The notes beneath the pieces were generated by a model. That model was not told the origin of the DNA, did not search any database, and saw only the letters and a program-made list of their open reading frames with translations. DNA of 64,000 bases from an uncultured delta proteobacterium (GTDB taxonomy: Bacteria; Myxococcota_A; Polyangia; Fen-1088). Positions 1 through 64,000 of this stretch are shown here, piece after piece. A program made the translations under genes and the position numbers. Within the stretch, counting starts at the first letter, position 1, and each line of letters opens with the position of its first letter. The stretch lies in NCBI GenBank assembly GCA_963767925.1, contig CAVYGB010000008.1, positions 1,504,001-1,568,000 on the forward strand. Reading direction: 5' to 3'.

Positions 1-1
1 C

Positions 2-307
2 CCCCGCTGCACCGACAACGCGCCGGCCGACCGGCAGTTCCCGGACTTCGCCTGTTACATCGTCTCGCCCGAATACCCCGACGAGACGGTGTGCGAGTGT
101 GCCGGCACCATCGCCAAGGGCGAAGTCTGCGAACGCACCTACGAGTGCGCTCCGGGGAACGAGTGCATCCCGATCAACACGGACGTCCGCTGCCGCCGGC
201 TGTGCACGCCGCCGCTGTCCCCGCTGCCGCCGGTCGCCTGCGACCTCGGCGAGATCTGCGTGCCGTTCCCGAGGACCAACCGCAAGGTCGGCTACTGTCG
301 TCGGTAG
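2..307 (+). CDS. C-terminal part of a Cys-rich secreted protein (5' truncated by window)
   Basis: Open frame from base 2 (PRCTDNAPADRQFPDFACYIV...CECAG...VGYCRR*) with many spaced Cys, typical of myxobacterial exported proteins. Confidence 0.7.
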   Translation, partial: PRCTDNAPADRQFPDFACYIVSPEYPDETVCECAGTIAKGEVCERTYECAPGNECIPINTDVRCRRLCTPPLSPLPPVACDLGEICVPFPRTNRKVGYCRR

Positions 308-497
308 CCGACCCGCCCGGTTCATGTGAGCACCGTCGCATCGCCCCGAGCGGACCGGGCGCGGCCTCAGCCTCGGGGGGCGTCGGGGTCCCGCGCCCCC
401 GGATGGGGGCAAGCCGGGGGGCAGGCGGTCCGGCAAACCAGGCGCGAACGAGCGAGTTCACTCCATAAAGTTTTCGAACCCTGATAGGCTGGCAGAG

Positions 498-1220
498 ATG
501 AGCCCTGATTCCCCGCCCGGACCGGGGGCCCCAAGCGGCCCCGCCCGGTCTTCCTGGGCGCAGGAAGGATCGGGAGACGGATCGGGAAACGGATCGGGAG
601 ACGGATCGGGTGAGCGTGGCGATCCCACCGCCCTGTCCGACGATCAACTCGTCGAACGGGCACGGCGGCGTGACCTGGCCGCGTTCGAGCAGCTCGTCGG
701 CCGCCACGAGGAGCGGCTGTACCGGGTGGCCATGCGCCTGCTGCGCAACGAGAACGATGCCCGGGAGGTGCTGCAGGATGCCCTCCTCTCGGCCTGGCAG
801 AACCTCGACGGCTTCGCGGGACGGGCCCAGTTCGGCACCTGGATCTACCGGGTCACGGTCAACGGCGCGCTCATGCTGCTGCGGTCACGCCGGCGCCGGC
901 CCACGGTCTCGGTCGAGGAGCTGGCGCCCGCGGCCTTCGACGACGCGGTCGACGAGAGCCTGCGCGACGCGGGGGGCGACTGGTCCAAGCGGCCGGACGA
1001 GCAGCTCCAGTCGGGCGAGCTGAAGAGCCACATCGAGGAGGCGCTCGACGAGCTGCCCGAAATATTGCGCCTGGTCTTTCTTTTACGCGACGTGGAAGGG
1101 CTCTCGACCGAGGAGACGGCCGACGTCCTGAACGTGACGGTGCCAACTGTCAAGACCCGGCTGCACCGCGCCCGTCTCGCGCTCCGTCAAGCTATTACCG
1201 CATACTTCGAAAAGAACTAG
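498..1220 (+). CDS. ECF RNA polymerase sigma-70 factor
   Basis: Region 2 (DAREVLQDALL..AWQNL..F..FGTWIYRV) and region 4 (VFLLRDVEGLSTEETA..L..TVKTRLHRAR). Confidence 0.95.
   Translation: MSPDSPPGPGAPSGPARSSWAQEGSGDGSGNGSGDGSGERGDPTALSDDQLVERARRRDLAAFEQLVGRHEERLYRVAMRLLRNENDAREVLQDALLSAWQNLDGFAGRAQFGTWIYRVTVNGALMLLRSRRRRPTVSVEELAPAAFDDAVDESLRDAGGDWSKRPDEQLQSGELKSHIEEALDELPEILRLVFLLRDVEGLSTEETADVLNVTVPTVKTRLHRARLALRQAITAYFEKN
567..614 (+). repeat. 4 x 12-bp tandem repeat GGATCGGG(A/T)(G/A)A(C/G), encoding GSGD/GSGN/GSGD/GSGE
   Basis: ggatcgggagac ggatcgggaaac ggatcgggagac ggatcgggtgag read directly. Confidence 0.9.
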
Positions 1221-1251
1221 CCCCAACCCCCTCTATACTCCGGCGCTGGAT

Positions 1252-4200
1252 ATGGCCCGCGCCGGCTCTCCGTTCGTGACCGTCCGTGTACTGGGTTTCC
1301 TGGCTCTGCTGCTGTCCCAGCCCACGCAGGCGGTCTCCCCGCCCGCACCCACGTGGTTCGATCGCCTCTTCGAGCAGGAGCGGGCCGATCTCGCGCAGCG
1401 GGTGGGGCTCCCCGAAGCCGTCTCCTCGCTGTCGGCGCTGATCGCCCTCGAGGAGAACGTCGCCCCCGGCCGGCTGGAGGAGATCCTCCGCAGCACGGTG
1501 CAGGAGCCCCGCACCGATCCGCTGGTCGCGGCGCAGGCCAGTTACCGGCTCGCGCTGGCCGAGACCCGCCGCGGTGAGGTCGACTCGGCCCGGGCCCGCT
1601 ACCGGGCCATGGGCCTGGTGAGCGAGTTCCAGGTGGTGGGCCCCTTCGAGGCCCAGGGCCGGGGCGCGGTGGGCCGACCCTATGCGCCCGAGACCCCCGA
1701 GGGTGGGCCGGGACCCGACCGCCGCTTCGCCGGCAAGGAACGCGAGGTCACCTGGAGGCCCGCCCCCAACGTCCTGCGCGATGGCTCGCTCGCCCTCGAC
1801 GGCCTCCTGCGCCCGGACAGCGACGCCGTGGCCTACGCCCTGACCTACCTGCACAGCGAGCGCCGGCAGCCCATCGTGCTCCGGCTCGGCAGCCCAGGTC
1901 CGATCAAGGTGTGGGTACAGGGGAAGGTGGCGTTCGAAAAGAACGTCGTGCGCGATGTGCGGCTGGACCAGGACGCGGTGACCGTGCTGCTCGAGCCTGG
2001 CGAAAATGCCGTGCTCATCAAGACCGTCGTCACCAGCGGCGCCTGGCGCCTGTTCCTGAGAGTGACCGATCAGAAGGGACGCCCGCTGCCCAACCTGCGG
2101 GCGACCGCCGCCGGCGCCGCCTATCCGCTGGGCCCCGACCGCGGGCCCCGCGCGGGGGCTCCGCCCCGCGACCTCGGGGCGATCCTGCTGCAGCGGGCGA
2201 CGCGCAGCCCCGCCGCTGCTCGGGGGCCGGCCTGGCTCGACTACGCCCGCTACCTGGCGCTCTACCGGTCCACCGACCGCGAGGGCAAGGACCTCGAGCA
2301 GGCGCTCGATCAGGCGGCGCGGGCCGGAGCCGGCACCCGCGCCCTCCTGCTGCTGGGGGAGCTGGCCACCGAGCCCGACGACCGACGGCAGGCGCTCGAG
2401 CGCGCGGCGGCCGAGGCGACCGATCCCGAGGAGAAGGCGCTGGCGCTGGCCCAGCTCGGCCTGCTGGCCCGCGCCAGCCGCCGCGAGAGCGCAGGCCTGG
2501 AGCTGCTCCGCGCCGCGCTGGCCGCCGACCCCACCTGCGTGCCCGCGGTGCTGGCCCTCGCCGCCGAGGAGCAGCTCGCCGGCCTCCCCGCCGCCGGGCT
2601 GGCCCGCCTCGATACCCTGCCCGAGAACCTCCGGGTCCTGCCGATGGTGCGGGCGGCCCGGGCGCGGGCCCTGGAAGCCCTGGGCCGCCGGGCGGCGGCC
2701 GACCGCGAGCTGGCCATGTTGTTCGAGAGCCGCCAGACCGACGTCGAGCTGGGGCTGGACGTGGCCCGGGCGGCCCGCCTCGATGGCGACTCCCAGCGGG
2801 CGATCTTCCTGCACGCCAAGCTGGCCCGGCAGCGCCCCGATCTCTCCTTCATCGTGACCGAATGGGCCCGCCTCCTCGAGGGGGGCGGCGACATCCCGGG
2901 CGCCCGGCGCGTACTCGAGCAGGCCATCGAGCGGTTGCCCGACGAGGCGATCTTGCACGAGGAGCTGGGCCGCTTGCTGGTGCGAGCGGACGACCTCGAG
3001 GCGGGCGTCAAGCAGCTTCGCCAGGCGCTCACCCTGCGGCCGCAGAACCCCGTCCTGCGCCGGTACGTGGCCCGCCTGGCCAGCGACGCCGACGGCCGGC
3101 AGGGCGACGGCGGGGCCGACTGGGCCCGGAGCTGGGTGGAGGACGGCCGGGCCCTCGCCCGCAGCGCCCTCTCCGGCGCCGCGACCCAGGCGAGCGACGA
3201 CTCGGGGGCGGCGGTGCTTGTCGATCAGCAGGTCGTCCGGGTGCACGGCAACGGCCTCTCCGAGCGGTTCGCCCAGCGCCTCGTGCACGTCCGCACCGAG
3301 CAGGCCGCCCGGGAGCAGCTCGAGTTCCTGGTCCGCTACTCCCCCGGCACGCAGGAGGTGGAGATCCGGAGGGCCCAGATTTACCGGCGCGCCCCGGGCG
3401 GGGAGGTGCTCCTGTTGCAGGCGACCGGCCGCGACGATCGCGATCTATCGGAGCCCTGGTACGGCCTCTATTACGACCTGCGGGCCGAGGTGGTTGTGTT
3501 CGAGGGCCTGCGGGCGGGGGACGTGCTCGAGATCCAGTACGCCGTCTCCGACGTGTCTCCGGAAAATGCCCTCGCCGGCTACTTCGGGGACCTCGACTTC
3601 CTGGCCGAGACGGTGCCCCGCCAGCGCTGGCGCTACGTCCTGATCGGGCCAGCCGACCGGCGGTTCTTCTTCAACCGCCCGGGGGTGGCCGACCTGGAGT
3701 ACCGCGAGGAGCAGAAGGGCAACGAGGTGGTCTTCACCTTCGCCGCCCGCAACATCCCCCGGGTGGTCTCCGAGCCCGGCATGCCCGGGTACGCCGAGGT
3801 GTCGCCCTACCTGCACGTCAGCACCCACTCCGGCTGGCAGGAGATGGGCCGCTGGTACTGGAACCTGATCGAGGATCAGCTCTCCGCCGACAGCAACCTG
3901 ATCCGGGCGGCGACCGAGGCCACGGCTGGCGCCCGCACCGTGCTGGAGAAGGTCCGGGCCGTGCACCGCTTCGTGGTGGAGAACACCCGCTACGTCGCAC
4001 TAGAGTTCGGGATCCACGGCTACAAGCCCTACCGGGTCACCCAGGTGCTGTCGCGCCGCTTCGGCGACTGCAAGGACAAGGCCTCGCTGATGCTGGCCCT
4101 GCTGCGGGTGGTGGGCGTGCCCAGTGAGCTGGTCCTGCTCCGCACCCGGCAAGGGGGACGGGTCGAAGCGAGCCCCGCCTCCCTGGCGGTCTTCGACCAC

Positions 4201-5088
4201 GCCATCGTCTACGTGCCCGGGCTGGCCCTCTACCTCGACGGCACGGCGGAGTTCGCCGGGCTCGACGAGCTCCCCTTCCAGGACCAGGGGGTCACCGCCT
4301 TGCGGGTGGGCCCCCAGACCGCCGAGCTGGTGCTGACGCCGGTGATGCCGGCGGCCGCCAACCGGGCGGTTCGCCGCTGGCAGGCCAGCGTCGACGAGCA
4401 AGGCGGCGCCCGGGTGAGCGAGGAGATCGCGGTGAGCGGCCAGGCCGCCCCCGAGTGGCGCGAGCACTATCAGACCCCCGGCGAGCGGCAGGAGCGCTTC
4501 AGCAAGGTGTGGAGCGGCCGCTTCCCCGGCGCCCAGCTCGAGACGCTCGAGATCGACGGCCCCTCCGACCGCAACCGTCCGGTGGTGGCCCGCTCGGTGG
4601 CCCTGGTGCCCAAGCTGGCCGATCCGGCCGGGGCGGGCCGGCTCAAGCTGCCGGTCAGCGCCCGGGAGGAAGACTTCGTGCGTTCCTACGCCCGGCTGTC
4701 GCAGCGGCGCCACGAGCTCGTGCTGGCCTACCCCTGGCAACAGGAGCAGGAGCTGTCCTTCCGGGTCCCCGAGGGCTGGCAGGTCGAGGGGTTGCCCGCC
4801 CCCCGCCAGCTCGACTCCCAGTTCGGCCGCTTCCGCCAGGAGGTCGCCGTCTCCGACGACGGCCGGCACATGACGGTGCGTTCGCTGGTCGAGGTGGCGC
4901 AGAACCGCATCGCCCCCAAGGAGTACGGGGAGTTCCGGGCCTTCCTCGCGGTGCTCGATGGAGCCTTCCGGCAGACGGTGACCATCCGCAAGGAGGTCGC
5001 CGGATCCACCGAGCCGCCGGCCGAGAAGACCGAGCCCCGGCCCCTCGAGCCCGAAAAGCGCGACACCGGAACGGAGAGCCGCCAGTGA
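1252..5088 (+). CDS. Secreted TPR + DUF3857 + transglutaminase-like (+DUF3858-like) protein with intact Cys-His-Asp triad
   Basis: Signal peptide; TPR-like helices; GDVLEIQY (DUF3857 end); GDCKDKA, FDHAI, YLDGT motifs. Confidence 0.88.
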   Translation: MARAGSPFVTVRVLGFLALLLSQPTQAVSPPAPTWFDRLFEQERADLAQRVGLPEAVSSLSALIALEENVAPGRLEEILRSTVQEPRTDPLVAAQASYRLALAETRRGEVDSARARYRAMGLVSEFQVVGPFEAQGRGAVGRPYAPETPEGGPGPDRRFAGKEREVTWRPAPNVLRDGSLALDGLLRPDSDAVAYALTYLHSERRQPIVLRLGSPGPIKVWVQGKVAFEKNVVRDVRLDQDAVTVLLEPGENAVLIKTVVTSGAWRLFLRVTDQKGRPLPNLRATAAGAAYPLGPDRGPRAGAPPRDLGAILLQRATRSPAAARGPAWLDYARYLALYRSTDREGKDLEQALDQAARAGAGTRALLLLGELATEPDDRRQALERAAAEATDPEEKALALAQLGLLARASRRESAGLELLRAALAADPTCVPAVLALAAEEQLAGLPAAGLARLDTLPENLRVLPMVRAARARALEALGRRAAADRELAMLFESRQTDVELGLDVARAARLDGDSQRAIFLHAKLARQRPDLSFIVTEWARLLEGGGDIPGARRVLEQAIERLPDEAILHEELGRLLVRADDLEAGVKQLRQALTLRPQNPVLRRYVARLASDADGRQGDGGADWARSWVEDGRALARSALSGAATQASDDSGAAVLVDQQVVRVHGNGLSERFAQRLVHVRTEQAAREQLEFLVRYSPGTQEVEIRRAQIYRRAPGGEVLLLQATGRDDRDLSEPWYGLYYDLRAEVVVFEGLRAGDVLEIQYAVSDVSPENALAGYFGDLDFLAETVPRQRWRYVLIGPADRRFFFNRPGVADLEYREEQKGNEVVFTFAARNIPRVVSEPGMPGYAEVSPYLHVSTHSGWQEMGRWYWNLIEDQLSADSNLIRAATEATAGARTVLEKVRAVHRFVVENTRYVALEFGIHGYKPYRVTQVLSRRFGDCKDKASLMLALLRVVGVPSELVLLRTRQGGRVEASPASLAVFDHAIVYVPGLALYLDGTAEFAGLDELPFQDQGVTALRVGPQTAELVLTPVMPAAANRAVRRWQASVDEQGGARVSEEIAVSGQAAPEWREHYQTPGERQERFSKVWSGRFPGAQLETLEIDGPSDRNRPVVARSVALVPKLADPAGAGRLKLPVSAREEDFVRSYARLSQRRHELVLAYPWQQEQELSFRVPEGWQVEGLPAPRQLDSQFGRFRQEVAVSDDGRHMTVRSLVEVAQNRIAPKEYGEFRAFLAVLDGAFRQTVTIRKEVAGSTEPPAEKTEPRPLEPEKRDTGTESRQ

Positions 5089-8000
5089 GGCGCCGAGGAC
5101 TCGGTCCGCTCGCGCTGCTCGTCGCCCTGGGGGCGGCCTGCGCCAGCGGGGGCACCGCCCAGCCCGCGCTCGATGTCGCCACCAGGGCCAGCGCGGCCGC
5201 CTGGGCCGGCTGGCGGGCCCTGCTCGAGGGGGGCAGCGCCCAGGCCGACACCGCCTTCTTCGAGGCCCGGCGGTGGCAGCCCGACGACCCGGTGGCCCTG
5301 TTCGGCCAGGCCGCCCTGGCCTTCGAGCGCGGGCGGTCCGAGGCCGCGCTGGACGCGACCTTCGCCCTGCTCGCGCGCGCCGATCGCCGGGACGCGCACC
5401 CCTGGGCGATGCCGCTGGCGGCGGCCGCCGCGACCCGGCTGACCGAGCTGCTCGCCGAGGCGCCCGCGCCCCGGGGCTACGAGGACCGGCTGCTGGCCCT
5501 GCAGTCCCGCGGCCTGTCCTGGCGGGCCCGGCTGGCCATCGAGGAGGCCCGCGACTACATCGGCCGCCGCCGGGGAGAGGGCGAGCTCCTGCGCCGCACG
5601 GAGCTGCAGCAGGGCTGCTTGCAGCGGGTGCAGTGGATGGGCGTCGCCGGCAGCTTCCCCAACCTCGATCTGGCCCAGGAGCCGATCGGGCCGGCTCCCG
5701 CCGCGCGCGAGCTGCAGGCCTCCGGCTGCGTCCTCACGCTCCCCGAGCGGGAGGGCCGCCCGGGGGTCCACATCCTGCGCGCGCCGATCGCGACGGCGGC
5801 CGGCCGGGTGTTGCTGGTCCTCGATTACTCCGGACCGGCGCTCATCCGGGTCGATGGCGGCCCCTTCGTCGAGCACGGCTCGGCGCGCGCCTTCGGGCCG
5901 CGAGCCAGCGCGGTCGCGGTCGCCCTCACCCCGGGTCGGCACACCCTCGAGCTGCGGCTCGGCAGCTACGGGGGGGCGTCGGCCCTGCGGGCGTTCGTGT
6001 TCGACCCCGCGCCTCCCGATCCGGCCGCGCCCTCCGGAGCCGGCCTGGAGCAGCTCGCGCTGTGGGAGCTGGCCGGCGCCCTCACCTCCGATGCGGTGGG
6101 GGAGACCGACCGGGCGCTGGCCGTCGCGACCTCCCTGACCGAGCGCAAGCGCTTCACCCTGGGCCTGTCGGCGGCCGCCGCCATCCTGTCGCGGGACCCG
6201 ACGCGTCCGTCGGCCATGGCCCGCGACGAGTCGGACGCCCTGTACCGGACGGTGGTGACCTCCGACCCCGGGCTGGCTCGCGCCGCCCTGGCGCTGGCCC
6301 GGGCCGAGCTGCACCGCGACCGCAGCGCCGAGGCGGTCGAGCTGGCCAGGCAGGCGCTGACCGCGGCCCCCCAGTTCTGGCCCGCCGCCGCCACCCAGGT
6401 GGAGGCGCTGCGAGCCCGCGGGCTCGAGCGCCACGCCGACGAGGTGCTCAAGCAGACCCTGACCGCGCTCGGCCCGGTGGAGGGGGCTTGCGACCTGCTG
6501 GTCCAGGCCCACCAGCGGGCCCAGATCCGCTACCAGACCGAGGCGGAGAAGATCTTCGCCGACCGGCTCGAGCGCTGCGACGCCCGCTCGACCGTCCCCA
6601 TCGAATGGCTACGGCGCCGGGGTGACCTGGCCCAGTCGGCCACCGCCCTCCGCCGCCGCCTCGAGTTCGTCTCCGACCGCAACGGCACCCGGGCCGATCT
6701 GGCCGCCGTGCGGCTGGCGATGGGGCAGGCGGTCGCAGCCGCCCTCGAGCTGGGCGCCCTCGTCGAGTCCGCCCCCCGAGACAGCTCGCTGCGCCTGCGG
6801 CTGGCCGACGCCTACGTGGCGGCGGGACAGGCCGATCGGGCGCGCAGCCTGGTGGCCGAGACCCTCACCCGCCTGCCCGGGCACGCCTCGGTCCGCCAGG
6901 TGGCCCGGGTGATGGGCCTGCCCCTGCCCATCGACCAGTTTCGCCTCGACGGAAAGACGGTCATCCAGGAGTACCAGGCGTCGAAGAGCGACTACGCCGC
7001 CCCCGCGGTCCTCGTGCTCGATCGGACGGTGGCCTGGGTGCTCGACGACGGGACGCAGGTGATCCTGACCCACAACATCGTCAACGTGAAGACCAAGGAC
7101 GGCATCGCCCGCTGGGGAGAGGTCGCGGTCCCAGGCACCGCCGAGATCCTCGCCCTGCGCACCCACAAGGCGGACGGGCGCGTGCGCGAGCCCGAGGAGA
7201 TCTCGGGCAAGGAGACCATCTCCGCCCCCGACCTGGGCCCGGGGGACTTCGTCGAGTGGGAGACGGTCGAATACCGCGAGCCGGAGGCGGGCCTGGCGCC
7301 CGGCTTCGTGGCCGATCGGTTCTTCTTCCAGTCCCTCGAGCTGCCCCTGCACCTGTCGGAGTACCTGGTGCTGGCGCCGGCGGGGGTCGAGCTGGACTTC
7401 GATCGGCGGGCCGGCGCCCCCACCCCCGAGGTCGGCAACGGTCCGGCGGGGACCCGGCTCTACCGCTTCGTCGCCCGGACGATGCCCCAGCTCTTCAGCG
7501 AACCGGCCGCGGTCGCCCACATCGAGTGGATCCCCTCGGTGCGCGCCTCCCGCGGGGTGACCATCGAGCGCTGGGCCCGGATGCTCGCCGACGGGCTTCA
7601 CGGCATCGCCCGGACCTCCCCGTCGCTGCGGGCGCTGGCCCAGCGGCTCGTGGAGGGGGTCGATCGGCGCGATCACGGCTGGGAGGCGGCCATCGTCCGC
7701 TGGGCCCGGGAGAACATCGAGGCCGAGACCGGCCTGGCCGAACCGGCCACCGCCACGGTGGCGCGGGGGCGGGGCAACCGGGCGGCGGTGATCGTGGCCC
7801 TGGCGCGCACCCTCGGCCTCGACGCCGACCTGGTGCTGGCCCGGCCGCTCACCGAGATGCCCACCGACCAGCCCCCGGTTCGCCAGGAGCTCGACGACTT
7901 CTCGGAGGTCCTGGTCCGCTTCGCCGGCGCCGACCCCCGGGGCCCGCCGCTGTTCGTCGATCCGCGCTGGAAACACGCCCCCCTCGGCTACTTGCCGCCG

Positions 8001-8780
8001 GCGCTCGATGGGGCGCGCTGCCTGTCGCTGCTGGGCGGCTGGCTCGAGACGGCGCGCAGCCGCGGTCAGGACAGCCGCTCGGTCCACGTCGCGCTCCACC
8101 TCGAGCTCGACGGCTCCGGCACCGGCCAGGTGCGGGAGGACCTCACCGGCTGGCCGGCCATCGAGTGGGCCTCCTTGCACGAGCGGCTGGGCGGCGACGA
8201 GAGCAAGCTGCGCCAGGACTTCGAGCAGCGCTGGCTGAACCACCACTTCCCGGGGGCCCGCCTGGAGCAGCTCGCCTTCGAGATCGACAAGCGCCGGGAA
8301 GGCCAGGCGGTGCTGCGCTACAGCTTCTCCAGCTCCGGGCTCGCCACCCGCCAGGGCAACGAGCTCCGGCTGGTGCCCACCTTCTTCCGCAGCCAGCCCG
8401 GGCGCCGCTTCGCCACCGAGGGGCAGCGGCGCACGCCGCTGCTGGTGGGCCCCGATCCGCCGCTGACCCTCGAGGCCCAGATCCAGCTCCCGCCCCAGGC
8501 CACCGTCCTGGACCCGGGCCGCGAGGGCTCGGTCGCCGCCGCCCGGCAGGGCGCCCTGCGGTTCTCCGAGCGCCGACAGATTTTGCTCGGGCGTCTCCTC
8601 ATCCGGCGGCAGATCCAGCTCCCGCTGGTCCGGGTCGAGCCCAACGAATACCCGACGGTGGCGACCGAGCTCCGGCGGATCGATTCGCTCGAGCAGGGAG
8701 AGATCCGGATCGGGCGGGCCGCGGGATCCTCCGGCAGGGACGTGTCCCTGATCTCGGACGGGCTCCCCTCGGCGAAATGA
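5085..8780 (+). CDS. Lipoprotein with TPR + DUF3857 + degenerate transglutaminase-like domain
   Basis: GTG start overlaps upstream TGA; lipobox LGAAC; PDLGPGDFVEW; GRGNRAAV/FSEV/FVDP in place of the catalytic motifs. Confidence 0.8.
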   Translation: MRRRGLGPLALLVALGAACASGGTAQPALDVATRASAAAWAGWRALLEGGSAQADTAFFEARRWQPDDPVALFGQAALAFERGRSEAALDATFALLARADRRDAHPWAMPLAAAAATRLTELLAEAPAPRGYEDRLLALQSRGLSWRARLAIEEARDYIGRRRGEGELLRRTELQQGCLQRVQWMGVAGSFPNLDLAQEPIGPAPAARELQASGCVLTLPEREGRPGVHILRAPIATAAGRVLLVLDYSGPALIRVDGGPFVEHGSARAFGPRASAVAVALTPGRHTLELRLGSYGGASALRAFVFDPAPPDPAAPSGAGLEQLALWELAGALTSDAVGETDRALAVATSLTERKRFTLGLSAAAAILSRDPTRPSAMARDESDALYRTVVTSDPGLARAALALARAELHRDRSAEAVELARQALTAAPQFWPAAATQVEALRARGLERHADEVLKQTLTALGPVEGACDLLVQAHQRAQIRYQTEAEKIFADRLERCDARSTVPIEWLRRRGDLAQSATALRRRLEFVSDRNGTRADLAAVRLAMGQAVAAALELGALVESAPRDSSLRLRLADAYVAAGQADRARSLVAETLTRLPGHASVRQVARVMGLPLPIDQFRLDGKTVIQEYQASKSDYAAPAVLVLDRTVAWVLDDGTQVILTHNIVNVKTKDGIARWGEVAVPGTAEILALRTHKADGRVREPEEISGKETISAPDLGPGDFVEWETVEYREPEAGLAPGFVADRFFFQSLELPLHLSEYLVLAPAGVELDFDRRAGAPTPEVGNGPAGTRLYRFVARTMPQLFSEPAAVAHIEWIPSVRASRGVTIERWARMLADGLHGIARTSPSLRALAQRLVEGVDRRDHGWEAAIVRWARENIEAETGLAEPATATVARGRGNRAAVIVALARTLGLDADLVLARPLTEMPTDQPPVRQELDDFSEVLVRFAGADPRGPPLFVDPRWKHAPLGYLPPALDGARCLSLLGGWLETARSRGQDSRSVHVALHLELDGSGTGQVREDLTGWPAIEWASLHERLGGDESKLRQDFEQRWLNHHFPGARLEQLAFEIDKRREGQAVLRYSFSSSGLATRQGNELRLVPTFFRSQPGRRFATEGQRRTPLLVGPDPPLTLEAQIQLPPQATVLDPGREGSVAAARQGALRFSERRQILLGRLLIRRQIQLPLVRVEPNEYPTVATELRRIDSLEQGEIRIGRAAGSSGRDVSLISDGLPSAK

Positions 8781-8794
8781 CGTACGCTGCCGGA

Positions 8795-9787
8795 ATGAAC
8801 ATCGCCGTCCTGGGAGCCGGGGCCTGGGGCACGGCCCTGGCCGCGGCCCTGGCCGACGCCGGCCACGCCACCCGGCTGTGGGGGCGGGATCCGGCGCTGC
8901 TGGCCGAGATCGCCACCCGGCGCGAGAACCACCGTTACCTCCCGGGACGGCGCCTGATCGAGACGATCCAGGTGGGCTCGGATCTCCCGGCGGCGGTCGC
9001 CGGCAGCGCGGTGGTCATCGTCGCCGTCCCCACCGCCTCGGTGCGCGTGGTGTCCGAGCAGCTCGGACGGGCCGGGGCGGCGGGGGCGATCCTCGTGTCG
9101 GCGTCAAAGGGGCTCGAGCAGACCTCCCGCCTGACGGTGGACGGGGTGATGGCGGACGCCTTGCCCGGCACGCGCGTGGTCCTGCTGTCGGGCCCGACCT
9201 TCGCCACCGAGATCGCCCGCGGTCTGCCCGCCGCCGCCGTCGCCGCCTCGCGGGACGGGGAGGCCGCCGGCCTGGTCCAGCGGGTGTTCGGCTCGGAGAC
9301 CTTCCGGGTCTACACCACCGAAGACGTGACCGGGGTGGCGGTGGGGGGCGCCCTGAAGAACGTCATCGCCATCGCCGCCGGCTGCGCCGACGGGCTGGGG
9401 TTCGGCAACAACGCCCGGGCCGCCCTGATCACGCGCGGTCTCAACGAGATGGGGCGCCTGGCGGTCCGCCTGGGCGGCCATCCGCTGACCCTGGCCGGGC
9501 TGGCCGGGCTCGGCGATCTGGTCCTCACCTGCACGGGTGAGCTGTCGCGCAACCGGCGGGTGGGCCTGGCCCTGGCGGCGGGAGAGCCGCTCTCCCGGAT
9601 CCTCAGCGGCCTTGGGCACGTCGCCGAGGGCGTCTACACCGCGCGGATCGCGTCCGAGCTGGCCCAGGAGCTGGGGGTCGCGATGCCCATCACGGCCCAG
9701 GTGGCGGCGGTGCTGGCCGGCCAGCGAACGCCCCGGGAGGCGGTGGCCAATCTGCTGGCCCGCGAGTCGGGCCCCGAGCGGGGATAG
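8795..9787 (+). CDS. gpsA: NAD(P)H-dependent glycerol-3-phosphate dehydrogenase
   Basis: IAVLGAGAWGTALA, SKGLE, LSGPTFA, GGALKNVIAIAAG, GLGDLVLTC..SRNRRVG; alternative ATG at 8777. Confidence 0.97.
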   Translation: MNIAVLGAGAWGTALAAALADAGHATRLWGRDPALLAEIATRRENHRYLPGRRLIETIQVGSDLPAAVAGSAVVIVAVPTASVRVVSEQLGRAGAAGAILVSASKGLEQTSRLTVDGVMADALPGTRVVLLSGPTFATEIARGLPAAAVAASRDGEAAGLVQRVFGSETFRVYTTEDVTGVAVGGALKNVIAIAAGCADGLGFGNNARAALITRGLNEMGRLAVRLGGHPLTLAGLAGLGDLVLTCTGELSRNRRVGLALAAGEPLSRILSGLGHVAEGVYTARIASELAQELGVAMPITAQVAAVLAGQRTPREAVANLLARESGPERG

Positions 9788-9811
9788 CGGAGACCCGGCC
9801 GCGCGGCCGGC

Positions 9812-10732
9812 TCAGAAGCGGAACAGGGGATCGACCCCCAGCGCCACGAAGAGCCCGGTCAGGTAGACCAGCGAATAGAGAAACAGCGAGCGGGCCCAGG
9901 TCCGCAGGGCCGCCGGCTCGGCGCCGGCCGGGGGGACGCGCAGGGCGCGCCGAAGAAACCCCAGCCCCAGCCCCGCCGCCGCCACCGCGTACACCGGGCC
10001 GCCGAGATCGAGGGGGACCGGCCAGAACGAGACCAGCACCAGGATCAGGCTCGACACGACGATCGTGAACCGGGTCAACCGGGGGGTCTTGGTGAGCGAG
10101 AGGACCTTGAGGCCGGCCTGGGCGTATTCCTCCTCCCGGAAGGCGGCGATGGCCGCGAAATGAGGAATCTGCCAGACGAAGAGGATGGCGAACAGCGCGA
10201 GCCCCCCGGCGTCGACCCGTCCAGTCGCCGTCGCCCAGCCCATCAAGGGCGGCAGAGCGCCCGGCACCGCACCCACGTAGAGCGCCACCGTGGAGACCCG
10301 CTTGAGCGGGGTGTAGCCCCAGACGTAGGCATAAAACGCCAGCAGGCCCAGGGCCGCCACCACGAGGCCCCCCCCGGAAAACAGGAGGGGGACCGCGGCC
10401 GAGGCCAGCAGGGCGCCGAAGGAGAGGGCGACGAAGGGGGCGATGCGCCCCTCGGGCAGGGGACGCCGGCGCGTCCGGCGCATCAGCCCGTCCACGTCCC
10501 GCTCGAGGTACATGTTGATGGCGTTGGCCGCCGCCACCAGCAGCGTCGTCCCGACCAGCGCCATGAGCGTCCGGTCGAGCGAGATCTCCACCGGCGCCAG
10601 CAGAGCCCCCGCTCCGAAGGTGAAGACCACCATCCCCGTCACGCGCGGCTTGGCGAGCTGGGCGAGATCCCGCAGGAAGGCCAGCGCCCCTTGCAGGGTG
10701 CCGACCGCTCCGGGTGTGCTGAGGGCTTTCAC
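9812..10732 (-). CDS. cyoE: Heme o synthase (protoheme IX farnesyltransferase)
   Basis: AKPRV, NMYLERDVDGLMRRTRRRPLP, YTPLKR, GAVPGALPPLMG, WQIPHF. Confidence 0.95.
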   Translation of the reverse strand: MKALSTPGAVGTLQGALAFLRDLAQLAKPRVTGMVVFTFGAGALLAPVEISLDRTLMALVGTTLLVAAANAINMYLERDVDGLMRRTRRRPLPEGRIAPFVALSFGALLASAAVPLLFSGGGLVVAALGLLAFYAYVWGYTPLKRVSTVALYVGAVPGALPPLMGWATATGRVDAGGLALFAILFVWQIPHFAAIAAFREEEYAQAGLKVLSLTKTPRLTRFTIVVSSLILVLVSFWPVPLDLGGPVYAVAAAGLGLGFLRRALRVPPAGAEPAALRTWARSLFLYSLVYLTGLFVALGVDPLFRF

Positions 10733-10778
10733 GCTGGTTCCGGCTGGCTCGGCTACCCGCTTCGTGCTGCTTTCTAAT

Positions 10779-11492
10779 CTACTTGGCGGCGAACTCGAGC
10801 TTCAGCTCGACCGGCTTGCCGTCGGTCACGGTCACTTCCTTGGTCTGGCTGCCGAAGCGCTCGTGCCAGATCTCGAGGGTGTACGTGCCGGCCGGAACAT
10901 TCGCGATGTTGAACGTACCATCATCGCCGCTGAGGGCGAAGTGGGGATTGTCGGTGACCAGCACGAAGCCCGTCATCCACGGGTGGACGTCGCACTTGAA
11001 CTTCACGACGTCTCCCACCGTGGGGAACTTCTTCTTGTAAGGCGCCGTCCCCTGGATGTGGGCCAGGTTGAACAGGGTGGCGGTCCCCTTGTAGGTGTGG
11101 ACGTTGTGCAAGGTGGCGTCGCTGTTGCGAATCTCCACCGTCTGACCGGCCTGCGCGACGAGGACGCGCGGGCGGTAGCGACAGCCGTTCTGATCCATCA
11201 CGGCCGGCGTGCTCGGCGGGGCGGGGGGCGTGGCGATCCCCTTGGCCACCCGGACCACGACGTTCTTGAGCACGCCGCCGGCCCCCACCACGACCTCCTC
11301 GTCCTTGGCCGCCGGTTGCTTGGCGCAGAAGGGGTCCGCTTTCATGTTCACGGTCGCAGCTTCCGGCGCCTTGCCGGTGAGCTTGACCGACCCCTGGATG
11401 GTCCCGGCTGCGAGCGCCGGTGCGGGCGAGGCGAGCAGGGAGAAGAAGCCGAGCCCGAGCGAAAACACGAGAGGAGTCGACAGGGTGGGCAT
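10779..11492 (-). CDS. Secreted cupredoxin-like / carboxypeptidase-regulatory-like domain protein
   Basis: Signal peptide; DQNGCRYRPRV, HNVH, CDVHPWM (Cu-ligand-like), VPAGTYTLEIWHE. Confidence 0.8.
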   Translation of the reverse strand: MPTLSTPLVFSLGLGFFSLLASPAPALAAGTIQGSVKLTGKAPEAATVNMKADPFCAKQPAAKDEEVVVGAGGVLKNVVVRVAKGIATPPAPPSTPAVMDQNGCRYRPRVLVAQAGQTVEIRNSDATLHNVHTYKGTATLFNLAHIQGTAPYKKKFPTVGDVVKFKCDVHPWMTGFVLVTDNPHFALSGDDGTFNIANVPAGTYTLEIWHERFGSQTKEVTVTDGKPVELKLEFAAK

Positions 11493-11709
11493 GGTGCCGC
11501 GGCTCTTAGCAAGCGCGTCGCTCGGAGTCAATCTCGATCGTGCCAGCAAGTTCGGCTGTTTCATCTCGTCGATCGAGACGGCCTGCACGGGTGAGATCTT
11601 CACGCGCGTCCGCACCGCCCGCCAACCGGCAGCGGCGGCCGATCAATGCGTTGCGCTGCCGACGGAAGCGCTCGCGCGTGCGCACCAGGAAAGATAATCT
11701 CGCGGTGCC

Positions 11710-13227
11710 ATGGGCGGTTTCGTGCCCGATCGCGAGGGCTTCCTCGACCTCCTGCACGGAGGCCGGCTGGCCTTCGTTTACCGCGAGGAGCTCGCCGACT
11801 CGCTCACCCCGGTCTCCGCCTTCGCGCGGCTGGGCCGCGGACCCTATTCGTTCCTCCTCGAGAGCGTCGTCGGCGGAGAAAAGTGGGCCGCCTACAGCTT
11901 CCTGGGGGTGCGCCCCCGCGCCGTGTTCCGGGCCCGCGGCCGCACGGTGGAGATCCTCCGTCCCGAGGGCGCCGACTTCATCGTGGCCGAGCGGCGAGAA
12001 GAGGTGGACCCCTTCGCCGCCCTGGGCGCGTTCGTGCGGCAGCTCCCGGCGGCGGTCCCGCCTGGGCTGCCCCGCTTCTTCGGCGGGGCGGTGGGCTGGC
12101 TGGGCTACGATGCCGTGCGCTGGTTCGAGCGCCTGCCCAGCACCGTTCCCGACGAGCTCGGCCTGCCCGAAGCCTGCTTCGCCCTGACCGACACGGTCGT
12201 CGTCTTCGACAACCTGCGCGGGACGATCAAGGTCGTGGCCTGTGTCGACGCCGGCGCGGGGGACCCCGGCCGGGCCTACGACGACGCCTGCGCGCGCATC
12301 GAGGGGGTGCTCGACAAGCTGGCCCAGCCCTCGCCGCCGCTGCTCCCGCTCGGCGTCACCCCCCTCGACCCGGCCAGCCTCCCCCAGCCCAGCTCCCGTA
12401 CCCCCCGCGAGGCCTTCGAGGCGGGCGTGCGCAAGGTCCAGGAATACATCCGGGCGGGGGACGCCTTCCAGGTCGTCCTCTCCCAGCGCTTCGATCTCCC
12501 CCGGCAAGGCGTCGACCCGTTCGACGTGTACCGCCTGCTCCGGGTCATCAACCCGTCGCCCTACATGTTCCACCTCGAGTTCCCCGAGGCGGTCGTCACC
12601 GGGGCCTCGCCCGAGTGTCTGGTCCGCCTCGACGGCCGCCAGATCGAGGTCCGCCCCATCGCCGGCACGCGCCGCCGGGGCCGCACACCCGACGAGGATC
12701 TCGCCCTCGAGCGCGAGTTGCTGGCCGACGAGAAGGAGCGGGCCGAACACGTCATGCTGATCGATCTCGGCCGCAACGACGTGGGACGGGTGGCCGCGCC
12801 GGCGACGGTGAAAGTGGACGAGAAGATGCTGGTCGAGCGTTACTCCCACGTCATGCACCTGGTCTCCAACGTCAGCGGCACGCTGGCTGACGGCAAGGGC
12901 GCCGCCGAGGTGATCCGGGCGGCCTTCCCGACCGGCACCCTCTCGGGCGCCCCGAAGATCCGGGCCATGGAGATCATCGAGCAGCTCGAGCCCGCCCGGC
13001 GGGGCATCTACGGGGGCGCCGTGGGATACCTCTCGTATTCGGGCAACGCCGATCTGGCCATCGCCATCCGCACCCTGGTCACCCGGGGCGACTCGATCCA
13101 CGTCCAGGCCGGGGCCGGCATCGTGGCCGACAGCGTCCCGGAGCGCGAGCACGAGGAGTGTGTGAACAAGGCCCGCGCCGTGGTCCAGGCCGTCGAGATG
13201 GCCCGGCGGGCGCGGAGCGGGGGTTGA
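11710..13227 (+). CDS. trpE: Anthranilate synthase component I
   Basis: FLLESV, GDAFQVVLSQR, NPSPYM, PIAGTRRRG, EHVMLIDLGRND, GTLSGAPK. Confidence 0.97.
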   Translation: MGGFVPDREGFLDLLHGGRLAFVYREELADSLTPVSAFARLGRGPYSFLLESVVGGEKWAAYSFLGVRPRAVFRARGRTVEILRPEGADFIVAERREEVDPFAALGAFVRQLPAAVPPGLPRFFGGAVGWLGYDAVRWFERLPSTVPDELGLPEACFALTDTVVVFDNLRGTIKVVACVDAGAGDPGRAYDDACARIEGVLDKLAQPSPPLLPLGVTPLDPASLPQPSSRTPREAFEAGVRKVQEYIRAGDAFQVVLSQRFDLPRQGVDPFDVYRLLRVINPSPYMFHLEFPEAVVTGASPECLVRLDGRQIEVRPIAGTRRRGRTPDEDLALERELLADEKERAEHVMLIDLGRNDVGRVAAPATVKVDEKMLVERYSHVMHLVSNVSGTLADGKGAAEVIRAAFPTGTLSGAPKIRAMEIIEQLEPARRGIYGGAVGYLSYSGNADLAIAIRTLVTRGDSIHVQAGAGIVADSVPEREHEECVNKARAVVQAVEMARRARSGG

Positions 13228-13230
13228 TCG

Positions 13231-13802
<572 letters not shown>

Positions 13803-13806
<4 letters not shown>

Positions 13807-14878
13807 GCGCCTCGGCTCCGACCGTCGACGCCGGCTCGGCCTCCGGCGCTTCCCTGGATCTCCGCACGGCGCTGGCCCGCGTCGTCGAGCGCGGCGACCT
13901 CACCGCCGACGAGATGGCGGTGGTGGTGGGGCGGATCATGGACGGGGAGGGGACCCCCGCCCAGGTGGGGGCCCTGCTCACCGCGCTGCGGATGAAAGGC
14001 GAGACAGTGGGCGAGGTGGTGGGAGCGGCGCTGGCCATGCGGGCCCGCATGCTGCGGGTCAAGGCCAGCGACGGGGTCCTCGACACCTGCGGGACGGGTG
14101 GGGACGGGTCGGGGTCGGTCAACATCTCCACCCTGTCGTCGCTCATCGTGGCGGCCTGCGGGGTCAAGGTGGCCAAACACGGCAACCGGGCCCTCTCCTC
14201 GCGCTCCGGCTCTCACGACGTCATCGAGGCGCTGGGGATCGATCCCGCGCCCAGCCCCGACCTGGCGGCCCGCTGCCTGGACGAGGTGGGCATCTGCTTC
14301 ATGTTCGCGCCGGCCTACCACGCCGCCACCAAGTCGGTGGCGGGCGCCCGCCGCGAGCTCGGCTTCCGCACGCTGTTCAACCTGCTGGGGCCGCTGACCA
14401 ACCCGGCCGGCGCCCGCCTGCACCTCAACGGGGTCTTCTCCCGCGAGCGCTGCGAGTTCCTGGCCCGGGCCCACAAGGCGCTCGGGTCGCGGCGGGCCCT
14501 CGTCGTGCACGGAGGCGGGTTCGACGAGATCGCCCCCGCCGGGCCCACCCTGGTGGCCGAGCTGAGCGCCGACGGCAACCTGCGGACCTACGAGATCATC
14601 TCCCAGCTCCTTCGGCCTGCCGGAGGCCGATCCGGCGGGGCTCGCCGGGGGTGAGCCCGCGGTCAACGCCCGCATCTTGCGCGAGGCCCTGGCGGGCGCG
14701 CCCGGGCGCGGTCCGGCTGTCGGCCTTGATGAACGCGGCGGCGGCGATGTACGTGGCGGGCGCCGCTCCCGACTTCGTGACCGCGGCCACCCGGGCGGCT
14801 CAGGCCCTCGACAACGGCAAGGCCATGGCGGTGCTCGAACGGTTGCGGGCGCTGGCCCCCGCGCCACCGCGGGCGTGA
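13803..14878 (+). CDS. trpD: Anthranilate phosphoribosyltransferase, two apparent +1 frameshifts (~14598, ~14705)
   Basis: [38 protein letters not shown]-terminus continues in shifted frames ([29 protein letters not shown]). Confidence 0.93.
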
Positions 14879-14895
14879 TCGGGCAGGCCCCACCC

Positions 14896-15676
14896 ATGAT
14901 CCTCGATCGAATCGTCGCCCAGACCCGCATCACGGTTGCACGCGCGCGTCAGGCGGTGCCCCTGGCCCGCCTGGTGCAACTCGCCCGGCAGATGCCCTGG
15001 CCCCGCGACTTCGCGGGAGCCCTGCGCGGCGGCCGCATCGGCTGCATCGCCGAGTTCAAGCGCCGGTCTCCCTCGGCCGGCTGGCTGCGCGAGGGGTCCG
15101 ACCCGGCCCAGATCGCCCGCCGGTACCAGTCAGCCGGGGCAGCGGCCCTGTCGGTCTTGACCGATGAGCCATTCTTTTCGGGCAGCCTGTCCGACCTGCG
15201 GGCGCGCCCGGGCGGCCACCGCCTTGCCGGTGTTGCGCAAGGACTTCATCGTCGACCCGTACCAGATCGTCGAGGCCCGGGCCGCCGGCGCCGACGCCAT
15301 CTTGCTGATCGTGTCTGCCCTCACCGACCCCGAGCTGAGGGCCCTGATGGCCGAGGCCGGCCGCTGGGACCTGCAGGTGCTGTGCGAGGCCCACGACGAG
15401 GCCGAGATCGACCGGGCGGTCGCCGCCTCGGCCCGGATCGTCGGGATCAATCAGCGGGACCTGCGCACCTTCGGCGTGGATACCACACTTGCACTCCGAC
15501 TGAGGCAGCGGGTACCCAACGGTCGCATCGTGGTGGCCGAATCCGGGATCCGTTCATCAGACGACGTAGAGCGCTTGCGCGCAGGCGGCGTGGACGCGAT
15601 CCTAGTGGGTGAGGCGTTGATGCGCGCTCCTGACCCCGGTCTCGCTCTCAAGCAGCTCCTGGCCCCTCCCTCATGA
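14896..15676 (+). CDS. trpC: Indole-3-glycerol phosphate synthase, one apparent frameshift (~15204)
   Basis: MILDRIV, IAEFKRRSPS, SVLTDEPFF in one frame; LRKDFIVDPYQ, GINQRDL, AESGI, LVGEALM in the next. Confidence 0.93.
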
Positions 15677-16309
15677 AGTTCATGGTGAAGATATGCGGCG
15701 TCACGCGGCCCGAAGACGCCGCCTTCGCCGCCGATCAAGGGGCGACGGCCATCGGCCTGAACTTCTGGCGCGGATCCAAGCGGTTCGTCGAGGACGCGCA
15801 GGCGCGCGAGATCCTCGCCGCCCTGCCGAGCACCGTCCTCTGCGTGGGCGTGTTCGTGAACGCGCACCCGCTGGTGGTCACCGAGACCCTCTCCGATCTG
15901 GGGCTGGACATGGTCCAGCTCCACGGCGACGAGAAGGTCGGGAGCTGGTCCGAGATCCCCTCCAAGCGGATCGTGCGCGCCATCCGGGTCTACGACGAGG
16001 CCTCGCATGAAAGAGGCGCTCGCCTGGGACCCGGCCTTCTTCATCTACGACGCCCATACCCCCTCCTTCGGTGGGGCGGGCGTGACCGCGCCCTGGTCGA
16101 TCATCGCCGCCGGCGCCCGGCGCCCCTTCCTGCTGGCCGGCGGGCTGAGCCCGGACAACGTGCGCACGGCGATCGAGACGGTGCGCCCCGACGGCGTCGA
16201 CGTCGCCAGCGGGGTGGAGTCGAGCCCGGGCATCAAGGACAAGCGCACGCTCGCCGCCTTCATCCAGGCGGCCCACGAAGCGGCCCGCGCGACCGGCGCC
16301 GAGGTCTAG
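15673..16309 (+). CDS. trpF: Phosphoribosylanthranilate isomerase, one apparent frameshift (~16006)
   Basis: VKICGVT, VGVFVN, VQLHGDE; then GGAG, LAGGLSPDNV, GVDVASGVE in the shifted frame. Confidence 0.93.
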
Positions 16310-16315
16310 CCTCCG

Positions 16316-16957
16316 TCAGGTGCGGGTGAGAACCCGGGCGGTGGGCCCGCGGCCCTCGCGCAGCACCGCCACCCATTCGTCGACCAGGCTGACGACCGTG
16401 GAGGGCGCCCCGTCGAGCTCGCCGCCGTCGAGGATGAGGTCCAGCCTGGTTCCGAACTCGTCCTGGATCATCTTCGCGGTCGTGAGCGTGCGTCCGTCGG
16501 GGGCCTTGGCGGTCACCGTCACGAGCGGGAGGCCCAGCCGCCACAGCAGCTTCTCGCACAGCCGGCTCTGGGGGATGCGCACCCCGATGGTCGGCCGCTG
16601 CGGCAGCCCCGCCGAGTCGGCCACCTTGGGCGCGGCGACCAGCTCGGCGCAATACGGTCCGGGGAAGATGCGGGTCAAGACCCGGTAGGCCGGCTCGTTG
16701 ACCACAGCGTAGTGGGGCAGGGCGCCGATGTCGGGGAGCATGAGCGTGAAGGGGCGCTTGCTCGTGTCGATGCCGCGCAGATTCTGGATCCGCTCGGCCG
16801 AGGCCGGCTGTCCGAGCACGCAGCCGATGCCGTAGAGCGTGTCGGTGGGGAAGGCCAGCACGCCGCCGCCGCGCACCACATCGAGCGCGCGAAGCAAGAT
16901 AGCCTCGTCCGGCTTGTCCGGATTCACCTCGACGATGGGAGCGACGGGAGTGGTCAC
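16316..16957 (-). CDS. Sua5/YciO/YrdC family protein (threonylcarbamoyl-AMP synthase-like)
   Basis: FPTDTLYGIGC, FPGPY, TIGVRIP, LILDGG, PSTVV. Confidence 0.9.
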   Translation of the reverse strand: MTTPVAPIVEVNPDKPDEAILLRALDVVRGGGVLAFPTDTLYGIGCVLGQPASAERIQNLRGIDTSKRPFTLMLPDIGALPHYAVVNEPAYRVLTRIFPGPYCAELVAAPKVADSAGLPQRPTIGVRIPQSRLCEKLLWRLGLPLVTVTAKAPDGRTLTTAKMIQDEFGTRLDLILDGGELDGAPSTVVSLVDEWVAVLREGRGPTARVLTRT

Positions 16958-17050
16958 GTGACCGGGCCTCCGTGGCGTTTACCGTGCGCCGACCACGAGC
17001 GCAAGACATCCCCGCGCGAGGGCGCAACCCACGACAAGGTATGGGCTAGA

Positions 17051-19162
17051 TTGCGCCTGGTGCCCGGTTCCTCATCCGTCGCAGCGGTTACGCTGCTGGC
17101 CCTGGTCATCGCGGAGCCCGCGCTCGGCTGGGCCCGCGGTGCGCACCGTGTCTCGATCGACGTGCGTGGGCCCCTGGCCCTCGTCGAGGTGGAGCGGCCG
17201 CTGGTCTTCGGCGCCGAATACGGCCGGACCGCCTCCGACGAGGTGGTGGTGGACCTGGACCTTCCGGAGGGCGCGCTGCTGGCCGGGGCCGAGCTGAGCG
17301 AGCGGGGCCGATCGCTGCGCCTGACCGCCACCGCCGCGGCGGAGGCCGGCCGGCGCTACGGAGATGCGACCCAGGCGGCTGGCTGGCGGGCGGCCAAGGT
17401 GCCCCTCGACGAGGGCGTCGACCTGCGCCTGCGGGTGGCCGGATCCGGCCTGGGAGAGGCGACCGGCGCGGCGGGCTGGTCGCTGCGCTACCGGTTCGTG
17501 GCGCCGCTCGCCTGCCGTGACGGACGGCTGCGCCTCGCCATGCCCGGCTCGCTCGACCCCGGCCCCACCGAGGCCGAGGTGACGATCCGCCTGCAGCTCG
17601 GCCGGACCGCCTCGCTGCTGGAGATCGACGGCCGCCCCCTGCGCCCGACGGGCAGCGGGGTGGCCCGCGCGCGCACCTCCCTGTCGGTCGGCCGGGCCTG
17701 GACGCTGGAGGTCGGCACCGCAAGCACCGGCCCGCAGGCCGCCGTGGGGATCGCCTTCGCGGCCGGCGCCGCCACGGCGGCGGGACATGGCCTGCTGGCC
17801 GTGACGGTCTGCCGTCCTCCGGCTGCCAGCCCACCGCCGGCGGCCAGCCGGCTGATCCTCCTCGTCGATCGATCGCGCAGCGTCGGACCGGGCGGCGCCG
17901 CGGTCGCCCGCGACCTGGCGAAGGCGCTGGTCCTGGCCCTGCCCCCCACGCTCGCCTTCAACGCCATCTTCTTCGATCGCCAGGCCGAGCCGCTCTTCCC
18001 GCTGCCCCGCTCGGCCACTCTGGAAGCGCTCGGCGCCCTGGAGGATGCCGTCGGGCTGGGCAGCCTGCGCAACGGGACCGACCTGGCGCAAGCGCTGCGG
18101 CGGGCAGCCCTGCTGACCGCGGCCGAGGTGGGCGGGGCCGCGCCCGCCTACTGGATCACGCTCACCGACGGCGCGCTGTCGGACGAGGACACGCCCGAGC
18201 GCCTGCGGGCGGCGCTGGCCGGGCTGGGCCCGGATCGGGTGAAGGCGGCGATGCTCGTCCTGAGGCCGGACGGCGATGACGCCCCGTCGCCGGAGGCCCG
18301 CCGGGCGCTGGCCGAGGTGCCTGGCCGCCTGGGCGGGCTGCTGCGGGAGCTCCCGGCCAGCGCGGCCAGCGCGGCGGCGCCGGCGATCGTGGCGGGCCTG
18401 CGCGGTCCGGGCGATCTCATCCACCCCGCGGTCAGCGGGCCCGGGATCGAGCGACCGCAGGACTTGACCCCCATCTCCATCCCTCCGGGCGCGGGCGGGC
18501 AGGTGCTGGCCCGGACCACCAGCCTCGCCGCCGGCCGCCTGGTGGTCCGGGGCTCCCTCGCGGGCGCGGCCGTCTCCCTGACCGCTCCGGTTGTCGCGCT
18601 GGGTGCGTCCTGGGGACGGGCCCTGCTCCCCCGCGCCGAGAGGCTGGCCTGGTTGAAGGCCCGCGCGGGCAACGCCGTCCTCCTCGCGCCGGCGGCGGTC
18701 GACGCCCCGCCGGAGCCGCCGGCGATGCGCGGTCGGATGGAGCGCGACGTGGTCCAGCGGGCGCTCGGCTATGCCTTTCTGCCCCGCGCCCGGGCCTGTT
18801 ACCTCACGCGCGCGATAAAGTCGGCCGCCGACTTCCTGCTCAAGGGCCGGCTGCGCCTGGAGCTGCACCTCGAGCGGGGCGAGATGATGGGCGCGGCCGT
18901 CCGGCGCTCCACCCTGGGCCGTCCCGACATCGAAGCGTGCCTGCGGGAAGCCGCCTTCGCCGTCGAGGTGCCCCGGGCCCTGCACAGCGACGCGCCGGTG
19001 ATCGCCGCCCTGAACCTCGTGTTTCGCCCGCGCACCGAGGCCCGGGTCAGCGACGCCGGCGCCGGCGACGACGCCATCGACCGCATCCTGGGACCGATGC
19101 CACCGCCCTCCGACCCGCTCGAGCTCCTGATCGAGGACGCCGGCCTCCAGCCTGCGCCTTGA
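17051..19162 (+). CDS. Secreted VIT-like/vWA domain protein with C-terminal AgmX/PglI (TonB-C-like) domain
   Basis: Signal peptide; MIDAS DRSRS, NGTDL, LTDG; C-terminal RACY...KGRLRLELHL...STLG...EACL; start approximate. Confidence 0.7.
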   Translation: MRLVPGSSSVAAVTLLALVIAEPALGWARGAHRVSIDVRGPLALVEVERPLVFGAEYGRTASDEVVVDLDLPEGALLAGAELSERGRSLRLTATAAAEAGRRYGDATQAAGWRAAKVPLDEGVDLRLRVAGSGLGEATGAAGWSLRYRFVAPLACRDGRLRLAMPGSLDPGPTEAEVTIRLQLGRTASLLEIDGRPLRPTGSGVARARTSLSVGRAWTLEVGTASTGPQAAVGIAFAAGAATAAGHGLLAVTVCRPPAASPPPAASRLILLVDRSRSVGPGGAAVARDLAKALVLALPPTLAFNAIFFDRQAEPLFPLPRSATLEALGALEDAVGLGSLRNGTDLAQALRRAALLTAAEVGGAAPAYWITLTDGALSDEDTPERLRAALAGLGPDRVKAAMLVLRPDGDDAPSPEARRALAEVPGRLGGLLRELPASAASAAAPAIVAGLRGPGDLIHPAVSGPGIERPQDLTPISIPPGAGGQVLARTTSLAAGRLVVRGSLAGAAVSLTAPVVALGASWGRALLPRAERLAWLKARAGNAVLLAPAAVDAPPEPPAMRGRMERDVVQRALGYAFLPRARACYLTRAIKSAADFLLKGRLRLELHLERGEMMGAAVRRSTLGRPDIEACLREAAFAVEVPRALHSDAPVIAALNLVFRPRTEARVSDAGAGDDAIDRILGPMPPPSDPLELLIEDAGLQPAP

Positions 19163-19197
19163 CCGAGGGGCCAAAAACGCCTAGACCACCTCTTTTC

Positions 19198-19800
19198 ATG
19201 GGTTCGTTGCGCGATCGGCGCCGGCGCCACGATGTCTTCTTTCGCAAGGCGCGGGAGCAGGGCTTCGCGGCGCGATCGGTCTTCAAGCTCGAGGATCTGG
19301 ACCGCCGGTTCCGGCTCCTGCACCCCGGCGAGCGGGTGCTCGACCTCGGCTGCCGCCCTGGCTCCTGGCTGAAATATGTCCTCGGCGTGGTGGGCACCCA
19401 CGGGCGCGCCGTCGGGCTCGACCGGAAGCCCCTGGACGCGCCCCTGCCCGGGGCGCGGGTCGTGGTGGGCGACGTCTTCACCGTGACCGACGCCGAGCTG
19501 CTCGGTGAGGAGCGGGCCTTCGACGTGGTGCTCTCTGACATGGCGCCCGACACGACCGGCATCCGCTCGGCCGATCAAGCCCGCTCGGCCGATCTGGTGA
19601 AGGAGGCCTGCGGGCGCGCCGAGCGGCTCCTGGCACCGGGGGGGCGCCTGGTGGCGAAGGTGTTCCAGGGTCCCGACGTGGCCGTCTTGCGCAAGGCGCT
19701 TCAGGCCCGCTTCGGCGAGGTCCACCTGGTCAAGCCGGAGGCCTCCCGGGCCGCCAGCACCGAGCTTTATCTCGTCGCCAAGGCGTTCGCTCCGGCCTAG
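19198..19800 (+). CDS. rlmE: 23S rRNA Um2552 methyltransferase (FtsJ/RlmE)
   Basis: ARSVFKL, VLDLGCRPGSW, LSDMAP, KVFQG, KPEASR..STELY. Confidence 0.93.
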   Translation: MGSLRDRRRRHDVFFRKAREQGFAARSVFKLEDLDRRFRLLHPGERVLDLGCRPGSWLKYVLGVVGTHGRAVGLDRKPLDAPLPGARVVVGDVFTVTDAELLGEERAFDVVLSDMAPDTTGIRSADQARSADLVKEACGRAERLLAPGGRLVAKVFQGPDVAVLRKALQARFGEVHLVKPEASRAASTELYLVAKAFAPA

Positions 19801-19809
19801 GTTGGCGCC

Positions 19810-21673
19810 ATGAGTGACGCGACCGCTGCATCCCCGACCGGCGCCGGCCGGATCCGGATCCTCCCGGCCGAGCTGGCCGAGCAGATCGCCGCCGGAGAGG
19901 TCGTCGAGCGCCCCGCCTCGGTGGTCAAGGAGCTGGTGGAGAACGCCCTCGATGCCGGCGCCCGGAAGATCGAGGTCGCGATCGAGTCCGGCGGCCGCCG
20001 GCTCCTGCGCGTTGTCGACGACGGCTGCGGCATGACGCCCGCCGAGGCCCGCCTGGCCCTGCGCCGGCACGCCACCTCCAAGCTGAAGGCCGCCGACGAC
20101 CTGTGGTCGCTGGCGACCTTCGGGTTCCGGGGCGAGGCCTTGCCGTCGATCGCCTCCGTCTCCCGGCTCAAGCTGCAGACGAAGACCGCCGACAGCGTGG
20201 CCGGCTTTCGGCTCGTGCTCGAGGGCGGCCGGGAGATCGAGGCGCGCGAGACGGGCATGCCGGACGGCACCCAGATCGAGGTCAGCGACCTGTTCTTCAA
20301 CACCCCCGTGCGGCTCAAGTTCCTCAAGGCCGAGGCGACCGAGTCGGGCAACGTGGCCGACGCGCTCCTGCGGCTGGCGCTGGCCAACCCCGCCGTCCAC
20401 TTCCGGCTGCGCAGCGACGAGCGGTCGGTGCTGGACCTGCCGCCGGTGCCGATCCTGGCCGAGCGGGTCCGCAGCGCCCTCGGGCGCCGGGGCACGGGGG
20501 TGCTGCACGAGGCGCTCGGCGAGGAGAACGGGGTGCGCGTGCAGGCCCTGGTGGCGGCGCCCGAGGAGGCGAGCAACACCCCCCGCAACACCTTCCTCTT
20601 CGTCAACGGGCGCTCGGTCCGGGATCGGACCCTGCTCTCTGCCCTCGGCCTGGCCTACGGCGAGCTGCTCGAGCGGGGGCGCTACCCGCTGGGCGTGCTT
20701 TTCCTCCAGGTGCCGGGCCAGGAGGTGGACGTCAACGTCCACCCCCAGAAGCTCGAGGTTCGCTTCGCCCGGGCCCAGGAGGTCGCCGCCGCCGTCCGCC
20801 ACGTCGTCGGCGCGGCGATCGCCCGCGCGCCCTGGCTGGCGCCCGCCCAGGTCGTCTACGCACGGCCCGCCCGCCCCGCCCGACGGGGCCCGCGATCGGC
20901 CCTGGGACGCTGGCCCCTCGGGGACCTGGTCGGTCCGGGAGGCGGGGGCCCGGGCCGCGGCGGGCAGCCAGCGGAGCTTCGACCGGCCGGCCCCGGTCGA
21001 CCCGGCGCCCGTACTGCCGGATCGGCCGCCCGCCTTCCCCTGGGCGCCGCCCCCCGCCGAGGCGGGCCTCGCCACGCCGGACGCCTTCTTCGGAGACCTG
21101 ACCTACATCGGCCAGCTGCACGGGACCTATCTGGTGTGCGAGGCGCCGGGTGAGCTGGTGCTGGTGGACCAGCACGCCTCGCACGAGCGGCTCACCTTCC
21201 AGCGCCTGCGGCGGGCCTACCGCAGCCGGCAGGTGGCGCAGCAGCGGCTGCTCTTCCCGGTCGAGGTGGAGCTCGACGAGGCGGCGCTGGCCACCATCGA
21301 CAGCGAGGCCGCCGCGAGCCTGCTGTCGGGGCTGGGCTTCGAGGTCGAGGGCTGGGGCGGGCGCCGGCTGGTGCTGCGGGCGGTGCCCGACCTGCTCAAG
21401 GATGCCGACCCCCGCCCGCTGCTGCTGGACGCCCTGCACGGCCTGGGCGAGGGACCGCACTTCAGCGAGGCCGAGGGCGCCCTCGACCACCTGTTCGCCA
21501 CCCTCGCGTGCCACGGGTCGCGCCGGGGGGGCGACGTGATGGGGCGGCCGGAGGCCGAGGCGCTGCTCCAGTCCCTCGATGCCTCCGACTTCCGATCGCA
21601 TTGCCCCCACGGACGCCCGGTGCTCGTTCGCTTTTCCATCACCGAGCTGGAACGGCGCTTCGGGCGTGCCTGA
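19810..21673 (+). CDS. mutL: DNA mismatch repair endonuclease MutL, one apparent frameshift in the linker (~20865)
   Basis: IAAGEVVERPASVVKELVENALDAGA, HATSK, GFRGEAL, DVNVHP; C-terminal DQHASHER, ACH, CPHGRP in the shifted frame. Confidence 0.95.
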
Positions 21674-22589
21674 TCCGCCGCGGCTCGTCGCCATCCTGGG
21701 CCCCACCGCGGCCGGCAAGAGCGCCCTGGGCCTGGAGGTGGCCGACCGGCTGGGTGGCGAGATCCTCTGCTGCGACTCGGTCCAGGTCTACCGGGGCCTG
21801 GACATCGGGAGCGCCAAGCCGAGCCGGGCCGACCAGGCCCAGGTGCCCCACCACCTCCTCGACCTCGTGCCGCCGGACGAGCCCTTTCACGCCGCCCGCT
21901 GGGCCCGCGAGGCGCGCACCGCCCTCGAAGGGGTGACCGGCCGCGGGCGGCTGCCGGTGCTGGTGGGCGGCACCGGCCTCTACTTCCGGGCGCTGCTGCG
22001 GGGCCTGTTCGACGCGCCGCCGCCCGACCCGGCTATCCGGGCCCGGCACCAGGAAGAGGCCCGGGCCGAGGGGGTGAGCGCCCTGCACCAGCGCCTGGCC
22101 GCGGTCGATCCCGAGGCGGCCGCGCGCATCCACGCCGGGGACCTGCTGCGCATCAGCCGCGCGCTGGAGGTCTTCGAGCAGACGGGCATCCCGCTGACCG
22201 CTCTCCACCGGGCCGCGCCGGAGCCACCGCCGCTTTGCTGCTTCACGGTCGTCCTCGATCCGCCGACGCCGGAGCTGCGGACCCGGGTCTCGACGCGGGT
22301 GGACGCGATGCTGGCGGCCGGCTGGGTCGACGAGGTGCGTGCCCTGCGCGACGCAGGCTTCGGTGCGTCGCGCGCCCTGCAGTCGCTGGGCTACCGCCAG
22401 ATCGGCCAGCTCCTCGATGGCCACCTGACGCCCGAGCAGGCGCTGGCGGACACCAAGCTGGCCACCGCGGCCTACGCGCGCCGTCAGCGAACCTGGTTCC
22501 AGAAGGAGCCCGCAGACCTCTTGCTGCAGGGGGCTTTCGACCTGGAACCGGTGCTCGCCTCCGTCGCGGCCTGGGCCGACTTGCGCTAG
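21666..22589 (+). CDS. miaA: tRNA dimethylallyltransferase
   Basis: GPTAAGKS, DSVQVYRGLDIGSAKP, VGGTGLY, SLGY, YARRQRTWF; GTG start overlaps mutL end. Confidence 0.96.
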   Translation: MPDPPRLVAILGPTAAGKSALGLEVADRLGGEILCCDSVQVYRGLDIGSAKPSRADQAQVPHHLLDLVPPDEPFHAARWAREARTALEGVTGRGRLPVLVGGTGLYFRALLRGLFDAPPPDPAIRARHQEEARAEGVSALHQRLAAVDPEAAARIHAGDLLRISRALEVFEQTGIPLTALHRAAPEPPPLCCFTVVLDPPTPELRTRVSTRVDAMLAAGWVDEVRALRDAGFGASRALQSLGYRQIGQLLDGHLTPEQALADTKLATAAYARRQRTWFQKEPADLLLQGAFDLEPVLASVAAWADLR

Positions 22590-22601
22590 TCTCACGCCGC
22601 C

Positions 22602-23588
22602 ATGGCGACCCCTTCCGAGACGCCCGTGCTGGAGTTCGAGCGTCCCGTCGTCGAGCTCGAGCGCAAGATCGCCGAGCTCAGGCGCATTGCGTCTTCATCC
22701 ACGGACTTCGACCGGGAGGTCAAGGCGCTGGAGGCGCGGGTCGTGGACCTGCAGCGCGAGATCTTCGCCGACCTGACCCCCTGGCAGACCGTCCTGCTCT
22801 CCCGACATCCGGGTCGCCCCTACACCGCCGACTACCTCGGCCGGCTGGTGACCGACTTCGTCGAGATACACGGAGACCGGCGCTTCGGCGACGACCCCGC
22901 CATCCTCTCGGGCTTCGGCTGGTTCGACGACCTCCCGGTGCTGTGCCTGGGTCACCAGAAGGGCCGGACCACCCGGGAAAACGTCCTGCGAAACTTCGGC
23001 ATGCCCAAGCCGGAGGGGTACCGCAAGGCCCTGCGCCTCATGGAGCTGGCCGCCCGATTCCGCCGGCCCATCCTCTGCTTCATCGACACCACCGGCGCCT
23101 ACCCGGGGCTCGACGCGGAGGAGCGGGGCCAGGCCGAGGCCATCGCCAAGAACCTGGAGGTGATGTCCGCGCTGCCGGTCCCCATCGTGGCGGCGGTGAT
23201 CGGCGAGGGCGGCTCGGGCGGCGCGCTGGCGCTCGGGGTGGCCGACCGGATCTTGATGCTGGAGTATTCGGTCTATTCCGTGATCTCGCCCGAGGGCTGC
23301 GCCTCGATCCTCTGGCGAGACGACGACAAGAAGGGCGACGCGGCCGCCGCCATGAAGATGACCGCCCGGGATCTGCAGCGCCTGGGGGTGGTGGACGAGG
23401 TCGTCCGGGAGGCCCCCGGCGGGGCCCACCGGGACGCCGACGTCACCGCCAAGAACCTGGGGAACGCCCTCCGGCGCCACCTGGCCGAGCTCTGGGCGCT
23501 TTCGCCCGAGCGTCTGGTGGAGATGCGTTACGAAAAGTACCGGGCCATGGGCGCCTTCACCGAAGCCAGCATCGCGTCGGCTATTTGA
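22602..23588 (+). CDS. accA: Acetyl-CoA carboxylase carboxyltransferase alpha
   Basis: LEFERP, RHPGRP, HGDRRFGDD, NFGMPKPEGYRKA, GEGGSGGALA, YSVISPEGCA. Confidence 0.98.
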   Translation: MATPSETPVLEFERPVVELERKIAELRRIASSSTDFDREVKALEARVVDLQREIFADLTPWQTVLLSRHPGRPYTADYLGRLVTDFVEIHGDRRFGDDPAILSGFGWFDDLPVLCLGHQKGRTTRENVLRNFGMPKPEGYRKALRLMELAARFRRPILCFIDTTGAYPGLDAEERGQAEAIAKNLEVMSALPVPIVAAVIGEGGSGGALALGVADRILMLEYSVYSVISPEGCASILWRDDDKKGDAAAAMKMTARDLQRLGVVDEVVREAPGGAHRDADVTAKNLGNALRRHLAELWALSPERLVEMRYEKYRAMGAFTEASIASAI

Positions 23589-23652
23589 TCTGCGCCGAGC
23601 TCCTGTTTCGCCCCTCGCCGGCGGCGCATTTGATCGATAATCCGCCCCGGTC

Positions 23653-24666
23653 ATGAGCGACGCCGCACCCCCCCCAGGCAGCAAACGTTCATCGAGCCCG
23701 GGCGCCGAGGAGATCCTCGGCCGCTACTTCCCGGTGCTCGACCACGGCTTCGTGGCGCTGGTCGACTACATGGGGACCGACGTCGACATCGAGCGCGCCG
23801 CCCGGGTGAGCTACGGCTACGGCACCCGCCAGCGCACCCAGACCCGGGGATTGATCCGCTACCTCCGCCGGCACAAGCACACAACCCCGAGCGAGATGGT
23901 GGAGCTCAAGTTCCACTGCTGCATGCCCATCTTCATCGCCCGCCAGTGGATCCGGCACCGCACCGCCAACGTCAACGAATACAGCGGCCGCTATTCGCTG
24001 ATCCCCCTGCTGTTCTACCAGCCTCCCGCCGCCGCCCTGCAGACCCAGAGCGTGCGCAACAACCAGGGACGGAGCGGGCAGGCGCTCGACGAGGGGCTGG
24101 CCGCGGAGGCCGCCCGGCGCTGGAGCGAAGCGCGCCGGCAAGCGGCCGGGACCTACGAGTGGCTCACCGACAACGACGTGGCCCGCGAGCTGGCCCGCAT
24201 CGATCTGCCGCTCTCGACGTACACGCAGTGGTACTGGAAGATCGACCTGCACAACCTGCTGCACTTTCTCACCCTGCGGGTCGACGCCCACGCCCAGTGG
24301 GAGATCCAGCAGTTTGGCCAGGTGATGGCCGGGATGCTCAAGCGAGTCGCCCCGCTCTCGTACGAGGCCTGGATCGACTACGACGTCTGCGGCGCCCCCC
24401 TGTCGCGCATGGAGCTCGACGTGGTGCGGTCACTGCTGCAGCCGGACGGGGCAGGGGGCCTGCGGTCGGCCGAGGCCTCCGTCTCCCGGGAAGCCCTGCT
24501 GAAGGCCGGGCTGGCGAACCGCGAGGCCGACGAGCTGCTGGCCAAGCTGACCCGGCGCGACCCACCCGACTTCGAGCTCGACCTCGCCTCGGGGCAGCCG
24601 CCCGAGCACTTTGCCCGGCGGTTCGAGGCCGCGGTTCCTGGCGCCGACACACCACCCGAGCTTTGA
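23653..24666 (+). CDS. thyX: FAD-dependent thymidylate synthase
   Basis: AARVSY, HTTPSE, RQWIRHRTANVNEYSGRY (RHRx7S), HAQWEI. Confidence 0.96.
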   Translation: MSDAAPPPGSKRSSSPGAEEILGRYFPVLDHGFVALVDYMGTDVDIERAARVSYGYGTRQRTQTRGLIRYLRRHKHTTPSEMVELKFHCCMPIFIARQWIRHRTANVNEYSGRYSLIPLLFYQPPAAALQTQSVRNNQGRSGQALDEGLAAEAARRWSEARRQAAGTYEWLTDNDVARELARIDLPLSTYTQWYWKIDLHNLLHFLTLRVDAHAQWEIQQFGQVMAGMLKRVAPLSYEAWIDYDVCGAPLSRMELDVVRSLLQPDGAGGLRSAEASVSREALLKAGLANREADELLAKLTRRDPPDFELDLASGQPPEHFARRFEAAVPGADTPPEL

Positions 24667-24754
24667 CACGATGTAACCCCAGGTTTCCTAGCCAGCCGAG
24701 AGATGGACAGAGACGGGGGCTGGCGGGGCACTTAACTCACGGAGGATCACGAAC

Positions 24755-26212
24755 ATGACATGGAAGGCCCTCGTCCTTGGCGCCACGACCGGCGGGCTCC
24801 TCGGTTTTGCCTGCTCCAACCCGGCCGTCCGTGAGCTCGGGGGCGGCATGACGCCCGGCAATGCGCCCGCACCCGCCGCAGGGGTTCCGGCCGCCCCCGG
24901 CTTCGTCCTGCCTCCCCCGTCCAGCAGCGCGCCCACCGCGCCCGGCGCCGGGCCCTGCGTGAACCTCCAGTGCCAGCAGACCACCTGCACCTCGGGGGCC
25001 TGCACCCAGCGGGCCTGTCCGGCCGGGCAGCGGACGACCTTGCGCGGCAAGGTGTTCGAGCCAGCCGGCCGGGTGCCCCTCTACAACGTGCTGGTCTACG
25101 TCCCCAACGCGCCCCTGGATCCCATCCCGGTCGGCCCAACCTGCGATCGCTGCGATACCCCGACCTCGGGCAAGCCCATCGCCGCGGCGCTCAGCGACAC
25201 GAAGGGGGAGTTCCTCCTCGACAACGTGCCGGCCGGCGAGAACATCCCCCTCGTGATCCAGGTCGGCAAGTGGCGGCGAGAGGTCACCGTCCCGCGCACG
25301 CAGGCCTGCGCCGAGACCATCCTCGACGACCCCAACCTGCTGCGCCTGCCCCGCAACCAGTCCGAGGGGAATATCCCCAAGATCGCGCTGACCACGGGAG
25401 GCGCCGACCGGCTCGAGTGCCTGCTGCGGAAGATCGGCCTCGACGACAGCGAGTTCACCCCGGAGACCGGTGGCGGTCGGGTCAACCTCTTCGCCGCCCG
25501 GGGCATGACGACGTCGGCTTATGCCCCCACCTTGAACGGCGGCGCCGCCTTCACCCCGGCCGCGACCTTCTGGGAGGACCCGGCGGCATTCAAGCGCTAC
25601 GACATGGTCCTGCTCTCCTGCGAGGGGATGCAGTACCCGATGGACAAGAGCCCCAACGCCCGGGCGGCGGTGATGGCCTACGCCGACCAGGGCGGGCGGC
25701 TCTTCGCCTCCCACTGGCACAACATCTGGCTGCAGGGGGGACCCGCCCCCTGGTCCGAGGTCGCGACCTTCACCAACACCCAGCAGACCTTGCCCAACAA
25801 CTACGTGGGCGACGTGCAGACGTCGTTCCCGAAGGGCAACGCCCTGGCTGACTGGCTGGTCAACGTCGGCGCGTCGACAACCCGGGGCCAGCTCCCCATC
25901 CAGGAGGGCAAGCGCACGGTCGGCGCCGTCAACAAGACCTACTCCACCGCCTGGATCCAGAGCCCGCCGGATCAGCCGGCCGGCGTCCAGTACTTCACCT
26001 TCAACACGCCGGCGGGGGCCATGGCCGGCCGGGAGTGCGGGCGGGTGGTCTTCACCGACATCCACGTGTCGGCCGGTGACGTGGCCGGCCCGCCCTTCCC
26101 CAACGGATGCGTGACGACCGAGCTCTCCCCGCAGGAGAAGGCGCTGGCCTTCATCCTGTTCGACCTGTCGTCCTGCGTTCAGCCGGACGACAGGCCGCCG
26201 GTGATCCCGTAA
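24755..26212 (+). CDS. Myxobacterial Cys-rich lipoprotein with carboxypeptidase-regulatory-like domain
   Basis: RBS GGAGG; lipobox GFAC; CVNLQCQQ, PLYNVLVYVP, LVIQVGKWRR, CGRVVFTDIHV, QEKALAFILFDLSSC. Confidence 0.8.
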   Translation: MTWKALVLGATTGGLLGFACSNPAVRELGGGMTPGNAPAPAAGVPAAPGFVLPPPSSSAPTAPGAGPCVNLQCQQTTCTSGACTQRACPAGQRTTLRGKVFEPAGRVPLYNVLVYVPNAPLDPIPVGPTCDRCDTPTSGKPIAAALSDTKGEFLLDNVPAGENIPLVIQVGKWRREVTVPRTQACAETILDDPNLLRLPRNQSEGNIPKIALTTGGADRLECLLRKIGLDDSEFTPETGGGRVNLFAARGMTTSAYAPTLNGGAAFTPAATFWEDPAAFKRYDMVLLSCEGMQYPMDKSPNARAAVMAYADQGGRLFASHWHNIWLQGGPAPWSEVATFTNTQQTLPNNYVGDVQTSFPKGNALADWLVNVGASTTRGQLPIQEGKRTVGAVNKTYSTAWIQSPPDQPAGVQYFTFNTPAGAMAGRECGRVVFTDIHVSAGDVAGPPFPNGCVTTELSPQEKALAFILFDLSSCVQPDDRPPVIP

Positions 26213-26240
26213 GCGACCCGGGCCCGCTCGCCGCCCCCCC

Positions 26241-27734
26241 CTACCGGGCGGCGGCGGCGGGGACGGGGCAACGGTCCGCGGAGGTCCCGTCGATGCAGGT
26301 CAGGCAGTTGACGACCTGGAGGGTGTTCGGGGGCGGAGGCGTGTCGTTGAGGCGACGCACCGTGGTCCGGTACCCCGAACCGCAGGCCGCGTCCGCCGTC
26401 AGCTCCCAGCAGGGGGGGCTCCCGAGCTGGCAGTTCGGCAGGGCCTGCTCGTTGTAGCCCCCGCCCTGGTCGCGGGGGACCCGGTCGCGGACCTGGCAGT
26501 CCGGCTGCACGCCCGCCTGCTGCAGGTCGGTGTCGACGAGCTGGCTGGTGATGCAGGTGTTCTCGAGGACGAGGGCGAACTTCTCACCGATCTGCCTCAT
26601 GGCCTCTCCCAGGTCGGCCTGGCAGATGGTGTGCAACGTGTTGTTGCGGAAGCTCTTGGTGAACTGCTCGAGCCGGATGGCGGGGGAGGCGGCCCCGGTG
26701 GTCATATCGGCGCAGGCCGGCTGCAGGTCCAGCTCGGGGCCGGACTGGGGGTTGGCCCGCTCGAACAGACCGTACGGCGTCTCGGCGACCCCGGTGTACC
26801 CCACGATTGACGAGACGATGATCTTGTCCTCGTTGCCACCCTTGACCGCCTTGATGAAGTCCACGAAGTCCTTCACGTTGATGAGGCGGGAGGTCTTCTC
26901 GTTCGGCTGGCGCTCGTAGGGGCGGCACATCCCGACGGTGGAGCGGAAGTCCTTGGAGGGCGTGACGGGCTGACCGCCGCACACGTGGCCGAGGAGGGCA
27001 CAGCGGAGGCTGCCGGCCTGGCCGGGGACGGGCTCCTGGTAAAAGGCCGCCTCGGGATCGCCCGAGCAGTCGTCCTCGTCGCTGAGGATCACGACGCCCA
27101 GGAAGGCGTCCCGGCGCAGGAAGTTCCGGTTCTGAGGGCTGATCGTCGAGCTGGGATCGCTGGCCGCCAGCGCGGCGCGGAGCGACTGGAGCTGGTGCTC
27201 GTAGCCGCAGCCGCCGATGCCGAGGCTGGCCATGCAGCTGAACACGTTGGTCAGGTCGCCGCCGAAGTTCTTGGTCCCTTTCCCGTCGATCGACAGCCAG
27301 AAGCCGTTGTTGGCCGTGTCGAGGCCGCAGTTCGGACGCACCAGGAAACCACCCCGATCGCCGTACACCGGGCACTCCGCCGCGGGCATGCCCGGACCGG
27401 CCCCGAAGTTACTGGAGATGACGCCGATGCGAATGTCGGGGAGGCCGCCCTTGATGGCCTCGAGCTGCCGCATGAACGCGGGGAAGTTGCGCTTGATGTT
27501 CTCCTGCTCCTCTTGCATCGAGCTGGAGTTGTCGATGACGAAGATCAGGTCGAGCTGGCGCAGGGGATTGAGCTCGTAGATCCGGTCGGTCTGGGCTTCG
27601 GGCGCGGGCGCGGGCTGCTCGAAGGGATGGGAGTTGCAGGCCCACAGCGTGGCGGGCACCACCAGCGCAGCCGCCAGCCAACGAAGGTTCCGCCAGCGCA
27701 ACAGGTTGCGGGTGGTTTCAGAAAAGCCAATCAT
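26241..27734 (-). CDS. Cys-rich vWA-domain lipoprotein
   Basis: RBS AGGAGG; lipobox LWAC; LDLIFVIDNSSSM (MIDAS), GCGYE, FLRRDA, SDEDDCS. Confidence 0.82.
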   Translation of the reverse strand: MIGFSETTRNLLRWRNLRWLAAALVVPATLWACNSHPFEQPAPAPEAQTDRIYELNPLRQLDLIFVIDNSSSMQEEQENIKRNFPAFMRQLEAIKGGLPDIRIGVISSNFGAGPGMPAAECPVYGDRGGFLVRPNCGLDTANNGFWLSIDGKGTKNFGGDLTNVFSCMASLGIGGCGYEHQLQSLRAALAASDPSSTISPQNRNFLRRDAFLGVVILSDEDDCSGDPEAAFYQEPVPGQAGSLRCALLGHVCGGQPVTPSKDFRSTVGMCRPYERQPNEKTSRLINVKDFVDFIKAVKGGNEDKIIVSSIVGYTGVAETPYGLFERANPQSGPELDLQPACADMTTGAASPAIRLEQFTKSFRNNTLHTICQADLGEAMRQIGEKFALVLENTCITSQLVDTDLQQAGVQPDCQVRDRVPRDQGGGYNEQALPNCQLGSPPCWELTADAACGSGYRTTVRRLNDTPPPPNTLQVVNCLTCIDGTSADRCPVPAAAAR

Positions 27735-28020
27735 CGAGTCCTCCTGGAGCGGGGCAATACGTCCTCACGGGGGGAACTCCCACGCCCCCCCGGATCCGGG
27801 GAGGGGAGCCGTCGTCAACGACCAATCTTGCATGAAAGGGTAGCTGCGCGTTCAGGGACCCACGCCGTGGCGACGCTGGAAAAGGCCTCCAGCGCGGGCC
27901 CAGAGAACGGCGGAGATGCTAGCACGAGGGGCCCGGCGGCCGGGACAAATGTGGGCGGATCTCACCGCCTGTGGGTCGCCCTCGGGGTGTCGCCTCCGGG
28001 CTCGCCAGCGGCGGTCGCGC

Positions 28021-29118
28021 TCAGATGGCGCCGGCCGGCTCCTCGACGGCACGGCCCGGGTTCCCGGGCTGCTCGGTGCGAGGAACGAGCGCAGGGTCGA
28101 TCGACGGCTCGGGCGGCCCGGGTGCTTCGGCGGGTGGAGGCGGAGTTGCAGCGGGCGCCGCGCCGGCCAGCCTGGGGGGCACCAACCTGGCCCGCCGAGC
28201 TACCACCCAGTCGGAGACCCGGGCGACGTCGCCGAACCGGGTGAGCTCGCCCTCGGTTCCCAGGAAGGCCATCCCGAGGGTCCGGCCGCCGACCTTCGCC
28301 GCCAGCACGAGACAGTACCGTGCAGCGTTGTTGAATCCCGTCTTCCCGCCCAGGACCAGGGTATTGGCCCGCGAGGCAGGTCGGTGGGTGTTGACGTAAT
28401 GAATCGGGCCCCGGCCCAGCGGCCGCACCTCGTACTCCAGCCGGCTGGTGATCGGCCCCAGCAGGGGATGGTCCATCACGGCCCGCAGCAAGGCGATCGT
28501 CTCGCGGGGGGTCGAGCGGTTCTCCGGCGACAGGCCGGTCGGCTCGACGAAGCGGGTCTCGCGCAGCCCCAGGCGCCGGGCGGTGGCGGTCATGGCCGCC
28601 GCGAGGGCGCGGGCGTCCAGCCGGACCGCTCGACCGAGGGCCGACACAGCGCGGTTGTCCGAGCCGAGCAGCGCCGCGTGGAGCAGGTCGAGGTTCGAGA
28701 GGGTCAAGCCTTCGGCCAGGCGGGAGCGGGCGCCCCCCCGCGCCACGTCCGCGTCCACCCGGGACATGGTCGTCAACTGGTCGAGCGGCAGACCCTTTTC
28801 CACGACGGTCAGGGTGGCGGCCAGCTTCGAGATGGAGGCGATGGCGCGCGGCTCATCGGCGCGGCGGGAGAACAGCTCCTCGCCCTCCTCGAGGTCGATC
28901 ACGAGCGCCCCCTGGGCCTGGACGTTGGGGAGGCTTCCGCGCAACCAGGGGATGGCCGGCCGGGGCCGCAGGCTGCGGCGCGCGCGGCGGGTGGGAGCTA
29001 CCGTCCGGCAGGCCCTTGAAACCGAGGACGGAGCGGGCGGCCCGTCCGCCTGCGCTGTCCCCAGCAGCGAAACCATCCCCAGCGTGAGCGACGCGACCCC
29101 GAGACGAAACCCTCTCAC
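28021..29118 (-). CDS. Peptidase S11 D-Ala-D-Ala endo/carboxypeptidase (PBP7-like)
   Basis: SISK (SxxK), SDN (SxN), KTG motifs; signal peptide. Confidence 0.92.
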   Translation of the reverse strand: MRGFRLGVASLTLGMVSLLGTAQADGPPAPSSVSRACRTVAPTRRARRSLRPRPAIPWLRGSLPNVQAQGALVIDLEEGEELFSRRADEPRAIASISKLAATLTVVEKGLPLDQLTTMSRVDADVARGGARSRLAEGLTLSNLDLLHAALLGSDNRAVSALGRAVRLDARALAAAMTATARRLGLRETRFVEPTGLSPENRSTPRETIALLRAVMDHPLLGPITSRLEYEVRPLGRGPIHYVNTHRPASRANTLVLGGKTGFNNAARYCLVLAAKVGGRTLGMAFLGTEGELTRFGDVARVSDWVVARRARLVPPRLAGAAPAATPPPPAEAPGPPEPSIDPALVPRTEQPGNPGRAVEEPAGAI

Positions 29119-29183
29119 CTTGCCAGGGTAACAACGGCGGAACGGGGGGCAAATTTAGCCCCCTCTCGCCGCCCGCGCGGCCG

Positions 29184-30449
29184 TCAGCCCCCGACCGCCA
29201 GCAAGTGCAGGTCCAGCAGGTTCGAGGTGCCCGGTCCACGCACCAGGCAACCGAGGCCCTGAAGGGGCGCGGCGCTGTTGCAGTCGAGCAGGGCCCGTTC
29301 GGGATCGAGGCCGGCCGCCCGGGCCTGCTCCCAGGTGCGTCCGTCGACCACCGCGCCGGATGCCGAGGTGTTTCCATCGCGGTCGTCGGTGCCGGCTGCC
29401 AGGAACGCCACCCCGTCCAGACCGGCGATCTCCCGGGCCACCAGCAGGGCGAGGTGGGTGGCGCGACCACCCCGACCGTCGCCGCGCACCACGATGGTGG
29501 GCTCGCCATTTCCGATCAGGATGGCGCGACTGCCCGCGGCCGCTTCCCGGCGGGCCCGCTGTCCGTAGTCGAGGGCCAGCGCGTTCACGTCCGCCTCGGT
29601 GTTCAGGGCGAGCTGCCCCGACTGGTAGCTGGCCGCCGCCACCGCCCGGCTCGCCTCCTCGAGGACGCGCTCGGGACCGGCCAGGCGCTGGTATTCGATG
29701 GCCGCCAGGCGAGGGTCGCCCGGCTTGGGCGTGTCGGCAAGCGCGCCGTCCGCGCCGCGCGCCAGGTGGTCCCGGGCGGCGGGCGCCGCGCCCGGAGTCA
29801 GGGCATCGAGCAGGGCCAGCGCCTCCGCGAAGGTGGAGGGATCTGGCGAAAAGGGCCCGGAGGCGATGGTCGCCGGGTCGCTCCCGACCACGTCCGAGAG
29901 GGCCAGCACCCGGGTCGGCACACGGGCGCAGGCCCCGAGGCGCCCGCCTTTCAGCCCCGACAGGTGCTTGCGGACGACGTTGAGCTGGGCGATGCCGGCG
30001 CCGGCCCGCGCCACGGCGCTGGTGGCCGCGCGCTTCTCCTCGAGGGTCAGCCCGGCGGCGGGCAGGACGGCCAGGGCCGAGCCGCCCCCGGACAGCAGGA
30101 CCAGGAGGCGGTCGGGGGGGCGGCGGTCGCGGACGAAGTCCAGCACAGCCTGCCCGGCGCGCAGGCTGGCTTCGCCCGGGACCGGGTGATCGGCCCCGAG
30201 CAGGCGGAAGGCGGGCGGCAGATCGCCGGAGGCGGGCAGGTGCGCGGGCGGAGCCACCACCAGGCCGCCGGCGAGGGGGGCGTCCGGGCCCCGCGCCTGC
30301 AGCAGGCCCCGGACCATCGGGCCCGCGACTTTACCGAGGGCCAGCACGTGGGAGACGTCTGCCAGCGGCGCCTCGGCCACCAGCCGAGCCCCGTCGATGC
30401 GCTCGGTCACCTCGCGAAAGATCTCGCGCAGGCGCTCGGTCGGGCTCAC
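29184..30449 (-). CDS. Glycerate kinase type 2 (DUF4147/MOFRL)
   Basis: ALGKVA, HPVP, LLSGGGSAL, VRKHLS..KGG, SDVVG...IASGP, GEPT, GTDDRDG. Confidence 0.9.
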   Translation of the reverse strand: MSPTERLREIFREVTERIDGARLVAEAPLADVSHVLALGKVAGPMVRGLLQARGPDAPLAGGLVVAPPAHLPASGDLPPAFRLLGADHPVPGEASLRAGQAVLDFVRDRRPPDRLLVLLSGGGSALAVLPAAGLTLEEKRAATSAVARAGAGIAQLNVVRKHLSGLKGGRLGACARVPTRVLALSDVVGSDPATIASGPFSPDPSTFAEALALLDALTPGAAPAARDHLARGADGALADTPKPGDPRLAAIEYQRLAGPERVLEEASRAVAAASYQSGQLALNTEADVNALALDYGQRARREAAAGSRAILIGNGEPTIVVRGDGRGGRATHLALLVAREIAGLDGVAFLAAGTDDRDGNTSASGAVVDGRTWEQARAAGLDPERALLDCNSAAPLQGLGCLVRGPGTSNLLDLHLLAVGG

Positions 30450-31564
30450 GGCGCGGCCGCCCTCGCCCGGCGCGCCCGCCAGCGCGCCAGCAGGCGGGGA
30501 CCATGCCGCGTCCGCAGCACCGACAGCCCCCACATCGCCACGCACAACAGGACGAACGCGACTGCCGTCCCGGGCAGAGAGAACTTCTTCTGGATCGGCC
30601 GGCTGATAAACCCGTAACAGAGCTCGACGTGCACCCAGTAGATCAGGAGGGACGTTCGCCCCACTTGCCGCAGGGGCGTGACCTCCGGAGACGAGCGCCG
30701 CGTGATCAGCCAGCCCAGGCAGGACAGCAGGCCGATCACCCCCAGGCGGAAAAAGAACGAACCGGGCCCCATCTGCTGCACGAGCTCGGAGGGGTAGCGG
30801 ATGAGGTCGGGGGCCAGGGCGCGGACCAGCAGGACGCTGCCCACGAGGAGGACCCCGGCGGCACCGGTGGCCAAGAAGACCCGGGCCCGGCCGGCGGCAT
30901 CCCGCCCCCTCCTCAGCCAGCCGTGACCCACGACCAGCCCCAGCAGGGCCCAAGCGCCCCAGGGAAACAGCGGAAACCAGGACATCGGCCGCTGACCCCC
31001 GATGTACGCGCTGAGGGGGCGCGGGATCCATCCAGGCATGTGGGCAGGGCCCACCAGGGGCCCCAGCACGATGAGAACACCCGCCACCGCCAGCGGCAGC
31101 CAGATGCGCGGGCGGCCCGCCCGCGGCGCCCCGACGAGCGCCAGCAGCAGCAGCGACATGCCGATGCAGTTCAGGATGTCGACCCGGAAGACCTGGGTCC
31201 AGCCGCCCCAGAACCCGGCCAGGACGTGCTCCTGCAGCCGGAAGAGGTAAGCCAGCGCCAGCACCAGGAGCCCCCGGCGCGCGGCCGATCTCCGCATCTC
31301 GGCGCTGGACGTCCCGGCGGCGAGCTGGCGCTCGAGCACGATGGCCGACGAGACGCCCACCAGGAAGAGGAACAGGCGCGACGGGATCCCCGAGGCGTGG
31401 CGCACGAGGAACCAGCCGGGACCCTGCCGCTCGGCGGGGTCCATCCAGGCATCGAAGCTGTGGGCCAGGATCATGAGCACGACCGCCACGCCGCGTAGCC
31501 AGTCGATGACCACGATCCGGCCCGGGTTCTCGGCGGACGATGCGACGGAGGGAGAGGCTGTCAA
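30446..31564 (-). CDS. DUF1624/HGSNAT-family membrane acyltransferase
   Basis: DWLRGVAVVLMILAH, FLFLVGVS, DILNCIG, FPLFPW, GRTSLLIYWVH; multiple TM; start approximate. Confidence 0.8.
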   Translation of the reverse strand: MTASPSVASSAENPGRIVVIDWLRGVAVVLMILAHSFDAWMDPAERQGPGWFLVRHASGIPSRLFLFLVGVSSAIVLERQLAAGTSSAEMRRSAARRGLLVLALAYLFRLQEHVLAGFWGGWTQVFRVDILNCIGMSLLLLALVGAPRAGRPRIWLPLAVAGVLIVLGPLVGPAHMPGWIPRPLSAYIGGQRPMSWFPLFPWGAWALLGLVVGHGWLRRGRDAAGRARVFLATGAAGVLLVGSVLLVRALAPDLIRYPSELVQQMGPGSFFFRLGVIGLLSCLGWLITRRSSPEVTPLRQVGRTSLLIYWVHVELCYGFISRPIQKKFSLPGTAVAFVLLCVAMWGLSVLRTRHGPRLLARWRARRARAAAP

Positions 31565-31627
31565 CGGCCCGAGCCTACCAGAATTGGCTGGCGCACCCGC
31601 CCTGTCCGGCCAGAAGATGCCCTTCCC

Positions 31628-32488
31628 ATGGCGCCTCCCCCGATAGAGCTTGCCTACTCCGCGGACGCGGACGACGCCTTCATGTTCCACGCTCTGCGCA
31701 CCGCCGCGGTGGACCTGGGCGGCCTCAGCTTCGCGCACCGGCGCGGCGACACGGCGGCGCTGAACGCGCTGGCGGCGGCCGAGGGCGCCGACGTCGTGGC
31801 GGTCTCCCTGGCGGCCTACCCGAACATCGCCAACCGGTACCTGCTGCTGCCCCACGGCGCCTCGGTCGGCCGCGGCTACGGCCCCGTGCTCGTCGCCCGC
31901 CAGGCCCTGTCGAGCCTGGCCGAGCTCAAGGGCCGGCGGGTGGGAATCCCGGGGCTCGACACTACCGCCTACCTGGTGCTGCGGCTCATCGAGCCCGATC
32001 TGCAGCCGGTCGTGCTGCCGATCGCTCCGTTCGGGCGGGTCTTCGAGGCTCTCGATACCGGCGAGGTGGACGCCGCCCTCCTCATCCACGAGGGGCGGCT
32101 GCTCTATCAGGAGCGAGGGTACGTGCAGCTCGTCGAGCTGGGCGCGTGGTGGCTCGGCGAGACCGGGTTGCCGCTCCCCCTGGGGGTCAACGTCATCCGG
32201 CGGGGCCTTGGCGCGCCCGTCATCCGCGAGGTGTCGCGGATCCTGCGCGACGCGATCACCTGGGCCCTGGCCAACCGCGACGAGGTGATCGCCCTGCTGG
32301 TGCAGGAGCCACGGGGGGACGCGGGGCTGTCCCGGACCGAGCTGCTCGACCGGTATCTGGCGATGTACGCCAACGACGATACCGCGGCGATGGCCCCCGA
32401 CGTACGCCGGGCCATCGACGCCCTCTTCGAGCGCGCGCGCGCGGCCGGTCTGCTACCGGCGGGCGCGCCGGTCGAGTGGGCGCCCTAG
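31628..32488 (+). CDS. mqnD: 1,4-dihydroxy-6-naphthoate synthase (futalosine pathway)
   Basis: SADADDAFMF, GRGYGP, PGLDTTA, LLIHEG, LPLPLG, MYAN. Confidence 0.88.
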   Translation: MAPPPIELAYSADADDAFMFHALRTAAVDLGGLSFAHRRGDTAALNALAAAEGADVVAVSLAAYPNIANRYLLLPHGASVGRGYGPVLVARQALSSLAELKGRRVGIPGLDTTAYLVLRLIEPDLQPVVLPIAPFGRVFEALDTGEVDAALLIHEGRLLYQERGYVQLVELGAWWLGETGLPLPLGVNVIRRGLGAPVIREVSRILRDAITWALANRDEVIALLVQEPRGDAGLSRTELLDRYLAMYANDDTAAMAPDVRRAIDALFERARAAGLLPAGAPVEWAP

Positions 32489-33100
32489 ATATTCCAGGAG
32501 CACGGCGCAGGCCCGGGCCGCCGCCTCGGCGCCGTGAGCGGCCCACTCGGCGTGTGCCCGGGGGCCCACCTGGTTGGCGATGCCCAGGACGGCCGCGAAC
32601 GGCACCCCCGCCTCGGCGGCGGCGCGCGCCACCGCGAAGGCCTCCAGGTTCTCGACCGCGGCCCCGGTCTCGCCCGCCACCTCGGCGGCAGCAGCCGCGC
32701 TGCGGGTGATGGCGGGCGGGCAGGCCACGTCGACCTGCAGGACACTGGCAGCGGCCGCCAGCCCGCTGCGCAGCTTCCGGTCGCACGAGGCCGCCAGGGG
32801 CATCGGTCCCGGGAAATAGACGAGCCCCCGGGTCGTACCCACCGAGGCAAAGCGGATGTTGCGGGCCACGACCGCCGCGCCGATCGCCGGGCGGGGACCG
32901 CTCCCCCGATAGACGCCCGCGGTGCCGAGCAGGATGAGGGCGCGCGGCTGCAGGTCGGCGAGGGCGCGGGCCGTGCCGAGGGCCGCCTCGACCGGACCGA
33001 CTCCCACCACCGCCCGCTCGACCGATCGATCCCCGGGGGGGCGCCGGCTCCGGGTCAGCGCGCGCAGCTCCGGGCGCCAGGCCGCGACGACGAGGATCAC
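32453..33100 (-). CDS. mqnB: Futalosine hydrolase-like nucleoside phosphorylase family protein
   Basis: GVGPVEAA, GTAGVY, ENLEAFA, GIANQVG; adjacent to mqnD. Confidence 0.7.
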   Translation of the reverse strand: MILVVAAWRPELRALTRSRRPPGDRSVERAVVGVGPVEAALGTARALADLQPRALILLGTAGVYRGSGPRPAIGAAVVARNIRFASVGTTRGLVYFPGPMPLAASCDRKLRSGLAAAASVLQVDVACPPAITRSAAAAAEVAGETGAAVENLEAFAVARAAAEAGVPFAAVLGIANQVGPRAHAEWAAHGAEAAARACAVLLEYLGRPLDRRARR

Positions 33101-33110
33101 CGGGCGCGCT

Positions 33111-34175
33111 TCAGTAGCCGAGCTGCACCTGGCGCTGCTTGCCGTATTTGTCGGGCACCGCCGCCGGCCCGCGCCGGTCGCCGCCGACCCGCACACTGAC
33201 ACCGCGCAGGCCCTCCACCCCGACGGAGACCCGCTGGCGAACGGTCTTGGACGACCCCTCGTGCCAGGTCTCCATGTCGTAGTCGCCGGGTGGTACGCCG
33301 CGGATCGTGAAAACGCCGGCCGCGTCGGCCTGCCCGTACCAGGGGCTGTCCACAACCACGACGTAGGCCAGCATCGAGGCGTGGATGTTGCACAGGATCT
33401 GGACCGGCCCGGGCTTGGCGAAGGTCTTGCTGAAGGACTGACCGGCCTTGTAGAGCCCGCTGTCGAAGTCGTTGGGACGCGACAGCGAGAAGACGTTGTG
33501 GAAGATGGGGTCCTGGTTGGCGAAGTTGACCGTCGAGCCAACCGTCACGGGGAGCACCCGGGGGACGAAGGTCTTGTTGAGCTGGTTGATGCTCTTGCCC
33601 CGAATGGGGGCCGGGCGCGGGGTGTTCCCGTCTGCGCGCTTCAGCCAGACCACCGCGCCACCCGGGCCGAGGATGCCACTCGCCCCGACCTGCCCACTGA
33701 CGTTCACCAGCGGCTGCACCGGATCGGCCGCGGGGGCCGCCGCGGCGGTGGCCGCCTGGGCGACCGGACCGGGCGGAGGGACCGCCGGCGGGGTCCCCGC
33801 GGCCGCGGGCTTGCCCGCGCGCGCCCGGGCCTCGACGGCCAGCGGGCGGATCACGCGATCGAGATCGGCGTCGATGCCCGGTACGCGCAGCAGCGCCTCC
33901 CACTTGGCGGCAGCGGTGGAAAAATCACCCGCGTCCCAGGCGATCTTTCCTCGCGCCAGCAGGTTGAAGACCAGGTATTGCCGCTCGGCGACCGCCTTGA
34001 GCGCGAGATCTTGCGGGGTCTTGACCGAGAGGGGCAGGGGCAGCTCCTCTCCCAGCCAGGCCGGTGCGGGATCCGGCCGGGCCGCTGGCTCTTGCCCGAG
34101 CGCCTGGCCGGAAGCCTCATCCGACAGGGACAGAAAGACCCAGAGAGTTACCCACCCCAATCGCGATCGGTTCAT
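33111..34175 (-). CDS. Secreted protein: helical N-domain + cupredoxin-like/carboxypeptidase-regulatory-like domain
   Basis: Signal peptide; QLNKTFVPRV, DPIFHNVFS, CNIHASM, VPPGDY..WHE. Confidence 0.78.
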   Translation of the reverse strand: MNRSRLGWVTLWVFLSLSDEASGQALGQEPAARPDPAPAWLGEELPLPLSVKTPQDLALKAVAERQYLVFNLLARGKIAWDAGDFSTAAAKWEALLRVPGIDADLDRVIRPLAVEARARAGKPAAAGTPPAVPPPGPVAQAATAAAAPAADPVQPLVNVSGQVGASGILGPGGAVVWLKRADGNTPRPAPIRGKSINQLNKTFVPRVLPVTVGSTVNFANQDPIFHNVFSLSRPNDFDSGLYKAGQSFSKTFAKPGPVQILCNIHASMLAYVVVVDSPWYGQADAAGVFTIRGVPPGDYDMETWHEGSSKTVRQRVSVGVEGLRGVSVRVGGDRRGPAAVPDKYGKQRQVQLGY

Positions 34176-34241
34176 GCGAGCTCGTCTCCTGGTTTACCTC
34201 ATCTCCGAACCTGGATCGCCGCTAGTCGACTGCGCACCGCC

Positions 34242-35543
34242 TCAAAACGTCCAGATCAGGGACATCGTTCGCACGTCGTTGTCCACGTCCGGCGCACCCA
34301 GCCGTTCGCGGTTGAGGAGGACCTCGCCCTTGAGGACCACGGAATCGCCGAGGTCGAGGCGCAGCCCGACGGTCAGCCGGCGCACCTCGAGCGGCGAGAA
34401 CCCCCGGAACCGAGCTTGCCGCTGCTCGAGGCGGGCGTGACCGGTCACCCGACGGACGATCTCGCCCGAAAAAGGAGGGACATAGGCCAGCTGGGCCCAG
34501 AACCCCTCGGCCTCGAAGGCGGAGGCGATGAACTGCCGGCCCGCGCCGGTGAGCTTGTCGACGGCGCTACCGGGATCCTGTCCGAGGTCGAGGATCTCCC
34601 CGCTGAGGCTCAAGCCGAACAGGGACAGGCGCAGGTCGCCCACCAGCATGCGCTGCCGGGCCCGGAGATCGCCCTGGTCGTTGCGCGGCCCGCGCAGGGC
34701 GCTCAGGCCGACCTTGGCCTGGAAGCCGGGCAGGTTCAGCTCGTAGCCCAGCCGCCCGCTCCACACCGGTCGACCGGTCAGGCTCACCTCGCTGGCGAGC
34801 AGGACTTCGTTGAAGGGGGCGCTGTTGGTGGCGGCCAGGTTGAGGCTCAGCGCCGACCAGAGGGCGGGGATCTGGAAACGGTAAAACAGCTTGGCGCCGA
34901 GGTACGAGCCGCTGGTGTAGCGGGCGAACAGGGAGGGGGTGACGCCGGTGCGCTGGGGCGCCTCCTTGTCGAGGTATTCGATGCCGACCACCGAGTCGAA
35001 CTTGCCCGCGAGCAGGAACAGCTCCTGCGAGGCGAGGGGCGACAGCCGGCCGTAAGCCTGCTCGAGGGCGACGCGCACGGCGCTGCCCCGATCGTCGAGG
35101 CGGGGCAGGAGCTGCACCCGGGCGAAGAGCAGCAAGGTGCCGGTGGGCGGCCCGTGCCGGAGGTCCAGGCTGGCGGTGTTGAGCAGGAAGGAGGGGCGAC
35201 CGCCGATCCCCGCCGAGCGGGGCAGGAACCCGTTGGTGAAGCGCCCCCCGGTCTCGATGGAGGCCACGTCGCCCCGGGCGTTCACCGCCGGGGCGAAGGC
35301 ATCGACCGCGTAGTCGGCGGGGAGGCGCCAGTCGTCGGGATGGAAGCTGGTGCCGTTCCCCTCGGCGTCGGCGAAGCCGAGGTCGAGGTAGCCCGACAGC
35401 TCGATCGCGGGCGGCGGCGCGCTGGGCGTGAACCCGGAGAGGTCCTCGTTGGGGGAGACCAGCGGGTCCTGAGCCGCCCGGGCGGAGCCCGTCCCCAGCC
35501 AGACGGCGAGGGCGGCGACTCCGATCCGGGACAGCGCGGCCAC
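34242..35543 (-). CDS. Putative outer-membrane beta-barrel (porin-like)
   Basis: Signal peptide; LSGYLD, LEQAY, AGKFDS..GIEY, amphipathic strands, terminal WTF. Confidence 0.7.
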   Translation of the reverse strand: MAALSRIGVAALAVWLGTGSARAAQDPLVSPNEDLSGFTPSAPPPAIELSGYLDLGFADAEGNGTSFHPDDWRLPADYAVDAFAPAVNARGDVASIETGGRFTNGFLPRSAGIGGRPSFLLNTASLDLRHGPPTGTLLLFARVQLLPRLDDRGSAVRVALEQAYGRLSPLASQELFLLAGKFDSVVGIEYLDKEAPQRTGVTPSLFARYTSGSYLGAKLFYRFQIPALWSALSLNLAATNSAPFNEVLLASEVSLTGRPVWSGRLGYELNLPGFQAKVGLSALRGPRNDQGDLRARQRMLVGDLRLSLFGLSLSGEILDLGQDPGSAVDKLTGAGRQFIASAFEAEGFWAQLAYVPPFSGEIVRRVTGHARLEQRQARFRGFSPLEVRRLTVGLRLDLGDSVVLKGEVLLNRERLGAPDVDNDVRTMSLIWTF

Positions 35544-35547
35544 GGCG

Positions 35548-36777
35548 TCAGGGCCTCGAGACCGGGACGGCGGTGCCGCCGAACGAGAGGTACGGGCAGG
35601 CCACCAGGATCTCGCTCGGATAGAGCACGTGCCCGAGGTGGCGCTCGATGGCGGCCTGCGAGTCCAGCCAGGGGCAGCGGGCCAGATCGGTCGCGGCGAG
35701 CGCCGCCGGCAAGCAGGTCTCGTCGAGCAAGACCTTGAAGGCGTGCTCGTCGAGCTCGGCGGCGGTGGCGACCAGCCCGGCGGGAGGCTCGACGGTCGGT
35801 GGACCCAGGCCCGCACCGCCGTTACGGGTCTCCCACTCGGCGCGGCGCTCGCGGGGCACGAACACGCGGGCGCTGGGCGGCAGGTGGACGGCGTGGAGCC
35901 GCCAGAGCGATCCGAACATCGGGCGATTTCCCGGGGCCAGGGGGACCCGGCCCGCGAACAGGGGCCCGGTGCCGCCCACCCGGGGGATTGTCGTGTGCGG
36001 CGCCCACTGCCCGGCGGCGTCGCGGCCGAAGAAGAAGAACAGCGGCTGCTCGATGACCTCGTCGCGCTCGTTGTATTCGAACCGGCTCGCTCCGAAGTCG
36101 AGGGCGAAGACCTCGGTGCCGTCGCGGTCCAGCCACCCGCTGCGGAGCTGGGGGCGGCCGATCCAATCGGGCGGGCGCAGCTTCGGCAGGAGAAAGCGGG
36201 TCGTCTCCTCGGGCCCCATCTCGGGACCCGGGAGCAGGGTGGCCAGCCGGGTGGGACCGGGGTGAAGGGGCAGCCGGGCGTCGAGGATCGCCCGCACCGA
36301 CCGGTACCGGTCGGGCGGGGTTTCGGCCGGAACCTGCACGTAGGTGACCCGGTGAAAGGGGCTCCAGAAGGGGCTCTCGGACCCGACGCTGAACACCCAG
36401 GGCAGGTCCAGCAGGTGCGCCTCGGGCGCCTCGGCGTTCCAGTCCGAGACGAACAGATAGAGGGGTTGCACCCAGATCACCGGGAAGTTCACCCAGACGT
36501 CGGTGGTCATGTAGGCGGTCTGCTCGCCCTGGGTGTAGGCCGGCGCCACCCGGATCTGGGTGGGCGAGGCGAGGAAGTAGGACGGAGGGAACCCCCCGGT
36601 GAACACCCGCGAGAGCCCGACGCCGAACGGCTGGTCGGAGTCGGCCTGGTAGGCGGCCTGCAAGCTGGACAGGGTCACCACCGCGGCGGACGGCCGGTCG
36701 GACGGCGGGACCTGGCAGGCCGATAGCAGCGCCGCCAGCAGGACCCCGGCGCTCGCGGTCGAGGCGGGGCGGCTCAT
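35548..36777 (-). CDS. Uncharacterised lipoprotein
   Basis: Lipobox LSAC; internal repeat (FWSPFHRV / FGSLWRL); ATG overlaps kinase stop. Confidence 0.75.
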   Translation of the reverse strand: MSRPASTASAGVLLAALLSACQVPPSDRPSAAVVTLSSLQAAYQADSDQPFGVGLSRVFTGGFPPSYFLASPTQIRVAPAYTQGEQTAYMTTDVWVNFPVIWVQPLYLFVSDWNAEAPEAHLLDLPWVFSVGSESPFWSPFHRVTYVQVPAETPPDRYRSVRAILDARLPLHPGPTRLATLLPGPEMGPEETTRFLLPKLRPPDWIGRPQLRSGWLDRDGTEVFALDFGASRFEYNERDEVIEQPLFFFFGRDAAGQWAPHTTIPRVGGTGPLFAGRVPLAPGNRPMFGSLWRLHAVHLPPSARVFVPRERRAEWETRNGGAGLGPPTVEPPAGLVATAAELDEHAFKVLLDETCLPAALAATDLARCPWLDSQAAIERHLGHVLYPSEILVACPYLSFGGTAVPVSRP

Positions 36778-38852
36778 GACGAGGGACGGAGGTTCGAGCG
36801 CGGCTCGACGGGAGCCGCCACCTGCGAAGCGGTGATGGATCCGCCGGAGAACCGGGCCTCCTCGCGGCGGAGGTCGTCGGCGAAGAGGCGGTTCATGATC
36901 TCGGTCATCGCGATGGACCCCCGACCGACGTGCGGCGCCACCGCCGCCTGGAACTCGCCGGCCGACTGGTAACGCGCGCCGGGGTCGACCTGCAGCGCGC
37001 GTTCGAGGATGGCGCCGGCCGGCTCGGGCAAGGCCCGCACCCGCGCCAGGTCGTCCGGGCTGGGGCCGGTGGCAGCGTGGAGCAGGACCTCGTAGCTGCT
37101 GGTGCCCCGGTAGAGCGGCTCGCCGGCCAGGCAATAGAAGAGCACCAGCCCCATCGAGTAGAGGTCGGCCCGGGCGTCGACCTCCTGGCCGCGCGCCTGC
37201 TCGGGAGACATGAAGACGACGTTGCCCTTGACCACCCCGTGCTGGGTGCGGGTCACCCGGCCCTCCGCCTTGACGATTCCGAAGTCGAAGAGCTTGATCT
37301 CACCACGGGCCGAGACAAGGACGTTGTTGGGAGAGACGTCGCGGTGGACGATGCCGAGCGGCCGCCCGCCGCTCCCGGTCTTCGTGTGGGCGTACTCCAG
37401 GGCCTGGAGGGTCTCGTGAGCGGCGTACAGCGCGGCTGGCAGAGGCAAGCCCCCGCCGGCCATCTCCCGGTGCCGCGTTGTCACCCGGTCGAGGTCGCGG
37501 CCGAGGATGTATTCGGTGGCCAGGAAATATTCGTCGTCCACCTTGCCGAAATCGAGCACCGGCACGACGTTCGAGTGCACCAGGCTGGAGGCCATGTTCG
37601 CCTCGTCGATGAACTGCGCCACCACGGTCGGCTCCTTGAGCAGCTCTGGCCTCAGCCGCTTGATGACGAAGCGGCGGCGGAAGCCCTCGGCGCCGAAGAT
37701 GACCGCCGTGTAGACCTGGGCCATGCCCCCTTCCCCGAGCCGATCGAGCAGCATGTAGCGGCCGAAGGGCTGTTGCAGCGGGCCCTGGCCGGCGGCGGCC
37801 GGCGCCGGCGGGAGGGGCGTGAGGCCCACGCTAACCTCGGCCGGGGCGGGCTCGGGCTCCGGCTCCACGGACGCGGGGCGAACCGGCGCTGCCCTGGCGG
37901 GTCGACCCTCCCGGGTCACGGCGGCGTTGCTCCCGGCGCCGCCGCCGGTGCTGGCCTCCGCGAAGGCGGGGCTGCCGCCGCGCAGCCCGATGAACAGGGC
38001 CAGCAAGGCGATCAGCCCGCCCGCCGCCCAGATGATCGTCTGGGTGGTCCGGACCGAGGCGGCCGCCTGCGAGGCGGTCGCGCTGGCGTCGAACGTGACC
38101 CACAGCCGGTAGGCTCCCGTGACCGGGACGGCGGTGGCGGCCCAGGTGCCGTCTTCGGCGACGTGGGTGGTCGGATGCCCCCCCTGGGCGGCCTGCAGCA
38201 GGCGGACCTGATCGGCTCCCCGGGCCGAGCGGGCCAGCTCTCGCCCCCCCTCGGCCAGCAGGACGCTGCCGCCCGCCTGCTCCGCGATCTCGACGAGGGC
38301 CCGGCCATCGAGCGCCTTGGCCAGCACCAGCACGGCGGGCGTCTGCCGGTTGGGAACGGCGACCCGGGCGGCAGCCGCCGCCAGTGGGCTCCCCGCCGAT
38401 AGCCAGCCCGAGGAGACGCCATTTCCTCGTGCGGCCGCGACCAGGCGGTCCGCCCCGAGCTGACCGGGATCGGCCCCTTCGATCAGGCCGAGGTGCGCCT
38501 CGTCGGCCGAGACCGCGTAGACCCGGAACTCGTTGCGAAAGGGCTCCCACTCCGGCTCGCCCCGGAACCAGTCGGCCAGGGTGGCCTGCAGCTCCCCCTC
38601 GAGGCGGTGGTTGCGCAGGAGCGCGAGCTGGGCCCGGAGCTGCGGCAGCGCCGCCGCCGCCAGGGCCCGGGACTCCTGGCGCTGCAGATAAGCCCGCAGC
38701 GCTTCACTGGCCCGCAGCCGCACCGGCGTGCTCGCGGCTTCCGCGGCGTCGCGCGCCTCCTGCCGGGCGCTCTCCTGTACGCGGGGGGGCGAGGCCGCGG
38801 CGCCGACCAGCGCCGCGACCGCGATGAGCACGCTGACGACTCTACGCATCAC
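36774..38852 (-). CDS. Membrane Ser/Thr protein kinase with periplasmic sensor domain
   Basis: Signal/TM, extracytoplasmic domain, second TM; LGEGGMAQV, VIKR, HRDVSPNN, DFG, MSPEQ. Confidence 0.93.
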   Translation of the reverse strand: MMRRVVSVLIAVAALVGAAASPPRVQESARQEARDAAEAASTPVRLRASEALRAYLQRQESRALAAAALPQLRAQLALLRNHRLEGELQATLADWFRGEPEWEPFRNEFRVYAVSADEAHLGLIEGADPGQLGADRLVAAARGNGVSSGWLSAGSPLAAAAARVAVPNRQTPAVLVLAKALDGRALVEIAEQAGGSVLLAEGGRELARSARGADQVRLLQAAQGGHPTTHVAEDGTWAATAVPVTGAYRLWVTFDASATASQAAASVRTTQTIIWAAGGLIALLALFIGLRGGSPAFAEASTGGGAGSNAAVTREGRPARAAPVRPASVEPEPEPAPAEVSVGLTPLPPAPAAAGQGPLQQPFGRYMLLDRLGEGGMAQVYTAVIFGAEGFRRRFVIKRLRPELLKEPTVVAQFIDEANMASSLVHSNVVPVLDFGKVDDEYFLATEYILGRDLDRVTTRHREMAGGGLPLPAALYAAHETLQALEYAHTKTGSGGRPLGIVHRDVSPNNVLVSARGEIKLFDFGIVKAEGRVTRTQHGVVKGNVVFMSPEQARGQEVDARADLYSMGLVLFYCLAGEPLYRGTSSYEVLLHAATGPSPDDLARVRALPEPAGAILERALQVDPGARYQSAGEFQAAVAPHVGRGSIAMTEIMNRLFADDLRREEARFSGGSITASQVAAPVEPRSNLRPSS

Positions 38853-38915
38853 GCGGCGACATCCTTCCCCCGTCCCACCGGTACGTCAACCGGTGGGATC
38901 TGGATCGGGGGGCGC

Positions 38916-39974
38916 CTACTTTTTCGCGACCAAGGTCTCGCCTTCGGTCAGCAGGGCGTTGTTGTCGCTGGCGACCCTGTACCAGCCCAGGGAGTGCTCG
39001 CTGCGCACGAGCACCTCGGGCGTGAGCGCCGGCGGGGGCGGCGCGTTGCCCGACGCCGGCGTCGGCAGGATCGGCACCTTGGTCCGGGCCAGCTCGGCCC
39101 AGCCGATCGGCCGGCCACGCGAGAAGTATTCGAGCCTGAGGTGGACGGTCGGCGCGCCGGAGGCGGGGTTCTCCCCCTTGCCGAGCACCTCGGTGGGGAA
39201 CAGCCCGAAGATCCGATCGTGCCAGTTCTTCAAGGTCGTGTCCGGCTTGTCGGGAGCCTCGGCCGGAGCCAGCCGGATACCCGGGAACTGGTCGATGCGG
39301 CTGCCGATGAACTCGCGCTTCTTGGTCCCCGCGATGATCACCACCCGGTCGACCTCCTCGATGCGGAAATTGTGCAGCCGGCGCTCCACCAAATTGGTGG
39401 TGGCCGCTTGCAGGTCGGTGAGGATCGGGCGATCGATGACGTACACCCGGTTGTCCTGAACGTCCCGCAGGTAGGGGTCGCTGCCACCGGGCGGGGCGGG
39501 CACGATCGCGAACCGGCGCTTGCCCGCCCGGGTCGTGACCTCGAGGAACCTCTTCGTCGTGTCGAGCCCCAGCTCCTTGGCCTTGCTGGCCTCGAGCACG
39601 CCGAGCGCCCGCTTGCCCCGCAAGGGAGCGAACTTGTCGAACAGCCGCTGGGCGGTCTCGCTGCCGCGGATGAGCCGCTCGGGCATCTTGAGCTGGACCC
39701 CCGGGTGTCCGGCCGGCATGCTGGCGCCCGTGTTGTCGTAGCCGCTCAGGCGGACGGTCACGAAGGGGCCGGCGCTGTCCCGGTCCTTGACCAGCTCGAC
39801 CCAGGTCTTGGCCTCCTGATCCTCGAACCGGATGCGCTGGAGGTCGTTCTTGGTGGCGTCGAGCACGAACACCTCGCCCGAGGTGAGCTCCGGCTCGCGC
39901 TGCCAGGTCGCGTAGGCGAACAGCAGGGCGAGGGCGGCGAGGGCGCCCTGGATGATGACGCTGCGGCTGCTCAT
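38916..39974 (-). CDS. DUF4340-like accessory protein of a Gld-type ABC system
   Basis: N-terminal TM, ELGLD, YLR...VYVI pattern; position after GldG-like gene. Confidence 0.7.
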   Translation of the reverse strand: MSSRSVIIQGALAALALLFAYATWQREPELTSGEVFVLDATKNDLQRIRFEDQEAKTWVELVKDRDSAGPFVTVRLSGYDNTGASMPAGHPGVQLKMPERLIRGSETAQRLFDKFAPLRGKRALGVLEASKAKELGLDTTKRFLEVTTRAGKRRFAIVPAPPGGSDPYLRDVQDNRVYVIDRPILTDLQAATTNLVERRLHNFRIEEVDRVVIIAGTKKREFIGSRIDQFPGIRLAPAEAPDKPDTTLKNWHDRIFGLFPTEVLGKGENPASGAPTVHLRLEYFSRGRPIGWAELARTKVPILPTPASGNAPPPPALTPEVLVRSEHSLGWYRVASDNNALLTEGETLVAKK

Positions 39975-41972
39975 GGCACTACCTCGGAGGTCGGCGGGGA
40001 GGGTTTGTCGGAGGGAGGCGTCCCCGGGCCGGTGCGACCGGGCGCCAGCTTGGCGCGGGTCCGCTTCTTGCGCTTGGCGGTCATCACGAAGCCCAGCCCG
40101 ACGACGAGGGCGGGGACCGCAAAGATCGACAGGTAGAACCAGATCAGGTCCTCCTTGCGCGTGTGCGTGACGGGCATGTCCTCTTCGCTGCTCACCTGAC
40201 CGCTGAAGCGTTCCTCACCGGCCAGCCAGCGGAAGGTATCGACCACGAGGATCTGGTTGCCCCGGTTGAGCCGCAGGGCCCGGTCGGTCAGCAGATCCGA
40301 GTCGGCCATCACGACAACCCGCGCCTCCTCGTCCGGCCCCACCGCGCTGGCGTTCCGCTTGGTGACCGAGGCGATGAGGTCGTAGGAGGCCCGCATCTCG
40401 GCCCCCTCGTTGAAGTTGAAGTCCCCGTTCTTGTCGGCCCAGGTGTCCTTCGGGGTGCGAAGGTTGACGTCGACGTTGATGATCCCGGTCCCCGCCTTCT
40501 CCTTCTTGGCGAGGTACCCGGCGCCCATGAGGAGCACCGCTCCCCGGTCGCCCATCCGGCTGTTGGTGGTGACCGAAGCGTGGGACGACCAGCTCACCGC
40601 CCCGATGTTGATCCGGTCGGAGATCTGCCGGGTCAGCGGGTAGTAATAGGCGTCGTGGGCCAGAGGGACCGGGTTGTATTCGAGCCAGAGGTTCGACAGC
40701 AGCTCGGAGAAGGTCAGCCCCGCCTCCGGATCGAGCGCGACGAGCAGGCGGCCGTTCCGGTCGAGGTAGCGCTGCAGGGCCACGTTCTCCTCGGGCAAAA
40801 ACGGCTTTGCCGGCCCCACCACCAGCACCAGAGAAGCGTCGGCCGGCACGTCGGTGCCGAGGCCCTGGGCCAGGCCCAGGTCCTTCACCTCGAAGCCCTG
40901 ATCGGCGAGCTGTGCCCGCAGGGCCCGCACGCTGCTCCGGCGCTCACCCGCCTCCGGGTCGTGCACGCCGGGGGCGTCGCTGCGTTCGTCGTGGCCGGCG
41001 GTGAAGTAGGCCACCTTCTGCTTGCGGCTCACCTGCAGCAGGCGCTTCTGGAAGTCGCCGTCGAGGCTACGCAGGTTGGCCCGCGCCCGGTCGATCTCGA
41101 GGGCCACGCCCGATCTGCTCGCGCATGGCGTCGCGGGCGACGACGATGACGCCGTTGGCGGCGACCCCGAGCTCGCGGGCCTTGGCCGGGTTGATCGCCT
41201 GATCCCAGCGCTGCAGGCTGAGCATCCTGGACTCCCGGGACAGCTCGGAGAAGTACGACTCCACCTCTTCCCGCACCTCGTTTGCCGGCGGGAAGAACAG
41301 GTGGACGGTGACCGGCTTGTCGAGAGCCGCCACGATCTTCTTCGTCGACTCCCCCGGACGGGCGGTCCGGAAGTACGAGAAGTCCACCCGACCGTCCCGC
41401 TCCGAGGCGACGTAGGTCAGCGAGAAGCAGAAGACGAGGGCCAGGGCGATGCTGAGGCCCGACAGCAGCGCCGATCGCACCCGCCCGATCTCGATGACCG
41501 GCGCCTTCGCCATGCTGAAGAGGGCCATCTCCACGAAGAGGATGGGCAGGAAGCTGGCCACCAGGAGGGCCGGCCAGAGGACGGACAGCACCCCCGACAG
41601 GCGGGGCATCGACTGCTCCAGCGCACGCCCGCTCATGCGGATCGCCAGGTCCGAATCGATGAAATGCAGCAAGAGGGCCAGCGCCCCGATCCCGTAGAGG
41701 AGCAGCAGGGCACGCTCGGGGATCCGGTAGTTGGCCGGCCCCGAGGCCTGCCGGAGCGCGCGGACCGCGATGGCCGCCAGCACGAGCACCACGCCGAGGA
41801 CCGTGAACACGGTCTGGGTCTCCCCGACGTCGAGCACGCGCTCGCCGAGGAAGATGGCCATCAGGCCGCCGAGGAAGAGGAGGGTGGGGTAGATGGCCGG
41901 TCGGTAGACCGGCCCGCCCGGAGCCCGGCCGGGAGCGGCCGGGGCGGGCGCCGAAGGATCGTTCAACGCCAT
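39971..41972 (-). CDS. GldG-like ABC auxiliary protein, one apparent frameshift (~41110)
   Basis: N-terminal TMs, RVDFSY, VAYFTAGHDE, LVVGP, GRLLVALDP, VVVMADSD, GNQ, C-terminal TM. Confidence 0.82.
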
Positions 41973-42687
41973 CGTCGAGCCTCCACAACGCGCGTCGCGC
42001 AGAACAGAGCGAAGTAGGTTATGGCCAGGTAATAGACGACGTCCCGCAGGTGAATCACGCCCACCTGGAAGGGGGGAAAGTGGCGATGGTAGAGGGCGAG
42101 CGACTCGAACACCCGGTTGATAGGGTGTTCGGTCACCTTGGCCAGCAGCCACATGACGATGAGGGCGACGATGAGACAGCCCGAGACGATGGCCGCCAGC
42201 ACCTGGGTTCGGGCCACCGCCGAGCCGAAGGTTCCGATGGCCAGCGTCGCCCCGCCGAGCAGCACCAGGCCCAGGTAGCCCACCACGACGTGCCCGAAGG
42301 AGACCTTGCCGTTGACCAGGATGAGGGCCGGCATGAACACGGTCAGCAGGGTCATGATGGTGAGGAAGGCCCAGCCCGAGAGGAACTTGCCGAGCACGAT
42401 CTCGTGGTCCCGTACCGGCGAGGAGGTCAGGAGCACCAGGGTGCCCGTCTGTTTCTCCTCGGCGAACAGGCGCATCGAGATGAAAACGCTCGCGATCATC
42501 GTGGTGCCGCTGGAAAAGTAGAAGAACAGCGCCAGCACCTGCCCCGACAGCTTCTCGGGGCCGCCGAGGGCGAAGGCGTTGAACAGGATGCCGTCGACAA
42601 CCAGGACGGCGGCCACGATGATGTAGCCGGTCATGGAGTGGACATAGGCGCCGAGCTCGCGGCGAGGATCAACCAGATCGGGGTCAC
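41963..42687 (-). CDS. GldF-like ABC-2 permease, apparent frameshift near the start (~42667)
   Basis: RRELGAY..S..GY, SMRLFAEEKQTGTL.LL.SSP, IVLGKF; GTG start (MTPIWLI) overlaps ATPase stop. Confidence 0.88.
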
Positions 42688-43660
42688 GACGGCCTCCTGC
42701 CGGCTGCCGCGGCGGCGTCGGCAACATCGCCCGATCCGGTCCGGGCGAGCTGGATGAAGATGGTCTCGAGTCGGGTCGCGCCGCGATCGAAGCGCAGCAG
42801 ATCCAGTCCGGCCAGGACCAGCGTCCGGGCGAGCTGAGCCCGCACGTCCGAGAGGGCCGAGATCCGCAAGGAGACCTCGCCGCCCACGTCCTGGACGACC
42901 TCGACCTGGTTCACGCCGAGCACCCCCCGGGCCGCTTCCTGAGCGCGGGTGGCGCTGCCCCGGATCGTCACCTCGATCTCGTGTGCCGTGCCGAGGGTGG
43001 CGGCCAGATCCTGCTCGCTGCCCTGGGCGACGATCTCGCCCTTCTGGATCACGAGGAGCCGGTCGCAGGTCTGGCTGATCTCGGCCAGGAAGTGGCTGGA
43101 GATGAGCAGCGTGTGCTCCCCTCGCAGGCGGCGGATGAGCCCCCGCATCTCGACGATCTGCACCGGGTCGAGCCCGGCGGTGGGTTCGTCGAGGATGAGG
43201 AGGGCCGGGCGGTGGACCATCGCCTGGGCCAGTCCGACCCGCTGGCGATAGCCGTGCGACAGGCTGCTGATGAGCTCGTCGTGCACGTCCCGCAAGGCGG
43301 TCTTGTCCTCCGCCTCGCTGACGCGCGCTGGCGCATCTTTGGCCGAGACACCCCGCGCAGGCGCGCGGCGAAGGTGAGGTAAGAACCCACCGTCATCTCG
43401 CCGTAGAGCGGCGGGGTGTCGGGCAAGAAGCCTATCTTGCGGCGAACCTCGTGCGGGTTGGCCAGCACGTCGACACCATCGACGACCACCTTGCCCGAGG
43501 TGGGCAGAAGGAGGCAGCCGAGGATCTTGAGGGTGGTTGTTTTACCTGCACCGTTGAGCCCGAGAAACCCGATGACCTGGCCTCGTTTGATGTCGAAGCT
43601 GAGATCTCGAATTGCGGCGTGCTCCCCGTAATACTTCGTGAGCTGACGAACCTCGATCAT
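42684..43660 (-). CDS. GldA-like ABC ATP-binding protein, one apparent frameshift (~43347)
   Basis: [32 protein letters not shown]. Confidence 0.92.
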
Positions 43661-43808
43661 GGCGAAGTGGGTAGAGGTATATCGCAGGGATTCGCCAGGA
43701 CAAAGTCTTCCGCGAGGCTGACCCCTGTTTCGCTGCTCGCCTGACCCGGGTGCCCGGCCGCGCTGCTCCCGGCGTCGGAGGAAGACGCTGCGCCCTCCGC
43801 GGGCCGCG

Positions 43809-44813
43809 TTGATCGGGGCCCTGGGCCTCGCGCTGGCCCCCGGCTGTCAGTGCTCGGCAGAGCCGACGCTCGAGGCGTCGCCAGCCCTGCCCGCGGCTTT
43901 CACCTCCCTGGCCGCCGCGCCGGACACCGGGCCACCGCCCGAGCCGCCGCCGCCCCCCACCGTCGTGATCGCGGCGGCCGGAGACATCGCCGGACGGATC
44001 ACCCACCACCGGGCCACCGCCAACCTCTTGCTGGGGATGGCCGAACGCGAGCCCCTCTCCGCTCTGCTAGCCCTGGGCGACCTGCAGTACCCCAGGGGGG
44101 AGTACCACGACTTTCTCGCCCACTATCATCAGAGCTGGGGCCATCCCACCCTGCGGGCGATCACCCGCCCGGTCCCCGGAAACCACGAATACGACCAGGG
44201 ACGTTCGGACGCTAGCGGGTACTGGGACTATTTCAACGGTCCCGGCCGATCCAGCGGCATGGCCGGTGAGCGGCACAAGGGGTACTACAGCTTCGACCTC
44301 GGGGAATGGCACCTGGTGGCGCTCAACAGCAGCAACGGCTGTCGCCGGGTCTCCTGCGCACCGGGCTCGGCCATGCACACCTGGCTGGTCCAGGACCTCG
44401 AGCGCACCCGCAGCCGCTGCGTACTGGCCTTCTGGCATCACCCCCGCTTCCAGGTGGGCAACCACGCCGACAACCGGGCAGTGGCCCCCCTGTGGGACGC
44501 CCTCTACGACGCCGGGGCCGACGTGGTCCTCAACGGCCACGACCACAACTTCCAGCAGCTCGCCCGGCTCGACAAGCGCGGCCGGATCGATCCCCAGCGG
44601 GGCATCCGCTCCTTCGTGGTGGGCACGGGGGGCGCGCCGGCCTACACCCGGTTCGACGACAGCTTGCATCCGGGCGCCGGGGAGACGGTCCTGGCCAGCC
44701 GCGCCGGGGTGCTGCTCCTCACCCTGGAGCCCGGCGCCTACCGCTGGCGCTTCGTGGCCGCCGACACCGCCGAGGGCCGCGTGCTCGCCGAGGGCCGCGA
44801 TGTCTGCCGCTGA
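43809..44813 (+). CDS. Secreted metallophosphoesterase (calcineurin-like, purple-acid-phosphatase type)
   Basis: AAGDI, LGDLQY, PGNHEY, HHP, GHDH. Confidence 0.9.
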
Positions 44814-44885
44814 GCCCTCCGAGCAACCGGCTCCCGGTGGCGAGCCTCACTCGCCTTTTGGCGCGAGCCAGGGTAAAAGATCCAG

Positions 44886-45353
44886 ATGCGAAAGCTGCTC
44901 GTCGCATCCGCGTTCACCCTGTGCCTGGCGGGCCCCGCCTCTGCCCATGCCATGGGTCTCGAGATCTCGCTCGGTAAAGGAGCGGAGGTTTCGCCCAACC
45001 AGGCGGCCCAGCCCATCAACCTGATGGTGGCCCCGGGGATCTCCTTCGTGATCGTCCGGCTGCAGCTCGGCCTTGTCGCCGATCTGCCCGACGTCAAGGA
45101 CAGCGAGTTCGACATCGGCTTGCGGCCGATGTTGACCATCTCGCCGCCGATCCTCCCGCTTTACGCCCGGCTGGTGTTCGCGGTCAACAACCTGCTGAAC
45201 GACACGACGGTGGCCTACGGCGGTGCGCTCGGGCTGTCCTTCGGCCTGGGTGGCATCGGGGTATTCGCCGAGGCCGGCCTCTTGCCCCGTAGCGTGAACG
45301 ACCGGACGAGCTGGGTGCTCGAGGGCCGCGTCGGGTTGTCGCTCGGTTTCTGA
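44886..45353 (+). CDS. Small outer-membrane beta-barrel protein
   Basis: Signal peptide (AHA), amphipathic strands, terminal F. Confidence 0.65.
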   Translation: MRKLLVASAFTLCLAGPASAHAMGLEISLGKGAEVSPNQAAQPINLMVAPGISFVIVRLQLGLVADLPDVKDSEFDIGLRPMLTISPPILPLYARLVFAVNNLLNDTTVAYGGALGLSFGLGGIGVFAEAGLLPRSVNDRTSWVLEGRVGLSLGF

Positions 45354-45378
45354 CCCCGCCGGTACTATCCTTGGGACC

Positions 45379-45798
45379 GTGCGTACGGTCCCGGTTCCGG
45401 TCCGGCAGTACCCCACGGTGCGGCAGTACATGTCGCCATCGCCGTGGACGATTGCCCGGACCCAGCCGCTGGGCGCCGCCCAGCGCCTCATGCGTGAGCG
45501 GGGCATCCGCTACCTGCCGGTTGTCGACGGCGATCGCGTGATCGGCACCGTCTCGGAGCGCGACATCTCCCTCCTCGAGTCCTTTCCGGGCGTCGACCCC
45601 ACCAACCTGCGGGTCGAGGAGGCGATGGCCTCCGACCCGTACAAGGTCTCGCCCGACGCCCCCCTCGCCGAGGTCGTCACAACCCTCCTCGAACGTCGGC
45701 TCGGCTCCGCCATCGTCCTGGAAGCCGACCGCGTGACCGGCGTCTTCACCACCCACGACGCCCTCCGCGCCCTGGCCGACCTGCTCGAGAAGCCGTGA
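45379..45798 (+). CDS. CBS domain protein
   Basis: VRQYMSPSP, IRYLPVVDG..IGTVSERD, VEEAM, GVFTTHD. Confidence 0.9.
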   Translation: MRTVPVPVRQYPTVRQYMSPSPWTIARTQPLGAAQRLMRERGIRYLPVVDGDRVIGTVSERDISLLESFPGVDPTNLRVEEAMASDPYKVSPDAPLAEVVTTLLERRLGSAIVLEADRVTGVFTTHDALRALADLLEKP

Positions 45799-45802
45799 GC
45801 GG

Positions 45803-47242
45803 TCAGGTTCCGCGGTGGCGCTGCTCGGCGCGCAGGAACGCCAGGAACTCGCGGCGGGTGCGGGGGCCGAGGTAACGCCGGGGGTGGGGGAGGGGGACGG
45901 AGCGGGGGTCGTCCAGGTAGGCCATGCGCAACCGATCGATCGCGTCGTCGGCGACGGCGTAGCGCACCGCCGCCGGGTCGATCCCATAGACCGCGGCGCC
46001 GTTGAGGCCGAGGATCCTGCGCTTCACCTCGGTGGTGAGCGGTGGGTAGACGTCGCGGAGAGCGGGGGGCATCTCGAACAGCCAGAAGGCGTCGACTTGC
46101 GGCTGAGGATTGCCGGTGAACACGCTGTCCGTCCCCCAGAGGATGCGCTCAGGGCCAAGCTGGGCGAGCAGCTTGCCCAGCACGTGCCCGGCGGCGAGCG
46201 CGTCGCCCATCAAGTTGAACCAGGTGTTGCCCAGCTCGGCGTACAGGTTGCCGCCCGGCCCGATGCCGCTCTCGCGCAGCGCCTTGATCAGGCGGTCGAC
46301 CCCGCGCGTGTCGTTGCCCGCGTCGAGGTAGGGGTGGTTCTCGTCGTTGGCCGCCTCCCAGCCCGAGTGGTAGACGAGGAACTTGATGTCCGGGTAGAGG
46401 CGCGCCGCCCGGACCATGTCCCGCGGTGAACCGGGCGCCAGATAGTCGCCGTTGCCGCTCAAGCCCCGGTGGGCGGCGACAACCTTCACGTCCAGGTCGA
46501 TCGCCCGCTGCATGAAGGGCGCGACGTCCGGGTGGTCCAGCCCGTGCCCGGGCTGCTGGGGGAACACCTTCCAGGCCGCTATGCCCGGAAAGCGATGCGC
46601 CACCTCGGCCTGATAGTCGGGCTCGCCGGGGGCCTCCGGATCGGCGTTGCAGTGAAACAGCAGTCGGGGCCCCCCCAGCCGATCGATCAGCTCGCCCACC
46701 ACCGCCTTGGCCTCGACGTTGCCGATCCCGAGGCTTCGGGTGGTGGGCACGCCCGAGACGCAGGCCACGGTCGTCTGGCACTGCACGAAGATGCGCTTGA
46801 GGAAGTCCAGCACGAGCTCTGGCGGGCTGGCGGGCGGCCAGGGCAAGATCTCGACGTCCGTGATGTGGGTCTGCACGTCGAACACGAACGGGTCGTGGCG
46901 CAGCACCTGGCGGGCCTGCGCCATGTCCTCCAGCGCGCCGGCATCGATGTCGTACCCCGAAGCGTCCCGGCCGCCCGCACCGCCCTCGACCGCGCCGCCC
47001 CGGCTGCCGCACGCCGTGAGCTGCCCGAGCGTGAACAGCCAGGCCGCCGTGCCGCAGGCGCTGTCCGCGAACTGCCGCCGGGTCATCCCCAGCCGGCGAT
47101 GTTTCTGCTCCACCAGCGATCGCCACATCTCCAGCCGGCGCCGCCCGAGCTCCGTCGGCGGCAGGGGACAGTGCTCACCGTTGGAGGGCGGATCGAAGTC
47201 CACCGGCGGCAACACCGGCCATTCCGGCTGCGACTTCCTCAT
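45803..47242 (-). CDS. Tat-exported amidohydrolase-2 family protein
   Basis: SNGE, TRRQF, LTAC; DVQTH, AHRG, VYHSG, YAELG, WGTDS. Confidence 0.85.
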   Translation of the reverse strand: MRKSQPEWPVLPPVDFDPPSNGEHCPLPPTELGRRRLEMWRSLVEQKHRRLGMTRRQFADSACGTAAWLFTLGQLTACGSRGGAVEGGAGGRDASGYDIDAGALEDMAQARQVLRHDPFVFDVQTHITDVEILPWPPASPPELVLDFLKRIFVQCQTTVACVSGVPTTRSLGIGNVEAKAVVGELIDRLGGPRLLFHCNADPEAPGEPDYQAEVAHRFPGIAAWKVFPQQPGHGLDHPDVAPFMQRAIDLDVKVVAAHRGLSGNGDYLAPGSPRDMVRAARLYPDIKFLVYHSGWEAANDENHPYLDAGNDTRGVDRLIKALRESGIGPGGNLYAELGNTWFNLMGDALAAGHVLGKLLAQLGPERILWGTDSVFTGNPQPQVDAFWLFEMPPALRDVYPPLTTEVKRRILGLNGAAVYGIDPAAVRYAVADDAIDRLRMAYLDDPRSVPLPHPRRYLGPRTRREFLAFLRAEQRHRGT

Positions 47243-47325
47243 GCCCGTGACTATACCGCGCGCCGTGGCGCCGGCGTCGAGACTATCCTCGAGGAACACC
47301 AGCCGGTCGACGGCAGCGATCAGGT

Positions 47326-50300
47326 TCAGGTCACGCCTGGTGATTGCCCAGGCGGGTGCTCGCCCTGGTGCAGGAAACGGCCGAGGACCGAGCCCAGCTT
47401 CTCCCGGTCGATCGGCTTGGTGAGGTAGCCGTCCATGCCGGCGGCGTAGGCGCGCTGCTCGTCGCCGCTCATGGCCAGGGCGGTGAGGGCCACGATCGGG
47501 ATGCGCGCGGTATCAACGCTGGATTTCAGCTCCCGGGCGGCGGTGTAGCCGTCTTTGCGGGGCATGGCGAGATCCATGAAGATGAGCGCGGGCTTCGGCT
47601 CGCGCTGGGCGGCAGCGATGGCCTTGTCGCCGTCCTCGGCGTCGACCACCCGGTAACCCATGCGCTCCAGCAGGTGCCGGGCCAGGGTGCGGTTGGTGTC
47701 GTTGTCATCGACGACCAGGATGACCGGCGGCTCGCTCGGCGCGGCCGACGCGACCACCATCGGTGCGGAGGCGGAGTTCCGGCGGTCACGCAGGGCGGTG
47801 GCGGCGTTGACCGCGGCCAGCAGCTCCTCGTCGGTCACGTTGCCTTTCTCGGCGATGGAGCGGACCTGACGGCGCAGGCGGGCACGTTCATCCTCGCCGA
47901 GCTCGGCCGCGGTGAGCACGATGATGGGCACGGCGCGGGTGCGCGGGTCAGCGAGCAGCCGCTCCACCACCTCGAAGCCCGACATCTCGGGCATCACCAG
48001 GTCCACGATGATGGCGTCCGGGGGCTGGGCCTGGGCCAGGGCCAGTCCCTCGGTCGGGCGGGTGGCCGAGCGCAGGCGGTATCCGGTCGGCTCGAGCGCC
48101 GCTCGCAGCAGGTCGTGGACCCGCTGATCGTCGTCGATGAGCAGGATCTCGGAGCCGTCCCGGCCGCCCCCGATGACCGCCCGGTCGAGCGAACGCAGCA
48201 AGCTCTGGGTCTCGAACGGCTTGGCCAGCAGGCTGGCCGGCCGAGGGAAGGCGCTCATGACCACCGGGATGTCGCGGGTGGCCTCGCCCCGGGCCAGCGC
48301 ATCGAGCACCGCTATGCCGTCGCGTCGTTCGGTGGCGGGGTCGAGCACGATGGCGGAGGGGCGCAGCTCGGTCGCCACCACCGCCGGGTCACGGCCGTTG
48401 TCGAAGCGGGCCACCCGGTAACCTTCCCGCCCGAGGCGGGCCGCGAGGTGGGCGCCGGTACCGGGGTCGCTGTCCACCAGCAACACGAGCGGACCGGCCG
48501 GCGACGGGGTCGGCACGCGCGCCGCCGACTCGGCTACCGGCAGGGTGAAGGCGAAGCCGCTGCCGTGGCCCACCGTGCTCTCCACCGTCACCTCGCCCCC
48601 GTGGAGCTGGACCAGGCGGCGGGTGATGGCCAGCCCCAACCCGGTGCCCTGGTGCTTCTTAACCATGGGATCTTCGCCCTGGACGAACGGCTCGAAGAGC
48701 CGCCCCAGGAGCTCGGCGTTCATACCTGGTCCATGGTCGACCACTTGGAAGCGCACGAAACGCTGGCTGACCTCGACTTCAACCCGGACCTCGATGGCTG
48801 CGCCTGCGGGGGAGAACTTGATGGCGTTCGACAGGAGGTTGAGCAGGATCTGCCGGACCTTGCCGGCGTCGGCCCGCACCGGCCGGCTGGAGACCACCCG
48901 CTCATCGATCTGCAGGCGCTTCTCGCGGGCCGAAGCCTGCACCAGGGCACAGGCGTCCCTGACCGCGTGCTCGGGTAACATGTCCTCCGGCGCCAGGCGG
49001 AGCGCGCCCGCCTCGATCTTCGATAGGTCGAGGATGTCGTTGATGAGCGCCAGCAGGTGGCGCCCGCTCGCCAGCACGTGGCCAATGAATTCGCGCTCGA
49101 GGTCGGGCTTGGCCTGGGCGGCCCCGCCGAGCAGGAGCTCGGAGAAGCCGATCACGGCGTTGAGCGGGGTGCGCAGCTCGTGGGACATGTTGGCCAGGAA
49201 CTCGGATTTCATACGGCTCGCGCGTTCGAGCTCCGCCCCTTTGACCTGCAGCTCCTCCTGTTGCCGGCGCAGCTCGTCCTTCTGGGCCACGAGCTCGTTC
49301 TTCTGGACCTGCAGCTCCTGGTTAGCCTGTTCGAGCGCCGCGGTGCGGTCCCTGACCCGCTCTTCCAGGGTGTCGTGCGCGGTCGCCACCGCCACCGCCA
49401 TGTCGTTGAAGGCACGGGCCAGGGCGCCGACCTCGTCGTCGCTCTCCGCGGTGACCCGCACCCGGCGGTCGCCGGCGCGCATCGCCGTCGCCGCCCGCAT
49501 CAGCGCGTCGATCGGCAGCACGATCCGGCCGGCCAGGGCCAGCCCGAGGGAAAGCGCGACGATAACGAGGATCGCCCCGCCGGCCGCTGTCGAGAGGGCG
49601 AGGCGGGACACCGGGCCTTCGAGCGCCGCTTCGGGCACCAGGCAAAAGAGGGTCCAGTCGGTGGCCCGCAAGCGTTTGGTCACCCCGAGGTTGACTTCGT
49701 TGTTGGCCGGAGACGTCCCGGTGAAGTAGCGCTCCCTCGGGGGAGCGCCCTTCAGCGCCCGGGTGAACTCCGCCTCCATGACCGAAGGGGTCTCGAGCAG
49801 CCGCCGGGTGTCCCGACCAAACCGTTGCCCGGCGATCAGGCTGGCCAGCAGGTCGGGCGGCAACGGACCCGCCGGTCGGAAGACCTCGGCCTCGTTGAAG
49901 CTGTGGGCGATGCGGATGCCCTGCCCGTCGTAGAGGACCGAGAAGCTGCCCAGCCCGGCCCGACCGTTGGCCGCCCGGATGACGTCCCAGAAGGCACCAG
50001 CCTGTACCGTCACCACCACCACCCCGACCACCGCGGACTGCTCGGAGAAGACCGGCGCGGCATAGACCAAAACCGGTGCGTTCTCTGGGAGCAGGGGCGA
50101 CAGGAAGATGTCCGAGATGTACTGGTGGCCCGACATCGCCGCTTGAAAATAGGCCAGCCCCGACAGATTCGAGTTGCGCGGCACGGTCTCGGTGCTGGCC
50201 AGGCTCCGGCCGCTGGCGTTGAGCAACGCCACCCCGCGCAGTCGCCGGTCGCTCTGCAGGTAGACCTGCAGGAGACGCTGCAGGTCCGGCAGGTCGCCGG

Positions 50301-50580
50301 AAGGCGAAGCCGTCGCTGCCGACGCGCGCGCCACCAGCGGGACGCCGGCGAGGCGCGCGGCCATGCCGCTATAGAGCTCGTGGAAGGCGTCCAGCTCGAC
50401 GGCGAGCTGATCGGCGCGCGCGGCCAGCAGGGAGACCGCGTCGCTGCGGATGAGAGCGCGGGTCCGCAGGAACATGGTGCCGATGCCCAGGGCGAGCGGC
50501 AGCGCCGAGCCCAGCAGCAAGAGCACCAGCAACTTCCGCCGTAGAGGGAGCCGATCAAACCAAGGTCTCAACAGCATCAA
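47326..50580 (-). CDS. Hybrid histidine kinase (Cache-HAMP-HisKA-HATPase-3xREC)
   Basis: FLANMSHELRTPLN, NLLSNAIKF, DHGPGM, GTGLGL; three receiver-like domains. Confidence 0.95.
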   Translation of the reverse strand: MMLLRPWFDRLPLRRKLLVLLLLGSALPLALGIGTMFLRTRALIRSDAVSLLAARADQLAVELDAFHELYSGMAARLAGVPLVARASAATASPSGDLPDLQRLLQVYLQSDRRLRGVALLNASGRSLASTETVPRNSNLSGLAYFQAAMSGHQYISDIFLSPLLPENAPVLVYAAPVFSEQSAVVGVVVVTVQAGAFWDVIRAANGRAGLGSFSVLYDGQGIRIAHSFNEAEVFRPAGPLPPDLLASLIAGQRFGRDTRRLLETPSVMEAEFTRALKGAPPRERYFTGTSPANNEVNLGVTKRLRATDWTLFCLVPEAALEGPVSRLALSTAAGGAILVIVALSLGLALAGRIVLPIDALMRAATAMRAGDRRVRVTAESDDEVGALARAFNDMAVAVATAHDTLEERVRDRTAALEQANQELQVQKNELVAQKDELRRQQEELQVKGAELERASRMKSEFLANMSHELRTPLNAVIGFSELLLGGAAQAKPDLEREFIGHVLASGRHLLALINDILDLSKIEAGALRLAPEDMLPEHAVRDACALVQASAREKRLQIDERVVSSRPVRADAGKVRQILLNLLSNAIKFSPAGAAIEVRVEVEVSQRFVRFQVVDHGPGMNAELLGRLFEPFVQGEDPMVKKHQGTGLGLAITRRLVQLHGGEVTVESTVGHGSGFAFTLPVAESAARVPTPSPAGPLVLLVDSDPGTGAHLAARLGREGYRVARFDNGRDPAVVATELRPSAIVLDPATERRDGIAVLDALARGEATRDIPVVMSAFPRPASLLAKPFETQSLLRSLDRAVIGGGRDGSEILLIDDDQRVHDLLRAALEPTGYRLRSATRPTEGLALAQAQPPDAIIVDLVMPEMSGFEVVERLLADPRTRAVPIIVLTAAELGEDERARLRRQVRSIAEKGNVTDEELLAAVNAATALRDRRNSASAPMVVASAAPSEPPVILVVDDNDTNRTLARHLLERMGYRVVDAEDGDKAIAAAQREPKPALIFMDLAMPRKDGYTAARELKSSVDTARIPIVALTALAMSGDEQRAYAAGMDGYLTKPIDREKLGSVLGRFLHQGEHPPGQSPGVT

Positions 50581-51419
50581 TCTCCCCGCTGATAGATGCG
50601 CAAGGCCTCGCGTATACCCGGATAGGGACGGAAGCCGCGCAACGCCTCCCCCTCGAGAGATTCGAACGACCCCAGGACCAGAACGCCGCCGGGACGGAGC
50701 ACCCCCCGCAGCCGTTCGAGCGCCTTGGTCCGCAGGCGGGCATCGAAGTAGATGAGCACGTTACGCACCGCCATCAACTCGAAGGCCGCCACGATGGCTT
50801 CGGAAGGCGCCAGGCGAGGTCCAATCAGATCGTGCTGCGCAAAAGTGACCCGGGCGCGCAACTCGGCCCCGACGACGAGATCCGCTCCCACCCGGCGAAA
50901 GAAGCGTTCACGCCAGATGGTCGGGACGCTTTCGGCCGATTGATACCGGCCGGCGCGCGCCCCGGCCAGGGATCGTTCGTCGACGTCGGTGGCCAGGAGC
51001 TGACCGATGGGCAGGACTCCGGCGTCTCCGAGCGAGACGAGCAACATGGCGAGGGTCCAGGCCTCCTCGCCCGACGCGACCCCCACCGACCAGGCCCGCA
51101 ATCCGCCCGGCGGGGGGCGCGCAGCCAGCGCCGGCAGCACCTCGCGCTGCAAGGCCTCCCACACCTCCGGCTCGCGAAAGAAGTCCGACACGGGCACCAC
51201 CAGGGCGTGGGCCAGGCGGCAAAGCTCCTCGGTGTGGCTCTCGAGAAACTCCCGGTAGTCGGCCAGGCTGGAGACCCCGGTCGCCTTGACCCGACATTCG
51301 ATTCCCCGTCGCACGGTTTCTCGGCGGTGGTCACTGAAGTCGACCCCCGACCGCGTGCGCATGAGCGCCAGGATGCGCCGCCGCTCCTGGTCGTCATCCG
51401 TATGACCTACACGTGACAT
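50577..51419 (-). CDS. cheR: CheR-family protein-glutamate O-methyltransferase
   Basis: SGVDFS, VSDFFRE, WSVGVASGEEAWTLA, ATDVD, RNVLIYFD, LRPGG.LVLG. Confidence 0.92.
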   Translation of the reverse strand: MSRVGHTDDDQERRRILALMRTRSGVDFSDHRRETVRRGIECRVKATGVSSLADYREFLESHTEELCRLAHALVVPVSDFFREPEVWEALQREVLPALAARPPPGGLRAWSVGVASGEEAWTLAMLLVSLGDAGVLPIGQLLATDVDERSLAGARAGRYQSAESVPTIWRERFFRRVGADLVVGAELRARVTFAQHDLIGPRLAPSEAIVAAFELMAVRNVLIYFDARLRTKALERLRGVLRPGGVLVLGSFESLEGEALRGFRPYPGIREALRIYQRGD

Positions 51420-51600
51420 GATCTCGATCGCGCGGGTCCTGTGATCCTGGACGCGCAGCTGTCGGTGACCAACCCATCATGGGACGGCCCACCCCCGGCA
51501 CTGCTCGGGGATTTGCGACAAGACCCCGTTTCAGGGTTGCCCCTGCTGGAAGCACAGGGCGGGGTCCCCGACGCCTCGACCGCGTCGAAGTCGACCTCGC

Positions 51601-51630
51601 CCAGCTACATGTCCCAGCTACATGTAGCTG
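51601..51630. promoter_or_regulatory. 12-bp direct repeat overlapping a perfect 16-bp palindrome CAGCTACATGTAGCTG
   Basis: ccagctacatgt (51601-12), ccagctacatgt (51614-25), palindrome 51615-51630; sequence certain, function inferred. Confidence 0.5.
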
Positions 51631-51752
51631 CTCGTGAGACAGCGGGGCCGGCCACAGACGGGGAGGCGTCAGTCGCGCACGCGAGTCGAGCTTGCGCAGG
51701 CCTTCACAAGGACCGCCTCCTCACCCGGAAGGTGCCGCGTCGCGAGCAGACA

Positions 51753-51842
51753 GCCAAGGTCTTCGAGCGCCGGCACCAGGAGGTGGTCGTCCTCGTGGAG
51801 GTTGGCAAACGCCTCGCAAGTCACCAGCGCCACCGTCTTGCG
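51753..51842 (-). pseudogene. N-terminal relic of a RimK/glutathione-synthetase-like ATP-grasp protein
   Basis: KTVALVTCEAFANLHEDDHLLVPALEDLG resembles that family's N-terminus, then loses similarity. Confidence 0.45.
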
Positions 51843-52019
51843 GGCGCACCAGACTGAGACCGAGGCGCCCCCGATGAGGTGAACGGCTGGAGGCCGCCGC
51901 GAGAGCCGGTCGGAGCGAGGCGAGAAGGGGAGGGCGGCGCCCGTCCCTCTCCACCTTCGTCTTATGCCAGAGCCGGGGGCTTGCGGCAAGCCCCCGGTCG
52001 TGCCGCACAGTCATCGACC

Positions 52020-53480
52020 ATGACGAATCACGCAGTGGTGATCGCGGGAGGTGGTCCGACCGGGCTGATGCTGGCAGGTGAGCTGGCGCTGGCGCGCGTC
52101 GACGTCGCCATCGTCGAGCGGCGCACCAACCAGCACGTCGCCGGCAACCGCGCAGGCGGTCTGCATGCACGCACCATCGAGGTGCTCGATCAACGCGGAA
52201 TCGCGGAGCGCTTCCTCTCGCAAGGGAAGGTCATGCAGGTCGCGGGCTTCGCGATGATCCCGCTCGACATCGGTGACTTTCCCACGCGCCACAACTACGG
52301 CCTCGCGCTACCGCAGGAGGGCATCGAGCGCGTCCTGGCCGCGTGGGTCGACGAGCTGGCGGTGCCGATCCATCGCGGCTGTGAGGTGACGGGCTTGGCC
52401 CAGGACGCGACCGGCGTCGACGTCGCGCTGTCCGACGGCCGTTCGTTGCGGGCGAAGTACCTCGTCGGATGCGACGGCGGTCGGAGCCTCGTCCGCAAGA
52501 AGGCCGGCATCGACTTCCCGGGATGGGATCCGTCCATCAGCTACCTGATCGCCGAGGCCGCGATGACCGAGGAGCCAGCCTTGGGGTTTCGCCCCAACGA
52601 AAGGGGGATCAATGCCCTCCGCAGACTGGAGGACGGGAAACGCGTGGGAGCCGTGTTGAACGAGGGGCCGGTCAGGCAAGGCGAAGCCCCGACCCTCGAC
52701 GACCTTCGCGAAGCGCTCACCGGCGTCTACGGGACCGACTTCGGTGTTCACGACGTCACCCTCCTGTCGAGGTTCACCGATGCCGCCCGGCAGGCGTCGT
52801 CCTACCGAGCTCGACGCGTGCTCCTGGCCGGGGACGCGGCGCACGTTCATGGCCCGACGGGGGGCCAGGGACTCAACCTCGGTGTCCAGGACGCCGTTAA
52901 CCTGGGATGGAAGCTGGCCCAGGTGGTCCACGGCACGTCACCCGAGCGCCTGCTCGACACCTACCAGGTCGAGCGGCACCCGATCGGAGCGCGCGTCCTC
53001 AAACTCGCCCTGGCGCAAACGGCGGCCATGCGCGGTGACGAACGAACCAAGGCCCTGCACGAGAACCTGTCCGGGCTGCTGAAGATGGACGAGCCTCGCA
53101 AGCGCTACGGCGCGATGATGTCTGCTCTGGACATTCACTACGACCTCGGCCCGGGCCACCCCCTGCTCGGGCGCCGCATGCCCGATCTCGAGATGGCCAC
53201 CCCCGACGGTCCACGTCGGGTGTTCACCCTGCTGCACGGTGCCCGGCCGGTCCTGCTCGACCTCGGTGAGTGCGGCGCCCTCGACATCGCGGGCTGGGTG
53301 GATCGGGTGCAGCGGGCCGAAGCTCGCTACGCGGGCGGGTGGGAGCTCCCGGTGCTCGGCGCGGTCGCGGCTCCCCCGGCCGTCTTGATCCGACCCGACG
53401 GACACGTCGCCTGGGTCGGCGACGGCACGGATCAGGGCCTTCGTGAAGCCTTGACCGCCTGGTTCGGCCCCCCAGTCTGA
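52020..53480 (+). CDS. FAD-dependent monooxygenase (class A; Rox/MhpA-like)
   Basis: IAGGGPTG, VGCDGGRS, LAGDAAHVHGPTGGQGLNLG, LIRPDGHVAW. Confidence 0.93.
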   Translation: MTNHAVVIAGGGPTGLMLAGELALARVDVAIVERRTNQHVAGNRAGGLHARTIEVLDQRGIAERFLSQGKVMQVAGFAMIPLDIGDFPTRHNYGLALPQEGIERVLAAWVDELAVPIHRGCEVTGLAQDATGVDVALSDGRSLRAKYLVGCDGGRSLVRKKAGIDFPGWDPSISYLIAEAAMTEEPALGFRPNERGINALRRLEDGKRVGAVLNEGPVRQGEAPTLDDLREALTGVYGTDFGVHDVTLLSRFTDAARQASSYRARRVLLAGDAAHVHGPTGGQGLNLGVQDAVNLGWKLAQVVHGTSPERLLDTYQVERHPIGARVLKLALAQTAAMRGDERTKALHENLSGLLKMDEPRKRYGAMMSALDIHYDLGPGHPLLGRRMPDLEMATPDGPRRVFTLLHGARPVLLDLGECGALDIAGWVDRVQRAEARYAGGWELPVLGAVAAPPAVLIRPDGHVAWVGDGTDQGLREALTAWFGPPV

Positions 53481-53499
53481 GCGTGCGGATCCCATACTC

Positions 53500-53722
53500 C
53501 CCTCAGCGTTGAGGTTCGTCGCATGGCGCGCGCGTTCGATCTGCCGGAACATGGCGTAGGCGACCCCGCTCGCGTGCAGAAGGCGACGCTCGAGCCGAAC
53601 GGAGCGACAGCGTGTGCGGCTCGCCGCCACGACAGGAACTCGCCCGCTCGCCCACAGCGAGCTGTCCAGACCCGTTCGACGCAAGGAGAATCGGACCGGC
53701 GATCGTCGATGGCCAGGATCAT
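53500..53722 (-). pseudogene. Internally deleted AraC-family regulator relic
   Basis: MILAIDDRRSDSPCVERVW..RAGEFLS joined out of frame to LERRLLHASGV..FRQIERARHA (HTH-like). Confidence 0.55.
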
Positions 53723-54076
53723 GGGTGGGTCAAGGTCCGGGGCGCACGCCGACCTCCGCTGCGGAGTTCGAGCTTCTCTCCAGCGTGATGCAGAGCTGGC
53801 CGGGGGGATTGGGGACGCTGGTGAGTGGAGAGGGGCCGGGCTGGGCGTGAAACTGGGGCCACGGACGCCTCCGCAGAACCGCGGACGCACGAACCGCGAT
53901 CCGATCGGCTTTTCGGCGAGGCATATAATGCACCAGCTACTGAAAGAAGCGGCACGTGGCACGACGTACTCTTCCCGACCATCCTGACCTCGAAGAGGTC
54001 TTCAACTGATTGCGTCGCCGCTCGCGATCGGAACGTTCGGGGCCTCGAGTGGCAAATCCCTCACCGAAAGTCGCAA

Positions 54077-54451
54077 ATGGACCATATTGGATTGATCGTT
54101 TCCGACGTGGAAGGTGCCAAGACCTTTTACAGGGCTTGCCTTTCGACGCTGGGCTGGGAGTTCCGTGACTACGGTGATCGCGGCGGCGTCTTTCGCAACA
54201 GCGGAAGTCCTCCCTTCTACGTAACCCCCGGGGCCGTCGACGCATCTGGGGCCCACTTCGCGTTTCGTGCCTCGTCCCGTGAACAGGTCGAAAACTTCCA
54301 TCGGGCGGCCATCATGCAGGGCGCGACAGACAACGGCGCCCCAGGATTGCGACCGGATTATGCCCAAGGCTACTACGCGGCGTTTGTCTTGGACGCCAAC
54401 AGAAACAACCTCGAAGCGGTTTATTACGAAGCCAAGGACGGCGACGGATAG
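54077..54451 (+). CDS. VOC/glyoxalase family protein
   Basis: DHIGLIVSD, FY, HFAFRA, GATDNGAPGLRPDY..GYYAAFVLD..NNLEAV; visibly lower GC. Confidence 0.92.
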   Translation: MDHIGLIVSDVEGAKTFYRACLSTLGWEFRDYGDRGGVFRNSGSPPFYVTPGAVDASGAHFAFRASSREQVENFHRAAIMQGATDNGAPGLRPDYAQGYYAAFVLDANRNNLEAVYYEAKDGDG

Positions 54452-54594
54452 CGAACGTTGGCCGCGCGCGCCGTTCGATCGTCGTGACCGTGGACGGCCG
54501 GTGGCGTCGTCGTCACGCTCGAGCGATTCGCAAAGGCGAGTCACCTGGCGCGGGTCAGCCCCAGCACCTCCGCGCCTACGACCAGGGCCCGACT

Positions 54595-54622
54595 AGTTGA
54601 CATAATATCTCTTATCGGACAC
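54595..54622 (-). other. dif-like XerC/XerD recombination site
   Basis: Minus strand GTGTCCGATAA-GAGATA-TTATGTCAACT; 11-6-11 layout, XerD arm 9/11 and XerC arm 6/11 identical to E. coli dif. Confidence 0.88.
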
Positions 54623-54686
54623 CTCGACTGTGGCAGCTAAGTAAGGAATGTCCGCGTAAGCGTCGCGTCAGATACAAGCGGCGGGC

Positions 54687-55862
54687 ATGGAGAAGCCCCC
54701 GGAGCTGGTCACGATGAGCACGAAAGAGATCGACCGGCTGGAGGTCATTCGGCGCGTGCTGGAGCACGGTCTCAAGCGAAGGAAGGCGGCTCAGCTGCTC
54801 GGAATCACGAGCCGGCAGGTGTGGCGGCTGTGCGAGACGTACAAGAGCGAAGGCCCAGCTGGGCTGGCGTCGAAGCGCCGAGGCCGTCCCAGCAATCGCC
54901 GCCTGTGGCAGGACCTGGAGAAGCGAACCGTCGAGCTCGTCCGAGAGCTATACGGCGACTTCGGGCCGACGCTGGCCCGGGAAGGCACCAACGGGCTCGG
55001 CCAGGGCGTGACCCAGTTCGGGCGGGCCCTGTCGGAGCTCAACATCGACAGCATCTGCGCGAACACGCCTCAGGCCAAAGGCCGGGTCGAGCGGATGAAT
55101 TCAACGCTGCAAGACCGGCTGGTGAAGAAGCTGCGCCTCCAGGGCATCAGCACCATGGAGGCCGGCAACGCCTTCGCGCCCAAGTACATGGAGGACTTCA
55201 ACCGCCGATTCGCCAAGCCGCCCCGCAACCCGCACGACGCGCACCGCCCCGTCGACGAAAAGGTGCTCGAGGACGTCTTTGCCTGGCGCGAGGAGCGCCG
55301 AATGACCCGCAATCTCGTTGTCCACTTCAAGCGCGTCTCGTACCTGGTCGAGCCGACACCCGAAGCGCTGAAACTCGGGGGCCAGAAGGTGCAGGTTCGC
55401 GAGTGGCAGGACTGGAGTGTCGAGATCAGCTGCGATGGAGTCCCCCTGCCCTACGCGGCCGTTGACAAGCAGCCTCACGTCGCGCCCGGGGACATCGTCG
55501 ACAATAAGCGCCTCGGCGCCATCCTCGTGACGATCCAGGACATGCAGACGAAGCGGGACGAGGCGCGACTCGCCTCGCCGAAGGTGAAGCTTGCGGACAA
55601 GGAGCGGCTCCGGGCCAAGCGCCTCGCCATGCTCAAGGAGAAGGCCTTGAAGGCCAAGGAGCCTCGACCCGCGCATCCTCCCAAGGTGGTGCGGCCCGAG
55701 CGAATCACGCTCGCTGGCGTCGACCCCAACAGCCCAGTTCAAGCGTTCCTCGATCGGTTCGCCGTCGAGCAGGCCGAGCGCCGGCGCAAGTACAACGAGG
55801 CGGGCAACGACCGCACGCGGGCCCGTGAGTTCATGGACGCACGCAGTCGACCGACCAGCTGA
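54687..55862 (+). pseudogene. IS1202/ISNCY transposase with in-frame deletion of most of the DDE core
   Basis: HTH (MSTKEIDRLEVI..RQVWRL), DFGPTLARE joined to TQFGRALSELNI..ANTPQAKGRVER..TLQDRL; QIDG/DD/YSD segment absent. Confidence 0.85.
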
Positions 55863-55902
55863 GCAGTCGGAGGCCTGGCCAACCTTCGATGAGGCCACCA
55901 AA

Positions 55903-55995
55903 TGTGATCACCACTGGTTCGACTCTCGCGGGCCGGCGTGCGCTCTGCGCGTCTCTGTCGACGACGCAAAGACGGAGTCGGCGTTTGCGCATCTC
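55903..55995 (+). pseudogene. Degenerate fragment of the IS1202 transposase catalytic core
   Basis: CDHHWFDSRGPACALRVSVDDAK-TESAFAH matches the recalled family pattern DGS.H.WFE.RGP.C.LL..VDDAT..ES. Confidence 0.7.
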
Positions 55996-56194
55996 GGTCA
56001 TCGCGAACGCCGCGATCGGAGCATCGAGGACGGAGCGATCGGACCATTGTGAATGGGGGTCTGGTTGGAGCGAAGCGACGCTGAGAAGCGGACGTCTCTA
56101 CTTTAGCCGTAACAGACATGTAATAGCCGAAAGTGTACCTTTTACCCACTGTGCCCGTCCCCCCCCCCGGCTCGGAGTGACCAGGAACGCAACC

Positions 56195-58621
56195 ATGATG
56201 AACGACCTGCGCTACGCTTTTCGCCAGCTCGTCCGCGCGCCCGGCTTCTCGGCGCTCGCGCTTCTGACCATCGCCCTCGGCATCGGCGCCTGCACGGCCA
56301 TCTTCTCGGTGGTCTCGGGCGTGCTGCTGCGGCCGCTGCCCTATCCGGAATCCGACCGCCTGGTGGTGGTCCGCGAGACCAACTTTCCCAAGTTGCCCGA
56401 GTTCTCGGTGGCGCCGGGACAGTACTTTTCCTGGGTCGCGCAGTCTCGCAGCTGGGAGAGCCTCACCGCGGTCCGCCGCGCCTCCTACAACCTGACCGGA
56501 CGGGGCGAGCCTCAGCGGCTCCTGGGTCGCCGCGTGACCGCGAACTTTCTGCGCACGTTGCGGGTGGCGCCAGCGCTGGGGCGGGATCTCTCCCCCGAGG
56601 ACGAGGTGCCGGGTCACGAGCGGGTAGCCATCGTTAGTCACGGTTTCTGGCAGCGGCAGTTCGGCGGCCGGCCCGATGTGCTGGGGCAGACCATGCAGCT
56701 GGACGGTCAGCCGTTCACGATCGTGGGGGTCATGCCCGCCTCGTTTGGCTGGGTCGGGAAGGGCGTCGTGCCGCAGCCGGGCGCCCGCGCCGACCTCTAC
56801 ACGCCCGCCGCCTACACCGCCGACGAGCGCGGGCAACACGGGGCCCACTACATCGGCGTGTTCGGCCGCCTCAAGACGGGCGTCACCCTCGATCAGGCCC
56901 GCGCCGAAATGACGGTCATCGCCGATCGTCTGGCCAAGCAGCTCCCCGACACCAACAAGGGCTGGGGGGTAAAGCTGACGCCGATGCTGGAATCGGACGT
57001 GGGCGAAGCGCGGCCGGTGCTGCTGGCGCTCCTGGGCGCGGTCGGCTTTCTGCTCCTCATCGCCTGCGCCAACGTCGCCAACCTGCTCCTGATGCGGGCC
57101 ACGGCCCGCAGCAAGGAGATCGCCGTCCGGGGCGCTCTCGGCGCCGGACGCGCCCGGATCGTGCAACAGCTGCTCACCGAGAGCGTGGTGCTGTCACTGC
57201 TGGGCGGGCTGCTCGGGCTGGCCGTGGCCAAGGGCGGGCTGGGCGCGCTGCTGGCGCTCGCGTCGGAGACCCTGCCGCGCGCCGGTGAGGTCTCGGTCGA
57301 CCTGAGCGCGCTCGGTTTTTCAGTCGGGCTCGCTCTGATCACCGGCGTCATCTTCGGGCTGGTGCCCGCCGTCCAGATCACCCGCCTGGACCTGCAGCAG
57401 ACCCTGAAGCAGGGCGGGCGCGGTTCCACCGAGGGCGTCGCCCGGCACCGCCTGCACGGCGCACTGGTGGTCGCGGAGCTAGCCATCGCCCTGGTGCTGC
57501 TGGTCGGTGCCGGCCTGCTGATGCGCAGCTTCGTGCACCTGCAGCGGGTCGACGTTGGCTTCCGTCCGGAGAACGCCTTCGCCGTCGCCCTGCAATTGTC
57601 CGAGAAGAAATACGAGACCCCCTCGCAGAAAGTGTCCTTCGAGCAGCAGGCCAGCCGACGCCTGGCGGCTATCCCGGGCGTGTCGGCCGTGGGCGCCGCC
57701 CACGTGGTCCCGCTTTCGGGACCGGACCACAACCTAATCTTCACGATCAAGGGCCAGCCGCCCATCGCCCCGTCGGATCTACCGAGCACCAACTATTACG
57801 CCGCCAGCGGCGGCTACTTCCAGGCGATGGGCATCGGTCTCGTGCGCGGGCGCTTCTTTGCTGGCACCGACACCGCCGCTTCGGAGCCGGTGGCCATCAT
57901 CAACGAATCGATGTCCCGCAAGCATTTCCCGGGTGAAGATCCGATCGGCAGGTTCATCAATGTCACGGGCGATTCCGACAAGTGGCTGCGGATCGTCGGC
58001 GTCGTCCGGGACGTGCGCCAGTACGACCTGCACAGTGACGTCACTGAGCAGACGTACGAACCGCTGGCTCAGAACCCATTCGAGCTCCTGACGTTCATCG
58101 TGCGCACCTCCGGCGGCAGCGCCGGCCTGCCCGCCGCCATCCGCCGCGCCATGTACGACGTGGACCGCGACCAGCCGATCGCCACCATCCGTCCGCTGCA
58201 GGAACTGGTGGACGGAGCGATGGCCCGCCAGCGCTTCGCCACGTCGCTGTTCTCGGTCTTCTCGGCCACGGCGCTGCTACTCGCCGCCATCGGCATCTAC
58301 GGGGTGATGGCCTATTCCGTGCGCCTGCGGACCGGCGAGATCGGGGTACGCATCGCCCTCGGCGCCGGCAGCGGCGACGTCCTGGGCCTGGTCTTTCGCC
58401 AGGGCGGCCGCCTGCTGGCGCTTGGGCTGGCCGCGGGGATCGCGGGTGCGCTGGTGCTGACCCGCGTCCTCTCGACCCTCTTCTTCGGCGTCAGCGCCCA
58501 CGACCCGCTCACCTTCGCCGCCATCGCCGCGCTCCTCACCGTCACCGCCGCCCTGGCCTGCCTCTTCCCCGCCCGCCGGGCGATCGCCATCGATCCCATG
58601 ACCGCCTTGCGGTCGGAGTGA
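56195..58621 (+). CDS. Duplicated MacB-type ABC permease (ADOP-like), no ATPase partner
   Basis: DLRYAFRQL..APGF, LLRPLPY, LLIACANVANLLL, RSKEIAVRGALGAG, EIGVRIALGA, PARRA..DPMTALRSE. Confidence 0.93.
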   Translation: MMNDLRYAFRQLVRAPGFSALALLTIALGIGACTAIFSVVSGVLLRPLPYPESDRLVVVRETNFPKLPEFSVAPGQYFSWVAQSRSWESLTAVRRASYNLTGRGEPQRLLGRRVTANFLRTLRVAPALGRDLSPEDEVPGHERVAIVSHGFWQRQFGGRPDVLGQTMQLDGQPFTIVGVMPASFGWVGKGVVPQPGARADLYTPAAYTADERGQHGAHYIGVFGRLKTGVTLDQARAEMTVIADRLAKQLPDTNKGWGVKLTPMLESDVGEARPVLLALLGAVGFLLLIACANVANLLLMRATARSKEIAVRGALGAGRARIVQQLLTESVVLSLLGGLLGLAVAKGGLGALLALASETLPRAGEVSVDLSALGFSVGLALITGVIFGLVPAVQITRLDLQQTLKQGGRGSTEGVARHRLHGALVVAELAIALVLLVGAGLLMRSFVHLQRVDVGFRPENAFAVALQLSEKKYETPSQKVSFEQQASRRLAAIPGVSAVGAAHVVPLSGPDHNLIFTIKGQPPIAPSDLPSTNYYAASGGYFQAMGIGLVRGRFFAGTDTAASEPVAIINESMSRKHFPGEDPIGRFINVTGDSDKWLRIVGVVRDVRQYDLHSDVTEQTYEPLAQNPFELLTFIVRTSGGSAGLPAAIRRAMYDVDRDQPIATIRPLQELVDGAMARQRFATSLFSVFSATALLLAAIGIYGVMAYSVRLRTGEIGVRIALGAGSGDVLGLVFRQGGRLLALGLAAGIAGALVLTRVLSTLFFGVSAHDPLTFAAIAALLTVTAALACLFPARRAIAIDPMTALRSE

Positions 58622-58699
58622 GGACGGTCATGGCGGGCGGGCGCCTCGCTCGGGACCACTATGATCGTCCCCGCCGTCGTAGGAGGCCGGAGCCGACCC

Positions 58700-58895
58700 C
58701 ATGAACCGGCCAAGCGCCGCGGCCGGCCTCCCAAGGATGCCTCCCGAGTCGTTCTCGCCGGCGTGGACCCTCGCGGCCCCGTCCAAGCGTTCCTCGATCG
58801 CTTCGCCGTCGAACAGGCAGAGCGTCGAAGGAAACAAAACACCAAGAGCAACGATCGGAAGCTTGAGCGGGAGTTTGCTGCTGCCAAAGCCCGCG
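58700..58895 (+). pseudogene. Second, diverged copy of the transposase C-terminal tail
   Basis: LAGVDPRGPVQAFLDRFAVEQAERRRK vs LAGVDPNSPVQAFLDRFAVEQAERRRK at 55710-55790. Confidence 0.85.
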
Positions 58896-58980
58896 GCTCA
58901 GAACGGCACCCCCTCGGTGCGGCGCTGCTGACCCACAAGGACGCGTCGCATCCATGACCGGGGCATGACGACGATTTTCT

Positions 58981-59008
58981 GGAACCCGCGGGCGGGGTGC
59001 TGCGTGAA
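58981..59008 (+). promoter_or_regulatory. Putative ECF-type autoregulated promoter
   Basis: GGAACC-N16-CGTG just upstream of the ECF ATG (59019). Confidence 0.6.
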
Positions 59009-59018
59009 AGAGGCGAAA

Positions 59019-59621
59019 ATGGTGACGCTCCAGCCCACGGCCGACGCGCCCGGCGCGTCCGGTGAGCTCGACGAGATCACCCTCGCGCGCGCGCAGAAGG
59101 GGGAGCGGGTGGCGTGGGCCGCGCTGGTCGCGCACCACCAGGGCGCGGTCTTTGCGCTGATCTCTCGCATCCTCGGCCGCCGCCGCGGCAGCGCGGCCCA
59201 TCAGGACCTGGCGCAAGAGACGTTCCTGCGCGTATTCCGCGCCCTGCCCACCTTCGAGCGCAGGGGGCCGGCCCGGCTGTCGACCTGGATCCTGACCATC
59301 GCGACGCGGCTGGCCATCTCCGAGCTGCGGCGCCGACCGGTGGAGTACCTGCTGCCCGTCGACGTCGCCGATCCGGCGGCGCCGGACGACGGCGGCGCCG
59401 CGCGGCGCGGGCTGGCGCGGGCGCTGGAGAAAGCGATGGGCGAGCTGGCCGCGCCCTACCGCGCAGCCTTCGTGCTGCGCGAGCTGCACGATCTGTCACA
59501 CGAGGAGATCGCGAGGGCGCTGGACATTCCGGTAGGCACGGTCAAGTCGCGCCTGTCGCGCGCGCGGCAGGAGCTGGCGTCGGCGCTGCGCGATCTCGAG
59601 GGAGGCGGCAAGCATGGCTGA
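59019..59621 (+). CDS. ECF RNA polymerase sigma factor
   Basis: DLAQETFLRVF, LSTWILTIA, FVLRELHDLSHEEIA..L..PVGTVKSRLSRAR. Confidence 0.95.
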   Translation: MVTLQPTADAPGASGELDEITLARAQKGERVAWAALVAHHQGAVFALISRILGRRRGSAAHQDLAQETFLRVFRALPTFERRGPARLSTWILTIATRLAISELRRRPVEYLLPVDVADPAAPDDGGAARRGLARALEKAMGELAAPYRAAFVLRELHDLSHEEIARALDIPVGTVKSRLSRARQELASALRDLEGGGKHG

Positions 59622-60999
59622 TAAGCCGACGGACGACGGTCTCGACCCCCGCTACCGCGAGGTGTGGAGGCCGGCGGCACCGCCGACGGGCTTCGTCGAT
59701 CGCGTGCTCGCGCTGACGGACGCCGAGGGGAGCGTGGCGGCGCGCAAGCGGCGATCGCTGTTCGGGCGCGGCGCCATCGCGATGGCGGTGCTGGCGGCGG
59801 CCGCCGCTCTGGTCATCGGCTATCGGCCGCGCGCGCGCGAGGGGGAGCATTTGGCGACGACCGCCCGCCTCTCGGTCCCGATCACCGAGCAAGCGGCGGC
59901 CGTGCTCGAGCCGCGCGCGCACCTGCGCTGGCGGTCGGCCGACGGTCGCGTGACCGTCGAGCAGGACGCCGGCGAGGTCTTTTATCGCGTCGACCGCGGC
60001 GTGGCCTTCGAGGTGAAGACGGCGGCGGGGTCGGTGCTGGTGAAGGGAACCTGTTTCAAAGTGGAGGTGAACGCGATGAGCCCGATTACTCACACTCTCA
60101 TCGGCGTCGTGTCGGGCATCGCGATCACCGCGTTGGCGGTGACGGTGTATGAAGGGATGGTCGAGGTGCACAACGAGCGCGGCGAGACCCGCCTCGGCCC
60201 GGGCGACCGCGGCGTGGCCGAGCCGGGCCAGGCCCCGACCGTGGCCCGGCCTGCGGGCGCCGCGCGGGCGAGCAACGTCCTCCGCCTGAGCGACGCGACT
60301 CTGGCGGCGCTCGGCGCGGACACGCGCGCCACCATCGCGGCCCTCGAGCAGAAGGCGGCGGCCCTCTCGTCCGAGCTGGCGGAGGCGCGGCGCCTGGTGC
60401 TGGAGGGGCCGCCCGACGAGGACGGCATCCCCAAGAAGAAGATTCACGACTTCACGCCCGAGGAGCTGGCCGTTCTCGCCCGTCGCTGCGAGATCCGCTA
60501 CGACGTGCCCAAGTTCCTCAGCAACGGCCGGATCGAGCTCAGAGGCCTTGGCGAGGCCAGCAACGGCATCAGCGAGGCGCAGGTGGCGCAGCTCAATCAG
60601 CACCTGCGGGAGTTCGCGCCCGACAACCTGGACCGCCTGCGCGCACTCTACCGGGAAGGGACAGGCGATCACGTCGGCGCCGCGACGCTGGCTCCGAAGG
60701 TCATGACGCAGGCCCTCTTCAAGCGCTACCCGCACGAGCTCGACCGCGCCCAGCAGCGTCTGTCGCTGGAGCGCGCTGGGCAGCCGGCGCCGCCGCCTGA
60801 TCCCGGCGGACCGAGCGTGGTCGAACGGCTGCTGCGATTGATCTTCGCCGCCGGCGACGAGTTGGAGCGACGGGGCGCGCAGGTGCTCGGCGCCGAGCGC
60901 ACCCACGAGCTGCGCCGCACGGGCGCAGGCTACGAGCCCGGCCTCATCCAGTATGGCTGCCCGAATGGTTCGACCTCGCGAATACTCGGCGCAGAGTAG
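59614..60999 (+). CDS. FecR-domain anti-sigma factor
   Basis: Overlaps sigma; PPTGFVDRV, TM, GEVFYRV..FEVKTAAG.V.VKGTCFKV, VYEG.VEV, LGPGD. Confidence 0.85.
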   Translation: MADKPTDDGLDPRYREVWRPAAPPTGFVDRVLALTDAEGSVAARKRRSLFGRGAIAMAVLAAAAALVIGYRPRAREGEHLATTARLSVPITEQAAAVLEPRAHLRWRSADGRVTVEQDAGEVFYRVDRGVAFEVKTAAGSVLVKGTCFKVEVNAMSPITHTLIGVVSGIAITALAVTVYEGMVEVHNERGETRLGPGDRGVAEPGQAPTVARPAGAARASNVLRLSDATLAALGADTRATIAALEQKAAALSSELAEARRLVLEGPPDEDGIPKKKIHDFTPEELAVLARRCEIRYDVPKFLSNGRIELRGLGEASNGISEAQVAQLNQHLREFAPDNLDRLRALYREGTGDHVGAATLAPKVMTQALFKRYPHELDRAQQRLSLERAGQPAPPPDPGGPSVVERLLRLIFAAGDELERRGAQVLGAERTHELRRTGAGYEPGLIQYGCPNGSTSRILGAE

Positions 61000-61236
61000 A
61001 CGACGAGCGATCCTCCTGCCGCGCGGCAGCCGGCCCGGCGATGGTAGTACCAGGCGCAGCGCCACGCCATGGCCGCGAGCAGCAGCAGCCAGAGGACGTA
61101 GATGCCGAGGAGGCCGGTCTTGTGGCGCACGATCGCGGCGGCGAGGCCGAGGGCGTAGAAGGGACGAGGTGGAACAAGAAGGGGACGCGGCCGAAGATCG
61201 GAGCGTGGGCGAACACACTAGCCAGTCTCCCAACCG

Positions 61237-61284
61237 GACATTTCAACTTTGCTCAGAAGCAGACATTTCAACTTTGCCGTGACA
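61237..61284 (+). mobile_element. Well-preserved IS1202-type right end
   Basis: GACATTTCAACTTTGC twice (61237-52, 61262-77) followed by CGTGACA. Confidence 0.82.
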
Positions 61285-61362
61285 GTCACGGAGGCTCGCC
61301 TGCCTCGCCTTCACTTCGTCCCGTCCAGCGCCACGGTCCCCGGGGGGCGCCCCTGCCTGGCT

Positions 61363-62190
61363 TCACATCGGTCGAGTCGAGTCCGGCGTCTCCGCCGGAC
61401 TGACCAGGCGGCGTGCGGCGGCGGCGGTGGCAGGGTCGGCTGGGAAGAAGCACTCGATGCGCAGCTCCTGGACGGTGACGTCCTGGGCGGTGCCCAGGGT
61501 GGTGATGGCAGAGAAGTAGTCGAAGCGCTGGTCGCCATGAGCAAAGCGCATGGGGATCACCGGCAGCTGAGGGGTGGTGGGCGGCGCGATCGCCAGGCCA
61601 GCGGGGACGCCCGGGTAGGCCAGCACCTCGGCCAGCAGCGCCCGGGTGTCGGCGTCGGGGCGGCCGCCCAGCGCCTCGCGCTGGGTGCGCACCAGCAGGG
61701 TGCGCGCGACGTCCTCCCAGTTGGTGAGGAAGGGACGCAGGCCGTCGGGGTCGAAGATCAGGCGCAGCACGTTGGCCGGGCCGGCGGCGCGCGGGCCGAG
61801 CAGCAGGCCGAAGAAGCGGGCGGCGGCGCGGTTGGTCTGCAGAAGGTCCCAGCGGTGGTTCATCACCACCGCCGGGAAGGGCTCCTGCTGGGCCAGGATG
61901 GCCTCCAGCGCCCCGCGGACCGCTGCCAGGACGGGGGCGTCCAGGGGCGACTCCGGGTAGACCGGGGCGAACCCACCCGCCAGAAGCAAGGCGTTGCGCT
62001 CGCGCAGGGGCACGTCGAGCGCTCCTGCCAGACGCAGCACCATCTCGCGGCTGGGCTGGGCCCGCCCGGTCTCCACGAAGCTGAGGTGGCGGGGGGAGAT
62101 CTCCGCCTCGGTGGCCAGCGCTAGCTGGCTGAGCTGCCGGGTCCGCCGCCATTGCTGGAGAAGGACCCCCACCCCGCTCGCGGTCTGCAT
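61363..62190 (-). CDS. XRE-family HTH regulator with MmyB-like ligand-binding domain
   Basis: WRRTRQLSQLALA, ISPRHLSFVETGRAQPSREM, ERNALLLAGG, ELRIECFFPAD. Confidence 0.93.
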   Translation of the reverse strand: MQTASGVGVLLQQWRRTRQLSQLALATEAEISPRHLSFVETGRAQPSREMVLRLAGALDVPLRERNALLLAGGFAPVYPESPLDAPVLAAVRGALEAILAQQEPFPAVVMNHRWDLLQTNRAAARFFGLLLGPRAAGPANVLRLIFDPDGLRPFLTNWEDVARTLLVRTQREALGGRPDADTRALLAEVLAYPGVPAGLAIAPPTTPQLPVIPMRFAHGDQRFDYFSAITTLGTAQDVTVQELRIECFFPADPATAAAARRLVSPAETPDSTRPM

Positions 62191-62203
62191 GCCGTTGTTT
62201 CTA

Positions 62204-62752
62204 TCAGGCCGCCCAGGCCTGAGCCTGGAAGGGCGCCTCCAGGTCGGGGTGGGTGATGTTGCCGGCGTAGTTGGCCATCACCGACACCGCCAGCCCGGCG
62301 ATCACCTCCAGCACCTGGTCCGCGCCGAACCCGGCCGCCATGAAGCGCTCGAGCTCGCACGCGTTGACGTGCCCGCGCGCCTCGGCCAGGGCCCGGGTCA
62401 GCGCAGACAGGGCAGCCAGCCGCGGCACCGCCGGCAGCCGGCGCTCACGGATGGCGCGCACGTCATCGGCCGCCACCCCCTCCCTCAGCGCGGCGGTGGA
62501 GTGAAAGGCCACCGCCCACGGGCAGCGGTTGCCCACGGCGTTGCTGAGCAGCAGCACCTGCCGCTCGGCGCCGGTGAAGCTGCCTTGCGCGAAGCGCCCG
62601 AACACGCCCACGAAGCCGTTGATCAGCGTGGGCGAGGTGGCCATGGTGGCCGCCAGGTTGGGCACAAGGCCCAGCGCCTGCTGCAACCCCTGCAGCGCAG
62701 GGCGCGACGCCTCCGGGGCAGTTTCGAGTGAGTGGATGGGATAGATGCTCAT
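62204..62752 (-). CDS. Carboxymuconolactone decarboxylase/AhpD family protein
   Basis: GLVPNL, NRCPWAVAFH, VLEVI, NY; second Cys of CxxC replaced by Ala. Confidence 0.88.
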   Translation of the reverse strand: MSIYPIHSLETAPEASRPALQGLQQALGLVPNLAATMATSPTLINGFVGVFGRFAQGSFTGAERQVLLLSNAVGNRCPWAVAFHSTAALREGVAADDVRAIRERRLPAVPRLAALSALTRALAEARGHVNACELERFMAAGFGADQVLEVIAGLAVSVMANYAGNITHPDLEAPFQAQAWAA

Positions 62753-62936
62753 GGTTCGATCCTCCATGCCTCCCGTGGTACCGCCCCGCCGGCTGCGTCT
62801 CAATTCCCTGCGAGGTAATGGCGGGCGGTTTCACCCGCTACTGTTCGCCCTCGCCCCCCGTCTGCGGGGCCGCCTTCGGCCCGTCGGAACAGCCGACGAC
62901 GTTGAGAGCCAGCTCACGCTGGAACGGAGAGTCGGT

Positions 62937-63824
62937 CTGAGTCGATCGATCTTCGTGTTCGTGTTGGTGACCGCCGGCGTCCCCGGCTGCGCGTCGCTGC
63001 GGCGGGCGCCGATGGCCGCCGGGCCGGACCTGCTCTACGAGGTCACGCTGCTCGAGGACGGCGCCGCTGGCATCACCGGCGAGATCAGCATGCAGGTGAA
63101 AGGGGCGGCGGAGGGGGTTACGACCTTCACGCTGGCCGAGGGCCGCGACCACGGGGACGTGGAGCGCAACTTCGCCGGGCTGGTTGCCAGTACCCCCGAC
63201 GGACAGGCCCTGGCTGTTGCCCGGCGGCCCGGCCGCCCCCAGTGGGTGGTACAGCACCGGCCGGGCCAGCGCCTGTCCCTGCATTGGCGGCAGACCCAAG
63301 CGCTGCCCAGGTGCGAGGACCGGGCCGGGCGACACTTCCGGGTGGCGGCTGCCAGCGGCCTCCCCTATCCCTATCCCCCACACCTCGGTGAGGAGGCCCA
63401 GCGTATCGGCTTTCGCTGGCGTGGGTTCGCCGAAACGGCGGGCTGGGCGACCGCCTCGTCTTTCGGGCTGGAACGAGACGTGACGTTCGCAGCCACCCGC
63501 TGGCAGTTCCTGCACACGCACTCTCTGGCCGCGCCGCACATGACGTTCACTCGGCGGCAACTGGACCCCGACCGCGCCCTGGTGCTGGCGGTCGTCGGTC
63601 AGCAATGGAAATTCTCTCGCGACGCCCTGGCTGACGACGCGATTCGCATCGTGCGCGGGGTGCGGGCGCTTTTCGCCCACCCTGGCCCGCCCCTCCCGGG
63701 GAGCGGGCGCGGTAGTCTGGGCGTGTGTCGCTCCACACGAAGATCATCGGACGCCAGAGCGGGATCTGCCTCTACGGCCTGGCGCCGCCCAAGCGGGCCA
63801 CGGCCGCCGCCGAGATGGAGGTAA
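62937..63824 (+). pseudogene. Probable truncated M61-like peptidase/lipoprotein
   Basis: Lipoprotein-like N-terminus, W..ASSFG segment; no HExxH before the frame runs into the next gene. Confidence 0.4.
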
Positions 63825-64000
63825 TCGCCGCCCAGCAGGAGGCGAGGCTGGGGTCGCTGGGATTGGATGGTCTCATCATCTACGAGCTCCAGGACGAGGC
63901 CGAGCGAACCTCGGAGCCCCGCCCTTTCCCGTTCCTCCCTACCGTCGATCCGCTCGCGTATGCGCATCAGCACCTCGGGCGCCTGGCGGTGCCCAAGATT
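63725..64000 (+). CDS. Methylenetetrahydrofolate-reductase-like protein (3' truncated by window)
   Basis: GICLYGLAPPK..LDGLIIYELQDEAERTSEPRPFPFLPTVDP; not in the ORF track because it has no stop in the window. Confidence 0.7.
   Translation, partial: MSLHTKIIGRQSGICLYGLAPPKRATAAAEMEVIAAQQEARLGSLGLDGLIIYELQDEAERTSEPRPFPFLPTVDPLAYAHQHLGRLAVPKI

Follow-up and report, generated by a model that had tools for sequence, protein, structure and literature searches.

On the XerC side of the chromosomal dif site of an uncultured, apparently myxococcotal bacterium (genome G000), we find a defective insertion sequence of the IS1202 family, followed in the same orientation by a permease gene, the tail of a second such transposase, a gene pair for an ECF sigma factor and a FecR-type anti-sigma factor, and a second IS right end. 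The account that we favour, with moderate confidence, is that elements of this kind homed repeatedly to dif, that one of them brought in the sigma/anti-sigma pair as cargo, and that the permease entered by a later rearrangement. A sequence-only reading had listed these pieces, and all were recovered, on the plus strand, at the following positions of the window (the whole stretch of DNA that was analysed, 64,000 nucleotides):

54595–54622, plus strand: chromosomal dif, a 28-mer, 11-bp arms flanking a 6-bp centre
54623–54628, plus strand: spacer CTCGAC, 6 bp, separating XerC arm and IS left end
54629–56114, plus strand: proximal IS1202-family element, 1,486 bp, both ends kept, defective, TGT...ACA termini
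54629–54655, plus strand: left end of the proximal element, beginning TGT, 6 bp from the XerC arm
54687–55862, plus strand: transposase ORF, 391 aa, with NCBIfam NF033594 and HTH Pfam matches
55986–56083, plus strand: copy of a 98-bp repeat that has three further genomic locations
56088–56114, plus strand: right end of the proximal element (right end 1), terminal ACA
56195–58621, plus strand: ADOP-family duplicated permease, intact, 808 aa (TIGR03434, E 7e-296)
58661–58957, plus strand: ORF of the second transposase C-terminal tail, diverged IS1202-family, homology from near 58700
58965–59621, plus strand: ECF sigma factor (Pfam and NCBIfam matches), likely start codon at 59019
59614–60999, plus strand: anti-sigma factor of FecR type, 461 aa, overlap with the sigma gene stop
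61232–61284, plus strand: right end of the outer element (right end 2), two-site, ACA terminus

That 54595–54622 is the chromosome's true dif site, as that reading had held, is borne out by its uniqueness, its conservation and its place near a switch in the polarity of GGGNAGGG. As written on the plus strand, the site comprises the XerD arm AGTTGACATAA, the centre TATCTC and the XerC arm TTATCGGACAC, the last adjoining the IS. With up to three mismatches allowed, no other match occurs in the window (shuffles predict 0); the site is also the one match across the 13 contigs of the genome, and its core, at up to one mismatch, occurs in 29/41 genomes and in 22/24 same-family genomes, with 1 hit overall for the reversed control. 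The arms are identical at 9/11 and 10/11 positions to those of the dif predicted for M. xanthus (in the accessible text of PMC2731167), and at 9/11 and 9/11 positions to those predicted for Anaeromyxobacter. Counts of GGGNAGGG on the plus and minus strands are 410 and 144 to the left of dif and 174 and 389 to its right, and their cumulative skew peaks at C8:1,565,874, a distance of 7.3 kb from dif at 1,558,608; GC skew is highest over a broad plateau spanning 1.3–1.66 Mb and peaks at 1.40 Mb. A profile search found a XerD-family gene in the genome with a score above the cut-off, and XerC/D recombination at dif is predicted. This uncultured lineage thereby gains a dif defined by sequence, along with a KOPS-like motif.

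The element at dif is of the IS1202 family, ISAba32/ISKpn21 type, in agreement with its earlier assignment to the xrs-targeting members of that family. Its transposase scores 258.7 bits against NF033594 (cut-off 250), matched in two stretches, and is ~47% identical in amino acids to annotated ISKpn21-family transposases. Likeness to the ISAba32/ISAjo2/ISKpn21 subgroup extends to the TGT...ACA termini, to the extra inner binding site (seen as a perfect pair in the outer right end) and to a left end placed 5–6 bp from the XerC arm, chromosomal dif included. Each end of the proximal element has a correct terminus and one recognisable binding site, and the two agree at 18/27 positions; they score weakly (right end 1, E 0.03; left end, E 1.6) against a profile made from relatives' ends alone, with the window sequences excluded. 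The expected place of the right end's inner transposase-binding site is occupied by the 98-bp repeat. In alignment with relatives of 487–527 aa, the transposase has an in-frame deletion of ~120 codons (~122 alignment columns) that removes the region of the QIDG and YSDK motifs present in those relatives, which we take to hold the two catalytic aspartates. The deletion spares the HTH domains, the Glu region and the C-terminus and leaves incomplete a DDE core that is full in relatives.

Placement beside dif recurs across the family, and the ends are non-random relative to dif: a dif core with an IS left end 5–6 bp on was found in 14/89 family genomes (15 sites), about one in six, against 0 in the reversed control. 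Most of these left ends are stubs. Seven of the 16 relatives that were fetched have a left end 5–6 bp from dif, and relatives' dif sites mostly carry, after spacers of 5–6 bp, bare left-end stubs of 13–55 bp and then unrelated genes. Full 1.8-kb copies are present in G003, where 5/7 examined sit 5–6 bp from xrs-like sites and 3/7 show 5–6 bp duplications. We propose that ISAba32/ISKpn21-type IS target Xer sites on their XerC side, inserting 5–6 bp away with the left end nearest the site; such insertions leave dif intact, so that the same spot would stay open to repeat hits. Stacking at dif and passenger genes have already been described for the IS1202 family (10.1101/2022.12.17.520857; PMC10132070) and are not new, and the hosts that the accessible text of these sources names for ISAba32, ISAjo2 and ISKpn21 are mainly gamma-, beta- and alpha-proteobacteria. 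Measured against that text, the host group is new, and Xer-site homing of the IS1202 family is widened beyond Proteobacteria to apparent Myxococcota; we found no literature linking IS1202 with Myxococcota on such homing.

At the dif of G000, at least two IS1202-family elements would have arrived in turn, in one orientation. The last ~80 codons of the outer transposase survive, and this tail is 63–66% identical in amino acids to the tail of the first (73% over 131 nt). Right end 2 carries two perfect 16-bp repeats (61237–61252 and 61262–61277) and is strong by the relatives-only profile (E 5.9e-10 in the window), of which it is the sole match in the genome. Repeated tandem insertion at one site and in one orientation, with partial copies that retain the left end, is likewise a trait of the ISAba32 subgroup, whose published stacks, as far as the accessible text goes, have a clean 5-bp spacer, whereas here non-IS genes lie between the pieces. 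The claim that successive elements inserted beside dif and pushed older ones outward thus stands for at least two generations, one orientation and the XerC side; the simple reading of outer as older is made awkward by an outer right end that is better kept than the ends of the proximal element. From 56119, 4 bp past right end 1, a left-end stub of the outer element had been considered and was dropped, there being no end-profile match at E 1000 with filters off.

Both elements are now dead, the proximal one through loss of the catalytic-Asp segment and the foreign 98-bp repeat in its right end, and the outer one by reduction to a transposase tail and a complete two-site right end. Unlike in the ISAba32 subgroup, neither element retains a target-site duplication (the flanks being CTCGAC at dif, GACAT after 56114 and TCACGG after 61284). 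Searching the genome for intact transposase copies, a check proposed with the original reading, yielded none, nor any further IS1202-family transposase or end. With no intact copy and no surviving target duplication, the system is dead in this genome.

That the outer element carried in the ECF sigma/anti-sigma pair as cargo is quite possible, and we put it forward tentatively. The module begins at the stop codon of the outer transposase tail, ends ~240 bp ahead of the inner right-end repeat and is followed, co-oriented, by the complete two-site right end. This is the layout of the transporter IS tISKpn21, tISKpn65 and tISRel10, which have extra coding DNA between transposase stop and right end, the location of the ISKpn21 passenger ORF. 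A 3.36-kb element of this IS group in G097 likewise has a 532-aa ORF between transposase and right end, and a relative of it in G020, 86% identical, is without that ORF. The pair thus sits where passengers of known transporter IS sit, in an element whose left half is gone. Published passengers, in the accessible text, are single ORFs of unknown function, whereas the candidate here is a two-gene module with a promoter-like motif, and it would be a case of a regulatory gene pair moving as IS cargo. The motif, GGAAC-N17-CGT at 58981–59005, is presumably a candidate for the sigma gene's own promoter. The anti-sigma factor scores 23.7 bits against Pfam FecR, just below the cut-off of 24, and its look-alikes in the Atlas are FecR clusters. 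The taxa of these look-alikes, together with the resemblance of the dif arms to the Myxococcales predictions, are the grounds for placing the host in Myxococcota. The proposal that the older element held passenger genes therefore fits the sigma/anti-sigma layout and fails for the permease, which is not in a passenger position; moreover, no second unit of transposase, ECF, FecR and right end was found in the 89 family genomes, in the species-representative collection (searched by end motif) or in metagenome contigs. In the species-representative genomes, the outer-end motif marks 14 loci (Cupriavidus, Massilia, an Acidobacteriaceae MAG and a Vulcanimicrobiota MAG); all are ordinary IS of 1.5–1.7 kb, some stacked in 5–6-bp tandem, and at E 1e-6 none matches the tail, the permease or either protein of the sigma/anti-sigma pair.

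It is hardly credible that the permease and the sigma pair are long-standing core residents of the terminus, the outer IS pieces being there by chance or irrelevant, even if the GC3 of the permease, sigma and anti-sigma genes (0.86–0.90) resembles that of the genome at large. At E 1e-70, the FecR gene is confined to G000 among 89 family genomes, with no close homolog in the other 88 (an order-level search covers the same 89 genomes), and in the sister species G001 other genes adjoin dif and the permease ortholog lies elsewhere, so the intervening genes are not syntenic core. Right end 2 is also matched by an independent profile, and the outer tail resembles that of the first transposase, both of which argue against a chance origin of the IS pieces.

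Among the 88 other family genomes, the pair is represented by one sigma piece, in G012, which belongs to another genus. The segment 58955–59643 is 93% identical to it in nucleotides, against a genome-typical identity of 69–79%, and the piece lies 1,165 bp from the G012 dif, on the XerC side too. No IS sequence adjoins it, and it shares its left boundary with the window copy to the nucleotide, which fits an independently mobile module as well as cargo. A second segment shared by the two genomes, 94% identical and at about window 64014–64650, lies outside the IS-bounded block, so exchange with that lineage was not confined to IS. Scanning metagenomes with the anti-sigma protein returned one contig of 2,065 bp, 94.9% identical over 58970–61036 and too short for flanks.

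The permease does not qualify as ordinary cargo; it stands in place of the outer element's left end and ~80% of its transposase. Homology with G001 spans 56167–58621, at 76–78% nucleotide identity, typical of the G000–G001 pair. In G001, the ortholog belongs to a TolC-HlyD-ABC efflux operon, elsewhere than dif, that is syntenic with contig C10 of G000, which is without the permease there. It would appear that a later rearrangement brought the permease here from such an efflux operon at another genomic site, displacing the left end of the outer element and the greater part of its transposase; a repeat comparison found no direct repeats of note around it.

The same arrangement could also be a patchwork, in which at least three IS1202 insertions at dif decayed and illegitimate recombination dropped unrelated DNA between the remnants, the tail at 58661–58957 and the end at 61284 then coming from different elements. 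We regard this as a serious contender, albeit one that we would not ourselves choose. At the dif of G060, the order is a left end with a transposase N-terminus, a GH53 gene, a GGDEF fragment and a second decayed left end, with no right end between the two IS remnants, which indicates that patchworks can arise without cargo; IS remnants flanking genes do not by themselves prove cargo. A patchwork would likewise suit the prevalence of stubs followed by unrelated genes at relatives' dif sites, the arrival of the permease outside a passenger position, the G012-like segment beyond the block and the lack of target duplications. It would also suit the extent of the variable zone: comparison of the XerC side of dif in relatives, which the sequence-only reading had suggested, showed that gene content varies, but the zone reaches 21.5 kb from dif, beyond the last IS end, the IS pieces bounding the first 6.7 kb only. 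Against this, the sigma module runs exactly from the tail's stop to a complete right end in the transporter-IS layout, the sigma segment also lies close to dif (within 1.2 kb) in another genus, and landing within 5 kb of dif by chance in a 7.1-Mb genome is estimated at about 0.001.

Accessory genes are gathered at Xer sites also in Acinetobacter pdif/dif modules and in IMEX, and XerC/D might have integrated the modules at dif in that manner, with the IS as bystanders. Those systems use paired Xer sites and XerC/D recombination, whereas the window has a single site, the only one in the genome, and no second half-site: a scan allowing up to eight mismatches over 22 arm positions found no second or degenerate Xer site in the window, returning the true dif, two distant 8-mismatch chance matches and nothing else. 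Such a capture is thus highly unlikely here, for all that relatives offer it some precedent, with four xrs-like sites in 20 kb in G003, three in 10 kb in G010 and ~100-bp repeat arrays bracketing variable genes; from these arrays, Xer-site-linked gene shuffling may exist in this family. To describe dif as an integron-like collection point, as had been done, was an overstatement. The likeness to integrons is a loose one, of one fixed gene-collecting site with the newest arrival adjoining it; no integrase or cassette sites were found within 54–64 kb, there is no common promoter, a DDE transposase inserts and carries itself, and nothing is active.

We assign a very slight probability to the block being an assembly artefact, in which related populations of the metagenome were assembled together into a chimera. 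The metagenome-derived G000 has a completeness of 84% and a contamination of 5%, it shares 93–94% identical segments with another genus, and no public-read contig from four runs spans 56114, 58621 or 58957; these contigs are 65–691 bp, and 20 soil/metagenome runs contain just 11–16% of the sampled words. Conversely, the block lies inside a 3.3-Mb contig, one soil run has pieces with 0–1 differences from the proximal transposase, permease, sigma and anti-sigma genes, and one read contig joins the 3' part of the anti-sigma gene to the inner right-end repeat (60631–61244).

A broader reading, that the family's dif-homing IS1202 elements deliver self-contained regulatory modules, such as an ECF sigma/anti-sigma pair under its own promoter, and other genes to the termini of different genera and that, together with the Xer-site repeat arrays of relatives, they turn the XerC side of dif into a recurrent landing pad for genes acquired horizontally, strikes us as doubtful.

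The XerC side of dif carries, in order, the following features (window positions; the window corresponds to C8:1504001–1568000 of the source genome, G000):

54595–54622, dif: a 28-mer that reads, on the opposite strand, as XerC-type arm, 6-bp centre and XerD-type arm
54629–56114, + strand, proximal IS element of the IS1202 family: 1,486 bp, starting 6 bp beyond dif, with a TGT-terminated inverted repeat at 54629 and ACA at 56114
56195–58621, + strand, ADOP permease: intact gene
58661–58957, + strand, second transposase tail: 98-codon ORF whose last ~76 residues share 63–66% identity with the C-terminal tail of the proximal transposase
58965–59621 and 59614–60999, + strand, ECF sigma gene and overlapping FecR-type anti-sigma gene
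61232–61284, + strand, outer right end: a pair of perfect 16-bp repeats and an ACA terminus at 61284, with a spacer of ~240 bp from the anti-sigma gene

These pieces, all on the + strand from the proximal element to 61284, are confirmed as the sequence-only reading had described them, and its interpretation, a dif-anchored stack of IS elements carrying cargo genes, is supported in part.

The site called dif withstood scrutiny. Its 28-mer occurs once in the window (none expected from shuffles) and once in the whole assembly (9.3 Mb, 71% G+C, 13 contigs). A dif core with a near-constant TATCTN-type centre is present in 22 of 24 genomes of the same family and 29 of 41 genomes overall, versus one match across all genomes for the reversed control; sites with this centre number about one per genome, and several genomes have additional sites with other centres. 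The arms agree at 9/11 and 10/11 positions with the predicted Myxococcus xanthus dif, and at 9/11 and 9/11 with that predicted for Anaeromyxobacter (PMC2731167). The octamer GGGNAGGG, which also heads a de novo ranking of strand-switching octamers, changes strand preference at this point (410+/144− to the left of dif, 174+/389− to the right), and its cumulative skew across the 3.3-Mb contig C8 peaks 7.3 kb from dif. Its distribution here is that of a polar, KOPS-like motif, with 74% and 69% of copies on the dif-pointing strand over the whole contig; the GC-skew curve by itself shows just a broad plateau and reaches its maximum 158 kb from dif. Uniqueness, conservation among relatives, published predictions and the polarity switch are four independent lines that argue for 54595–54622 being a real dif, and the genome encodes a XerD-family protein scoring over the curated cut-off. 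GGGGAGGG and GGGCAGGG were the most strand-switching octamers on contig C8, and the four motifs have mixed orientation within the 6.7-kb IS block.

The proximal transposase ORF (391 aa, with N-terminal HTH domains) scores above the cut-off of the NCBIfam ISNCY_2 transposase model, but with the match split into two stretches. Aligned with relatives of 487–527 aa, it misses ~122 columns, including two aspartate motifs of the DDE core, and keeps the glutamate region and the C-terminus; these residues are presumably the catalytic ones. Enterobacterial plasmids carry transposases annotated as ISKpn21 family that share ~47% identity with it; for other transposases, from Cupriavidus, Acinetobacter and Rhizobium, the figure is 42–54%. 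No further transposase of IS1202 type and no further IS end was found in a search of the source genome. Inside the proximal right end lies a 98-bp repeat (55986–56083) with an internal ~23-bp tandem (CATCG.GAAC...GCGATCGGA), of which the genome has three more copies at ~91% identity (C2:543687, C2:2144743 and C10:1846102).

Transposase homologs were found in 13 of 40 relatives, among which G003 has ~10 copies; these fall into two 1.8-kb types, and each end has two binding-site repeats. In five of seven G003 copies examined a Xer-like site precedes the left end by 5–6 bp, and three of the seven show 5–6-bp duplications. This matches the ISAba32 subgroup, whose left end faces the XerC side 5–6 bp away, with 5–6-bp repeats, and whose partial copies retain the left end (10.1101/2022.12.17.520857; PMC10132070). 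Five Cupriavidus loci (L111, L113, L116, L120 and L121) hold IS1202-type elements that share the 16-bp binding site of the outer right end and are arranged head to tail, with 5–6 bp (14 bp in L116) from one right end to the next left end.

A link between such ends and dif recurs across the family. Dif-like sites were fetched for 16 of the 28 relatives having one, chosen for a dif-like centre, and in seven a TGT left end lies 5–6 bp beyond the XerC arm. A strict pattern (dif core, 5–6-bp spacer, TGT and a correctly spaced ATGTC) matched 15 sites, which are spread over 14 of the 89 family genomes and 7 of 19 genera, compared with no match for its reversed control in the same genomes. Placement of the ends at random with respect to dif, which would have undermined the sequence-only reading, is thus contradicted. 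Spacers and end sequences vary among genomes at these sites. The occupants of the first 16 dif loci are mostly stubs of 13–55 bp, with no full transposase or right end within the 7–12 kb fetched; the sister species of the same genus keeps ~100 broken N-terminal transposase codons at dif. Left ends would survive because a deletion taking one out could end nowhere but inside dif or the 5-bp spacer.

The permease and sigma/anti-sigma genes are not syntenic core genes, a possibility that would have told against the stack. On the XerC side, synteny with the sister species begins again 7.2 kb from dif in that species and 21.5 kb from dif in the source genome, so the first 21.5 kb here are variable; the IS pieces enclose 6.7 kb of this stretch. 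The best relative of the permease is its ortholog in the sister species, G001 (72% aa and 76–78% nt identity; genome-wide 67–78%), where it follows another ADOP gene in a TolC-HlyD-ABC-ATPase efflux operon (G001:C551 and C571). The flanks of that operon match source contig C10 (C10:680001–690000), where a 670-aa amidohydrolase gene takes the place of the two permease genes. Homology extends from 28 bp before the permease start codon through the stop; just one gene was relocated.

No close homolog of the anti-sigma gene turned up in the 88 further family genomes, and its best match in the class sample is 40% identical. The sigma gene recurs in one other genus: G012 has a 689-bp segment that is 93% identical, in genomes otherwise 69–79% identical. 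It is placed 1,165 bp from the G012 dif, also towards the XerC arm, and two small ORFs precede it. Its left edge falls at the identical nucleotide in both genomes, which in the window coincides with the stop codon ending the transposase tail; the G012 anti-sigma gene is broken off after 26 codons, and no IS sequence adjoins the segment. Over 58970–61036, a metagenome contig of 2,065 bp matches the window at 94.9% identity. Separately, a 637-bp segment at 63725–64000 and beyond (C8:1568014–1568650), which takes in two-thirds (the 3′ part) of an ORF of 307 aa without clear family membership, is 94% identical to G012:C80:25852–26488 against the same background, and marks a second recent exchange with the G012 lineage.

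Whether these genes are cargo divides the evidence. The permease is ruled out as a normal passenger because it sits where the left end and most of the transposase of the outer element belong, and this part of the stack interpretation fell. Xer-mediated capture is unsupported, since the window has no second Xer-like site at ≤8 of 22 mismatches. That the sigma pair is cargo of the outer element we hold tentatively, at slightly below an even chance. The pair occupies the exact position of the ISKpn21 passenger; a 3.36-kb element of the same IS group in G097 has a 532-aa ORF between its transposase and a good two-site right end, and a relative 86% identical in G020 is without that ORF; and chance would hardly place the sigma segment next to dif in another genus as well. 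A GGAAC-N17-CGT motif at 58981–59005, which we take to be ECF-promoter-like, would make the module self-sufficient. Against this, no second copy of the transposase–sigma–anti-sigma–right-end unit was found in the 89 family genomes, in metagenome contigs or, by end motif, in a species-representative genome collection; target duplications are absent in the window; the sigma copy in G012 adjoins no IS; and the second G012-like segment falls outside the IS-bounded block. The outer right end is also better preserved than the proximal ends. A patchwork at dif without cargo is a plausible, somewhat less likely alternative. It has a counterpart in G060 (G060:C14:639000–655000), where a left end with 113 codons of transposase comes next to dif, then a gene for a GH53 glycosidase and a GGDEF fragment, and beyond these the same IS is present again as a decayed left end with 185 broken codons; no right end is involved. 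The G097 element (G097:C4:474554–490000, at ~1403–4764 of that locus) adjoins a degenerate Xer-like site, with no duplication seen; its 532-aa product looks secreted and belongs to no known family.

Repeated insertion into a single Xer site, with the proximal copy arriving last, has been described, as have passenger genes for ISKpn21, ISKpn65, ISKpn63, ISRel10 and ISShal2 (10.1101/2022.12.17.520857), and Harmer et al. list three 'transporter IS' (PMC10132070). Literature combining IS1202 with Myxococc yielded nothing relevant, only an unrelated Klebsiella study, and literature from 2023 on pairing 'IS1202 family' with 'passenger' likewise nothing relevant. The novel points are the host lineage, how often this family has such ends at dif, and the candidate two-gene regulatory cargo; the preprint's host table may already include deltaproteobacterial ISAba32-type members.

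In public data, 20 soil or metagenome runs contained 11–16% of sampled window words. One of four runs compared had pieces with 0–1 differences from the proximal transposase, permease, sigma and anti-sigma genes, and one contig from another run covers 60631–61244, from the 3′ part of the anti-sigma gene into the inner right-end repeat. One contig in each of two soil runs, placed at 90% likeness and to be read with caution, joins 60962 to 61180, a form 217 bp shorter that is without the last 12 anti-sigma codons and the following spacer.

Xer-like sites also occur in other arrangements. Four repeats of ~100–106 bp, 3.7–7.4 kb apart, lie within 20 kb in G003 (G003:C11:153000–172999) and three within 10 kb in G010 (G010:C100:1–10000), in the same orientation at each locus. 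Each repeat carries a Xer-like site (15 such sites in total in G003), and the repeats bracket variable, often truncated genes (DUF1552/DUF1592 pairs, RhaT, peptidase S46), so that these loci may be chromosomal Xer-site cassette arrays.

Follow-up and report, generated by a model that had tools for sequence, protein, structure and literature searches.

Both Siguier et al. (bioRxiv 10.1101/2022.12.17.520857) and Harmer, Pong and Hall (PMC10132070) place the left end of the targeted elements 5–6 bp (or 3–5 bp) from the XerC arm and report one constant orientation. Both describe a TnsB-like DDE enzyme, the staggered cut of which generates a duplication of 5–6 bp, a family hallmark in the form of Q (not K or R) seven residues after the catalytic E, and passenger genes carried between transposase and right end in ISKpn21, ISKpn65 and ISRel10. 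The preprint adds that the C found at left-end position 9 is subgroup-specific, that 4 of 61 targeted copies have no duplication, that the site-proximal copy is the newest one in stacked arrays, and that the hosts of the subgroup are mainly gamma-, beta- and some alpha-proteobacteria (bioRxiv 10.1101/2022.12.17.520857). Target sites beside ISBcen27 and its relatives are given in Table 8 of PMC10132070, and the 28-mer described below is of the same kind. Full-text literature searches, judged by their listings and abstracts, brought up no report of dif targeting by this subgroup outside Pseudomonadota; such hosts may be listed in Supplementary Table 1 of the preprint. The sequence-only reading of the DNA studied here had taken oriented insertion 5–6 bp from the XerC arm as established for an ISAba32/ISAjo2-like subgroup of IS1202, and both sources bear this out (PMC10132070; bioRxiv 10.1101/2022.12.17.520857).

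The locus considered here belongs to a stretch of 64 kb, which was analysed as a whole and is called the window below. Placement of its element at the side of a dif-type site is the behaviour published in 2022–2023 for ISAba32, ISAjo2, ISKpn21 and ISBcen27, and the copy in the window is a degenerate further case. With the elements of ISBcen27/ISKpn21 type found at chromosomal dif it shares the family, with sister clades in the tree, as well as the TGT...ACA tips, the left end 5–6 bp from the XerC arm, the orientation and the occurrence in arrays at a single site. The differences are an amino acid identity of only about 40–44% for the ORF in the window (48–53% for P0002, its nearest full-length relative), a C-terminal extension of about 70 aa in the clade of the window, and the hosts, which are Pseudomonadota for the described elements and Myxococcota, Gemmatimonadota and Acidobacteriota for the readable members of this clade; besides, the window copy is dead and lacks a duplication. 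At pdif sites of Acinetobacter plasmids, ISAjo2 and ISAba32 follow the same targeting rule and carry a second inner transposase-binding repeat at each end, which in the window is seen in IRR2. They are elements of 1.48 kb with intact transposases of 441–457 aa, 5-bp duplications and plasmid dif modules, whereas the window has just one site, on the chromosome, with a 6-bp spacer and no module. TGT/ACA tips, repeated internal transposase-binding sites and insertion beside an essential site are also common to Tn7 with its TnsB (PMC10132070). Unlike Tn7, the window contains none of the partners TnsA, TnsC, TnsD and TnsE, the transposase being its only IS-related gene. IMEX, for example phages of CTX type, integrate at dif by XerCD recombination, within the site, and become flanked by two dif-type sites. 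They share with the present element the chromosomal address, whereas in the window the site is single and a DDE-type element, bounded by inverted repeats, lies outside the XerC arm.

Anatomy of the dif-type site and the adjoining ends

The directly established anatomy of the locus is collected in Table 1, where IS-A denotes the unit next to the site and IS-B the one further to the right.

Table 1. Features at and to the right of the dif-type site (coordinates within the 64-kb window)
Feature	Position	Strand	Details
dif-type XerCD site, 28-mer	54595–54622	−	9/9 core positions
XerD-type arm	54595–54605		plus strand reads AGTTGACATAA
Central region	54606–54611		plus strand reads TATCTC
XerC-type arm	54612–54622		plus strand reads TTATCGGACAC; abuts IS
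Spacer between XerC arm and IS tip, 6 bp	54623–54628		CTCGAC; expected place of a target duplication copy
Left inverted repeat (IRL) of IS-A	54629–54655	+	TGT tip 54629–54631; C at position 9; AATGTCC inner motif
Transposase remnant ORF, 391 aa	54687–55862	+	NCBIfam NF033594
Transposase catalytic-domain scrap	55903–55995	+	after the stop codon, other frame; homologue residues ~152–192, 10-aa gap
Right inverted repeat 1 (IRR1)	56088–56114	+	ends ...GTAACA, then GACATG
ADOP-family duplicated permease gene, intact, 808 aa	56195–58621	+	TIGR03434, 983.6 bits, full profile
IS-B transposase C-terminal scrap, ~84 aa, diverged	58661–58957	+	direct repeat D1, 73%; tblastn, blastx
ECF-type sigma factor gene	58965–59621	+	Pfam; GC3 0.90
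FecR-like gene	59614–60999	+	Pfam; GC3 0.89
Right end 2 (IRR2)	61227–61284	+	ends ...GTGACA, then GTCACG; canonical two-site family architecture
IRR2 inner repeat	61227–61251	+	direct repeat family D5
IRR2 terminal repeat	61252–61284	+	direct repeat family D5

The dif-type 28-mer is intergenic. Scans of the window with a minimum of 14 matches in the 22 arm positions and with a minimum of 8 in the 9 core positions detected no other dif-like site. Its minus strand reads GTGTCCGATAA-GAGATA-TTATGTCAACT, that is XerC-type arm, 6-bp centre and XerD-type arm, so that the XerC-type arm faces the TGT tip of the element from a distance of 6 bases. The letters thereby confirm what had been noticed before, namely that the XerC-side arm ends at 54622 and is followed by CTCGAC and by TGT at 54629. 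A search with the XerD arm, two mismatches being allowed, returned two other matches versus 1.1 expected by chance, neither of them with a partner arm, and a second or inverted dif-like site, sought since the relative L001 has one, was found nowhere in the 64 kb. The window is chromosomal, containing trpE/D/C, mutL, miaA, accA, thyX and gpsA and belonging to a 3.3-Mb contig. Its GC content of 70–75% and its ADOP permease hint at a host outside Pseudomonadota. No sign of a replication terminus and no flip at 54.6 kb appeared in the GC-skew profile of the 64 kb; counts of oriented motifs and of de novo skewed 6–8-mers over the same length gave no usable terminus signal and no polarity flip at 54.6 kb, and no usable signal came from the polarity of GGGNAGGG there, which we take to be a KOPS-type motif. 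Members of the tyrosine-recombinase family were absent both from the 83 ORFs of at least 220 aa up to 47.4 kb and from the 19 ORFs to the right of 47.3 kb, and an Rfam scan of the whole window returned nothing. The 28-mer is perfect while everything beside it is decayed, which fits selection on the site, a putative dif of the chromosome.

IS ends were spotted by eye by way of the direct-repeat family D5, since automated repeat searches did not pair them, and the pairing was then confirmed by an inverted-match scan. IRL begins with TGTGGCAGC, the sequence from 54629 onwards being TGTGGCAGCTAAGTAAGGAATGTCC, and it possesses the position-9 C of the ISAba32 subgroup. Its best inverted match in the window is IRR1, with 18 of 27 nucleotides; of approximately 128,000 positions no other attains this level, and the next best inverted match reaches 16. 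The second inner repeat, which relatives carry in their left ends, is not recognisable in IRL, being absent or decayed, and from tip to start codon the distance falls about 25 nt short of the 83 nt in L002, consistent with one repeat lost. In IRR2 the two repeats (61227–61251 versus 61252–61276) are 84% identical. With a profile built from the ends of relatives IRR2 gives scores of 27.5 and 13.5 bits, the former for the end at 61284; over 41–45 nt this end is 91–93% identical to those of relatives from Cupriavidus and Burkholderia. The ends of IS-A perform poorly with the same ungapped profiles (−4.7 for IRL, and below 6 bits for both IRL and IRR1). Tip and inner motif are separated by 24 nt in IRL and IRR1 versus 23 nt in IRR2 and in the family. 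The three ends correspond to the terminal repeats of the IS1202 family, which are imperfect, about 24–26 bp long and have TGT/ACA tips. The sequence-only reading, which saw one IS with two right ends and regarded TGT at 54629 as the opening of an inverted repeat of both, is confirmed with one refinement. The two right ends exist and the pairing holds for the one at 56114, the best in the window, while the one at 61284 is the end of IS-B with its own 23-nt spacing, and instead of one IS, no fewer than three copies, belonging to two types, have left remains here. One more inverted repeat (54549–54574 / 58441–58466, pair I7; 26 nt, 85% complementary) was dropped, as a rough estimate puts the chance expectation at about 0.5 pairs of this kind.

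A target duplication had been declared missing after both right ends, those followed by GACATG and GTCACG, and later rearrangement or old age had been offered as the reason. Both statements stood. The string ACA+CTCGAC is absent from the window, ACA+TCGAC occurs once, inside the transposase gene and at chance level, and the spacer is repeated neither after 56114 nor after 61284; rearrangement, for its part, is visible as the internal deletion of about 123 aa in the transposase and as scraps of further copies. Duplications of 3–6 bp characterise the subgroup; since none survives here, direct documentation of the insertion is lacking. GAC, with which the spacer closes, occurs again immediately after the 56114 end (54623–54628 versus 56115–56120). 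For each end the probability of this by chance is approximately 1 in 64, and with a distance of 6 bp one would not normally expect a duplication of 3 bp.

Transposase remnants, their family and the genes in between

The 391-aa ORF scored 258.7 bits with the ISNCY_2 model NF033594 (cut-off 250), in two stretches and notwithstanding its deletion, and 48.8 bits with the IS481 model (cut-off 224), so that membership of the transposase in the IS1202/ISNCY family (NF033594) is established directly. Its nearest relatives are metagenomic proteins of 513–519 aa with 66–69% identity. Compared with them about 123 aa are missing as one in-frame block, corresponding to homologue residues ~99–220, and the first two catalytic D residues are inside this block. 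What remains is the HTH N-terminus and the C-terminal two-thirds with E135 and Q142, Q being located seven residues after the catalytic E as is characteristic for the family; the signature fits, and the enzyme is not whole, as the DDE triad is incomplete. In Pfam the ORF matched HTH domains only, with no match to an rve-type or any other catalytic domain. Loss of the catalytic core is a direct observation, and since the lost block contained the first two catalytic aspartates, the transposase is incapable of activity and IS-A is dead. The ORF forms one open frame with coding-like GC3 of 0.86, and the neighbouring scraps have 0.70–0.74. Two unrelated homologues, P0050 (417 aa) and P0104 (307 aa), have also lost an internal block of the catalytic N-half; such truncation may stem from decay that happened repeatedly, from ascertainment during gene calling, or from the existence of a shortened form with a function.

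For the phylogenetic placement, a tree of 88 transposases was rooted on ISEsa1, with four short rows (L003, L042, L054, L067) left out. The named members, taken from plasmid records, were ISKpn21, a member of the ISAba32 family, ISRel26, ISLad2 and ISEsa1, the last of which is outside the short-duplication group (Harmer, Pong and Hall, PMC10132070). The window transposase falls into a clade of 15 rows (SH-aLRT 99) that is sister (97) to a clade comprising ISKpn21 and elements of Burkholderiaceae; ISRel26, ISLad2 and the ISAba32-family member fall outside these two clades. Besides the window, the 15 rows comprise metagenomic proteins and loci from assemblies of Myxococcota, Gemmatimonadota and Acidobacteriota. 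The tree contains no members of the long-duplication subgroups (ISTde1, IS1202), names of which were absent among the plasmid matches listed, and within it the window nests among named members with short duplications. Exclusion from the long-duplication subgroups is based, therefore, on identity and indels and not on topology. P0002 is 48–53% identical to the named short-duplication members, to be compared with a between-group identity of 25–36% in Table 7 of PMC10132070. Aligned with four named members of the subgroup, it shows gaps of only 1–3 aa in the region that marks the subgroups and lacks the indels of the other two subgroups; in the ORF of the window most of this insert region is deleted. 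Judged by these sequence comparisons, IS-A most probably belongs to the ISAba32 (short-duplication) subgroup of the IS1202 family, and the same high confidence extends to the whole explanation preferred below. The sequence-only reading had proposed a placement in an IS1202 phylogeny, and the outcome agrees with what it suggested, the transposase nesting among the short-duplication members ISKpn21, ISRel26, ISAba32 and ISLad2 in a tree free of long-duplication ones.

Between the stop codon of this ORF and the 56114 end, the scrap at 55903–55995 gave 58.5% identity with P0002 over 41 aa (tblastn, E=8e-10) and matched the transposase genes of 18 relatives by blastn. By its sequence it is probably what remains of a second tandem copy. 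The scrap of IS-B is only 73–77% identical in nucleotides to its counterpart in the ORF of IS-A, which is why two IS types are distinguished. Further IS scraps were sought at 58.9–61.2 kb with blastx and blastn, and none were found. Read in this way, the region represents two types of IS by what is left of three copies or more, and it can no longer move.

The genes enclosed by these remnants are host-like in their third-position GC. GC3 is 0.895 for the ADOP permease and 0.89–0.90 for the three genes including sigma and FecR, versus 0.90–0.94 in housekeeping genes, and proteins of ADOP, sigma, FecR, glyoxalase and FAD-monooxygenase had no tblastn match in the 78 related loci described below. 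An intact ADOP gene amid remnants is not predicted by simple stacking at one site. The ECF sigma/FecR pair may be either passengers of IS-B or native genes, and IS-B as a transporter IS carrying this pair is a possibility. About 10 C residues occupy 56160–56170, approximately 25 bp upstream of the ADOP start codon, in an AT-richer stretch after the 56114 end. A 21-nt inverted repeat with 95% complementarity (pair I4) connects the interior of ADOP (57674–57694) with the start region of the sigma gene (59033–59053); being GC-rich, it is possibly due to chance. On the other side of the dif-type site, to its left, a glyoxalase-family ORF (53825–54451) has GC3 of 0.67 versus about 0.9 elsewhere and may be foreign DNA or a miscalled frame.

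dif adjacency in related loci

Using an alignment of 24 homologues, one genome per species was scanned, which gave 78 related loci with 49–67% identity. The left flank could be evaluated in 54 of them, and 24 were dropped because the gene was at the locus edge (6), the left end at the contig start (10), or the left end not found or truncated (8). With the dif core defined as CATAA-N6-TTAT and a threshold of at least 8 of 9 positions, a core precedes the TGT tip in 36 of the 54 loci, at 5 bp in 30 and at 6 bp in 6, and represents 34 distinct sites. All nine positions match in 31 loci, eight in 5, seven in 7, six in 5 and five or fewer in 6. The background rate of such a core ending 4–7 bp before a given point is 0.00049 (184,398 positions sampled in the 78 loci). 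Adjacency to dif is, thus, directly established for the relatives, and the tabulation of distances that the sequence-only reading had asked for comes out in its favour. Two of the low scorers, L058 and L073, are inner members of arrays in which the first copy abuts dif, and L011 is an inner copy too, its array running off the locus start. In L037, one of the dropped rows, a core of 8/9 at 5 bp can be recognised by eye.

Matching target duplications were found in 23 of the 54 loci (5 bp in 22, 6 bp in 1) with a crude right-end finder, and they abut TGT and ACA directly. Conservation among the relatives is confined to the part inside TGT; the 28-mers outside differ, the 34 sites having different central regions. 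Two or three head-to-tail copies are present in 13 of the 78 loci. A textbook example of stacking is seen at L073:1650–6500, with three tandem copies of one IS, ATTGG at each junction and the first copy 5 bp from a dif-type site.

In the clade of the window the picture is less uniform. Only one of six readable loci, L002, has a canonical core, which makes the window the second canonical dif case in its clade. Scores of the others are 6 of 9 for L001, 7 for L005 and for L007, 5 for L006 and 4 for L031; the sites of L001, L005 and L007 are deviant and still recognisable, and there are none in L006 and L031. The loci L005 and L007 (4868–4900 in both) have the same deviant 28-mer, AGTTAACGGAA GACCTG TTATGCGTCGG, followed by GCCGC and the same IS, and are located about 70 kb apart on one contig of a Vicinamibacterales MAG. 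Since they share this 28-mer, the clade must make use of repeated, non-canonical sites as well. A MAG contig represents the closest genomic relative (L001:4841–8012). On it two different IS1202-family elements stand head to tail and are centred in a 49-nt inverted repeat with 88% complementarity, each arm of which contains a dif-like 28-mer with its XerC-type arm inward; by its appearance the target is a palindrome or a dif module. L031:2064–4642, from a Gemmatimonadota MAG and of the same clade, is a transporter IS of 2579 bp with no clear dif-type site on its left and with an ORF for an APH-family phosphotransferase (3489–4532) between the transposase and a right end of two repeats.

Proposed history of the locus and competing readings

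We consider it very probable that the window preserves a fossil of repeated site-directed transposition beside an XerCD site by IS1202-family elements of the ISAba32 subgroup. Such elements insert their transposase-proximal end 5–6 bp outside the XerC arm and leave the site intact, and according to the proposal made in the literature they would be targeted by sensing XerC bound to the site. Since target sites differ in sequence, it is XerC on its site, rather than DNA alone, that should be recognised, as the literature thinks. New copies would land between the site and older copies, so that arrays build outward. For the window this suggests that IS-B came first and that copies of IS-A arrived later, nearer to the site. 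The youngest unit, IS-A (54629–56114), may have originated as a fusion of two tandem copies through at least three deletions, and it would consist of a copy with in-frame deletion of the catalytic N-half to which a second copy has contributed the scrap and its right end. IS-B would be an older, different unit, of which the C-terminal scrap and the two-site right end are left (58661–58957 and 61227–61284). Later deletions may have taken the catalytic core, the inner junctions and the target duplication, and the elements are immobile now. The order of arrivals, the deletions and the XerC-mediated recognition are what we infer for the window.

The same remnants may be viewed as parts of a single large transporter element of 6.66 kb (54629–61284), with ADOP and the sigma/FecR pair as passengers and with the 56114 end and the scraps as debris inside it. 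This reading, which we hold to be unlikely, makes use of the existence of transporter IS with passengers both in the subgroup (ISKpn21, ISKpn65, ISRel10) and in the clade of the window (L031), of the intact two-site IRR2 and of the start of the sigma gene only 8 bp after the stop codon of the IS-B scrap. It is contradicted by the absence of a duplication after 61284 (CTCGAC versus GTCACG), by the different spacing in IRR2 (23 nt) and in IRL/IRR1 (24 nt), and by the divergence of the IS-B scrap from IS-A (73–77% identity), which implies two IS types; in addition, ADOP, sigma and FecR have host-like GC3 (0.89–0.90), and a search through the flanks of the IS in the 78 loci detected no homologue of any of the three. 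A still less probable explanation, for which we see hardly any room, is that the adjacency arose by chance or that the dif-like sequence is a part of the element rather than its target. With the target duplication absent, the outer boundary does rest on TGT and on comparison with relatives. In these relatives, however, conservation is found inside TGT, 34 distinct 28-mers lie outside it and duplications directly abut TGT/ACA, and the chance rate is only about 0.0005.

A doubt that deserves more weight concerns the nature of the 28-mer itself, which the IS would mark equally well if it were an accessory or decayed XerCD-like site (xrs) and not the site of dimer resolution of the chromosome. Relatives in the same clade do occupy sites that occur twice in one genome, as in L005/L007 about 70 kb apart and in the two inverted copies of L001, and at 54.6 kb no flip is seen in skew or in motif polarity. 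On the other hand, the site is canonical (9/9 core), intergenic and unique in 64 kb, and the window is chromosomal, with its set from trpE/D/C and mutL to gpsA on a contig of 3.3 Mb. We regard an xrs as possible and rather doubtful.

Within the preferred history of repeated insertion and decay, the element leaves the known mechanism unchanged and extends the host range modestly. It adds an independent clean example of the XerC-side rule of ISAba32-type elements in a deep clade, the readable members of which come from assemblies of Myxococcota, Gemmatimonadota and Acidobacteriota. IS ends of this kind may be a cheap marker for dif-type sites in poorly studied high-GC genomes, and the locus illustrates long-term occupancy of a dif address, where the site stays perfect and adjoining elements decay and pile up.

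Finally, there is a slight chance, which we consider quite improbable, that the 391-aa ORF is a retained catalytically dead derivative and/or that the dif-targeting clade ferries host-type genes to the terminus region. Such a derivative could keep, to judge by the preserved segments, the N-terminus that binds DNA together with the C-terminal part, to which targeting is attributed. If so, the protein might occupy the left end next to dif and there prevent additional insertions or affect XerCD. For ferrying, the cargo would be the ECF sigma/FecR pair here and the APH-family kinase in L031.
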